Shown here piece by piece: positions 1-64,000 of a stretch of 64,000 nt of DNA. The DNA is from Styela clava (Eukaryota), in contig NC_135255.1 of assembly GCF_964204865.1 (NCBI RefSeq), forward strand, positions 11,904,001 to 11,968,000, written 5' to 3'. The first letter of the stretch is position 1. Every line of letters starts with the position of its first letter. A program made the position numbers and the translations under genes. The notes beneath the pieces were generated by a model. That model was not told where the DNA came from. It saw only the letters and a program-made list of their open reading frames with translations, and searched no databases.

Positions 1-3000
1 CGAGACAAGTCATCAACTAAAATTAGTCAACTAAATATTGCAAACAAAGATTCGTTTGTAGGTCTGTTTGATTTGAACTCAAGTATGAGCTAGAGGTAGA
101 CCCTACTTTTCCAAATTTCAGATTTTCGTGAGATAAAAAAAATAATTTTACTCTTGCATGTTACAAAATTAGCTCATATTGATTTATAATGATTGCATAA
201 ATATTATAAAAATAAACAGATGTGAAATTGTAACAATAAATACAATTCAATCAAGAAGTAAAATAGGTACATGACATTCAAGGTAAAAAGAAATAATGGC
301 AAATATATAATGAGGTGAACACCCACATTCAGTCGAGGTTAGACAGCAGATTGCGTGTTCTCATGCGCATAAAGTGAAACAAGTTAAAAAACAACAACAG
401 AAAACTCTGTTTGAAAATTATATTAAATACGTCAAATCGACTTGGTATCGTATTACATACCCATAAGTGAACAGTAATAACGGAACTGGTTAGCACCACT
501 AATCCAAAATTGCCAAGAGGCTTGAAAACTCGAAAATGAATATATAGTGTTCATCTTGCATAGTAAACAAATTTTGTTTGTTGCGAGCCGCATGGACGTC
601 ACTACTTCAGAAAGTGTCAATACTGGAATGACGGTGGATATATCGACCTATGGCAATTTGAATGACCCTTTCACACAAGGCTATTGGCTTCTATATGGAC
701 AGTGGGAACGAGCATTTTGAGGTAGTATATTTGGACGTAAATATAGGGGAGAAAGTCCTTACACTTTTCCGAAATTGAACCAAGTCTTGAAACTGAAAGT
801 TAATAACTTGATGTGGTGTAAGTTGATGATAAAACACCATATCGAATCAAATATTTGCTAATATTTGTGAAAACTTGTGTGATTCATATTAACCAAGATG
901 ATAAATCTGAATTAAATCTTCCCAAAAATCCGCAGTTACGTTTTATTGAACGAGTCATATATATCTAACTTAATATATCTTCACCACTTTGTGGGAATTA
1001 AAATTTTTTCGTATACGAACTCGGATTACTTAATGTAATAGGAATTTTGTATATTATCACTATATACAGACAGATTTACGAAAACTTAATTCCGAGTGCA
1101 CTTATGACGTCGTGTGATAACAATTATGTATAGAACGATTAGAAAGTAGAAAATTTGATAAATGAAATTACTGAAAATATTGGGAGATGAGAAAGAATGC
1201 TCGTAACGTAATTTTGGTATCAGGCGGATCTCCATTTTGAAGCAATTTCATTGGGAATTGACTCCGAGTGGTGCTGGTTACAATACAAGTAGAGATTTTC
1301 GTAATGTTTTATGGTAGTTCAAATTCTAATTTCTAAACTGACATAGCCATGACAACAAAATAATATTTACTTCAAAGTTATATGCGGAAACTAACGTAAG
1401 AGATATTTATTGTGATGGAAATCAAAATTGACTATGAACTTTGTGAAAGCGATACTAAAATTTAGTCAAGAATTATGACTAAATATTTCTTGAAGAATAT
1501 TGAAAATATTATTCTGGTTTTCCAGCACACTACGAAGTGCCATATCTACTGTGATGAAAATGACTGCTCATAAATATTTAGTCAAGAAAGGGTTATTCGT
1601 GGACGTCGGTTCTGTGAAGTATATTTTGTGATTTGGGTTATGGTAGTAAGGAGAAATTAATTGTGGGGGAAACTCGACGCCTAGGTAAACTCGACTGGTA
1701 TACCGGCGATAAAGCATAGTTTCGATTCGTTCGTCCGCTGTAATCCGAAAATCACTCACGTGATCTCTGATCGTGAGAGAATCCGGTAAAGCTGTGACGT
1801 TACGTTACATGGAGAGTGAGGAAATGCACGATGCTGTTCTAAACGGACGAAAAGAAGACAATTTTAGCGTAGAAAACAGAAAAAGGCCTCGAGCGACGGT
1901 CAGTAAGTACATTCGTGCGTTCACTATATATATGAGCATAAGAGCAAGGTCCAAGTACCACACGTCTCAGGTTACAGTAGTGAGCGGGACGGTTAGTTAC
2001 GGAATTGTAGTTCGTTTCCACAGCGCAATGTATTTTGCAAGATTTTCCAACTTTTGAACCGATAGAAATCGCCTTGTCCACAAGAACACTAGATTGTAGA
2101 TTGGCTCGAATAATAATTAGAGGATATCATTTTATTAAACGATAGCATTCTTTGTAAATTTGTTCAGTAAACGTAATTGCTTCACGAATGAAGAATCATG
2201 GTACTGGAAAGCTATATACTTCCAAGCGTTCTAGAAAGAATGTATTTACTTGAATGAAGAAACCAAAACCGTCCACGTATCAAATTAATTAACGGTAGAA
2301 AGGATTGTCTATATGAACTCATGTAAAATACATAAACGATGTAAAAATGGAAGCCAGAACCTTCTTTAAATGGAATTATATAAGCTATAGACCGTGTGAT
2401 AACAACTTGCCGCAAATAATTATTTGGCGAGACAGCGCGTGAGAAATGATATTGACAACTTCGAGGTCATTACGTACGTCAACAGACTAATACAAAAGAT
2501 AATATAAGTCGTGTTTTGATCTATTGTCGCGACAATAAAAAATTAAAAATACGTGTAATCTTGTCAACATCTAGGGCAATCTAGATTACACGCTCAAAAA
2601 ATTCACGACAAAATTGTGCCGGAGGGTGATACGCCTGGGGTGGTGACGTATACATAAGTAAACTTATATTTCTTAGAACCATATGCAAAATTTAAACTCG
2701 TCTATAGAATTTGATTTAGAACTGTTGCAAGATAGTTTTTGTTTTTCGAATTAGTGAACGGGAGACGGTAACAGATTATAATGGATTTGTTTGTGGTAGG
2801 TAACGTTTAAGACAGGATTAGTTATCGCTGCCACAGACTAAGATTTTATAAATTAGACGAACTGTCGTATTTGGGATTCTAAATTAAAAACAAATGTCAA
2901 AAACTGAGACTGTTTTTAATTTATTGAAGTCATTGAAAGTTAAGAAAAATGTTATTTTTTGCAGTATCGTTTATATTTTACTAGTTACAAAATGATATAG

Positions 3001-3741
3001 TTAGGGTGTTATTTTGTAACGGCGTTATTGAGCATGGCTGGCACATATTTCTTCATGATAAAGTAACTTTTGTATTCTGTAGGTAACCTATTATTATATA
3101 TAGATCTTCAAATTCAAAAACGAAAACGCCAAAGAAATATAGTAAGAAGCAAGTATTGCTGCAATAACATGTTGAAAATGTCGACATGTAATAAAAGGAT
3201 TAATTAAAAAGAGATTTTGTAATTAACTTCGTCCTAATCCGAAATTTTTAATAAATAAAAATAGTGTTTTTAATAATAATTTAGAATCATTCATTTGAGA
3301 TTTGAATACAATAAATAATGAATTTGCCTTCGACAAAATTTGAAATATTCTTTAGAGGCATAAAGTCGACGTGCCGACGGCGGATACAAATTCGTTTTTT
3401 CAGGCCACATGGAAATATCTTCCATTCTCAAAATCGCTGGCAATAGTCATAGAGCACGAGGTTGTGAACGCGAGGTAATTCAGGAAATGCTGTACCTCAT
3501 AGAATTGTAAATTTAGTTTAGCATACAAATATTTCATTCATCTTGTATGGTAGTATGTAGTACTATTGAATGCAATTGAGTTAAAATTGGTTAAATATGG
3601 CCATACATATTTCTAGTTTTTATTAAAAATTCTTCCACTGACCGTGTGTAATATTTTCTAGACATGCGTACATGTGAACATAATTTCTATTTACTATTTA
3701 GCTCTTGAATAACTTAAATAAAAAGTAAAACACTTTATAAA

Positions 3742-3838
3742 ATGAATTACTCACTTCTTATTCTACTTATTGGATTGGTCTTTCACTGTGGAGAAGCAAG
3801 CAAAAAGAAATCAATAGTTTCGGGTACACCATGGCCAG
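3742..3838 (+). CDS. Serpin exon 1 (signal peptide MNYSLLILLIGLVFHCGEA, then SKKKSIVSGTPWP)
   Basis: ATG in AAAATG context, hydrophobic core ending G-E-A, donor CAG/gtacgg in phase 1. Confidence 0.85.
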
Positions 3839-6800
3839 GTACGGTTTCATAATTTTTTTAAAAAATTTTTTTTTATGTATTCTGCTTTGTGTGATAGGTA
3901 TCGTATACTGCGGTAGTAAATATGGCAAGGTCTGATGTTTTTTATGGCATATCTCTAGCATATTAATCTGTTGAACGTGAGGAAATTTAACAAGAAATAA
4001 ACATAAAGAAGCATCGGAAGTGCAAATTAGAAAGGTCGAAAGATGATATACAAAACTAAAAATAGTGTTCATCGTCATCGTACGTGTTCGGCTTTAATAA
4101 TCCTAAAAATGTTTACACGTTTCTCCTACTAAGAAAATGCGCTGTTGATTCGGATTATCCTATGACAGGACTCAAACGTAACGTGGAAATTCACGTGTTA
4201 CTGATGTTACATTTGAAATATGAAGAAATGCTTTGACGTGTGCTAAGGTTTTTTTTGTCGACTTGGTAATTTTGCAACTATATCAGTGTTAGATATCGCC
4301 GTTTAAAAGGATTTACAGTTAATATGAAAACCCCACATTATTTTGATTGAAAATATTAAGACTTTGAACGCCTTCAAATGAAGGAAAGTACTCAACTATA
4401 ATTTCAGACGTTGGTATGCAGTATATAGACAAAAACTTGAGAAAAACAATCGCTTTTTTGTTGTTACGTGTTCATGAAATTGCCCAAAATCCTGGCAGAA
4501 AAATAAGAAAATTCTCAATGATAGAGATATTTCCGATTTGGAACCAAATTTGTAATTTATAGGGTGAAGTCGACTTGTGTCGAATGCTAATCTAGCTATC
4601 TAGTCCGCCACAGGTCTCGCAGGTGGATCGCATCATCTCGATATCGTCTGTGTATAAGCCAGTCGTTTACGTCTCCTGTTTGTGTTACCTGTGACATAGC
4701 TAAATGACTAATTTCCCTAAAGGTTAAACATTTCCTAAGTTCGCTTACGGTCGTCTGATGTATCCAAATTTAAAATTTCCGTTTGATTTTTTAGGTTTCC
4801 CGTTCAACCGGCCTCCTATGGGATATTTCTCGAAATCCCCTGTGGAACCTGACGAATATTATGAAGACTATGACTTGGTCGAGGAAAACGACCTCGATGA
4901 GGTAAGAGTACGATGATCACTAAAGTACACATTCTGAAATCGAATTTCAGACATGTAAGACTGGGTCACTATGTCACTGAACGAATTCAGGGATGGCTTC
5001 AGTATGAATATTTATTCCAAGTTATACACTGGTATCAAAAAAGTATTTATTTAGATGCGTTTTTTCACTCTTGGAGGCTATTTCAAGTTTGAATTTTCCC
5101 GACTTGTTCATGCTTAAAAGTCTTATATAGGATTTATATATGCATTTCTATCATTCCAAACGTCGGACGATAAGTCATTTTGAGCGTGAATGGACAATTA
5201 TTATGGCACAATGATCAAGGAAGTGAAAAATCATCCCCGTGAAAACAAAAATATCCCGATCTTATTTTGCCTTAATTCTTTTTTTAAATATTCTTAAATT
5301 TTATAATGTACACCTGTAACAGATCACGTTTCGGAAATGTTGTTACGTAGTCCAAAATAAATTGAAATAAGCACTACAAGATGGATTTAAAACTCATATA
5401 AAAGTGACTGATTCAAACATAGAGAAAGTATTTTATACAGGATTTTTATACATCCCTTTATGGGGTGCGCCCTATCGTTTGAGAACCACTGTTCTAGAAT
5501 AAACATACGGTAACTATCGTGCAAAGCGGCCCAAAACGTTGGGGGATCTTTATACACGAACGGAAGGGGAGGGGTACAATTTGGGGCATCGTGTACAACT
5601 CAATTTTCCTCGCAATGGAAAATGATTTTCCGTGTCTATAAACGAGATTTGATTATTTTAAAGCAAAACTAATCGAAAAAATAATTCTATAATATCTTTT
5701 GAAATTTGGATATAAATGTTTCCAAACTTGCCACCTCCAGTTCAACAGATCAAAAAAATAATTGATGAGAAATAATGTGTAAATGTAATCAACATTTTTG
5801 TCTGCTACAGAATGAAGAATCTACCACGAAGCCAGATTACAAGAAATCTAATGCTTTTCATGCCGGAATAGCCAGTGCGATTCACGACTTTACATTCGAC
5901 TTGTACAAGGGGATGGTTCGAAACATAAGCGTGGAAGACAATCTCGTTTTTTCTCCACTCTCTGTCTACACCGCATTGTGCATGTTAACGCTAGGTACGG
6001 CAGTGACATTCATCAATTACACCGTGGTCTATTCTAACTGTTTGTATATTTTTGAGCTAACATAAATTCTCTGCTAACCTCGATATCGCGTGAGTTGGTA
6101 ATCTCGGATTAGGTATTTCTGGTTACAGACGATGGCACGAACGGGAATAAAAATAATTAAAATTTTATAAGGTTCTACCATAGGCTCCTATACTGCATTA
6201 CGTGACCGTGTAATTTTTATCGTCTTTTTCCTGCGTTTGTATCAGGAGCAGATATCGATAGACCAACACCTGAAGCAATTTACATTAACAATATATATTT
6301 TGCCTAAAATGGTATAGGATATCTATACACTGTTCTTAAACTTTCTCGAAATATATTTTATAAGCAAGAATTTTGTTTGTCACCAATTTCCATTTTGAAG
6401 TTTTCGGATTATATCCCTAGCCACACCACAAAGATTTGACGAGAAGAAAATTTACAACAGAACCTAACCAAGATAGATGACAATCCTACACCAAAACGTC
6501 AAATTAAAATTATGAAAACATCATTTGTATATCTCATACAGTAGACTAAACAAATTTTATAAAATTCCCTTTTTGAAAAATATTTTTCAAATTCTTTTCT
6601 GTATTTTTAGGACTCGGAGGCAAGTCACACTCACAAGCAATGGAAGTACTTCACGGGGACGCTTTCCCAGATGTTCACAATGCAATGTCGCAATTATCTG
6701 ATGCAATTTTTGATAATTCAAGATCGGGTAGTGTCACGCTTACCAAAGCAAACAGAATATTTATTGACCGATCTGTGAGACTCCTCAAAGAATTCAAATC

Positions 6801-9800
6801 TAGTATGAGAAAGTAAGTAGCTGTTTTGAAATAACACAATTTTTGAGACATTTCCAAAATATCTATCTGACAGAAGTTTACTAGGTTAATTTCAAATTTG
6901 AAAACTCAATGGCATGCGCTTAAGGGCTCCAATAATCTCACGATCTTTCCTCCAAACATCTAACGCTGATTACTGTTACTTCACCATTAGCAAATACTTA
7001 TCTGAAACACTGAACAAAAAAATTAGAAAAAACCCGTCTATAATTTTTATGTTGAAAAGGGCAATTTCTTTTCATTTCAATTTCTCAGATAAAAATTCCA
7101 GAGTGAAATGAAATTCGTTATTATCTTTTTTCCCAACTGAAAGCTAAATTGACAACTATCAGTCAAGTAATTTCACCGAGTGCAAGCTAACTGTATTACA
7201 TATATGCTAGTTGCCGGGAACAACTTTTCCAAATGATATTATATGTAATCATCAAATGGTGGGGGGAGGTGACCATATTAAATTATTTAGAATAGATTTT
7301 CCGAAACTATTTTAGTGCAGAAACAATGAATAATCACAAATTTGCATTGTTTCCAATCTAAACCAATATGCCTGACATTATTTTCGAAACTCAAAAAAAC
7401 CTATTGAGTTTCATGATTAAAAGTGGATGGAAGTGTTTATATAGTAAATAAATAGTAGGGAAAGTAAAATTAACATAAGGTAATTAGTTTGTGACAAACC
7501 TACGCGAATGATAGACAAAAATTTGCTCGGAGATTAAGTTATAAAAAGAGATTATCGTTAGGTTACAAGTTGTAAATAAGCTTCAAAATAAGTTGAGCTC
7601 CAACTTATCCAATTTTCCAAGATAGGTCGCATATTCTTTCCCAATAGCGTGTTCCAGTTTCGAGAAATATGAAACCAGATTATAGAGATTGTATCTTACT
7701 TATATACAACGAACTCTTTGTCAAGATAAAGTTGTTAAATTATCAAAAAACCACATGATGTTTCTGCAAATTTCAAAGCCTTAACAATAAATACAACGTA
7801 TTTGATAAGCCTAAAATACGCCTACTAAAAACGTGTACCAATCTTCATAAATTGCCGATAGAAAATTCCAAGATTTAGCTCAGAGGAACAAATATATCCG
7901 CAAACTCAAATAGCATCAAATATGTGGTATAAAGTAGACTACATACTAATAAACTTGAAACCGCCCTATTGTAAATATTATTTTACATCAATGCACGCAG
8001 CAGTGATAGTTTGCCCAATGGGAGTTTCATGTTGTTAAAAGATTTTTTCACTCTTTTGTCATAAACTACTACACAAATCGCTTTAAATTTTCAACAGTTA
8101 ATAGATGGAAGTGTTTTTTTAAAAGCTGTCTCTTTGATATTTTTCGAATTTTTCCGGTCTTCTTTGGAGTTTGTAAATTTACCTAACAAGTGGTGTTTTG
8201 ATGAAATAACGATACCAAAGGGAATTTTCGTTTCGTGAGTCCGGGTATAATCAGCATAATTATTAACTACTCAAAAACCTAAATCTCCTTCAAGACAACA
8301 AATCATAAATATAGTAGGTAAAAAAATAGCAGGTATCTCAATTTTGCCCAATTTGATTTTCTTTTTAAAGTTATCATTCGTATTATTATTCACAGGGACT
8401 ACCACGTCAGCGCAAAAAAAGTCAACTTCATGAATGCCCCTGACTTGAACCGAAGAAGAATCAACCAATTCGTACAAAGACATACGGAACGAAAAATCAA
8501 GGACCTTGCACCAAGAGGATCGATTTCATCTGACACAAGATTGTTTATTGCTAACGCTATGTACATGAAGGTGAGTAAAAAAATTCAAAATACGCGCATT
8601 CTTTACTACTGACACTTCGCAATCAATTGCACTTTGTGGGTATGGGTGACTACAACCGTCTAGGGCGCGAATTAATCGGTTCCAGACACTTTTCTTGCAT
8701 TAAAAATGTCAAATGTGTACGAGTGCTGATGATGAGCATAGACAAGCAATAAATACAATCAAAATTGTCATTCATGAATGAAATTATAGTTTATGATAAT
8801 TATAACTATAAAAATGTAACACTTTCATCGCTGACGAAAAAAGATTTTAGAAAAATACTCATTTTAAATCGAAAAATGCTATAAACTGTGAGTAATTTTA
8901 GCCACGAGATAAAATTGGGAAAAAAGCAAGCTTTGAAAAAATCAAAATAACTGTGGAACAATTTCACAATTAGTAAACAATGTTTGTTGTACATGTCATG
9001 AAGTTGTGAACTTCTTTGAAGAAGAAGCGTTTTTCATAAATTGATGGACTAAGTGTTTACATGATGTGGTTTTAAATTCAAATGTTACCAACAGACACCC
9101 ACACAGTAAGAAGTTGAGTCACTTGTTGTTTACCGAGGATTCATTTTGCAAAAAAATTGAAAAAAAAAATGCGATATGTTTTTCTACAACACGATTCAAG
9201 CAAGACAATGCGTTGTTGATTCCAAAGCCAAATAGCTTTTCATTATTCAGCCTTTCTGGCTGTCATTCAAAATAAAGCAATATTAAATCGTGGTTTGGCC
9301 ATTCTAGCTATTACGTCTCGTCACATTGTTGCCAACGGATAAAAAAGATGACATTTAAATATTTTCTGAAAATACATTAAACTTTTTGCGGAAACGGCAG
9401 TGTGTTTATTCGTCTACGAAAAACGATGTTAAAAAACTTGACATAATAATTTTGAGTTGACTTTCCAAATTTCACAGAAAAACGTCTTTCTGGCCCAATT
9501 TCAAACAAATCGCTTGCGTCAAAATATTATCTAGCAAAGGTGTCAAATGAATCATTAGTTTAATTGGAATAAGTGACAGCATACAGACAGATTGATGTAC
9601 CTGCTCAAATATCTAAAAAACGTAAAGATGAATTTAACTGTACAAAATCTGACGCAAAGAGAATGGCAAGAGATATTCCAATCCCCACCCCATCAGCGGA
9701 GATGATTATTAGCGCGCTCTCCACCAAACTTGGTTAATATCTGTGATTTTTCACGAGCATCTTTTACAAAAATGATTAGTCACTTATGGTCTCGAACCCC

Positions 9801-11075
9801 ACATACTAGAGTTTCGACTTTCGATATGAATAACGCCAAATTAATTCAAAACTGTCGCTTTCAAAGAAGTTTACAAATACCAATGAGGGTTAAAGAGTTC
9901 TTGTTTATTATATATATTTGTGTAAATTGTAATACCAGGAGAAATGGTCATTTTTCGACGAGTTAGGATGTCTCGCATATAAGTCCCAGTAATACATCAG
10001 AATGAAAGTTCTGAACATCTAAACTTTGTTTTTTTCTGAATAATTTATTTGCAATGACCTACTTTGCAATATTTGATGCTGATTTCATCCTTTACAGGCT
10101 TCTTGGGAAACACGATTCACGTTTACGGACAAAGGAAGATTTACCGTCAATCCGAGTGAGAAAATCATTGTAGACATGATGCAAAGTTCCAGTGGAAGCT
10201 GTTATACCACACTTAGCAATGAATTGAACGCAGAAGTGATCAGGATTCTTATGAAAGGTGGGCATTGTAACAGATTTACATGAGTTGAGAATATTAGGAA
10301 TTAGCTGATGCCGGGATTTCTTACACTATTTTGAGATCCATTTTTCTATAACCTTGCTTGTGTTATATACTTTAAGCTGTTTATCAGAATCCATCCTTTG
10401 CATGAAATTTAAAATACGGGATTCCCGACATTCCACTGTCTTTTTTACTGTACGAAAATAGATCATCACGCACTGCCGTTGTTTATTTCTTTCGTATATC
10501 TTTAGGAACCTATAGTAGCAAAATCAGGTACCGATAAAATTTTTTGACAAAGCGAAAATTCTTAGTAACAAATTTCTTTTTTTCATTTTTCAGGTGACGT
10601 CAGCTTCATAGCCATCGTGCCTTCCACTCCAGGAGATTTCTCTCTACTAGAAGATGGGAGAGGAAAAGGACGAACACGCCGAGCATTGGAAGCCTTATAC
10701 GAACCCGGGTTTTCAGTGTGGCCACAGTTATGCCGTATTACAATGCCAAAATTCAAGATCGACTTCAAAGCAGACGACTTGATAGACGTTTTGAAAGACA
10801 TGGGAATGACGGATATCTTTGACCCAACGGAGGCAGATCTTAGCAAAATGACACCGAGTAGAGAGCCATTGTACGTGAGCGATGTGCGTCATAAAGCTAC
10901 CATTGACGTCAACGAAAATGGTCTCGAAGCAGCAGCGGCTACAGGAATTGGGGTTGCGGCGCGTATGATGCCACAACCTGTCACGATAGATCGACCATTT
11001 TTATTTATGGTACGAGACGAGAAAACTGGAGCTACAATATTCACCGGAAAAGTCGTTCGGCCAAAATATGAATAA
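3742..11075 (+). CDS. Secreted serpin, 7 coding exons: join(3742..3838,4795..4901,5811..5994,6611..6812,8396..8570,10098..10257,10594..11075), 468 aa
   Basis: All six introns are GT-AG with compatible phases (1,0,1,2,0,1). Spliced length is 1407 nt and open. Serpin motifs: NLVFSPLS, INQFV..HTERKIKDL, NAMYMKASW..F, VDMM, MPKFKI, LYVSDVRH, ENGLEAAAAT hinge, IDRPFLF, IFTGKVVRP. Confidence 0.93.
4795..4901 (+). CDS. Serpin exon 2 (acidic tail GFPFNRPPMGYFSKSPVEPDEYYEDYDLVEENDLDE)
   Basis: Acceptor tttttttag, donor GAG/gtaaga; phases link exon 1 to exon 3. Confidence 0.85.
5811..5994 (+). CDS. Serpin exon 3 (helix A to helix B)
   Basis: FTFDLYK...NLVFSPLSVYTALCMLTLG; ctacag acceptor, G/gtacgg donor. 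Confidence 0.93.
6611..6812 (+). CDS. Serpin exon 4
   Basis: LGGKSHSQAMEVLH...LTKANRIFIDRSVRLLKEFKSSMRK; tttttag acceptor, gtaagt donor. Confidence 0.92.
8396..8570 (+). CDS. Serpin exon 5
   Basis: DYHVSAKKVNF...INQFVQRHTERKIKDL...ANAMYMK; ttcacag acceptor, gtgagt donor. Confidence 0.94.
10098..10257 (+). CDS. Serpin exon 6
   Basis: ASWETRF...IVDMMQ...LNAEVIRILMK; tttacag acceptor, G/gtgggc donor. Confidence 0.9.
10594..11075 (+). CDS. Serpin exon 7 (contains the reactive centre loop and stop codon)
   Basis: ENGLEAAAATGIGVAAR-MMPQPVTIDRPFLF; polypyrimidine tract plus cag acceptor; TAA at 11073-11075. Confidence 0.96.
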
Positions 11076-11660
11076 AAATCGCATTTCGAATCAAAATCGA
11101 AAACTTGACGCGAGAATAGTAGCCGATAAGAAAGAGACACAATGAGTCCTGCTACATTGGAGAGACAAAACACTCAATTTTGGCGGCTATAAAACTGGAC
11201 AGTGCTTGAGACAGCCTTTTTATCATCAATGCATTTTGCTGAGAACATGCTTGCATTTCTATAATTACGATTACAAAAAGTAAAAGCTGGACAGGTATAC
11301 AACACCATAGATATCAAAGCATAGTGTCGTCTTTTGCTATTTTTATATTTTTAACTTATTAATTGTTATATAAATTTTTTAATTAGTTTGAAGGTCTGCT
11401 ACAATTAAGTTATACATTTTATTTGTTTCTTGTTTGGTAAATACCAACTTGACCATCTATATAGGAAACGTTATTGACAAATTAACAGTCCATCGGAGAC
11501 TACGCTGCTAATGGTTTACACTCGATTTTGTAAAGCTTGAATAAAGGCAATGTGAGACGTTTTTCATTTCAGGATATTTTATTGGATCAAAACAGACGTT
11601 TTATGCTTCATTTTATATTTTTGCGTATTTTTCTTTTTATACAAATATTAAATAAAACAT
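11076..11660 (+). terminator. Serpin 3' UTR with candidate poly(A) signals
   Basis: AATAAA at ~11540 and ~11651 in U-rich context; another overlaps the stop codon. Confidence 0.4.
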
Positions 11661-12352
11661 CTTTGTGATAATATTTGTTAAGATAAGTTCGTCACTCGGT
11701 TTAATGAGGTTACAAACTACGTGAGTGTTAAACCGAAAAACATGACACAAAGACTTACAGAATAAGCAGGGTTGACTTGAGCGTTGGGATATGATTTACG
11801 CTTTTCATGGTACCAATTCGTCATATACCCATTACGACTACAATGCCTGCATTTAGTGCGAAAATAGGATATTCGTATGTAGAGGAGAGTCACACGCTTT
11901 CTCACACTTAAGCAACTATGGAAAAACTATCTAGTAATGCAAGAAATATGACAATTCACGCGGTGGTGAAACTGAAATTATGGAATTTGTTCTATTCAAG
12001 AGAACATGTTGGTCTAGTCTAGAGAGAGAGGGCGAACTACTGACCCGCGTGTCATAAAGTAATACCTCACGAGCTTTCAGTGACCAGCGAAGTGACGATT
12101 TCAATAAAAAAACATACTGAAATTTTAATGATAAAAACTGATTATAAAACCTTTCTAACCTTTCTAAGTCAATCGAACAATACGTGAACCACCGGTACTA
12201 TAGCATACCAGTGTGCTGTAACTAGCAACAATGCTGTTACAACGTTTTCGACATAACAAGATACTATATTGGTTTATTTCTCGCAACTTGTCATCTAACA
12301 GTGGTTCCCACTCTGAGGTTCATAAACCAAGGGGATATATCGTAAGATAACT

Positions 12353-12435
12353 AGGGATGGCGGAATCGAGACCGGATTCGATTCGTCGCGGAATCGACTA
12401 GAATCGATTCCGATGCATTGGAATCGATTCTCGAG
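12353..12435 (+). mobile_element. hAT-type MITE 5' fragment
   Basis: TAGGGATG terminus followed by repeated GAATCG/CGATTC subterminal motifs; no partner end seen. Confidence 0.45.
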
Positions 12436-13292
12436 GTTAAAACTTGGATTGCAAACAATGTGTAAGTTTTGTGGCAATTCCTCCACATATATGTGTAGCT
12501 TTACTGCTATGTTGAATTGCTACGACGGCGCAAACATCACTCACTATATGTATATATATATTTCGTTGGAAGGTATTTACGTTTAATTATTTCTAAAATC
12601 TCTGTGTTATACTTATAGTTATACTTAGCATTCTTAAAGAGAACTAGATTCTACCAACCAAGAATAAAGGGACGTGGGGAAACCGCTACAGCCAAGTTTC
12701 TTAATGTTGCAAACTTCGATTAAATACCCATGACTCACTGTCTTGTTTTCCACAATAAAAATGCTATTCTCGACTCTTTCGTTAAAAAAGGTACGCCATC
12801 GGTGGTATAAAAAAAGTGTTTGGACTCGAGTAAGCAATTCATTATTGAATACGTAATCGTACAACAGAAGTGTTATCAACTTATAGAAGCCGGTCAAGTA
12901 ACATTGGTCTTCATCGGCATTGACAAATTTGGTTTTTTAATTGCTCTATAGCGCCATTCTGTGACACGCCGAACAAACAGCTTCGCCTTGAACATTTCGC
13001 CAAGCAAAAAGCGTTACATTTTCTCCTAGCAATATCACAACAAAATTTAATATTACATTAGACATAGAATAGACGAAAAACAGTTGATAGAGAATGGTCA
13101 GTATGTCAGTCAGGGTCAGCACCGCTCGTATGCACAAACAGCTGACTCGAATTATTGTACTAGTAGATAAATTGGATTTGATATGTTATGGGTTGGAATA
13201 AGTATTAAATTCAAAACATGGTTAGCGCAATATAGATAAACTCTTGTTTCACAGATCAGCACCACCTGTCTGAAATGGAATGAAGTGTAATG

Positions 13293-13398
13293 AATGACTC
13301 CCGTAGTAATTGTATCTGAAATTATGGCCTGACCCTAACCTTGTACACATGCTACGTTCCGGTGTCCGCCATCTTGGTGCACATACTACGGGAGTACC
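13293..13398 (+). mobile_element. Partial MITE (CCCGTAGTA / CCCTAACC family, same as 49686-49894)
   Basis: Shares aatgactcccgtagta...gaaattatgg...gaccctaacc and catactacgggagtacc with the 49.7 kb copy. Confidence 0.75.
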
Positions 13399-13577
13399 CA
13401 ATTCTGGGGAATGATATTGATAAAGAGGATCGGATATTATATGTGTAAGACAATGAAAATGAAAAATAATAAAATGTTATGTTGCACCTTAGCAATGAAA
13501 ACAAGTGTAAAAAGAGGACGCTACCAATACCCATTACAAAAACACAAGCTGTCGCTAAAGTGTATATTAACTTAACT

Positions 13578-13917
13578 TAGAGCTTTGAAGTCGTGGAAAA
13601 TTCACCATAGACTACCCGACACCAGATTGAGAAAATGTTAGACTCGACTCCCGGATGTAAAAAAATTAGACTCCAAGAAAATCAAATTTCGTTATGAAAA
13701 ACTGTGGCGCAGGCAAACCCCTCATTTATAGGCTGATAAAAGAGATTAGTAAACGTAATGCTTTTTTAGTTTTTGTGAAAAATTGCAACTTCTTTTATCG
13801 CAATTAAAAGTCTGATACCCCGACTCTGAAGTCAGAATTTCGACTCCAACTCCGGAATGTTAAAAAAATACGACTCCGAAATACATGCCAAACACGAACT
13901 CTCATTCCACAGCCCTG
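13578..13917. mobile_element. hAT-type MITE with CGACTCC subterminal repeats
   Basis: Degenerate TIRs (tagagctttgaa / ttccacagccctg); 8-bp TSD acttaact/acttgact; many (c)gactcc motifs. Confidence 0.6.
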
Positions 13918-16164
13918 ACTTGACTACAAATATAAGTCAATGAAAAAGAAGGTTTATATTCCATTGGTTTGGTATTCTATAATTTTATCTGCAACTAAAT
14001 TGCGTTTTCAAATTTTACAAGTGATTCAGGAATATTTCACTTCAGTCTCATGACAGCGTTTTTGCATTATATGCATATGGATTCACCAGCATAAATACAT
14101 AGATGAAGCAAAGTGCCTCAGGAACTCATCAAACATATAAATCTTACCTATAGGGTCAATTTCGAATCTCATTTAAACTACGTAACTTTATAAGAGGAAT
14201 CCTTGTTCAATCAATGGATGACAAATTTAGAAAATTCATAATGCATCAGGTCGAATCAACCTCCATGGGGGTCGAGTGTTGGAATTGCATTGGAGGGTGA
14301 TAAAGTAGATCAAAACTTGGAACCATAACGCAAACAGCTTTAATTTTACTAAGGGTCCTAAGCAGTCTTAGAGACAGGAGTCGATTGTGACTTTTCTGCG
14401 AGAGGATTACGTATAAAAATTTATGCTAAGATTAACAAGTTTATTCCATCGTTGAATTAAATGACACTTTAAGCTTTTCAAACAACTGAAAATAAGGAGA
14501 TAAAATAGACACTGATGGAACGAGGTGTCATGTTGTCAAAATAAGTCGTATTCTGTAATTTATCGCTAAACTGCTTCCAAAACCAAGTCCCGTGAAGTTT
14601 GTTGTTTTAAATCAACATTGCACGAAGAGAATTTTGGCCTGACCAAACATTTCGAAAAATCGGTATTATGGCAAAAGACTAACATCTGTATCAAGTTATA
14701 ACCTAATCGCATACATGATTTATACTGGTTTATGTTGATTTTTAGCATTGTGGATGGATGGTACATGTTTGTTAAGCATGCTTTTTCTGACGTACATTGA
14801 GTACATCAGCAATTATTTTAATAGTTTCACAAAACATCGACTTTGTTTCATGTGGAATAATTTTGGGAACACCAGTATTCTACTCTTGCATCGCTACGGA
14901 TAAGACTCAACAATCTATACATACAACCGATTATACGTAATGATATGCTACGTTTGTAAACATTAAAATATGGAATACTATAACTAAAATTTGCCAACTA
15001 TTGCCGAAGGTTATTTATATAAGTGTTTAGTCACAATGACATATTAACTCAGCAAATGAAGACAGTTTAAAAGTGAGGGACAGTGCGACACTCGAGAGGT
15101 ATGTAAAAGAAACATGATGCGTAAATATTGTTTTTGAAAAAAAGGCTTTTACAAATGCGGAAAAGTATCCTTCTCCGTGTGTCTGCTAGAACCAAGAATA
15201 CATAAACAAAAAGCGACTTGGTTTAATAAGAATGTGCAGGTTAACTGTGGTTAGCATTTCTCAAAATTAAATATTGTATAACCGTGCCTCTTTAATCCGG
15301 GCATGGCTCATAAAAACACGTTCCGGAAAGTTGATTGCAATTGATAAAAACGCCACATTAATCTACCTTATTGTTGGACTTGACAGGTCCCATCTGCGAG
15401 CTTCAAATTCGGTTGCGGGCCAATGGATGTCACAAGCTACGACTCACATTGGTTGAGTGGGCCTCTATACTTGTTTGCTAATAGAACGTGCCAATTCATC
15501 GTCACGCTAAAATTGCTTGTGAAAAAATAATATGGATACTTTCAAGCGCCAACAAAAACAGGAGCTAAACATGTACGAAGTGTATACAAAGCATGCCCGC
15601 CAAAGAAGTTTCAAACTTGTTTTAGCTTGATTACGGAAATTATTTTTTGACAATCTGGAAGGTATAATATATTGTATCAATATTGGTGTTGTCTAAATAG
15701 AATAACATATAATGTAACGGAAATGCGACTTTAGAATCTCGGATACCGAAAACATATAAAAATACATGTGTGTGGAAATAATACTCCAACACTTACAGCA
15801 AACAATTTATAAATTTCGCCTGAATTCGCCTATAAACCCTGATATTATAATACAGTATTAAAAACATATTTGTGCAGTTTAGTCCGGTCGCGATAACATT
15901 GTTTTGATCATTGCTCAAGTTTAGACGAGTGAAAAATCTCACCAAAAAGAATACTCTCAAGACTACTTTTTGACGAAAAGATCGTTGCGCCTTTTTATTT
16001 TCACTCACAAGCATTGTGACGTAATATTGACACCGAACCAGAAAAACACATGATAATTATGGATGTATATATCACCACAAATGGTATTAGCAAATCCATA
16101 AACAAAATGGCGATTAGAAAGAAAACTAAATGAAGGACCAACGACAAGAAAAGTTACATGCTCA

Positions 16165-16246
16165 GGAAATATCGACAACGGAAGTGCATACGATTGGCAA
16201 ATATATCGCAATCACTCCAAAAATTGTGGAGAATGAATAATATTGG
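16165..16246 (+). pseudogene. Possible decayed RTE-clade LINE reverse-transcriptase C-terminal fragment
   Basis: Frameshifted peptides GNIDN/EVHTIGK/SQSLQKLWRMNNI resemble the RTE IDxEVxxRIxKA...L.KLW motif; short and degenerate. Confidence 0.25.
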
Positions 16247-19200
16247 ATCAATGTATAATTGCACTCTTGGGCCAGATAAAACACCTGCAAGGGAGAAAAA
16301 TTCACAAGTTCTAGTAAAAGAGAGCTTTTCCGTTTGCTAAACATCATCGCACCTATTCATGAGCTCTTCAGAATAGACTTTTGAAATTAATAATCATGCA
16401 GTGCAGCGTTGTAGCGTGTACTCGTGTGGCGTGTATTCGTTGCTATTTTACTTCGGAAATTGAAATGGTGACGTTACAAACAATTATTACTGGAGTTAAA
16501 ACATGAATAGAGATCTAAAACAACACCAAAAGTCATCTCAAAAACAAAGTTTCCCACTTTTATCTCAGACGAAAATCGTGTTACTGTTTTATTGCTGCAA
16601 TTTTCGCCTCCCGGTACATTCGTATATAAGATGCATATCAAAACGATATAATTACCAAGGTTCGAATTTTCGTACAGAAAGAAGTTTATTTCGAAAAAAT
16701 AATAGACGAAAATAAACATCAAATACCTAATATATGATCACCATATGATCATCATATGATTTGACAAATGCACATGCGACAATCGGTCAACGTGCATCGG
16801 CGAAAAGGCACCAAATTGATATTTATTTGTGAAAAGGAACAATACCGTATATATATATATATATATGTATCTTTTGAATTTGAAACGTTAAAAATTGGTT
16901 ATTTTGCGTCACACCGATTACGAACGAAATATATTGGATGCACTTTGCAGTTAGCTATTCCTAAAAACCTGTAGAGTAATATTCACGAGAGAGAGAATAA
17001 TTATAAATCTAACGTAGTCGAAAATTATTTCAATGTTTATTCCCAAAAACAGATAAAAAAGGGGTTTCGTATATGAATATGATATTAAAATAGATAAAAC
17101 TACAACGAAAAACGATAAGGAGATGACCTTACATTGGAACTTTGTGATACTATTTTTGTGACATGAATTAATGGTGTTTTCCTAGTGTCAAAAGATAACA
17201 ATCCTATTCAGAGTATTCTAACTCAATGGCAATACCTATACCAAATGAGAACGTAATTTGTACGTTATCACACGGGCAATACAAGTACGTGACTTTTGAC
17301 CAAATTCTGCAGAAGAATAAATACAATTTTTAATATTATCATGTCAGGTACTTGACATCGAATGATAACATGCTAGATAAAATGAATAGTTGATTGTGTT
17401 TGGCATGAAGCATGGCGCTTCATATTTGAAGGTTATAAACTGGTATCGTCAACTTAGGGGTTCACCATAAGTCAACCAGAAAATATATTAAACACACCGT
17501 CAAGTATAAGATTTTATCAGCAATATAAATATGAATTTCATAATATATTTGAGTTATGCCTTGGTAGACCAGAGTGAACTAATGATTGGGTCATATTCTA
17601 CGCAAAATGTTATAGGCAAAATGAGATTCTGTTATGAAAGGTTATCAATGATATGTTATAAGTCTGATAATAACATTCGGTAAAATGAGACATTTCCAAC
17701 ACTATATTTCTGAAATTTTTCGATTACGCCTTTGCCAATCTTGGACACGCTGCAAAATCACATTTTGTTATCGAGCGTCTTAAAAAAGCTTTGATTGAAA
17801 ACTTCAGTAGCAATGAACATCGTCCGAAAAGCAACCTTCATTTGTGAGACGACAGATGCAGCGTTGCCTCTTCTTCGGTGTCATCCGTCACCGGCAGGTG
17901 GATCTATTTTCAACGCAGTAAAGTTGACAAATTTGCCATGCCATGATAGAATAGTGTAATTGCTGAAATCGTAATCATCGTAACATCCCTAATTGGCAGC
18001 CGCTCTATGTTGGTTGTAATCAGCGAACAGGCCTTATCGAGGATATATTTTCGTTCTCTCTTTATCTGTAGAATTCGAGCATAATTGTCGCTGATTTATC
18101 TTTGAGTTGAAACGTTGTTTGGATTCTTCTTGAGACTGGGTGCAGACATTGAATTGAAACGTGTAAAAAGAACAAACAAAGTCCGAGTGCACCCTACTAT
18201 CGTGTTTTGTAATGGTGACTTAACCAAGTATTTGCTCATAAATTTAGTCAGCCTAGCTGAAAAATAAGTTTGCTTTTGTTTACATTACGTCCGATCAAGC
18301 AATAAAAAGTAGCACGACGATGTTTAACATTCTAAAACGGTATGGGAATGTGATACCTTCATTACGACGATGTTATGCGAATACTAAAGATTAATTTCGA
18401 AATTTATTACTCAAAACCATTGACTTAGAGAAACATAATTTGATCAAATTTTACTGTGATAAGGCGGAAGCACATGGCGTTGTTCTGAACTACATAACAA
18501 CATTCATTTTCCGAGTATTTGACGCACATTTCATGCCAAAAACTTCTCGTAACCACTAAATACCGGAGCATAGTGTCATTGTGAATGGTTGAAAGAAAGT
18601 TTCATGTAATGATCAAAACATTGGCACAAAGGTCATGTAGAAATGCCATAAGCGACAGTTGAAAAGAATTGAAATGCCAGAAATAATGAAATTTCAAACT
18701 ATAATTTTTTGAAAATAAAATCATTTTCGGTTTATATTTGTACCGCATAAAGGTATAATTAATTCTCATCCTCATAAGCATAATTAAGTACATAAGATAC
18801 ACATTAATCTTTGATATTATAAACCATAACTCAACTATATAGTACACGTCAATTTAATAATGACAAAATAATATTTTCTACAAATCACGATATTAAAAAT
18901 CGTTCAGACATAATTACTAATTTAATATCCTTGTAGTTGGGATGACTAAAAACTAAATGATATTTGAATACGCAATGATATTTGAATCAAAGATGTCTGT
19001 TTCACCCACAAAAACTCTTCACAGGAAAGAGTCACAATGGCCGCGAGGGAGATTGGTAAAAAATGTCGTACGATGGAGGCGGCTAAAAATAAAACTATGC
19101 GTAGAAAGAACAATCTCTATTCAGAAGCGAGAGAAGAAGTGTATCTCACACTGTTAGAGTTGTTTTTACAACACGAGGCAGGTATAAAATCGGCCATTTT

Positions 19201-20325
19201 TTATTTGATTCAAAGTTTATCAACGAGTTTGTAAATGTAGGAGGATTTGGTTTTGTCATTTTGGTAGACAAATATATTAGCTGTGTCTAAGATAAATTGA
19301 ACAAATTACAAATGTCGTTTAAACTTCGTAAAATGATCGGTAAGTATTCTTTCAATTCGTTAGTCATGTCAAGGGTCACTTGAATGGCTAATCACAGCAG
19401 TTCATTAAAATCACCTTCAAGTTGAAATTTTAGCTTGAGAAATGATATGGTCGTTAATCTTGTTAGAATGCGCGTCCATGACCATGACACAGGGAAAAAA
19501 TTCAAGCAATCTCAAAAACACGTTACGACAATTTTATATGAAAACTACACCTTAAGAGTTGTAAGACAAAGGGCCGTACTTAATTTCAAATCACATAAAA
19601 AAATGGGAATTCATAATTCAATACACGTAACATAAAAACGGATGATCAACCAACAAGAAAATGATTAGAAGACAGACAGCGTCATTAGGTATGAACTCAG
19701 TCGTGCTTAGACGTGATATCATTTACATATATGAGTTTATTTTAGAATTAATTTTTTGTCTATTCCACGCTGTTAAGTTTTCATTTGAAAAGTATTCATA
19801 TTAAAACATATATAAATTTAGAAGTAATACTAGCATTCTTCCTTTCCTGTGAATAATCGTATTTAAAATTCATGAAAAGTCTCTGTTTACACGATCCAAG
19901 GTAATTCCTTAGATATGTATATTTCTACTGAATGTAGGCTGAAAGTGAGACACAAACATACCCAAGATGTACAGACTGAGTTAGTTTCCCTGACATTTTA
20001 TTTTGACGTATTGATAAGGCAGATTAAGTTAGTTGTAATATCTTTTGGCATTGACACAATTAGTCAATTCAAATTATTGTGAAATTGAACGCGGGTATAA
20101 ATATATTTTACATCATCAATAGAACAAAGTGGTTAAATTGCTCTGACCTAACTAAAAACTATTTTTATACCTGTGATTCGAAAGCATTTGCCGGGAAATC
20201 TAACTATTTTGTTGTTACTTTAAGGATTAGGATGCAAAACTGTTTTGCTTGAGGACCATAATTGAAGATAATTGGGTCCTATTATAATTTCAAAATTTTA
20301 TTAGGGAGTCATTTTTCTATACATA

Positions 20326-20620
20326 ACCAGGTTTGTTTTATTTTAATCAGTGTTTATTTTAAGTTTTTTTCCTCATTTAATACACTGTTATATGCCCACC
20401 ATGAGTTGCACGAAGCCCATCAAATTTCTTATCTAATTTAATACAGGTTTTTATGATTATGAAGTCAGTTCTCAATATACAATCAGGTTTGTTTTATTTC
20501 AACCAATTTATTTTAAATTTTCTTACTTCACTTAATATACTTTTATACGCCACCAATTGTTGCACGAATCACATCAAATCTTTTATCTAATGTAATGAAG
20601 GTCTTTATGAGCACCCTGCA
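20326..20620 (-). mobile_element. Tandem pair of Tc1/mariner-type MITE pieces
   Basis: Two diverged ~130-bp direct repeats ending in tttatgagcaccctg; reverse complement matches 40363-40528 and 42483-42673 (shared actgacttcataa). Confidence 0.65.
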
Positions 20621-21388
20621 TATTTCATTCCATACGTTTCACATCGATTAAATGCGTATGGGCTGTGCTTGGTTATATGCAACACCTGGTAAGAAAATGG
20701 CTAATGGTCCATTCAATACAACAACAAAATTCTCGAGAGGGGATAACGATCGAATCAACTGCAGTATCAAATCCACTCAAAAAAGGATGTACAAAGAAAA
20801 CAAGAGCTAAAATTAGCGTGTGTCATTTCACATCATAAAATGTACAACTAGTGCTAGTGCGGGTATCGAAGTAGGATTATATCCTGAAGCACCATACATA
20901 CAGGATAATCTGATTAGGAAATATGACAAAATCTACAATAATCAACACATAACACACGGTATTTTGGATTATGGTTAAGACAACTAAGATTTCGTTTTTA
21001 CAGCACGGGACACACAGCCGCAACACGTCTATCACCAGGTAATCCCCTCAATACTAATTCAGTGAGATTCTAATCTTTGCAACATCATCATTCAATTGGT
21101 GGAAAAACAGCTAACGTGTATTTTATAAGGTGTTACACAACTACAAACACTCCAAAGAGTAAATGAGGAGAAATTTACAAAACGAAAATTGATAAAGCGA
21201 TGACTATTGATCGACACCTCAACGTAAGACAAATCTTACAAAGGAGTAAACTAAGCTGTATAAAAACCAGTGGCATTAATAGTTAATGAACAAGCTTCAT
21301 ATAAGAGTTGCTTTGAAACTTTGCAAAAGTAAATGTTTTAAGGGGGCGCTGATTAGCAAAAGCTATTAAAAATACCATGAAAAATTCG

Positions 21389-21648
21389 GCAGGTTCGAAT
21401 ATCATGGGTGAAAATTATGTGCGAGATGATTGCTGGACTCCTCGCCGTCGTAGAATCGGTGGGTGGTTCATGTAACCTCTGGTCGATACGGCTTCCTCCA
21501 TCATCAAGTCCATGCATCTGACACAAATATTTGGCTAACAAACCCCATATTCAACATGGACTCGTAACCGGACGAGAGGCCGTGGTCCGCCATGGGATTA
21601 AGCCGTATTGTCGGCTTTCCTCTCTCCAGGATAAATATGTAATTTCTA
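21389..21648 (+). mobile_element. tRNA-derived SINE, 5'-truncated copy
   Basis: Colinear with 55106-55433: gcaggttcgaat, gattgctggactc, ggcttcctcca, gagaggccgtgg, ataaatatgtaa. Confidence 0.85.
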
Positions 21649-23509
21649 AATAAATCTAGAATACTAAAGTGGAGAAAAATTCTCAAATCTGAAGGATAAT
21701 TGTGCCGAAATCCAGAAGTGACAAAATACCCTTCTAAAATCAAAGTCCAAATGTTAAATACAGATTAAATCTTTAAATATCGGAATGCCACAGCCGGATT
21801 TGCAAGTTGTTGATACCAGCTTTAACAAGAATTCTCGATAGAAACAAAGTGAGATAACCAGAAGTAACAGTCACTCATAGGATAAAAGAGTAAATTATCT
21901 GGCGTTAAAATGCATTATCTGAAGTTGAATATTATACCAAGGGATTAATATTTTGTAGCAAATTTCACTCTTGGTAAATTGTTTTGACATTGACGCTAAA
22001 AATACTGGCATATCATTAAAATGAGTTTGCACCAGACCTATTTTGTATTAGTTGTAGACATTGTAAATGATGCAAAACGGCTATACAAATAAACCTAGTG
22101 GAATTGAGAAAAGAAATTTAAGTCGCCAAAACACAATACTGCTTGTCAAGTTTTCTTATTTGCGTGGGAACTGGGGTGCAAGATTGATGACAAGGTGAAG
22201 TTCCTCATTTGAAGGTCAATTGCTCTGAATTCGACACATGGCTGTAATTCTAAGCTACTGGTAAAATGCCAGTCGGTTGAAGGATAAAAGTCATTCTAAA
22301 GCATGACTGATTACTTATTTAATTGAGTCTATGCTAAACATGTGTACATACATATGAAAGGTTTGGTATTCTAAAAGTATGTCTTGTAAGTTGTATCCTA
22401 CATCTAAATCTTGATATATACGCCATAGATATATAGCTGACAATTGGCGTAGTCATAGTCAGTCAAGTTTATAATACCAGTCATCAAAAACATAGCATGC
22501 AAAATTTAAAATAGTAAAACTAAACACTCATTTCACTGGGGTAAAGACGCCGCGGAAAAACAGAGAAATTTAAAGAGAATATCGCATTTCAATACTGGAG
22601 TTTTACAAAAATGGTATTTTTCGGGTAATTGGTAAAAATAGATCTTTCGAACATATGTAGCACTTCCTTAATTGTGCGTTTCAACATAGTCTGAATATCC
22701 CTAGACGTTACCGAAAATTTGATTATTTTAAGGCTTTCCAGTCATCATAGTCTTGATAGACTCACAAATGTCTTCTGGTATCAAATCATAAAGAATGTTC
22801 TTACAATTATTAATTTTGCAAATTGCAGACGCCATAAATATTTCAATAAATTAGCGGTAACATCTTAGTAAGCTTCTTGACACCAGCTCTGACTATAAAG
22901 CCACATAAAACAAACATTCGGTCGATGTGGATGAGAAGTGTAAAACTATATACTTTTTTATGATATTTGAAGCGAATAGCCTTCAATAATTTAACAAAAT
23001 GAATGCTTGAATATACAAGGAATATACAAGGACCCGATTCGATTTTTAAAAAAAGGAAAGCAACGAAATTTTAAAAATAAAATGAATTTAATTATTTGAG
23101 ATATGTCATATTTCTAATGTTTTGATAGTTGTATTTCTAATCATGTGGACTTGAATTGCTTTCGTTGTCGCGTCGATCATAGTGCACCAACATTAAATTA
23201 AAACGCTTTATCAGTTCTTGGAAATTCATTGGTCGCCGATAACTTTTCTCAGATATGAGACATCTGTAGGCACACCTGGTTGCGCGTGAACTTATCTTAA
23301 AATATAACTTTAGACCTTAACTTATGCACATACATGTACGATCAACACCCAAAGGACGCAACGAATAAAGTTTTTAATTTTATTTCGGCCACACTATCTC
23401 TAGGTTTGCAATGGTGAAACCAAAAACTAAAACCAAATACACAACACGGCAAATGCGTTATTAAGGTGTATGTAACTGTTACTCTTTCTTGGAGAAGACA
23501 CTAATATAT

Positions 23510-24105
23510 CGCCGGATGAGAACAGAACAGGCCTAAGTCACAATTTTGAGTTTTGAGAAAAACGCAAAAAACAATTTGGAATTTTTTTATTTTTGAATTT
23601 TTTAGTTTTTCACACTTAGTAAAGACCTGAGCTCTGGTTATTTTAATGTGCATGTGGATATCTTTGTAATCAATATTTTTTGGCACTTCAGCTCCAATTC
23701 CTTCCTGCTTTTTTAACCCCATAATGGACTTTGGCCCATTCTGTTCTCAACAACTTCTGAAATTTTTTGTATGGGATGCAAGGTAAAACAAGGTGACTTA
23801 GGCCTTAGTTGCACTGAAGAAATTTTTAGGGATGTAAGTTTCGGACATTTCATTTCATGCTCATGCCCATCATATTGGAACTTGGGACTATCTTTTTTCA
23901 GTATTTTGGGGTTTTGAGCCAAAATTCCAGCTGGACTTAGGCCCATTCTGTTCTTAACTTCTACAGTCCAGCTAAAAGTTTTATTATTGAGAAATTCAGG
24001 ATTTCAAGACCACCACCTTGTAGAGCATGGCTCAAACCCCCAAAATATTGAAAAAAGTGAATTTTGCAAAAATGTGATTTAGGCCCCTTCGGTTCTCATC
24101 CGGCG
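23510..24105. mobile_element. Non-autonomous DNA transposon with CGCCGGATGAGAAC TIRs and ATAT flanks (Sola1-like, tentative)
   Basis: Perfect 14-bp TIR with imperfect extension; ATAT on both sides; internal copies of the TIR motif gacttaggcc. Confidence 0.85.
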
Positions 24106-27100
24106 ATATATCGTATAACGGCAAATATGAGATTCTTCGGCTATCCTATAATCGTCTGTCCCATGTACAATATATGCACCACGTTTATATAAATCGTCTC
24201 ATTCGACCACGCAAACTATGTAAAGAAGTTAATGTATGTAAAGAAGTGTTAAATTATTCAATACAAAACGATATTTCGATGATATCGAAACATGACTACA
24301 ATGTACATACAGAAAAGCAATGATGAAAGTGTACAAATTCACGGAGCGGCTTTCCGATTTGGTAGTTGCATAATATAATTCCCTCTGGATATCAACCACC
24401 TAATACGGAAAGACGACCTTGAATTGAACAAATATTTCCCATTCCGGAAATTCAAAACCAAATATACCGTACTAGTTTATCATACATGTTCGACATCTCG
24501 TTTCCTAAATTTGTAAGCGATGGGAATGCAACATATCGATCCAACAGGAAATTGGATAATTTACAATCTTTACATTATATATAAACTATTCCAGCAATGT
24601 TAACACGTAAATGTCGATCCCCAAATTTTATTTGCCAACCCTGTTGTAATTGACACGATACACTTAGGAAACGCCAATGTGATGTGAGCGAATTACATTT
24701 TTAAAAACGCGCCGAGAATCTAGAACATGTTATTATTACAAGTGTGTGCATAATGCACATGGTACACCTTGTCATACAAATAGCAAAAAAAATGAGAATA
24801 TATGTTATGGACATGTAAAGAATATAATTTCCATTGAAAATTCCAATTAAATCTTATGAGAAAATAGTCGATGTTTTTTTTCAAAACCATATATTTTATT
24901 AGTGAGTCTAGTGACATGATTTATTTTAAATTTTATGATGCTAAATTCGGCATACGTCCGAAAATATGGCTAATTTGATTATTTCAAATCGAAATGATTT
25001 CGGCATAATTCTATAATTGAAGTTGCGCCAGTTGAAGTCTGGTATTCTGACATTACGCTGGAAAACATATCAAGAAATATAATTCTATCGGGCGATATAT
25101 GACTATTATTGGACGCTCTCTCCTTAAAAGCTTTTTGATGATATGTAATCGTCTACGGCGTAATAACACATAAAAACGACCTATTTGGAAAATCATCAGA
25201 AATTAGGCACCAAAATCACTACTAGCCTAACCAGCGATTCGAATAGACATTTCATTAGATTTTACTGCCGCGATGAACATTGTAATTGCCGGAATCATCT
25301 GTTTGAATTAGACAGATTAAACTTTAATAAATAAAGTTTGCATACGATCGTCCAATTCGCTCACGTATTTCGTCTAGACGAGGTAAACACGCAAAGGAGG
25401 ACGGGAGACGGATTCACTTTCGTAGCAATGACATCGACTGCATGACCTAGCGATCGCACTCGACTATTACAACAAGCTAATATAACCTCAACTCATGAGT
25501 CTATGAGTCAATTTTGGGTTAGAAGTTATATAAATTCAGACACTGCCCATTGGTTCTGATTATGTTTATTTTAATACTATGCATGACCTTTCCCAGGATG
25601 TGATAAATTGGGCAGACAATACCGAAGTGGAAAGATTCCTGTGCCTCCAAATATAATAGTATCTCTATATATATTGTTTGATATCAGTTGCTGCTTGTAT
25701 TAACCTTGTTCCGAGCGAAAGTCTTGATCAAGTAGACGGTATGGAATGTTAGTGACGAAAATCTTAATTTTGTCACATCATACGGAACGATATTTTCGAA
25801 AATTTCTTCAAGCGACGTAAGATTGCATGCGGATTCAGCATATCAATGATTACGTTTGCAATAAAACGGCAATGCTTATTAACATGACGCAAAGTAGCGC
25901 ATAAACTCGTCAAATAAAAAGAACAACTTCCGATGTATTTCGTGACCTTGGCTATCAAATCGTCTAGAAGTCTTGTTTTACTATGACGATCGTTGGTGCG
26001 TGTCAACTCGCTTCAAAATCACGCGTCGTAAGTAAAATGGCGGGCATTGGGCGTACACGCCCACAAGAGCGAAATAAACACGTCACACATTTAACAGCGA
26101 AATGTGAAATTTTGAATGTCAAATCGAAAATGAACGAAAAAATGTAACCGAAGATCGACACAGGAAATTTAATATCAAGTACTTTAGAAAATGATGGAAA
26201 TATAACTAACCATGAAATCTTACAAACTACCTCCCAGTTTTTAGGAATATAATTGATTCGTCTCATTATTTTAGCATAAACATAAGAGTAAAGGATAGAT
26301 GATATGAGACAACAATTTTCATGAAGGTCAGATCTCAATTAACAAAAAGATATGTTGTGTTAATTGCACAAAAGCAAATATACAATATTATAACAAATTT
26401 GACAACCGCAATTCGCTAGGAATACGTTTTGAATAAACTTAAATGGACCAGTCAATAGCGCATAGTCAATGGACAATGTAAGTACCAACTTGACGTGAAA
26501 AAATACCCATGTTTATTTCGTTGAAAATTGAGCATTACATGAAATTATAACTTGAATTGCATCCAAATTCCCAGAAATTCGAAACCACTTTATATCAATG
26601 GCGAAGTTGCCTCTTGTGAATCAGGTCAAATATTACATATAGTTAAAAAGAAGATCAAATCGAATATTCAAAATAAAACTTATGAGTGTAGAGTAATTTT
26701 TAGCGCGCTAAAACATATTGCACGTTGGCATCCTTAAGATATATTCAAATGACACTCAAATTTGAGTGTCAAATAACACACATTGTTCTACTAATTTATA
26801 CGCTAGCATTTCTACGAACAAAACTGAAATTTGACTACCAAATGATGGTTCAGACAAATAATCGAAGAGGACAATTCTCTTGAGACATTTGGGTCGGCAG
26901 AAAATTTGAGTTCAAAGCATTCACGGAAGGAGAGGAAAACGATACGTATGCAATCTATACCACGGCATTTTACGCAGACGTCTAGCGATGGGAAGATGAC
27001 ATTTCAATGAATTCCCAGGACATATGAAACGAAGATGATTTAAAATTGCACAGCAGTATATTTTAAAACACTCGACGCTTATAATTTGCCATAATTTCGA

Positions 27101-29351
27101 ACGAATTTTACACCAAAATTTGACAAATATTATCAGTGCAAATAGACATGAAAAAAAAATAGAAGTGTTAATTTATATCATTGTAATAAATTTGAATTGA
27201 CACGCAGTCAACAATGCGTCAACAATAAAAGGAATGCCCAATAAAAGGAATGTGTGGGAACAAACAGTTTTTAGGTCCATTCATCTAATTATGATGATTT
27301 TAAACAGCTTCTGATATAATTTCCACTAAACTTTTCTCGACGATGCTTTAATATTTAAAAAAAAAATGGATTGACAATAGGTAATATAGTTAGACCAGCA
27401 TTATCAAGGGGTCAAGCTTTTGAAGTCGGATTCGGTCTTTAGTTTCAATGGAGCAATATTTTTGAATCATATTTGCATAAATTTCGCTGAACGTACAAAA
27501 AAGAGCCCTCGAAGTGATAAATTTTGTTTGAATTTAAAGCGCTATTCCCAACTGTTCACTCCTACTTTGTGTTCGGTTGTTTATTATAATTGGGGATATT
27601 TCGGGCTCGCGAAAAAAAGGCTAGGTTTTTAATGCACAAATCTGAGTTAAGATCATAATAAAATACTGTTTTCGTAATACGTTGTAATCCATAATAACTG
27701 AGAGTAATAAACAGAATTGAAATTCAACAGTTTGCATAACCTGTAGTATTTTTAGTCTTCTATTTTAAAAGAGTAAAATGTATAGTTTAATCCTCAGAAT
27801 TCAGAGTTAGGTCAAAGCAAAAGACAAAATGGCTTCAGGATCTCCGACAGGATTCGCAACACTAAACAAAAAACATTCGACTACGGAAATCAACACAAGC
27901 AAAATTCGCAGAAAACAGGTATCGGATCATTTTTTTAAATAAGGAAAAGAAATCGCGGTTTCGCAGTCATGGGAGAATAGGAAGTACTATTATCCCGCGA
28001 CAATATCGATTTTAGGTAAGATTTAGTGGTAAACCATAAATCTGACGGTTTCAACAGGAAAGTATGCTATTAAAAAAAATCTAACATTACAATGTTTTCT
28101 CAGTGTTAAAAAAGTATCAAAAATAATAAAAACACGCCAATATATCATCTAGCTGGTCCATAAAGCATGGTACCACTGTGATTCGTAAATAACCCAAGTA
28201 ATTAATATCCGTGATTCAAAACCATTCCAACCAAATTAAATCGGAGAACTGCTTGCTGAAATTTGGAATAGTAAAAATGTTATGACATTTAGTGGGCACG
28301 AGAGTTGAAAGTTGACAGGAGAGGTATTCTAACGCCATATATATCAAACAAAGCTTCTCATTGTTCGCTGGGCCTATAAAATTTGAAACCCGCCATTGAA
28401 CGGCAAAAGAATGTGGTTAGACTAAAAGAACGCTAGACTAAATATTCCAAAGCCTGGTAAATAACTTGAAACGCCCGAGCATGGCCATACTTTTAAATAA
28501 AATATTGTCCACGTGCATGGGACGAATTTATGTGAACCGTATTGCAAAGGACGGTACCTGAATTGGACGCGATTTGCGATTGCAATTTCAGTGGCCGCGC
28601 ATTGACTCCAGGAAATCTTTTATGCCGCCTATTGTGAGATTTACGACACTTGATAATTTTGAAAAATTGCTCGCTGAGAAAAATTTGAAAAACGAAACGC
28701 AACACAATTACATTGGGTTTTTTCATGCAATCAACCAATATAGGCCTGCCTATGACACTGTCGCTAAAACTGGCTGAGATGTCAGCCATTTTTAAAGAAT
28801 TTGTTTTATTATTATGTAGAAGTTAACATGAATGAACGGTATATTTCACAACAATACTACCTTGACTAGTTATTCCCTCATCGATGACCTATAATATAGA
28901 GAATGAGGCCGAAATGAACAGCAGTTGAAAATACCTATATATATATATTGATCTAAGTATATACTCACTCCGAAGCAAACACGAACGTGAGTTCACAAAC
29001 AAGCAGAATAAAACAGTCAATTCGTCCCAAAGGGTATTACTTTTATCTTTTTAATTCGGATGCTAAAAAGCTCTACTCAATGTTATAAACGATAGAGTAT
29101 GATAGGGTGAGTCCATGACCAGACTATATTATTAAATATTACTCAGCCCGAACACGAACCATAAAGAAAACATATGGGTATTGTTATGAACGGACGAATA
29201 AAAAATAACTGTACAGAGAAGGATTTATACATTGAGTTAAAATAAACTTAGCCGCCGTCCTAAAACTTACCACAATCGAGAGAAAATACTGGATATGGAG
29301 GAAAGATTAAAATAGACGTAATCACCGCTAACCGAATTACAGAATTAATGA

Positions 29352-29428
29352 CAGGGTGTTCCAAAATGAGTGAAACTCATAAAATTGGATATCGAATTAA
29401 TGATTTTCATTTATTATGGGACACCCTG
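29352..29428. mobile_element. ~77-bp Tc1/mariner-type mini-MITE
   Basis: CAGGGTGTtCCA...TGGgACACCCTG inverted ends, followed by TA. Confidence 0.65.
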
Positions 29429-30120
29429 TATCTGAAATTCAAAGATGCAAATACCTGTTTTTGGCTCAGTCTCTTTATCAATATTACCCAGACCCAAAAC
29501 AGGCTACAATCAAGATGGTCGGCAATACTGAAACCGCAAGCTTGCATGTACTGAACAGCACGCGTCAAACAAATTCAACTCGTACGATTTAACAACTCAA
29601 ACGCTCTAAACATATTTACATAGTCTTATTATACTTCAACCTGCACACGCCTTGAAATAAAATAAAATAACGACTGATGACCATCACTACAACGGCGTTG
29701 ATTCGGGGCAAATCGGTCGACGACCACGTTGCGTAGCTGCTGGCAATGAACGGCAGACGACACCGAATTTATAGCTCCAGACTGGAGTGTGTAAAAGGCA
29801 CGCAGAGTACACACGCCCAACGAGAGACGCTCTCGCCTGGAAACTGTAATTTTGTTTCATTGCGCAAAAACACGTTGAAGTCACTTGAAGCCGTATTTCA
29901 AACCACGTAGATTAAAAATAGACTAAGTCTTGTAATTAAATCAGTTTGTGTTGGCACAACAACTTAAGCATAGATTTAATACAAATGATAACGATGGAAT
30001 AAAACTGCTCAACAATAAAACTCTTACGTTTATTCATTAAAATACATTCTTACATTCAAATACAGACATTAAAATTCACTCTTACATTTCTTCATTAAAC
30101 TGATGTGCATAAATTTACAA

Positions 30121-30340
30121 CGGTGACCGTACATTTGAACCCATGTACATTTGAACCCATGCGTATATCCACGGGTTCAATCTATATGCGGGTGCTAAAA
30201 CGCATGGGTTAGGGTTAGTATGGGTTTAACTATCCATGAAACAAAAAAAATTCCATAGGTGCAATAGCATACAGGTGCAATTGTCATGGGTTCAAATGTA
30301 CGTGGGTTCAAATGTACGTGGGTTCAAATGTAATGGAACC
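30121..30340 (+). mobile_element. Zisupton-like non-autonomous element, copy 1
   Basis: Perfect 8-bp TSD ATTTACAA; CGGTGAC...GGAACC ends; inverted arrays of GTACATTTGAACCCA; central GGGTTAGGGTTAG. Confidence 0.8.
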
Positions 30341-30472
30341 ATTTACAACGTCTTTTTGTGACCCAAATGAAACATTAATTTTTATGAATGCCACGTCATA
30401 TAAACAAATTTGAGCATTTATCTCATTCGCACACAGACACATAGCATATATCCTCGCAACATAACACATATG

Positions 30473-30612
30473 GATAGGATTTACATATTTATCCCGGGGG
30501 AGAGGAAAGCCGATAACACAGCTTGAACATATGGCGAACCACGGACTCTCGTCTGGTTGCCAATTAATGTCGAGTATGGGATTAGTTAGCCAGTTATTTG
30601 TTTTCGGAAGCA
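30473..30612 (-). mobile_element. tRNA-derived SINE, 3' half
   Basis: Reverse complement matches the 3' half of 55106-55433. Confidence 0.8.
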
Positions 30613-32416
30613 AATATCGATGCTAATATACCTTTGCACTACGCAAGTTCATGTAGGAATGTTTACTAGCCTAGAATAAATTTTCAACATGGCCATGTTT
30701 AACGAGATATAATTCAGGTATACTACAAGAATAAACAGCCCAAGACGAGAATAAACGCACTTATTTAAGTCTTAGACAATCTTCGTGCCCTTCCAGGTAT
30801 TTTGTCTTGGAGAACTCTATAAACCGCTCCGGTAAGCCATATAAGTAACAATGTATGACTAGGAGGCATAAAATCGAAAAAAGTCCACAACAGCTCGACC
30901 GCGATTTGATTAAATATTTAAGAAATTCACCCACAAAGCGACCAAAACTAGAATCATTTTCAACGAAAAGCAAATTTAGAGATCTATCTGTCCACAAAAT
31001 TACACGTTTCAATGGCAATTATTTTTAAGCTTAAACTTTTGTCCGCAAAAAATAAGAGTAAAATTCTAATACTTGAGAGCTCTAATTGTAACTGACAAAT
31101 AATTTTGTAAATTTAGATACTTTTCAAGGTAAGCAGACGCAAAAAATTTGATGAGTTGCTATGACACAGCAGTATTTTTTTGTGGGGAATTACGAGCAAT
31201 AGGGCGTCGTAGCTCATGGTGAATGCGGGCTGGCATTATTTTTTTATGACGACCTATTTTCCTCGATCAATCACGTTTACTATGCTTCCACTTCATATTC
31301 ATATAATCGAACCAAAGTAATATAGTTTTACATCTATGCGTATACCTCAAATCCTATTCGCCTTCAAAGCTCCAACGCACTACCTCAAAAGAGCTGAAAT
31401 ACAGGTTTTAGCTAAAAGAAAAAGCGAAAATTCTTTGCCTGACCCCACCAACTGACATGCAAAAATACAGCAAAATGCAAGAGTACAGCATATTGAATCT
31501 GATTATTAACAAAACTGAATAGACTTAGAGTTAAGGTCCGAAGATTTTAATAAACTATTATATGCCGAAAATGACCCAAACTGAACTTGATTTGATTTAG
31601 TCGTGATTGACTTTGCTCTGAAGATGGAATTTCGACAACTGTAATCAGCAACATAAATTGATCGTGGTTAATTTATTTGAAACTTAAATTAGCCAGTGAT
31701 TCATAATTCTCTTCAAACAACCACTTAAACTTTCCAGTGACAAACTGTATTTTAGAGTCGTGTTTTGACAATTTCAATGAACTATAAATAGTTATTGCTT
31801 TTTATTTATGAGTCATAACCCGGCTATGCTCAACAAGTGATTTTAACCCCAAATTGAAAACGAGTTTTTTTTATGTATTTATGATTTAGAAAGGCGATAA
31901 AGAAAAATGTGGACACGTACATTTCCCGATTTATACTTATATTGTTGATGTAGGAATTGGAAATGGCCCGATAAGCGTTTTTGCTTACGTATGCCAGTCA
32001 TTTGTGGATTAGCCTAATTCGTCACTTTGCTAGCCTTGAGCAACATGGAAAACACCATCAAAATTAGTTCATCCGTCGCGTACTCTATATTTGGCTTGTG
32101 ATATGGAGATCAAATAAGAGATAGTCTATAGTAACCCCAATAAACAATATACAAAAGATTGATGCAACGTGTTGATAAACACGTAAAGAGCTAGAAAATG
32201 AAAACATTTTAGTTCTTTTTGCAGTATTGCAATTTTCTGGCTTATAAATGTTGATGAACGTTGTGATTGCGATTTATAATATTCCTGCGTAATACCAAAT
32301 GAGGGTTTAGTTTAAATTTCTCACATTTATGCGAGGATCTGTGACTTTGTTGATAAGCTGTGATGTCATCAATGATATTGGGGGTGAGTGCCATTTGGGG
32401 CCAACCTGTGGCTGAT

Positions 32417-32606
32417 GGTTCCCGTTCATTTGAGCCCACGACAATTGCACCTGCATACTATTGCACCTATGGAATTTGTTTTTTGTTTTACGGATATTTG
32501 AACCCATACTAACCCTAACCCATAGGTTTTAGCACCCGCATATAGATTGAACCCGCAGATATACACATGGGTTCAAATGTACGTGGGTTCAAATGTACCG
32601 TCACCG
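32417..32606 (-). mobile_element. Zisupton-like non-autonomous element, copy 2
   Basis: Reverse complement of copy 1; own perfect 8-bp TSD TGGCTGAT. Confidence 0.8.
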
Positions 32607-32637
32607 TGGCTGATAGTTTGTACTGTTCTATCTAGTC

Positions 32638-33150
32638 CAACGGTGCACAACCTGCGCCGTACGGCCTCATGCGGTCGTCGTGAAAAAATAATGCGGCCGT
32701 CCACATACAAAATCCCATGAACAAAAAAAAAATCAAAATATAGGATTTGGCGGCTATGCTGTGCAAACTTTTATAGAATAAATTCATTAAAATATTTGAA
32801 ATTTTATTATACTTTTGGGGACAAGAAAATGGGGGCAACCGAACGACTTTCGATTTATTTCAAAATTGTGCAACCATTATGCAACTTGCTGCAATATATC
32901 TGCTCAAGAATAGGTCCCCCGAAAAGGAAAATCCGTTTAAAATGCGAATATTATACTTCCAAGTAATCCCACATACTTCATAATTGGGCAGACTGCACCT
33001 CGCATGGGTCAAATACGCGGTTATGACGTCATAAAATAAAAATAGAAAATTTTGGCGCGCCTTCAGCGCGCTTATCAATCCCCTGTAGGCCGTATTGAAT
33101 ACAAATATATGCAATGTGGCTGCCAATAGCAAAAAGGTTGTGCACCCCTG
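32638..33150. mobile_element. Old hAT (Charlie/Buster-type) MITE
   Basis: caacggtgcacaacc / ggttgtgcacccctg ends; near-TSD atctagtc/ttctagtc (offset by 2 nt). Confidence 0.5.
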
Positions 33151-33640
33151 AATTCTAGTCTAACTCTAATTTCTTGGAGCAATAACAAATACGCAGGAGA
33201 GCGTTGGAGGATGTATAATAAAAACTGGAATTTTAATGAAAGTTCAAATGGCGGGTGGAAGAAACTCGTTGATATTGTTTAGATGAATTTTAACGCGTGG
33301 AAAAGTAGATTACGTAATACGAGCTTTTGTCTGGGATAAAAAACGAAGGTCGTGGAGAATTTATTAAATCGACCATCACTGCGGATTATCTACATGTCCG
33401 CGGCTCGATAGAAACCAACGGGCGTCTAGACGAAAATAGTCAAGGTCAGACAAGGTCAATTAACGTACTCGAATTAAACTTGGGGCGTTTCCCAGTTAAG
33501 GACATATTTGCGTTAAATTCACGGGACTTCATGACAAATAAAAAAGAATTAGGCTTCTAACAATTTTTGCAGAAGGTAACTTTAACTCAATGATTAGCCC
33601 ATAGCCCCCAATATATAGCCTTTCTAATAGGAGTAAGATG

Positions 33641-33800
33641 CAGGGGTGTAGCCAAGGACTTTCAAAGGGGGTGTGGGGGGGGGGGGGGGGTAGAAGGGGC
33701 TGAATTTCCGAATTGCCAAGTTGACCGTACGAAAGCTACGAAAATTGATATGCAAGATAAAGAATTTTTTTTTTGCAAACCTACCAGGTTTACGCCCCTG
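33641..33800 (+). mobile_element. hAT-type (Tip100-like) MITE with poly-G tract
   Basis: CAGGGGTGTAGCC / GGTTTACGCCCCTG ends; TSD gtaagatg/gtaggaag (6/8). Related fragments at ~34275-34301, 40730-40827, 42263-42325 and 49532-49626. Confidence 0.55.
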
Positions 33801-36800
33801 GTAGGAAGCCATACAAATGACGATAACTCTCGACTTTCGATTCACACAGACGTGTAGAGTAATAGAAATTGCATCACTACGACATGACGTTTGTATCGAA
33901 TATTACGGATCACTACACTGCTATCAATCGTAATAGTATTGCAGTAAAAAAAAACAGAAACCTTTTTAAGTAGGAATAGTGGATTCAACTCGTGAGATAA
34001 TTTACAGCGGTCTCCGTGTGGCAATTCAAACTTATGGGTTAAGTATAAAGTATTGGTAATAAATACTAATATTGGAGTGTGGTGGAATTTTCAATGACGT
34101 TGACTATTTTTCAAAACACATCATGCAAAACTAAAAATCAAATTATCGTCGTTAGTTATCGTCGTCATACGATTGTGGGACCATCTACCTACACTCCTAA
34201 GGCAGATCGGCAGAAATATAAAAATTGCACTTGCACAGTGGAAAAAAACATTTATTATACATAGCCCTCCCAGCCTTTGGAAATTCATGGCTACACCCCT
34301 GCATCCTGCGGTGGCCGTTGTAATTGCTGCATTTCTGTCGTGTAATATAGACAATTTGTGATTTGCGTTAACTGTATTAAACTGTAACAAGGATCAAATA
34401 TTTGTAATGCATCCACTATCAGAACTCACGTAGACCTTAACAGACTTCCGTTAGTCGAAGTGCAATACAATGAATTAGGAAAAAAAGTAAAATAGCGTTT
34501 ATTGTGTTCACGGAATCACACTTTCCGGGAATTTGATTAATTAGAGAAGTTTTGTGGAAAGATATGAAGTCTAATGATTTCGTTTTCGAGGAATCCCTCG
34601 CGTGCCAAATAAATGAGCTCGCGTGCCAAACAAGGATGAGTGAATGCTTCCAGTGATAGAGCCAATAATAATCTAATAATTTCGCATCAGAATTGTGAAT
34701 TTGGCGTACAACGTGATTGACGAATACACAAGTTAGGCAAAGGTGGTGAATTGGAATGATTTGGTGAAATGATATTTCATACAGAGTTTGGAATCGGTTC
34801 CTAACAAAACGAACACGACACGAATAACCTGATCTGATCCCCTACAAAAAGTAGAAAGACAGTTCGTGGCAGATCATGTGGAAAACTCATCTTATACCAG
34901 AGTGAACTGGAAATAAATTTGAAAAAATGTTTTCTATATGTTGTTGGTAATCATTTTATTTTCCCGCTTTTGTGAAATCTTCCCCGCTTTCGCCATGGCA
35001 CTCATAGAAGTCTAGACATCTCAGTTTACGTGACCCGTCTCTATTGAAATCAATTGTAATTGTCGCACGCCACCGTATTGTCGGAAAAGATTTGCTAAAT
35101 ATTGAGATTCCAATACGATCCATTGTTTATCAAGCTACGATCAATATATACATGGTTCATGTTCGAAAATGAACGATTCGGCCACCCTGACTGTTCCTGT
35201 CTCCTTGAATTGAATTGACGCGATGGTATTCAATAATAAAGCGGAAATTATCCTTATCATTACATTTTGCAATTCTGATTGAGTAATCAAAATTAGGAGT
35301 CCAATTCATGTGAGAATGGTAAATCTATGTTGGGGTGTACTATGCTCAGGTTTGACTCGATCAACAGAGACGACATTTTATTCATAAAAAATGCAATAGG
35401 TTAGGCAAGACGATTTACCAATATTAATTGGTGGTTGAACAACAGAGAAATTAGTGATAAGTTCCGCCATGTCGTCATCCTTTCGAATAATCACAGATAC
35501 GTCATACATAGGCAGATAGGTGACATACCCACTTCCAAATTTTTTCCAGGAATATTTGCTCTAAACAAGGTCACCCGCACTCTCTCAAAGCACGTAAAAG
35601 AGACCAATCTCCGGATGAACTCCAGCCATTCGAGTGAAAACTATATAAATTATGACGGTACATCACGCGTTTGACGCGGCAGTTAAAACAGTTCACGTAA
35701 ACACGACCTTGAAAACAAATACGAGGTAATGAATGCTATTGAAGTTTTATAAAATACGAGTGTTTTTAGCCTGTTTTACAGTTGTGGATATAGAATTTTG
35801 CGCAATAAAAATCAAGTTTTCGACTCGTTTATATTAAATATTGCGTCTGCCAACATTCCCAATAAAGGTATCCACACAGTTTCAATGGTCCATCATCACA
35901 TCACGCACACATTAGAAGCCCGATCCTCCTTGCTTTGTCTGCGGTATATATTTGACTTTTGCCTGTTGTTGAAAATTCCAACTTTCCCATACGTGAATTT
36001 TCAACTTAACAATGTTTTGACGATCTCGTCTCACCGCATCCGCACTTGAGTGGTGGTTTTCGAGCTCAACTAGACGTATAATTTGCTACTATTTGCCAGA
36101 TGTTCAAAGATCTACTAATTTCTTTCCTCTCATATGGTTTCATTGATGTTGCGACCAAGTTACGCCCACCTTTGGCCATGAATGAATGTTTATCCATCAA
36201 AATAATTAGTAAAATTGATCCCTTCACTCGATGACAGTAATAATACCTTATTAGCATACCTATCCAAGCACGAGTATAAAACATAGATATACTAGTAGGA
36301 GTTGTAAGTAGGGTAATTTCGAGTTTGAAATCGGCAAAACCAACATCTCATTTGAAACATAATTTTAGATTATTGTCTGCGTAGAATATATCACGCGGGC
36401 AGTCAAAGCTGATAAAGTCTGTATTAATGACCGAGTGATCGTAGGGACATATCAAAATATTTTGGGATAAAGTACCGTAGTTCAGTTTCAATGTCGAAAG
36501 AATATGCAAGAAAAACTCACTGGGAGACGACATACACACAACTCACATAACATATAGCATGTGTTAATAACACATAACGCAACTGTTTCAGCAAGAGTTC
36601 TAACCGCCGAACCCAACAGGCGACAATATCAAGCATAAAACGCCGGAAGATTAAGCTACTTTGGTTTACTTTCATTCCCAACTCCTTACCGGAATAAATA
36701 AGAAACATCAATGAAACTGAAACTATATCACACCATAGAATAACTGTTTCAATTTTTTTAGTATACATCAAAACTACTCCATAATATATGAATATATATA

Positions 36801-37615
36801 CCCCAATTTCATGACATTTCAAACAAAAATTCTTTGCCAGCGCTTGTGCTTGTTAGCATTAACTAGTATTAGGGGGATATTCAAATACGGACAAAAGCAT
36901 CTTGCGCGAAAGAGCTAGACAAAACCGTCAATCGGAAAAGCGTGGAGTCCTTATTTTTCAATGTCAACAACATAGAGGAACTAACACAATATTTGGTACC
37001 AAATATAAATAATAGTAAATAATAATCTACAGCGCTTCGCAAAAAATGATCTTTCTAGAATATATTCCAAATTACTTGGTTTCTGTTTTGGGGTCATCAT
37101 GTACATGCCGGAAACTAAAGCTGGATTCAATTCCGTTGGATTTAACGGCATTCATAAAAGTATTACATCCTAGTTTCGTCTGAGGTTGGCCAGGGTGTTT
37201 TAGGAGTGATAATCACTCGCAAAGAGGACAAAAGTCGTGATTTTTTCCTAATATAGACGAAATTAAACCTTAAAAATAGTTTCAATAAGGTTTTCACTTG
37301 AGAATCTAATAAAAAGAAGTACTAAAGAATACCATTACCTACAAGAGTACTAAATTATGCATGTACGAAAATGAGGCTAGACGATTGAGGCAATGATAAA
37401 ACCGCTTGATTTTCACGGTACCGACGAAAAGGCGGCGGTACAAGGACGAAACAAAATTGAATGAAATACGATAATTAACTTCAACATCACTTGCCAGGTT
37501 GAATAGAGAAAATAAGATGACATGTGATGTTCATTACATCAGGTATGTTGTAATAGTTTTAAAACGACAATCTTTGAAGATTTGAAATTAGTTTACAGAA
37601 ACGTAGATTCGAATT

Positions 37616-37770
37616 AACAATGGACCTTTCCCCGAGCATCAACTTCCTTGTTTACTTCGTAACATTGGCCAATCAGCAAGATGCAAAAAGTGACGTAACA
37701 ATCCTCCCTTTTCGCATCCGCTTAGACACTTTTCTCACTCAGACAGATTTTCAAGCGTGGTTGTAAACAT
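37616..37770. promoter_or_regulatory. Dense cluster of transcription-factor motifs (candidate promoter or enhancer)
   Basis: AACAAT (Sox), ACTTCCT (Ets), TGTTTAC and GTAAACA (Fox), palindromic ATTGGCCAAT (CCAAT), TGACGTAA (CRE/ATF-like) within ~150 bp. Confidence 0.35.
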
Positions 37771-40362
37771 TACCTTGTTTTCGTGCTTTTGAAGTTTATT
37801 CGTTAGTTTTCAGTTTCATATAAATCAGATAATTCAATGATTACTCTGTCTTCCTAGGAGTTTTAATTTAATTGCACTAATAAAAAATTAGTGTAGAATA
37901 GCTGTGATAGACTAGGCTAAAATTCTTTACCGGTACTTTTAAAAAACAGATTGTTGTCAGCGATGAATTATAATGATGGTTTGAAACATATACCCCATTT
38001 TACAAGCGCCAACTCGCAAAAGCTCTCTAAAAATAGCCCCGGAAATTTTGCAATGGTAAAGTATAGGAAGAATTTTACGGGGGTCAAAGGTCGGGGAAAG
38101 GTCCATAGAGAAAAATTATCGAGGAAATTATACATCAAAAATGTTGTGCGAGCGATCACCATAGTGGTGAGTGTTTAGAGCGTTCACTCAATTCCTTTAG
38201 CAGGTTGTGTATTTTGTACCCAAAGCTTTTGTATAGTCAAATGGACAACACTCGCTCCAACTCATACACAGCATAACAAAGAGGATAGGCAACATGGGAA
38301 GTAATTTAACCATTTTGCGCCTCCATCTCTATTATGAAGATTACTGATACATATGGCTCTACTCCCTAAATTGATGCGAAACAATCCATAAATTGGATTC
38401 CACACTCTGTGCAATTTATCACATTCACGTGCATTTACCCCAAAGTCGAGTAGCAGTCATACACTGAAATTATTACTGAATTATCCATTTGAAATTAACG
38501 TTTTGCATCCATCAAACAACTGAGAAGGAGACTACTGATGAAATCGAGCAAATCGACTTTAAAATTCACATAAGCACGAAATGTAAAAACTTTGTGTAAT
38601 AATAAATATCCCAATCGTTTCGCGTTGGTGGGACGTTACCATAGTGTGGCGAATACAATCCCTGTCAGACGTTACGTCATGAGAAAAAATCGTTGTCCCG
38701 TTATCCATACACTGAGTACGAACTACGCATTATGCAACGACGTCGTTACAGCGCACGTTACAATGTAATTCAACAATGCGGACTCCTTGTAAAATTTGCA
38801 CCTGAGTGAAATATGTGTCGCAATCGCAAATCGCGCCATGTTGAAATATTTGTCTGTTTTATAGATATGAGGAAAATACACATACACACAAATTTAAAAT
38901 GATATCAAAACACTGTTGGAATCAATTAAATGGATTTGGGTTAATTGTGAAGAAGCAGTAACCTTACTTTCATATTTTGTATTGCATGACTATCAGTTTG
39001 TTTAGTGCAAAAGTATAGCGTTTTGTTAACTTGTGAAAAAAAATTCTGGGTCTACATGTCGAAAAATTTAAACGCTCCTACTAAATAAATCGGTTATCAT
39101 ATTGTCAAACAATCGTACCGTGAACCCGTTTGGGTTATTGAAACTTCAATTAACTTGGTATTTGTCTCAATTTTACAAACATATTGCGCATTTTTGCAAA
39201 GAAATGAAATTCTTTTGATATAGCAACCAAAATGAATGATTTATAAGCAATTTTCTCAATAATTTCACCAGAGATCAACACCATCTCCAAATAAAAATCT
39301 AGTATTCGTTGCCATTGTGAGATAGAATTTCGTTTTTAAATACAATAGAAGACGAAGATAAAGTTTTGTATGAATATTGCAGACGCAGGTCCCAGACTCC
39401 CAGCAATACATCATTTATGTCAAAGTGAGTAAAACTAGAAATACACATCATCTAATAATAGACAGAATTAATAAAGAAAACCAAATGAAGACACATCTAT
39501 TTGATTCCTCAGAGATAAGGCGTATAGTTTGCTTGATGCAACCAACCGCAGACAGACATCGATCGTCGCGGTTTTCTCTCTGATTGAAATAAATAGCACT
39601 CTAGCAAGCATGGGCTGTAGTCAAACTAACCAGTTTCTGGTCGACTTATCTATGGCATGTGTATGGTCAGTCATATAGGAAATTTTTCACCAAAGGCAGA
39701 AAATTAACGTAGCAAATAAGGATAAGCTAACAAGACCAATATTATGGCTATTAGTTTTTTCAATTAGTGCCGCAATCGGCCTAATTACTGAATTAAAGTG
39801 AAGTACACCACGAGGTCGAAAAGTTCCAGGAAAAGACTTGAACGAAATAATTAACAGAAAGAGAAACGTAAAGGCAAAACTTTGTCATCTAATCATTCTA
39901 ATGCCTAGTTTCGAAATCTGGAACTCGACATACATCAGGAAAATTAGTAATTATACCGAGGCCGTGGCACAAATCCAAAGACAACATCGTAAACGGACGC
40001 GTACCACCAGCACCCAAACGTCAAACCAGACGACACGTGGTCTCTGGCAAATAAAAATTCCCGCCAATTTCTTCATTTTTAAAAACAAAACTACCTCGAA
40101 ACAAACTTGTAAACAATACCCTGAATATCAGATAACTCAAAAATCAACAAAACTCTGAACCACTGAACAGAAAAATGTCTGGAGTATCATGTGTTGGTAT
40201 TGTTTTTATAATAGGTATATAAAAGACAAGATTGCACCCATTTGACCCAACTAACTGAAAAAACAAGTCATTCTATTTTGTGAAGATATCAACAATAGAC
40301 CAGTTACACGGTCGTTTAAAAGTTACCGCCAATTTATGAATCCTAGGGTGTATATAAAATTT

Positions 40363-40528
40363 ACAGGGTACATAAAGGTCCCTATTAAATAAGGTGAAAA
40401 GGTGTATTGAATGTAGTGAAAAAAACTTGAATGTACACTGATCATAATGAAATAAACCTGGTTAAAATATATTGGCACTGACTTCATAACAAAGCTTTAA
40501 TTGTACCAAGACTTAATGAACACCCTTT
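40363..40528 (+). mobile_element. Tc1/mariner-type MITE
   Basis: (ta)cagggt-cataaag ... taatgaacaccct ends; same family as the 20.3 kb and 42.5 kb copies. Confidence 0.6.
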
Positions 40529-42482
40529 AGGTATATTTCAGGGTTAGTTGATCGAACAAGGCGATTCGGTGGTGTTACTAAAACTTATCCACGTGAGATG
40601 AGAATATTATAAAATATTAAAGCTTAAAATTTATGTGCATAGAAGGAAATTTTTGATTCTGGTAGCTGTTATGAATTGAATATTTTACGCGAAAAAAAGT
40701 CGGTATACGCTGAATAAGGCCGCTCCTATAACGAGCGAGTAATCGCGGCGACTTTTTCAGAAGGGAATGGGAATTTCCGATTTTGACCCCCCCCCCCCTT
40801 TAAAAATTCCTGGCTGCTGCGCGTCTGTATACCTTGCATATACATTTATTGGAAGTGATGATACTCTTCTGGAATTTTCTAAAGCATTACCCTTATCTTT
40901 ATTATCTGGATGAAAAGGAAATTTCCCTAAAATTGACGAACGGCTGCGAATCAACTTTGAAATCCAACAATCGTTTCGCTTTTGTCCGATAAGGTGTCGA
41001 TTTCCCCACAAAGTTGTTTCACGTGAAATTGAATTAATTAGCGAACAAAAAACTGTCTAGCCACCGTACGTGACACTATTAAAGATGATCAACTAGAACA
41101 ATCAAATAACAATTAGTATAGACAAAAACGAAGTATAAAACCAACTAAAACAGATTAATCTCAACCGACCAGAATTTTAATTGACCCTACTTCTTTGAAT
41201 ACACACCTAAAAAAATTCCATTCACGTTAGTTGCTTTCATTTCGTGTTATATATAGCCATGTACAAAGAGGCGTTAAACTTTGAACACAAATCCCTGACA
41301 CTTAATCTGCACGCAGTTTTAAGGACTAGTACAATATTTGCATCAACTAAAGAATCTCCACCCCAACTAAGCCCATTCTTCAGTTAATCTTAGTCCCAAT
41401 GTTTTCCACACGGCAACAGAGTATATTTGGTTACCTGGACCAGTGCGAAAAATACGAAAGCAAAGCAAGAAAAGATCGATGCTTAATATTTGGACACGAA
41501 AGTAAAAACGAAGTAGTTTGAGTATCCAATCTGTTACAGCCGACTACCGTTACTACAGACTTCACGACTCCGCCTGACTATTAATGCGAACGCGGAACCG
41601 CAACAAGTTGTGAAATTTTCAATTTCAAATGTCATTACACACAATGAAACGAATTCGTTGAAAAGCAAACCAAAATTTTGGAAATAAATAAAAGGAATAA
41701 TCCCTGAAAATATCAAAGCAATTGGTCCAGTAGGTAATGAGAAAGGCGATTTTTTTTCATAACAACAAGTACAATAATAAAAAATACAAAATGACGAATC
41801 AATAGGACCACTTACGTGTTCAATAAAAGGCATAATGAATATAGACAAAACATTTCGATCTGTGGAGAAAGCAAAGACGAGTACGTTATGAAACTCGATG
41901 ACGCTGCTTAATTCAGATTTCATGGAAAAAACCGCGGCAAAGAGCAGTAAACAATTCGCAATGACGAATACCTGTATACTCCTTCAAACGAATCCTGTTC
42001 ATTTTTGTATGAGCAAAAGACACCCGGACATACACTTTTAGGGAAAATAAAGTTTTGTTTGAGTAGGATAATGCACAACTAATACAAAACCCCAAGAACT
42101 TAACAAATAGGCGGACTTGTGATACATTGAACCGTAAAAAACAATGATACTGTATAAGAATGAATTAATAATTAGTATTCCAAAGCCTTACCAATCAATA
42201 TGAAAAGTCTGTATACGTATTCACATACTCGATATAAGAATGCTCATTTTTATCGATATAACCAGGGACGTAGCCAGAAATTTTCAACGGGGGAAAATTT
42301 GGAAATTCTAATTGACAAGTTAGACAGTAACAGATAGAGGGCCCCTGGAATGAAACCTTTCATTGGGTTATTGTTGCCGTCTGTCGGGCCAAATCAAAAT
42401 TTAATCAACAACGGTTGGGCGGCGTTCTATCCCTTTCCTGCACAGTCAAGTCCAAATATCTTGTGTTAACATTTTACATTAC

Positions 42483-42673
42483 ACAAGGTGTCCGTAAAAT
42501 CCGGTAACAAAATAACTTTGTGCTTCGTGAAGCTGATGGTGGACATGTGTATGTGTAATAAATGAAGTAAGCCTTAAATAAACACTCTAAAATTTAACAA
42601 ATGTGGTTAATATATATTCAGAACTGACTTCATAACAATATTTTGATTGCAAAAAGACTTTAAAACCACCTTG
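42483..42673 (+). mobile_element. Tc1/mariner-type MITE (diverged)
   Basis: caaggtg...caccttg ends; shared agaactgacttcataac core. Confidence 0.55.
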
Positions 42674-45600
42674 CACTATTTTTCTTATTTGGTGATTTGC
42701 TATAATGGGAGAAAATCCAAGAATTCAGAATAGGAAGGATTCAAAGTGGGACAAGAAGCAAAATAGTAACAAATTAAGAAACATTATACCAATGTACTTG
42801 AATCTAAACAGCCTTGACATTCTCAGACAACATTTAATTAAAATCTATTTAAACTGAAAAAATTCTGCGGTGTGAACAAGCTATTCCGGAATTGGTGCAA
42901 GCCGTCTGCGGGTTTGTGGCATGAAGTACCATGTATACCCAAATGGACCCACATTGTAGACTTTTTTTAACGTAGAACGCTCGCATGACTACGCATCAAG
43001 TGGCAGCTGGGGATTATTCTTAAACCTGAGTAAAAGAGTCAAGTTCATCATGTAAAAATGGATGTTTGTACGTGATATTAAGTGCAATATAACACGAATA
43101 CTTCTGGAAATATAAAGACCTGAACTTCTTTTGGCTATGAGGTATGATACCAAAATTTCTTATGAAACCGCCGAGTAATAATATAAAATGTATTGCGGTC
43201 CAGTCCACTTCATTTATTGCTCATACTCGAAAACAGATCATCTGTTACTTCAAAAATGACTGTGATTTTATTCGATTTTTCAGCAGTCGTGACCGCAAAG
43301 CTACAATCACGACAGTAAAAGAGCATTTGAGAATACATGACGAGTATTCAATCTCTCTCGAGTAGGTGCGCCTCACGCCCAACGCGATAGCCTTGGCTGG
43401 ATGTCAATTCACACCATTTTTGATTAAAGAGATATCCTATTTAGCATCATATATTATAAAATAGCATAACTTTTATGAGCCGGTTGCCTATTAGCGGGCA
43501 TTTATTTAGCCATACCCGATGGGATTCGTCGATTTGAAGTGTGGTATCACAATATTAAAAGCTATGGATTTGTAATTTTAGTGATAATTGTTTTTAGGTG
43601 AAGCGTTTGACAGGCGGTAAAGATGATAAACTACATATTAATTAAGGTATCGGCGGGATAAAAAGCAAATAGTAGTAAAGATTACTACGCTATTTACGTA
43701 ATACAGTCGTTACAGATGTCATTGAATAAAAACAAGTTTGTCAAGCATGACCAAGGTTAATTAAAATCAAAGAATGTCGATAGAGTAAACTCACGAAAGT
43801 ACTGCTTTTAATATTAAAAATTCATCACCACCACGCATGATCATATTTGAACTTTTTATTGCACAGTCAAAAGGGCTTTGAACTATGTCATATATAAATG
43901 TATAATATACATAGTCCCATGGCTCATTGGCAAATCAAACTATGCATAACAGTGTTGTTTCTGCAAATGCGTTTGTCACTTAGTTTATTATCACACTGTT
44001 TGATATTATTATTTCGCTATTCTGACGTAGAAAGATCTATAGTTACATTTATCCTACAACACATGACAGATAGCACATTTAGCAGTGGCCACATAAGACG
44101 AGAGATACTAAATCTATATATTTTATACATAAATAATCGTTGGCAGTCGATGATTATTGCAACACAGGTGGTCTATTAGTGTATAATTGTGCAATGGGTT
44201 TTTGGTTATCAGGCCCATAAAACAATAAAAATACATATTTGGTGGGGGAACGGGGGAACGATACCCATAACCGCATATTATTATAATATGTATTACGAAA
44301 CCAAGTGTATCCACTTTGATAAAAATTTCATAAGCGACTTTGTCACGAAGAGGATGTAAAAATCGTTTAAATACAAAACAAAAACTCGCCACCAATTTTA
44401 TCCGCCTAATTTACTTTCAATAGTTGGATCGGCGTACCCGCCTAAGCTTTGACCGCAACGAAAGTAGATCCATAAATTATACTTAAGGACGACAGTTGAC
44501 AAGGAGGAAAATAGTAAGTGCGTCGTGCATTGGCCTGGGTAAAAGCCAGGACTTGTGTAAAAATTAATATTGTGACGTGACACCGGGTAAGTGATAACTG
44601 ATTATTTGCATACAGTATGAATAATAACTGTAGTTTCAATACCTCATTATCGAATTACTAAAGCCGGTAATGTTTAGGATGAAAAACAATTCGCTCTATA
44701 TACTTATTATGAGTCTTTAATATGATGTCATTCTAACGTATATGCCTACATTATTAGATCCTCCGGACAGTGTCCCCAATGAGAATATGGAAGATGAAAT
44801 AAAAATACTCCAACAAGTCTTTACAACCAATAAACATCCCAACATGTTTCAGCTTAGGGTGAAATTAAACTGAAGTCAGTTAAATTCTAATGGTATACTT
44901 TGTATGTGGTGAGTATATTTATATTTACATAAATTATCATAACTTCACGAAATGCCAAAATATGTGAACACAAGGTGGCACTCGTGGGTTTTTGTAAACA
45001 CAAGCCTTTCCTTGGAACGAAATTGGTCAGTCACGAATCCGCGCGTTGGAGAGTTTTTCTCAAAACCCTCAACATTTCTAAGGTGAACAGCATGTTCCAA
45101 GGAAAAAAATGAAAGTGTTTTTGATTACGTCCAGTAAGCTTAAATTTAATGCGATCTTGTCCTAAAAACAACACCATAACACGACGACCCACAAAGTTCC
45201 ATTTCGTGTCCAAACAAATACTGAAAACAGCCTCAACTTAAAGAATAGACTACATATCGATAGTACGCCAGTCTAGGCTCTGCCGAATGAAAATCAACGA
45301 ATATTTTTTCCAGACTGCAAGAACAACAAAAATTTCTGGTAAGGGTGCATTATATCAGTTTTGCACGATGGGCTGTTAATTTAGAAGTTGGGCGTCTTTG
45401 AGGATGATTAATCGATTTAGACATCAGACAAGGGTACTTTATTTAGGCTGAAACATCAAAGCAATCCTTAAAAAAATATTAAAAAGGTAGTGGGTATGGT
45501 AGAAACAAATATAAGTCTATAGGCCTCGATGATTTTAAAACTCGGTAGAACTCCATGTGAATTGGGAAGATAGTTGTCAGCAACAACGTTTTCGTCGAAT

Positions 45601-46277
45601 GGCGTATCCCGTGGATTTTTAACGCCTCATACGACGACATATATTATAACTTGCTACGAGCGATAGCGAAAAACAGTTCGCTAATTACCCCGTATACATT
45701 ACATGTTTCGTATCTAGCACTCCAAGTAATGGTATTGTGATTCGATATGAAATAGCCACCTATACCTTCGATACCTGAGGTATCGAAAAAAACAAAAAAT
45801 GAGATGTTCACGTCATGTTTATAACGAAAGAGAGCAATGTTCAAGTATATGGGCACTATGGTAGTGACATCATCGCCAACATAACTCAAGTAATTTTAGA
45901 TTTCCGACGTCATTTTTCGCGACGCTTCACTAAAATACTGGCAATACAGACATAATTGTTTGTATGGCATCATAGATGTTGTCTCCTATAACTGAGCCAA
46001 TCCTTTATATTGCGCGTAGCACAGTGTAGCACAGCACATATCGATAAAATGCAACAAGAACGTATCTAATTCAAATTGATACTTCAAAACTGACCAGCTG
46101 TACAGTGTACATAACATGAAGAACGAGCACTTTCGACATTTGGAATCAATCGTCAATAATGGCTTCAAATAACCATTGGAAGTGACAACGTTGCGGAGTA
46201 TGCCTCGAGGAATGATCAGGAAAATCGAAAAAAATAAGAGTAAAGTTTTGAAACTACTCGGTAATCAGGCCCGCGTG

Positions 46278-46292
46278 TCAGTTAAAACAAAC
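46278..46292 (-). CDS. Candidate terminal exon of the SLF1-like gene (VCFN*)
   Basis: Nearest downstream acceptor outside the intronic transposon (ctacttttag), phase 0; AATAAA on the minus strand near 45440. No homology support. Confidence 0.3.
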   Translation of the reverse strand, partial: VCFN

Positions 46293-46375
46293 CTAAAAGT
46301 AGCAGCAAGTACCATAGGCATAGCCGAGATTCAATTTTAAATATGTGTGTCCAAACGACAAGACATCGTTTACAT

Positions 46376-47325
46376 CAGTGGTCGGCATACTTTGTGTACT
46401 AGCGAGCCAAATATACACCTTTCCGGTAGCGTGCGGGTCGTATTAATTTCCGCCTACGGACAATCGTCCATAAAACTTCAAATTATGGCGCACTCGCAAC
46501 TTCTAGCCTTGTGTTAAACGCCTTTAACAATGAGGCATGTATGAGGCCGTTTCTCATATTATATCAAACGCGATACATTGTTTCTTATTTACTCATCATC
46601 AGTGTAAAGGATGATGTTGTTTCTATGTGTAGGTCAGAGCGTTAAAATCAACTGGCAACTTTGTCCGGGTGTCGTTAATGAGCCATCTAACACTAAATGA
46701 AGACCCTGTAGTAGAATTTATTTATTTGAATATATTGTTGTTCCATGATTGTGTGTTTCTGAGATCATTTTCCATCCGATTGTTCCGTTGCAATATTTGC
46801 TGCTGTATTCAGCATTAAGGTGTCGCTGATTGAATGACTCTCAATGATCTTGTGAGTCATTCAATTAATGATCTGACAAGGATAGTATGCTTATTCTTAT
46901 AGTGTGAATATCAAGTTTGGATAAATCTGCTCACAGCAATATGTGCTTCCGACCATGTACATTACACGTTTTAAATTTTCATACAGATAAGCAGTCGCAT
47001 CCCAGGGTCTTGGCTCGATTTTGTTATTTGCAATGACACGTTCCGTAATGACGTTCAATATTAAATTTCTCAATAACTGCGATACTGGATGGCATATCAA
47101 GTAAACAGGTTTTGAAAGACACAGGAAAGATATATTTTCCCGTCCAGGCACTTTGGAATGTTCTACCCTCATCGCCATGCAACAAAATTAGCGCCGTACA
47201 GCAGTACATGACATTGATCTGTGTGTGGACAATTATGAATTTAGGATCAATTTTTGTAATATGTATTAAAAGTCGTTCGCGGGCGCAAAATAATTAGTTC
47301 GTGGGCCGCAGTTTGTCGACCATTG
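46376..47325 (-). mobile_element. hAT Buster/Charlie-type deletion derivative retaining the transposase C-terminus
   Basis: TIR CAGTGGTCGGCAtACT / AGTtTGTCGACCATTG; TSD gtttacat/atttacat (nnnTAnnn); decayed dimerisation motif YENLK...GSTYCCEQ. Confidence 0.85.
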
Positions 47326-47423
47326 ATTTACATGCTTTTCTCAATTTGTCATATAAACACTACCTCCTGCAAAAAAGCATACCACCTTCCTAGCTCAATT
47401 TGTGTAAAAACAACGGGTCCTAC

Positions 47424-47628
47424 CTTGATTAAATACATTGCCAAGTATTCAGCTCTCAAATGAGGTACGTCTTCAGCTTTTGAACGCGATATCTTGCTGG
47501 CGAGTTGTGGTGTAACAAGGACGTGTGTAAGAAGTTGTTTGGTTTCAACTTTTTTTGTTTTCGACTGAGAGTCAGAAGTATACCTCGAAGTTATGTCGAT
47601 AAACGTTCCACCACCAGCTTCAACGATT
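47424..47628 (-). CDS. SLF1: SLF1-like coding exon 5
   Basis: IVEAGGG...THVLV...VPHLRAEYLAMYLIK; aag acceptor, gtagga donor. Confidence 0.85.
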
Positions 47629-50600
47629 CTTGTTTCAGAGATGGGTAAAAAAAATAAAAATAAAAGGCTGATAAAAAAAACTACCTTTTAGCGGTATAGA
47701 GGAAGAGAGAGCGGATTGCAATAAATCGTAAAATATCTAATGGCTTACCTTGCATAAGCATGATAGAAATTACTGTCCATAACAAGACCAACGGTCCAGC
47801 CAAGAAATGGACGATCCATGTGTTTCACGTGAATTTTTTCTCTCCATCGTCTCGGAGCCTAATCATGAGAATGATAAATTTGTAATTTGAATAGAGCAGA
47901 TACAAACTTATTACACGCATTTTAATTCGGATTGAATCGTGGAGACATTAGGATAGCTTTTATAAATCTCGGAATTCCAGTAGTAACTCGTAACTTTCTT
48001 CAGAAATATGTCTCCTAATAATATAAGAGTGTGCGAGGAATTGCATTGTCATTTTTTAAATCCTGAGAAAGATTAGTATGTTGCTGCATAAAAAAAGTTG
48101 ATCATGTGCGCCACCTGAAGGACAAACTTTTAATGTCAATATTTGACAATGTTGAGAGAGAAATTCAGTTTCTATATCGTATTACTCGCAATAAATTTAA
48201 GTCTTTTTTTTTCTTCCTTCACAGATTGACTTTGAAAATGTGCGTATAATATGTGTTGTGTCGTTTTTAGTTCTACTAATTGATATTTTCTCATCCTGGT
48301 ATGCTTTCAGTTTACAGAACAGGGGAAATGAATGTCTTGTGCATCATTCTTTATTTTTTAATTGATTCAATTTTTTTTTTTTTTTTTGTTTACCATGCAA
48401 ATTTGGGAGTGAGATTAGCATTAGGATTAAAATATTTATCCTGGGGGGATAGGGGACAGTATCCGCCTCGCCAGCACATGGTGGTTCACGCACGCAACCA
48501 CAAGTCAGTTAAGGCTTCCTCCACCGCCACATTCCAAACCCATGCACGGCGCGAATAACGGACTCGAATCGAAGGTCGATAGCATGACCACGCTAACATG
48601 TGTATGGATGGGTTAAAGGAATATAATCCATCTCTTACAGAGGATAAAAAGAACAAAATTCGAAACAGGATTTTTAATGAGTCCCAGTTTTGATAAGGAT
48701 ACACGATCTTTAGGAGTACACCAAAGCTCACCCACACAATTAAAACCTGGAACTCCTATACATGATAATCAGAGAAAATCAGTGATCATAACCATTAAAT
48801 TCACATATACCCTACAACAGGGGTCGGCAACCCATGACACGCGTGCCAATTGTGGCACGCGAGAGGATTTCTAATGGCACGCCAAGCGATTTGAGCCATA
48901 TTCAGATACTTATTTTCGTAGTGCGACAAACATTCTACAATTGAACAAAAAATAACAAAGCGACAAATTCATTGAAAAAAACATGCAATATTTAACTGCA
49001 ATCGACGAGAGGCCGAAATCTGTACCCAAAATCGGTGTAGATAAGCGTGTGCAGTCAGTCGGTCATCCCTCTCCTTTCAAATTCTTGGAAAACTGAAAAA
49101 GTCGCAAATACCAGCTGCGATTGCTTTTTGCTAAAATTCCTGATTGTTTTTGTCAGCGTGACGTGTTATTTAGGCCGTAAACACTTTTAGTTGGTGTTTA
49201 TTTTCCCTGAATCACAACAATTATTTCAAGACAACGTTAATATTTCTTTATTTTTGCCCAGAATTGAAATTCGCTGAGAGTTATCATACAATCAATCGAA
49301 ACTAAATACAATTAGCCATTAGGCATATTTATCTCATACTTTTACATCAAAAGATTGGGTGGTATTTCAGACTAACAATGTTTATATTTTGACGCAAGAA
49401 GACGTAACCGCGAGTCACGTTGGACACAAAATTATATCAATATAGAAGAAAGTATTAGATTCTCGTCGCTGTCATGAATTGAATATTTTACTGGACAGAA
49501 AAGTTGGTATATGCTGAAAAACTCGGCATTTTTAACGAGCGCGTAATCGCGGCGACTGTTTTATAGCAGAATGGAAGTTTTCGATTTTGAAACATTCCCT
49601 TTCGAAGATCCTGACTGCGCGCCTGGCTGATTTTCATCATTTCACCGTGAGCTACATGTATCCCTAACAAAAACGATGAAATGAAGGCGTCCCGTAGTAT
49701 GTGCACCAAGATGGCGTACACCGGGACGTAGAATATGTACCAGCTACCAGGTTTGGGTTAGGGCATAATTTTATTCCAATTTTCCGCATTTCAGTTCTAT
49801 TACGAGTTTGGGGACTAGCCAAATGACTCCCGTAGTATTTTGTACCTGAAATTATGGTCAGACCCTAACCTGGTACACATACTACGGGAGTACCAAAATA
49901 AATTTATCTTTTTCAGTATTTATCGCGATTTTATTGTTTCTGGCTACAAAACTAATCGCGAGTGGCCTTAATACCTATTACTTAAGTCGTGCAAAGACAG
50001 GTCGGATGTAGAAATGCCTTATGCCAAAATCTCTTGTAAGCTAGTTTCCGTGCACAGTTATCCAATAAAATGAATTTGTTTCTCATCCACTTACTATTCA
50101 AATTAGGTAGTTGGCTATGCAAACCATACACATAAAAATGTTTAGCACGCGAAGGTGCTCATTATTTATAAACTGGCATGCCGAGTTCAAAAGGTTGCAG
50201 ACCCCTGCCCTACAAATACAATATCCAGTAATTGGAAAGGATGTAATAATAAAGATAATATTTTTTATCAACGTGAAACATAGATTACGGAGAAGAACAC
50301 CTCTTAGACAACAAATAAAACTTACAGTTTGTAAATCTTTAGGATAGAGAGGAGAAATGTTTATTCCCCATTCATAATCTTTTTCAGGCACCCACTGTTT
50401 TTTCACATTGCTTTCATGAAGAAAGTATGGTGTTAAAACCCATTTACCTAAAAATTGAAACAATCTCAAAATAATTTTCCATCATGGTTACTAAAGATAA
50501 TATAAACAATTAATCAAACACTACTGGCTATGAATAAGCATTGAAATATGTGCAAAATTTTACAATTTCCAATTACAATGTTTTCAACCAACTTGAAAAA

Positions 50601-51579
50601 GAGCGGAATGCGTTATACTTTACAATTTCATACCTGATGCACATGCAGCGAGATACTTTTCACAACGATTGGGTTTTTTGCATACAATATGAGTACAGGA
50701 GTGGATGTAATCCTGAAAATAAACCAATGTTACTAATGTAAATAACATAAGAACACAGAGAAGTACAGACCAAATTGTAGATACAGAGAACTGCCGGTAT
50801 CCATATTCATATTCATTTGACATTATGATATCGGTTTTATTATACTTGATATAAAGCAAATACCCGCTGCTGATACAATGCATCTCGAAAATATATGAAA
50901 CAGAGTAGAACATTATTAAACTATAGAGACACCTCAAATCACTTAGAAATAAAATTGAAAAGCTTCAAAGTTCCGCCATATGAATAAATCAAATTCATAT
51001 ATAATACAAACACTACACCAGGGCTGTGCAACCTTTGCTAAAAGCGGGCCAAATACAAATAACCTGGTGAAACCACGAGCGTCAACTTTATCAAACATAC
51101 CTAGGCCTTCTAGTAGTTGCAAACACAAAAATCATGATTATTCATCTTATGACATGTGTTGTTCGCTTCACACAAACTAGCTGTAAGGGCATTGTAGCGT
51201 CATAGGCACAGAAGGATTGGAATTATTCACATGTACCAGATTAAACTAAATCACAAACTCATTTTGCGGCCGCACACCATTCAAAATTTGCACTTCTGCG
51301 CAAACTGCAAAATTTTTCCTTGTGGGCTGCATTTGGCCTGGGGGCTGCAGGTTGCACACCCCCACTCTACACACAGACACAGTAGTACATAAACATATAT
51401 TTTCTGCAAGACCACATAAAATAATGTTGAAAAAATCTATCACGCACCTGTGAATTTGCAGGATCGGATAGATAAATTGCCTTTAAATTTTTAATAATAT
51501 TTATCATATATTTCTTTTCTGCTTCAGCATCAAATCCAGAAAGCATAATTCGTGGAACCATGTTGGCATTTTCATCCAT
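47424..51579 (-). CDS. SLF1: SLF1/ANKRD32-like tandem-BRCT protein: complement(join(47424..47628,47749..47858,50326..50447,50634..50712,51448..51579)), 216 aa core; 3' end unresolved
   Basis: Five GT-AG exons with matching phases (0,1,0,2) give MDENANMVPRIMLSGF...CTHIVCKKPNRCEKYLAACASGKWVLTPYFL...YEWG...APRRWRE...FLGWTV...RIVEAGGG...THVLV...LRAEYLAMYLIK. This is colinear with the SLF1 N-terminal BRCT pair (related to TOPBP1 BRCT7/8). The BRCTs start right after the initiator Met, as in SLF1. Confidence 0.85.
47749..47858 (-). CDS. SLF1: SLF1-like coding exon 4
   Basis: APRRWREKI...PFLGWTVGLVM; gattag acceptor, gtaagc donor. Confidence 0.88.
48465..48530 (+). mobile_element. SINE central fragment
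   Basis: ctcgcc...gtggttcacg...gttaaggcttcctccacc matches the 55.2 kb copy. Confidence 0.6.
48818..50207. mobile_element. hAT (Charlie/Buster-type) non-autonomous element carrying nested insertions
   Basis: TIR CAGGGGTCgGCAACC / GGTTGCaGACCCCTG; perfect 8-bp TSD CCCTACAA. Confidence 0.88.
49686..49894. mobile_element. MITE of the CCCGTAGTA / CCCTAACC family nested in the hAT element
   Basis: TIR GG...TCCCGTAGTATGTGYACCA; degenerate 8-bp flanks gaaatgaa/aaaataaa. Confidence 0.8.
50326..50447 (-). CDS. SLF1: SLF1-like coding exon 3
   Basis: GKWVLTPYFLHESNVKKQWVPEKDYEWG; tttttag acceptor, gtaagt donor. Confidence 0.9.
50634..50712 (-). CDS. SLF1: SLF1-like coding exon 2
   Basis: DYIHSCTHIVCKKPNRCEKYLAACAS; ttttcag acceptor, gtatga donor. 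Confidence 0.9.
51019..51364. mobile_element. hAT (Charlie-type) MITE in the first coding intron of the SLF1-like gene
   Basis: cagggctgtgcaacc / ggttgcacaccccca ends; TSD cactacac/ctctacac. Confidence 0.75.
51448..51579 (-). CDS. SLF1: SLF1-like coding exon 1
   Basis: 44 codons; acceptor 4 nt upstream of ATG; donor CAG/gtgcgt. Confidence 0.85.
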
Positions 51580-52704
51580 TTATCTAGCGTTAAAATACAC
51601 CACTTCGATCTTACCACTAAAACTTTGGAAATAAAAAATACCATGAAAACTTTGTATGAAATACTAACTTCACTAAGACATGGGACACCACTGCTTTATT
51701 AAGATAAGATATTTATATTTGTGCCAAGAAGAAAGACGCTGTTAACATTCATTCATATAATTTTTAATGGTTACAGTCGGGCTTGGATCGAGGAGGAAGG
51801 CTGTAGAAATTATGAGAGAAATCTATATATATTATAGAAATTGACTCCATTCCACTGTCAACTGTCAATTTAACATTGACTACATAAAATATCCAAGTAT
51901 AATATAATGCATTCTGACCAAACCTTTGGTGTTGTGAGTTGTCTGATATACTTATAAATGCAGGTGGGCAAGATAAACCGCAGTTCATTTTGTCTCGTCG
52001 GCAAAAAAGCCTTGCTAAATGACAAGACACTTGAGATATTTTTATTGTGATCTTTTTATAGTGTGGTTTCAATACAGAATCTGCGAGCCATTAATGGTAT
52101 TGCAATGGGTGTGTTATCTGGTCATGGAAATTTTTCTAATCAGTTCGGGAACTACTGCACTAGACCATGTCTTCATATTGTATGAAAGTTATCTTTGTAA
52201 GTGAGCTATTTCTTCAATTTAAAATAGATATAAAATCCAATAATAATTGAGCCTTGCATCATAACACAGTTATAATGTTTTTCAGATATTATGCACCTAT
52301 CAATAGAATTTTCTATCTATCCAAAAATCTTCCAGTTTTTTTTGCTATTATGTAAACCGACCTTCAGAATTATGAGAATTGACATAGCTGCATAGTCAGC
52401 ATGGTGCATGTTTTCAACATAAGGTCAGGCATTACAGCATTATGTTATAATAATATTTTTTTATCTTTCATGTATTGCCTTTAAATAATTATCAAGTAGA
52501 TATGAAGAAACTTACTTTGTGCCTAAGTCAGTAAGTTGCATAAAACCTCCATAACAATATGAATTCTTAACATGCTAATAACTGTGCTTCATTAGTCACA
52601 ATAACATAACAGCAAAGTCAAGTAGAGTATTCTAATCACCTTATTAGGGGATTTCCCCATGTTGGCGGCAACGCCGTGGTGCGTTGAGTCATATATCCGA
52701 ACCA

Positions 52705-52768
52705 AATAGGATAAAATGCTCTTATTTATTCCGGGGGAGAAACCCGATAAAACAACTTAATCATATCC
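52705..52768 (-). mobile_element. SINE 3' fragment
   Basis: tttattccgggggagaaacccgataa is the reverse complement of the SINE 3' end. Confidence 0.55.
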
Positions 52769-52989
52769 AAATTTAGGGTTGCCAACCGTCCTTCCTTTAG
52801 GTCTTAGGAGGACAGCCATGTAATTAGGCTCTCCTAACTATATGAATATTTTGTTTTCTATTTAGATGGTGTAATTCCACATAAGAGATGTAGACGGTAT
52901 AATTTAGCTCCTGTACCTATTATTGTGATTTGTCACCAGTCGGGCTATATTGGATTCCACCATTCGTTTACATTTGCTGTGGTATTCTA

Positions 52990-53345
52990 TGCTGTGCCCT
53001 GTGTGCATACAGAAATTTTGTTTTTGGTTAAGGTTTAGCTGTCAAGTTAACGTAATGACCAACATGTGAATGGTTTGTGTTGTTAATTGAAAGTTTTTCA
53101 TAGTTTGTGAACAGTTTCCCCCGTGTCCCAAAAATTTTCTCTCCTCAAGTCTTTCAACTAGCAGTCTGATGAAAGATGATTACCGATCAATATTTCCTAA
53201 ATCAATACCTTCTTCTCAAATGTGTAGGGTAGTTTCAAGTTTGTAGGACCAATTTGAAAAAAAAATAATAATAATAATAATAATAAATAAATAATAATAA
53301 TAAAACACAGGAATACAATAGGTTCCCTGCTGACAAACAGCGGGA
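52990..53345 (-). mobile_element. Helentron/HINE (DINE-1)-like element with (AAT)n
   Basis: Terminal stem-loop ccctgctg-acaaa-cagcggga next to an AAT microsatellite, a layout typical of this class; boundaries approximate. Confidence 0.35.
53263..53302. repeat. (AAT)n microsatellite
   Basis: Direct reading. Confidence 0.9.
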
Positions 53346-53365
53346 GAGAGAGAGAGAGAGAGAGA
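53344..53365. repeat. (GA)n microsatellite
   Basis: Direct reading. Confidence 0.9.
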
Positions 53366-54237
53366 TTTATTTCGTCAACCAGAAAAAAACAGTCATAATA
53401 ATAAATAAATAGTGGCTATAAAAAAGTACGCTTTTTTCGGTGTAGACTGGAAGGAGCGATACGACCATGCGGTCATCGAAGTCAGCCCCCTCCAAGTTTA
53501 CGCTGATAAATTCACAGTAAAATAAGATTATTAGAAATGGTTGAAGTTCACGACACAAAATTTGAAAAAACAAACAAAAAAATGAAGTAAATAAAAGTAA
53601 TTAATTTTTTTTCCGTGAAATCAATTTTTAAATGATGAGATTTGAAAGTGAGGAGTAAGACCCACAAATTAAAAAAAACAATTTTGGCTATTGGACTACT
53701 ATACTCAATGTAGAATTGGACGCAAGGAGCCAGCCTTACATGTACGAATGAATTTCAGGAGATAAACAACATGGTACTCATGTAAAACAATTGGTTCAAG
53801 AGAGGAATCAACCTAAGCCTAATTCCTAAAGCCTAATTCCTTGTCTATAATCCATGACTGTGAATGGGAAAGCCTTGCTTGAACTAATAATACCCTATAT
53901 ATATTTTCATAACTCATTCTCCAACCTCAGTATCATACTGCCTTAATTAATTTTAATCATAGTTACCGGTATTTTTACTCATTGATAGTATTTGATATAA
54001 TTTGGACTTTGATTTAGCTAGTTTTGGGTTCAATTTGGTGTGTGAAGCGGTTTATTTATATGGTACCCAACCTTTTCAACTGGTCGGCAGGTACCGATAT
54101 TAGTAAGGACAATTGAGTGACAGTGTTGCAAGCGCCAATAATATTTTCCTTTCTATAGCTTTTCGATCATGTTACATCCGAATGAGTAGTTGATCTTAGT
54201 CCTTATCTTTTCATTCATGAATAACTGCATGCTAAAC

Positions 54238-55040
54238 CAGTGGTTCCACCCGCTCGGAAGCTCTTTTTAATTCTTAAATCTACGTTTATGCTACGTGTTC
54301 TGTCCACATCGCCTCCACATAAAAGTTAACAGTGAACATTTTTGTATAGCAATATTACGTATCCAGACGTTTCATACATAATTTCGAAGCGTTCCGAGAA
54401 GTCAAACACAAAACCACAACAATTTCGACATAATAAAAGGCACTTTGATATGATTCCGTATACGTTTTTTCTTTTTTAATTTCATGCTCTGTTTTACTTT
54501 CGAATTAATAAGGGAGCAATCTGTAATATATATGTTAATATTGAACTAAAAATGAAAAAATAATATAATAATATATAATTTGGAATATACCAAATTAGAT
54601 TTTAAATTTATGTATACTTAGAAGCAATCTTAATATTTCCGAAGTAGGCTATCGTACGTTTCCTTACAATCTACCACATTTGATCAAGTCCGTCTATGTT
54701 TTGCCAAAGTATATTTATGATCTAAGAGATTTCTACACCGTGATTTTCATACCATGTGTTATCAAATATTTTGAGGTTTCTGCATTTTTCCGACGCCGTG
54801 CCTGACTCGTTCATATATTTATTTGGGCCAATGTTCACCGTCAACGTCCACTTACAGTTTGTGTAAACTGTAAATGTAAAGGTACATTGTTCCCATTGAG
54901 ATAATCAAACTGATTTAGGCCTACTGATTTTTGAATTTGCTGAACGTTTCTAGTTGTGGGGTCGCGACTCGCGACTACCGGTATCTGTGGGCTATGATTT
55001 TATAAAATTGGGGTCGCGAAAAAAAGTCTGGGAACCACTG
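54238..55040. mobile_element. hAT (Charlie-type) element ends
   Basis: CAGTGGTTCC / GGAACCACTG termini with ggggtcgcga subterminal repeats; TSDs do not match, so the pairing is uncertain. Confidence 0.45.
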
Positions 55041-55105
55041 CCTTATATTTATCATGATTATCTAATATTTTTTTAATAGCGAGGCACCATGACTGGTAGA
55101 ATAAC

Positions 55106-55433
55106 GCGTCGGTGTGGCTCAACGGGCTAAGCGTTAGGAATACGTTCGCCACCGCACCTCTAATTACTCTGCGAGGGTTCGCAGGTTCGAATCCCATGCA
55201 GGGATGGTTATGTGCGAGGGGATTGCTGGACTCATCGCCGTCGTTCGGTGGTTCACGTAACTGCTGGTCGGTTAAGGCTTCCTCCACCACCAAGTCCATG
55301 CTTCCGAAAAACAAACAATACAGTAAAAACTAATCACATACCCGACTTGGAATGGTAACCGGGCGAGAGGCCGTGGTTCGCCATATCGGCCGTCTTATCG
55401 GCTCTCCCCCGGTATAAATATGTAAATCCTATC
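55106..55433 (+). mobile_element. Full-length tRNA-derived SINE
   Basis: Pol III A box TGGCTCAACGG (55115-55125) and B box GGTTCGAATCC (55184-55194), followed by a non-tRNA body shared with five other partial copies in the window. Confidence 0.88.
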
Positions 55434-55636
55434 ATATAAACGTGCATACTGGTTTAATTTACTCAGTACCCCGCAGCTCCCAGGAGTACTTCGTATCTCA
55501 ATTACTTGATCTGTCCCCGAATTGTTTCTATTCTGATATGTTCGCAATCCGCTTCGTATATTATCACTACTTCCGTCGTCTTCTAAAAAATTACGTCTGC
55601 GAGATGATTCTGTTGATTGTAACACCTTTACTGCTT

Positions 55637-55657
55637 TATATATATATATATATATAT
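55637..55657. repeat. (TA)n microsatellite
   Basis: Direct reading. Confidence 0.85.
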
Positions 55658-55713
55658 TTCAACGTCGCCTTATGCCCGTCAACAAATTATCGACACCAGT
55701 CACAAGTAGTAGT

Positions 55714-55731
55714 CTGTAGTTTGATTTTAAT
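55714..55731 (-). terminator. Candidate WDR60 poly(A) signal (ATTAAA) followed by a splice acceptor (ctacag)
   Basis: Minus strand reads ATTAAAatcaaactaCAG at the end of a long AT-rich 3' UTR-like tract. Confidence 0.4.
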
Positions 55732-57008
55732 ATACAACATCATTACAACATACACAGTGACATGACATCAGCTAAGCATACGAATCATTCACAATGCAAA
55801 TTTTACAAATCTTGTACAAAAATAGAATCTTTTGGAAAAAAAATGAATACTTAAATAAATAAATAATACAGAAATTCTGTGTGTGCAAGTACAAATCATC
55901 AATTTGTTCAGGGTAATTTGTCCACTACGGAGATAGATGTTCCTTAAAGATGATCACAACCTAAAGTTGAGATTTGAATACTGTACCCAAATGAAGTTTT
56001 TAAATACAGAATTGCGCTGGGAAAAAATCATTTAAAATTTTTCAGCTATCAAAATATGTTCAGTGCTGAATTTAAAATCTTGTGTCAGAAAGTGATATTT
56101 TATGCTACATATTTTGGTTGAAAAAATGTGACCAAAAATTGCACTATTCCCATTTGAAGGTGCTATAATATATAATCCAACATCAGTTTTATATTCAAAT
56201 ATATATACTTCATGAGGAATATAGGCTATAATCAATGGACTCACATTAGAAAGCACTCAGTTAATAATGTCGATTGATAGAAGCAAGTCTATGAGGCGTA
56301 TTTAATGTGATAAAAAACCATTGTACGAACTCACGCAAATAACGTCTCCATACTCAATTCAATATTTTGGAAAATATTAGTTTATCTAAACGTATCTTTT
56401 GTGTACCAATTTCCTAAAGAGATGATGTCATAATGACATGAGCTAAAATTATTAATCATGCAAAGGTATTTTTAGGTTCAAAAACATGAGTTTGCTCAAA
56501 CCACGGCAAAAAGTAGAAAAGTATGAGTCAAGCAACTACTTGTATGCTAAGAGCTATGTGATGATTTATCATTAAGACATTGGTATTAGTACATAACAGT
56601 TGACAGAATATTTGAAACAATTCAACACTGCCAGGGACAGGCACTGCTAAGTAGTAGGGAAGCAAAGTATATATGTCTAACTCAAATATTGTGAAACTGA
56701 AATCTGAACTCATTGGCAGCAAACTGACAGTTCAAATGGCCCAAATGATAATGTACAAAATCTAATACAGCACATGTAGAAACAGTCCCAGTTTTATCAT
56801 CTGCAAAGCACATACAGCAGAAACCCATTGACTAGTTTCATAAATTTATAATTGGCTAGCCATTTTGAATAGTACAAAGGCAACATTTTAGTCATACATG
56901 GTCCTTTCTCCTTCCTTTCATGTTTCCAGGAATGAACAATTCCTATCATGATGCTTGACATTAGAACAGCTTCATACAGTTGACAATAACACAAAAAGTC
57001 ATTTGTCA

Positions 57009-60000
57009 TTATAGCAAGGATTGTAGTAAAAATGTAAGCTGATCCAGTTCATTGTTGTCCGTTACTTGTGAAAAATGTGGTGCCAACTTGTGGACTTCCA
57101 CTAACGATACATCCTTATTAGAGCTTTCTTCAAACCGGTATGCAATTGCAATTTCAGGAGTCCTTGTTGTGGAATTTTCAGGGGTGTTACTCAACGCAAA
57201 ATGACAAATAGGTTTATTTTCAAACTGTTCCGTTTTGATCGGTCCAGCATGCATAATAGCTAAATCCCATATATGAAGTCTATTAGAAGAATCGAGAACA
57301 AAAAATACTGACGGTCTGGAGGTAGACCATTGTACTTTTACAATTCCTGCACTGTCAGTTGAAAAGGGCCAGCTGACAACTGGAAGACCTCTATCGGATA
57401 AATATAGTCTTATGGAGCCATCATCGTATCCTGCTAAAATCATCGATGCGCCAAAAAGTTGAAACGGGTTGAGGTCGATACTAGTCACTGATGATATTGT
57501 ATCTATCTCATTGAAAAAGGTAACTTTGTTCTTGTTTGCCATACTTGATTCTGAATTTGCTTCATATTGTGTGCAATGAACGATATGTCCGGTATCAGTT
57601 CCAACATAAAAGTTATTTGGATCCAGGACTGAAAATTGTACGCATGTTGTTCGAAAAGGCAAATCCGGAATTAAGGATTTTACCGGAGGATGAATTTTTA
57701 CATTTAAGCTTCTTATTAGCTTGATTTTACCTTGTGGTGCAAGGCCAAGGTCATCACCGGCCTCCCCATCTGGTAATAATTCAACAACAATCCAAATGCA
57801 TAAATTACCAGCTTCTTCTAATGATGCTAGCTGAAAGGCTAATCCAGAATGGCTATTTCGTGATTTCCCTTCTTTAGAATCAAATTGATTTTCTTCAGAG
57901 AATTTAGACTCTGCGCCAACAGACATGATGCTAACAATTGGACTGGAATGACCATCATTAAGATAACCAGTTGTGTAAGTTGCACTTCGTAACACAGTCT
58001 CTCTAGTTTTCTCCAGAGAAACAACCTGATGGTGAATACCAGGTTCACGTAAATCATAAGCAAGAACACATCCATCATCCGTACCAACGAATAGTATATA
58101 TGATTTTGTAGAACCAAAAGAGCAGTATGTTGGACAAGCATCACAAACAAGTATTTTTTCTGGAATACCAGGCTTTCTGGTGTCCCATACAGAAACAAGA
58201 CCTTTGCGATCTATTCTTGTTGAAAAACTGGTTGATGCAGGCTCAAATGCTACTGCTACAAAATTATCAGATGAACCAGAACTAGATGCTATATGAACAA
58301 CTTTTCGCCCTTGCAAATATGCTAAGTTTGTTTGTAGAGGTACACAGCTTTCACAAAATGATAAAGCACTTGATTGATTCTTCCTGGCACCAGTATTCTC
58401 CCATGTTTCATCTTCTATCAAAATTGATTTAATGAGTTTACAAGAACGGCTCATAAATTTGATAAGACGCTTGGAATTACCCCTCATTGTAGATAACATC
58501 CTAGCTCTATCTTCATTCTCCGACTGAGTTTCTGAAAATTTGGACATGATTCCACCAGAACATTTTATTTCATGAGGTGGATGTTGACTCCATTTTTCAT
58601 CCATATCAGGACTTTCTGTTTGGATTTCCTGTTCCAGATTGTCATCATTGCACTGTACAGATGCCTGCACTGTATTAGAATTGCCATAATTTTTGATGTA
58701 TAAATTATATTCAGTAACAGGGGGCATGTCGAGAATATCAAAGGAAACAGAGTCAAGTTGAATCAAACTCATCAAATCTTTGCTTCTTTTAATAACTCGT
58801 CTCTTCGTTTTACTACTCGCAGATGACTTTTTAGCAGCAGAAAAATTTATCATTGTTGAGGATGTATTCCTGATGCCAGATGATGCAGATCCTTCTCTGT
58901 GACTTCCCGCATCGTTAGAACTTGAAAAAGGGGAATCGTTGCGATCTGAATTAGCAGTACTTCGAAATTGTCCAGAAGATTGAGCTGAATTTGCTCTTTC
59001 ATTCTCAGCAGCGATAGCACGCATTAACTCATCCATCTTGTCTGGTTGTTTATGCGAAATTGGACGAGTGTCTTCATTATTATCATCGTCATCTTCAAAA
59101 TCATCATCATAATCTTCAAACTCTTCATCTTCATAATTATATTCATTATTGTTATCATTTTTCAATCTATCCTTTTCATCATCAATCACATAGGTTGAAT
59201 TCATACTCTTTTGTTCGTCATTTTTACTTCCTTTGTTACTCTTACCATCTTTATGATGTCGATCATTATCACTCCTGTGATGTCGTGACTGACGATATGA
59301 TCCTGAGTCGTCATCATCTCGATTCTTTCTCGAGTGCTTCTCAGGTTTACTATGTTTGTCATTCCGAGATTCTCTTTCTTTGTCTCGATCCCTACTTTTA
59401 TGAATATCGTACTCTGATTCTTTTTCCCGGCGGCTTTTTTCTTTCCGCAATCGACGATCTTCATCTTCATCATTTTCCCTTCTTCTTTGGCCTCGTTTTT
59501 CTTTTCTCAAATTTTCTACATCTTCATCATGCGTTCGACGATCTTTTTCTTGACGACGGTGGCTTTTTTCATCCCGATTCTGCTTCTTATCATAGTCTTC
59601 ATCTCTATCATAATTATCACTTTCATGTTTTTTTCGTCTTTTATCATCATCTTCTCTTCTTCTTTCCCTTTTTTCCTTATAATATTCTTCATCTCGATTC
59701 CTATGTTTTCTCTCTCGATCATCTCTCGAAGTTTTTTCAGATCGGTGAGATCTTTCTCTTTCATCTCTTGATGGTTTTTCCGAACGATGCGATCTCTCTC
59801 GGTCATCTCTTGACGATTTTTCTGATCTATGAGATCTTTCCGAGACTCGACGAGACTCGTCACCATTTGTTTTATAATACTTCTCTTTGTCATTTTCTGT
59901 TCTATGTCGATCTTCCCGATGCTCGCGATCATCATCACGTTTGGAGCGATGTTCTCGTTTCCGATCGTCAGAATCTTTCACTCGGCCAGAAGATTCTCGA

Positions 60001-60206
60001 GGACGATCTGACCTTGACTTTTTGTGTGATTCATCTCTCTCATCTCTTCGTTTTCTTTCTTTTTTAATGTAATAATCTTCACCATCATCTTCATCCTTGT
60101 GACGACTTGATTTATGAGACGACTTTTCTGATTTTCTCAAAGAACTAGTCAGTTCTTCTTTAGTCCAAGTTTCATTGTAGCGATCTTTCTTCCTTCTCTC
60201 AGACAT
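57009..60206 (-). CDS. DYNC2I1: Cytoplasmic dynein-2 intermediate chain 1 (WDR60), single coding exon
   Basis: 1065-aa ORF: charged R/D/E/K N-terminus, YEDEEFEDYDDDFEDD, LIQLDSVSFDILDMPPVTEYNLYIKNYG, light-chain-binding QASVQCNDD...EIQTE, and a C-terminal WD40 propeller (YDLREP, LRSATYTT, DLGLAPQGKIKL, WSTSRPSVFFVLD). All are characteristic of WDR60. Confidence 0.95.
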   Translation of the reverse strand: MSERRKKDRYNETWTKEELTSSLRKSEKSSHKSSRHKDEDDGEDYYIKKERKRRDERDESHKKSRSDRPRESSGRVKDSDDRKREHRSKRDDDREHREDRHRTENDKEKYYKTNGDESRRVSERSHRSEKSSRDDRERSHRSEKPSRDERERSHRSEKTSRDDRERKHRNRDEEYYKEKRERRREDDDKRRKKHESDNYDRDEDYDKKQNRDEKSHRRQEKDRRTHDEDVENLRKEKRGQRRRENDEDEDRRLRKEKSRREKESEYDIHKSRDRDKERESRNDKHSKPEKHSRKNRDDDDSGSYRQSRHHRSDNDRHHKDGKSNKGSKNDEQKSMNSTYVIDDEKDRLKNDNNNEYNYEDEEFEDYDDDFEDDDDNNEDTRPISHKQPDKMDELMRAIAAENERANSAQSSGQFRSTANSDRNDSPFSSSNDAGSHREGSASSGIRNTSSTMINFSAAKKSSASSKTKRRVIKRSKDLMSLIQLDSVSFDILDMPPVTEYNLYIKNYGNSNTVQASVQCNDDNLEQEIQTESPDMDEKWSQHPPHEIKCSGGIMSKFSETQSENEDRARMLSTMRGNSKRLIKFMSRSCKLIKSILIEDETWENTGARKNQSSALSFCESCVPLQTNLAYLQGRKVVHIASSSGSSDNFVAVAFEPASTSFSTRIDRKGLVSVWDTRKPGIPEKILVCDACPTYCSFGSTKSYILFVGTDDGCVLAYDLREPGIHHQVVSLEKTRETVLRSATYTTGYLNDGHSSPIVSIMSVGAESKFSEENQFDSKEGKSRNSHSGLAFQLASLEEAGNLCIWIVVELLPDGEAGDDLGLAPQGKIKLIRSLNVKIHPPVKSLIPDLPFRTTCVQFSVLDPNNFYVGTDTGHIVHCTQYEANSESSMANKNKVTFFNEIDTISSVTSIDLNPFQLFGASMILAGYDDGSIRLYLSDRGLPVVSWPFSTDSAGIVKVQWSTSRPSVFFVLDSSNRLHIWDLAIMHAGPIKTEQFENKPICHFALSNTPENSTTRTPEIAIAYRFEESSNKDVSLVEVHKLAPHFSQVTDNNELDQLTFLLQSLL
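59715..59840 (-). repeat. 3 x 42-bp coding tandem repeat (ERSHRSEKxSRD[DE]R)
   Basis: Direct translation within WDR60. Confidence 0.85.
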
Positions 60207-60754
60207 TTAAAAATAGAATTTATATCTACAAAATTATTGTTGTGACGTATCCACAGATAACTGTAAGAGAGTATAAAATGATGTTATTTTGTATTGTAGC
60301 ACAAACAAGAATAAATCTTTAGCTTGATGGTTAGTGCACCAATGCCACCGGTTATTTTAGTTGGGTCATTGTCTACTAAAAAAGTTAGTTTGTTTCGGTT
60401 TTTGGCATATAGTCTCTCGTTCAGTTACCAGTCCACATACAGACATCGTGTACCGTATGAGATAAGTTTGCTATTAATTTATTTTCAGATGCATGGACTT
60501 GATTGTCAGATTGTGGATGAAGCCGTAATAAGCATAGCCCGTACTGCAGTACAGAAATACACTAAGTACGGTACCTACGGTAGTTGAGAGTACTGGAGAA
60601 GATTGAACAGATGAATATAGCCTACCAAATACTGGTACTGCTGTACTGAATGAGCTAAACCCCATTCAAAACTATCGTATGTGGAATCTCCTATCCAGAT
60701 CTGCAGATTGAAACAGCAACAGACAGTAAAGGGGAAAGCTTGATTTGCTCCCCT

Positions 60755-60768
60755 ACTGCCATAACAAC
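60755..60768. promoter_or_regulatory. Imperfect RFX X-box upstream of WDR60
   Basis: ACTGCC-AT-AACAAC versus consensus GYTRYY-N1-3-RRHRAC (1 mismatch), ~550 bp upstream of a ciliary gene. Confidence 0.35.
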
Positions 60769-61370
60769 GAGGGTTTTGCCTAAGTCGCTATCGCTATTCA
60801 CAGCTATTGATCTCTGTCTGATGTAGTGAAACTTGGTCATTGAAATTAAACAACAACAGTTGCGTCTAAACATGAAAATAATGTAATATCAATCCTGTTA
60901 TCATTTCTTCAATGCGCTGGTGGCGTATTCACTAGGAATGTTTACATCTCATTGACAACCTTAGTCTCAAAACAGACCTATCGGCATGCATTCACGACCG
61001 TAAACAGAAAACGAGCTACGTTACCGTAAGTAAATTCATGAAATATTTGCATTCAATGAGTACCGGTACCACGTTTTGCAATTCATCAAATATTAAATCA
61101 CAGTTTTAAGCTTTTGGGCATAATATATGTTTTGATGTGGTGTCTGCAGCGCTCTGATTTCATTGTCGTCATGTAACTTGAACCTATATATTAAATCTAG
61201 CTGTTGAATAACCCTACGTGACCTCTCATACATCCCATAAAATGGATTTTTCCCACCAATCAATCAATCGTTTATTTTGTCATCACAAAAAAACACGTTC
61301 AAACATAAAGTGACACAATGAATAAATTACAGTACTAATCATGTTTTTGCGTGACCGGAGTCGCGAATCA

Positions 61371-61407
61371 AGTCAAGAATCAACTTTCGAGTCAAGAATC
61401 AACTTTC
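61371..61407. repeat. Tandem duplication of AGTCAAGAATCAACTTTC (19-bp period)
   Basis: Direct reading. Confidence 0.8.
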
Positions 61408-61425
61408 CATAGTAGTGACTAATTA

Positions 61426-61512
61426 CCGTGTTTCCCCGAAAATCAGACTGGGTCTTATATCAATTTTTTCCTGAAAAATACCACTAGGGCTTATTTTCGG
61501 GGATGTCTTATA
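61426..61512 (+). mobile_element. Tc2/pogo-like MITE 5' portion
   Basis: TA + CCGTGTTTCCCCGAAAAT terminus and internal inverted cttattttcgggg. Confidence 0.6.
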
Positions 61513-61699
61513 TTTTTATTTATCAAAATCAAAATTATAAAGTAGAGAATTACGAGATCTTCAAGTGTGCAAAATATGAAAACCGATATCTATTTACTTA
61601 TAAATAACACGTTTTTGTTCAAAATAACTGCAAAACATAGGTTATCAATCATTTAAAACGTGTAGACAGATTCCTTGCTATCGACAAGTAAAAAAAGTC

Positions 61700-61860
61700 G
61701 CTGGGCCCCTCGCCATCGTAGAGTGGTTCACGGCTTCCTTAGCCATCCATGCATCTGAGAAGAATATCTGGTAGATATTTTCCTATCCATAATCATGACG
61801 TAGTTCAAAATAAATTATCTCATCTTACCCGATATGGATTGCTAAACTAGACGAGTAGCC
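61700..61860 (+). mobile_element. SINE fragment (diverged)
   Basis: gctgg..cctcgcc..gtggttcacggcttcct..tccatgcatctga..gacgag. Confidence 0.6.
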
Positions 61861-62185
61861 CACTTCGCTTAAAAACAAGAATGGTAAGGGCTAACTTTTT
61901 CACGATATGAATATGAAAATCTTATCCAGACATAACACCTTATCCCCCCATAATAATATAACGTTTATACTGCATTATGAAATTTATTCTATGAATATAA
62001 TGTTTCATGTCTGGTAAGATACAGACAGGGGTGGATTAAGCCCCTTTGGTGCCCCCTCATGTGTAATTTGAATATAAAAACAATAAACCACATAAGAGTA
62101 TTATCCATTAAAAATAATCACAACCAACAGTAGCCTAAATAAAACAACTTTTACGAACACTTTTAGGTTTTTTAACTGATATATA

Positions 62186-62275
62186 TAGCCGATATATATA
62201 TATACCGGTCGTTTACTGCCGATATCATATATCGGCAAACACGCAATATCGGGCCGATATATCGGTTGAGCTCTA
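62186..62275 (+). mobile_element. hAT-type MITE 3' end with CCGATA/TATCGG repeats
   Basis: Repeated ccgata/tatcgg motifs ending in gagctcta. Confidence 0.45.
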
Positions 62276-63514
62276 ATCCTGAGGGAGTGTGACAATAAAG
62301 ATTCATGCCTCCAGTCTCAACGTGAATCGAAATACCAAAGGATACAAGTCACAACTGTAGTTTGAAATTTTACCTGTACCTGGTAGTCTCCTCAGGGTGG
62401 TTCAAGGTTGCTAGGTTGAAGGACTGCAAAAACTTTTGAGGAAGTTTCCCAGGCCGCAAGTGGGAGAAAAACCCAAAAGTGATCGAAATATCGCGAGTTT
62501 ACTTGTTTCAAATCTAATAAACAACGAGAGTTTACCGTTCTAACCAGACTATTATTATGTTGCATGGGTGGCGTTCTTTTAAAGAAGATATATAAAGCCT
62601 TCAGTTATTTTAAAAGTAATTCCCGAAAATTACCGTTGTATGTTCCGCATCTCGCGTTTAATGTCGCCAACTTATATTCTTTCGTGACAGATATTAATTG
62701 AAATCAAACCAGACACTGCGTGATGGTTGAGGAAATACGTTTCCGTCGTGTTTTCCTTATGTCACCTTTCTTGCGACACTCATTTTATTATGAATTGTTA
62801 TATTGAGTAACTTAAAAACTCGCAGCGCGAGCAAGCTTAGGGCCATCGTCAAATACCAGTCCGTCTAAGTAGGTATTTCGCGACCTAGCTAAAAAAAATG
62901 GATTGCGCGGCGTTAAGTCCGCTCTGCGTTTCGTCACTACTGTCACATGGCCAATGCTTGAAAACAGAGGAGTGTTTTTACTAAAATAAAGGGTTTGAAT
63001 CTCAGGATCCCAACCCCAGTTGGAATAGCTAAAAAAAACTCAAAAACGTTCCTCCATTAGATATAAATATACGCTGAAATTGTTCTGTGAGCCGCACGGA
63101 ATATATCAGCATGACAGGGTTTGGACCACCCCGGTCTACCTTATCAAAAAACTCCCAACTTCGCTGACCACTAGATCGTTGAAATGCGATCGTGGAACCG
63201 CCACATAGTGCATGTAAATAGTTCATTGGTCCAATTGTTGAAGACAAAAGAAAACAAAAATGCAGCAACAAGGAGAATACTAGAAGAAAAACAACAACAA
63301 CAATTTAAGAAAACGACTCATAGGACTATTTCGTGTTCAAAAAAAGTGTTTAGAAGGTTAATATGATACTTGAAGACGAAAAATAAGCGAACATTTTAAA
63401 GTTTGAGTCGTCTGGTGAACTCGTAATATTTTAATAAACGCCAATAAACTATATAAAATTCTGTTCTAAAATTTCTGAGGTTCCCCCACTTTGCTAAGGT
63501 GCCCTAAACACGTG

Positions 63515-64000
63515 CTTATATTGTTACTTATCGATCTTAAGAACGGTACGTATGTTGGTAGGTATTTGTCTGTATATCTGTTTGTTTGTCTGTTAGATGA
63601 ACGCGATATCTCACGAAGGCGAGGTTGAATCTGCTCCAAGTTTTGCATGTGCATTCATCATATCTCGGAAGCCTATTGATTTTGGATGAATTATGTCGTA
63701 TAATTAGCGAGTTATTAATAACTTAGTGATGAGACACGCGGTGTCACTATAGAGTCATGAATCGAAACCGCAGTTTCAAACCATAAATCTTCGGTCTCCG
63801 ACCGATATTCTCGTTTAATGGTTAATCCGGCGCTGGATACAAGGCGTGAAACGCAGAAGGCGTATGTCCGGAAAATATGACTAGCTACTGTGTTTATAAT
63901 CGCAGCGGTGCAATTGAACGAGTAAACCCCCAAAACATTCCGTGTGATGCAAAATCACACAATACGTTCGACAGTCTGATGGCGCACATGAGAAGTTTAT
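63515..64000 (+). mobile_element. Helentron/DINE-1-like (or Crypton-like) non-autonomous element, possibly running out of the window
   Basis: tgtttgtttgtctgtt microsatellite followed by gcgatatctc...aagttttgcatg...ctattgattttgg, a layout typical of this class. Confidence 0.45.

Follow-up and report, generated by a model that had tools for sequence, protein, structure and literature searches.

A group U1 serpin of the ascidian Styela clava with an acidic, tyrosine-rich N-terminal tail that most likely resembles heparin cofactor II by convergence

A serpin gene in a 64,000 nt stretch of the Styela clava genome (contig NC_135255.1, positions 11,904,001–11,968,000; hereafter the window, to which all coordinates refer) encodes an acidic, tyrosine-rich segment between its signal peptide and the serpin body. 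In heparin cofactor II (HCII; SERPIND1, group V2), too, the serpin body is preceded by an acidic extension that bears Tyr, and the locus raises the question of what such a tail does on an ascidian serpin and whether the likeness reflects common descent. An earlier note on the sequence proposed a glycosaminoglycan-switched, exosite-targeting inhibitor of a trypsin-like protease, either convergent with HCII or ancestral. The reading preferred here, though held tentatively, is of a group U1 serpin that likely inhibits a trypsin-like protease and whose likely sulfated tail likely grips a basic exosite.

The gene lies on the plus strand and has seven exons with GT-AG introns throughout. Its 468 codons contain no stop, and the predicted product is identical, with no differences, to S. 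clava RefSeq XP_039254966.2, labelled there 'leukocyte elastase inhibitor-like' and nothing more. The coding part of exon 1 (nt 3742–3838) specifies a hydrophobic signal peptide (about aa 1–19, judged by eye) and then a basic mature N-terminus, and contigs extend the transcript upstream to at least nt 3695. Exon 2 (nt 4795–4901, phase 1 to 0) is flanked by AG and GT and encodes aa 33–68, including EPDEYYEDYDLVEENDLDE; a Pro/aromatic stretch is followed by the acidic Tyr-rich tail. The end of the acidic tract, a linker and helices A–B are specified by exon 3 (nt 5811–5994, aa 69–130). Exon 4 (nt 6611–6812, aa 130–197) covers helix C, a non-basic helix D (nt 6673–6708), s2A and a basic helix E, and exon 5 (nt 8396–8570, aa 197–255) covers s1A, a basic helix F (nt 8439–8483) with the loop that follows, and s3A. 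Exon 6 (nt 10098–10257, aa 256–309) includes Cys290, conserved in the family, and the coding part of exon 7 (nt 10594–11075, aa 309–468) carries a basic helix G/H stretch (nt 10656–10682), Cys355, the hinge, the reactive loop and the stop codon. The 3' UTR runs to about nt 11550.

Contigs were drawn from four runs of three studies, taken to be RNA by guess, the six GT-AG joints serving as proof of splicing. All six introns are joined, exon 1 to exon 2 in three of the four runs and exon 2 to exon 3 in all four, and no joint of exon 1 to exon 3 occurs among the joints listed (contigs show presence, not absence). Skipping of exon 2 would lead to a stop at codon 34, as computed from the frame, so that exon 2 is no cassette. 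The segment at nt 4795–4901 is a genuine spliced-in exon, and the tail that the earlier note had placed between signal peptide and body has passed the transcript check proposed there. The suggestion that the tail has an exon to itself needs amending: the exon is real, but about half of it is the Pro/aromatic stretch, and the acidic tract (aa 50–71; 13 acidic and no basic residues) extends into exon 3. Two further features were observed in this part of the gene. Codon 107 (exon 3) shows an Ile/Lys polymorphism at the middle of the sole N-glycosylation sequon of the mature protein, with the sequon kept, and a short repeat in intron 2 (nt 5454–5498) pulls in contigs from other loci, giving loose ends in all four runs.

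Each of the five body exons matches PF00079, and the fold matches listed are all serpins. The reactive centre loop (P17–P4', nt 10914–10976) has Arg432 at P1 (nt 10962–10964) and Met433 at P1'. Arg432 aligns without gaps with residue 358 of antitrypsin, the numbering having been transferred via sequence P0176, which is gapless against 1hp7, and the P1 Arg proposed earlier is thereby confirmed. The hinge (P15–P9) reads G-L-E-A-A-A-A, with Leu at P14, which is less usual than Thr. Judged from these residues, the hinge and P1 Arg look inhibitory. Separately, the pair Cys290 and Cys355 is kept across the U1-clade rows that cover both positions and is missing in the antitrypsin row; it is probably a family-specific disulfide.

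The introns within the serpin scaffold fall at 67a (3' end of exon 3), 136b (end of exon 4), 191c (end of exon 5) and 246a (end of exon 6), that is, at four of four positions of urochordate group U1, and 274a is absent. The published U1 set includes 274a, which is lacking in one Ciona member (PMC4150122, Kumar and Bhandari); the text and the legend to Fig 1 of that paper conflict over which Ciona gene this is. Tree reconstruction placed the protein in a 12-row clade (support 100/99) with Ciona Spn-1, Spn-2 and two Clavelina proteins, and a second tree of 53 rows recovered the U1 clustering with an SH-aLRT of 100; both trees were built from sequences other than HCII. That the protein is an orthologue or direct forerunner of HCII, inhibiting a thrombin-like enzyme, has in its favour the acidic Tyr-bearing extension itself and a Botryllus EST designated thrombin on a match at E=3e-4 (PMC2527998, partial text). 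The available part of PMC2746811 gives as HCII hallmarks an Arg/Lys-rich helix D, the acidic extension and the V2 introns 192a, 282b and 331c, and a reference title in the accessible part of PMC13682084 gives Leu444 as P1. Of these the Styela protein has only the extension: all three introns are absent, helix D is acidic and not Arg/Lys-rich, and P1 is Arg. In a comparison with PDB sequences, HCII also ranked below the nearest entries, scoring 140 bits where serpin B3 scored 175. No thrombin light-chain match was found in the Styela genome, and the available portion of PMC3299649 reports that Ciona lacks the principal clotting factors, so that thrombin is an unlikely target. Orthology to HCII is extremely improbable, being largely ruled out by gene structure, and the shared ancestry offered as one option in the earlier note is not borne out; the likeness is most likely convergent.

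Within U1, the position of the gene is less sharply defined. Both Ciona paralogues find this locus as their best match in the Styela genome and no second serpin was matched beside it; it is therefore probably the sole U1 gene of this genome. A single lineage of tail-bearing members is acceptable to the tree (p-AU 0.42), as is the other topology. Orthology to Spn-1 or to Spn-2 gave p-AU values of 0.42 and 0.25, and the best tree dates the duplication after the split from Styela (78/75). Synteny across ascidian orders is often lost. The published U1 microsynteny markers are bZIP, pleckstrin-like, lactase and SEC23 genes (PMC4150122); Sec23 and bZIP_2 had no match on this contig, and a lactase-family cluster lies on it, 2.6 Mb away. 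A profile search for further tunicate U1 members returned none that were new. The U1 clade also holds five environmental transcripts (P0247, P0252, P0264, P0265 and P0321), probably from other tunicates, and the four with an intact N-terminus show no acidic tail. Ci-Spn-2 (P0251) was deposited as 'Not2 protein precursor'. Not2 is probably the Brachyury-downstream notochord gene Noto2, in which case the tail-less U1 paralogue would be a notochord serpin; Noto2 is not called a serpin in the parts available of PMC3034685, PMC4684326 and PMC8803312.

The tail centres on a nine-residue core, DEYYEDYDL (nt 4851–4877, aa 52–60), with Tyr54, Tyr55 and Tyr58 as a predicted sulfation cluster. In an AlphaFold2 model, aa 1–74 have pLDDT values below 50 and are predicted to be disordered, and the remainder folds as a serpin. 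A Tyr in an N-terminal extension with at least four acidic and at most one basic neighbour was found in 2 of 311 serpins, both of this ascidian family, a weak control because most of the background sequences come from prokaryotes or metagenomes. Under a stricter Y-x-x-Y criterion (at least four acidic flanking residues), the Styela protein was the one sequence of 423 to qualify and the Clavelina tail escaped detection, and a search of the tail against PDB sequences gave a single match at E=1.9, i.e. chance.

Conservation of the tail, another check put forward at the outset, was found at two levels. In P0123, a protein predicted from a transcript of a close relative and 82% identical, the core is unchanged at 9/9 positions, against 19/32 elsewhere in the extension (Fisher p=0.038, for a segment picked after looking); the core is not above the serpin body (193/228, p=0.36), and the extension outside it is less conserved than the body (p=0.002). 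Among other ascidians, Fig S1 of PMC4150122, which was available in part, shows an acidic Tyr-bearing extension in 2 of 16 Ciona rows, both of the U1 Spn-1 type: FDYGEYEDD in Ci-Spn-1 and FDYGDY in Cs-Spn-4. The figure is the source for the Ciona tail, as the NCBI model of the Ciona Spn-1-like protein (P0263) begins downstream of it. In Clavelina, CAK8692768 has an acidic Tyr tail (LDYE, YDSY), and none is present in CAK8692767, next in numbering, or in Ciona Not2/Spn-2. Since tail-less U1 paralogues exist, the tail is dispensable for the U1 family. Each of the four tail types contains Asp-Tyr together with two Tyr spaced i, i+3. Residue-by-residue alignment across ascidian orders fails, composition and Tyr spacing being what the tails have in common, and they may therefore be independent, or merely acidic. 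A weakly constrained spacer that offsets the basic body for solubility or secretion, with no specific partner, would fit the disorder, the paralogues lacking a tail and the low conservation outside the core; the invariance of the Tyr core in the relative and the recurrence of the Asp-Tyr and i, i+3 motifs in Ciona and Clavelina speak against it, and we consider it very unlikely.

The alternative preferred here is that the Tyr cluster is sulfated and serves as an exosite ligand. The Styela genome has TPST-like frames, classed as such by an N-terminal motif. As to the wider family, Sulfotransfer_3 gave 27 matches in the genome, including G000:C2:20150000-20226000, C16 at 7.32 and 8.88 Mb and C4 at 4.62 Mb; three of these loci, when translated, showed the TPST-like N-terminal motif, which suggests an expanded TPST-like family (most animals have two). 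According to the available sections of PMC9372746, TPSTs prefer Asp before Tyr and acidic surroundings, and bystander sulfation is known. The same sections define a hirudin-like motif of eight residues with an aromatic-acidic pair at positions 2–3, the others being acidic or hydrophobic, and Y54-Y55-E56-D57-Y58-D59-L60-V61 conforms to this definition, which is loose and easily satisfied. They also report that sulfotyrosine-cluster motifs bind exosite 2 of thrombin and an exosite of C1s, and that exosite-1 ligands seldom carry sulfotyrosine. The Styela tail would therefore stand nearer to the class of C4, gigastasin and madanin than to the use HCII makes of its tail, and the docking on a thrombin exosite I that the earlier note had taken as its model fits the Y54/Y55/Y58 cluster less well than the exosite-2/C1s–C4 type.

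Under the favoured exosite-ligand reading, the serpin would be secreted, to judge by the signal peptide, and the Ala-rich hinge and P1 Arg suggest that it would inhibit a trypsin-like protease through Arg432. The tail would be sulfated in the Golgi, as Asp-Tyr in an acidic, disordered segment and the TPST-like genes suggest, and by analogy with C4/C1s, madanin and HCII it would then bind a basic exosite on the target. With Arg at P1, the exosite is presumably less needed than in HCII. Its target would be sought among ascidian proteases, with MASP-like or kringle-type enzymes as candidates only: MASPs are widespread in ascidians (PMC5465252, partial text), a kringle-trypsin protein is present in Ciona (accessible part of PMC6337849), and C1s, as noted, binds a sulfotyrosine cluster through an exosite.

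Charge on the serpin body bears on whether a polyanion could act as a switch. Two basic stretches were reported in the earlier note as lying around helices G/H. Both exist, and GRGKGRTRR does fall at the G/H junction and in helix H of the model; the other has to be moved, as LNRRRINQ is helix F (model helix 212–226, and likewise by alignment to conserpin) and RHTERKIK falls in the stretch of helix F and the following loop. The comparison set comprised 311 of 398 retrieved proteins (length 330–560, eight near-duplicates removed), mostly prokaryotic or metagenomic and with no HCII among them. Against it, the helix E–F segment has a net charge of +10, matched by 2 of 302 other serpins, and helix H has +4, matched by 1 of 294, in agreement with the basic helix H that had been likened to that of protein C inhibitor (PCI). 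Helix D, which the earlier note had overlooked, carries −3 to −4 (289 of 299 others are as high or higher; model helix 151–162, with no basic residue), which argues against an HCII-type switch through that helix. A glycosaminoglycan switch is possible on these charges, though not at HCII's site.

In one form of such a switch, which would add to the preferred explanation, the tail would fold onto a basic surface of the same molecule, formed by helix E, s1A and helix F, from which ascidian heparin or dermatan sulfate would dislodge it and so make it available to the protease. The charges at helices E–F and H would suit this, and so would the pattern within U1, where tail-bearing members are the most basic at helices E–F (+10, +16, +16 against +7, +7, +5, +2, +1 and −2 in tail-less ones; p=0.013, n=9 related rows). 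The heparin site of PCI lies near helix H (PMC7356578, excerpt), and Styela plicata makes both heparin and dermatan sulfate (PMC2527998). Weighing on the other side are the acidic helix D, the usual heparin site and that of HCII, the fairly basic tail-less Spn-2 types (+7), a helix H charge of just +1 in the Ciona Spn-1-like protein, the disorder of the tail in the single-chain model and the mostly prokaryotic charge background. On balance, displacement by a polyanion is unlikely. The fuller scheme is quite unlikely. In it, ascidians would have arrived independently at an HCII-like device: the sulfated tail would rest on basic helices E/F, not on helix D, until endogenous heparin or dermatan sulfate released it to grip an exosite on a protease of the MASP-like or kringle type.

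Another reading gives the tail a function in localisation or stability instead of protease binding: it would tether the protein to collagen or to basic proteins of the matrix or tunic, or act as a built-in cofactor at the flexible joint of helix E, s1A and helix F, as vitronectin does for PAI-1. Sulfotyrosines in N-terminal acidic arrays bind collagen and heparin-binding proteins (PMC9372746), the vitronectin site on PAI-1 is formed by helix E, helix F and s1A (PMC7782431, partial text), the end of the reactive loop resembles that of PAI-1, and the Ciona paralogue labelled Not2 is, as said, probably Noto2. This function is nonetheless unlikely, as PAI-1 and vitronectin are first seen in cartilaginous fish (PMC6337849) and the compact three-Tyr cluster is closer to exosite ligands than to long arrays.

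Elsewhere in the window, nt 57009–60206 on the minus strand form an uninterrupted frame of 1065 aa with a charged, Arg/Asp/Glu/Lys-rich N-terminal half and a WD40-like C-terminal half (weak beta-propeller Pfam matches). It is intronless, which is unusual at that gene size, and we take it to resemble WDR60/DYNC2I1. When selected frames of the neighbourhood were scanned against Pfam, there was no match in 106, one weak match in 74 and the WD40 gene alone among 12, none of them informative for the serpin. Between nt 11700 and 57000 no Pfam match was obtained in the frames tested, and this region apparently holds few genes or is composed of short exons.

The Styela gene was already annotated and the U1 group already described, and the tail is visible in the published alignment of PMC4150122 yet passed over in its text; no study of this serpin tail was found in the open-access papers searched. 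Ascidian heparin and dermatan sulfates have been studied against mammalian serpins, yet ascidians reportedly lack the principal clotting factors; for a regulatory role of these glycans in the animal itself, the U1 family offers a concrete candidate partner. Tail-bearing Spn-1 and tail-less Spn-2 provide a natural control in the tractable Ciona. If the tail does bind an exosite, serpins with an acidic tail would have arisen a second time, independently; otherwise the protein is an ordinary U1 member. Should the HCII-like device be real, the serpin fold would have a heparin site not known before and the anticoagulant glycans an endogenous job, and the protein would become a candidate for the C1-inhibitor-like regulator still missing from ascidian complement.

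Among known systems, the closest are the Ciona U1 proteins. Ci-Spn-1/Cs-Spn-4 and Ci-Spn-2 (Not2)/Cs-Spn-3 share with the Styela protein the four introns, P1 Arg, the Cys pair and a single clade, and the Spn-1 type also shares the acidic Tyr extension and the basic helix E–F surface; the Styela locus differs in having one gene instead of a tandem pair, no 274a, Met instead of Ser at P1', and flanking markers that were not found nearby. Compared with HCII, which resembles it in the extension and differs in helix D, introns and P1 as described, the tail itself is also built differently, with one three-Tyr cluster against two acidic repeats. PAI-1 (SERPINE1) is alike in the loop, P4–P1' being VAAR-M in Styela and VSAR-M in both the close relative and PAI-1, and in basic residues at the flexible joint, but is not known to have such a tail, and its V3 introns (167a, 230a, 290b, 323a, 352a, 380a) are absent from the Styela gene. 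PCI (SERPINA5) and kallistatin share the basic helix H region, PCI also having P1 Arg; both are V2-group genes with no known acidic tail, and not every tail-bearing U1 member has the helix H charge. Among serpins that bind heparin, the site is in most cases helix D, whereas in PCI and kallistatin it is the helix H area (PMC7356578). For the tail itself, the nearest parallels are complement C4, gigastasin, madanin and GPIb-alpha, which likewise place two to three Tyr within six residues of an acidic, flexible segment with an aromatic-acidic pair, the i, i+3 spacing being that of madanin sTyr32/35; in Styela the motif is fused to a serpin, and its sulfation and partner are predicted.
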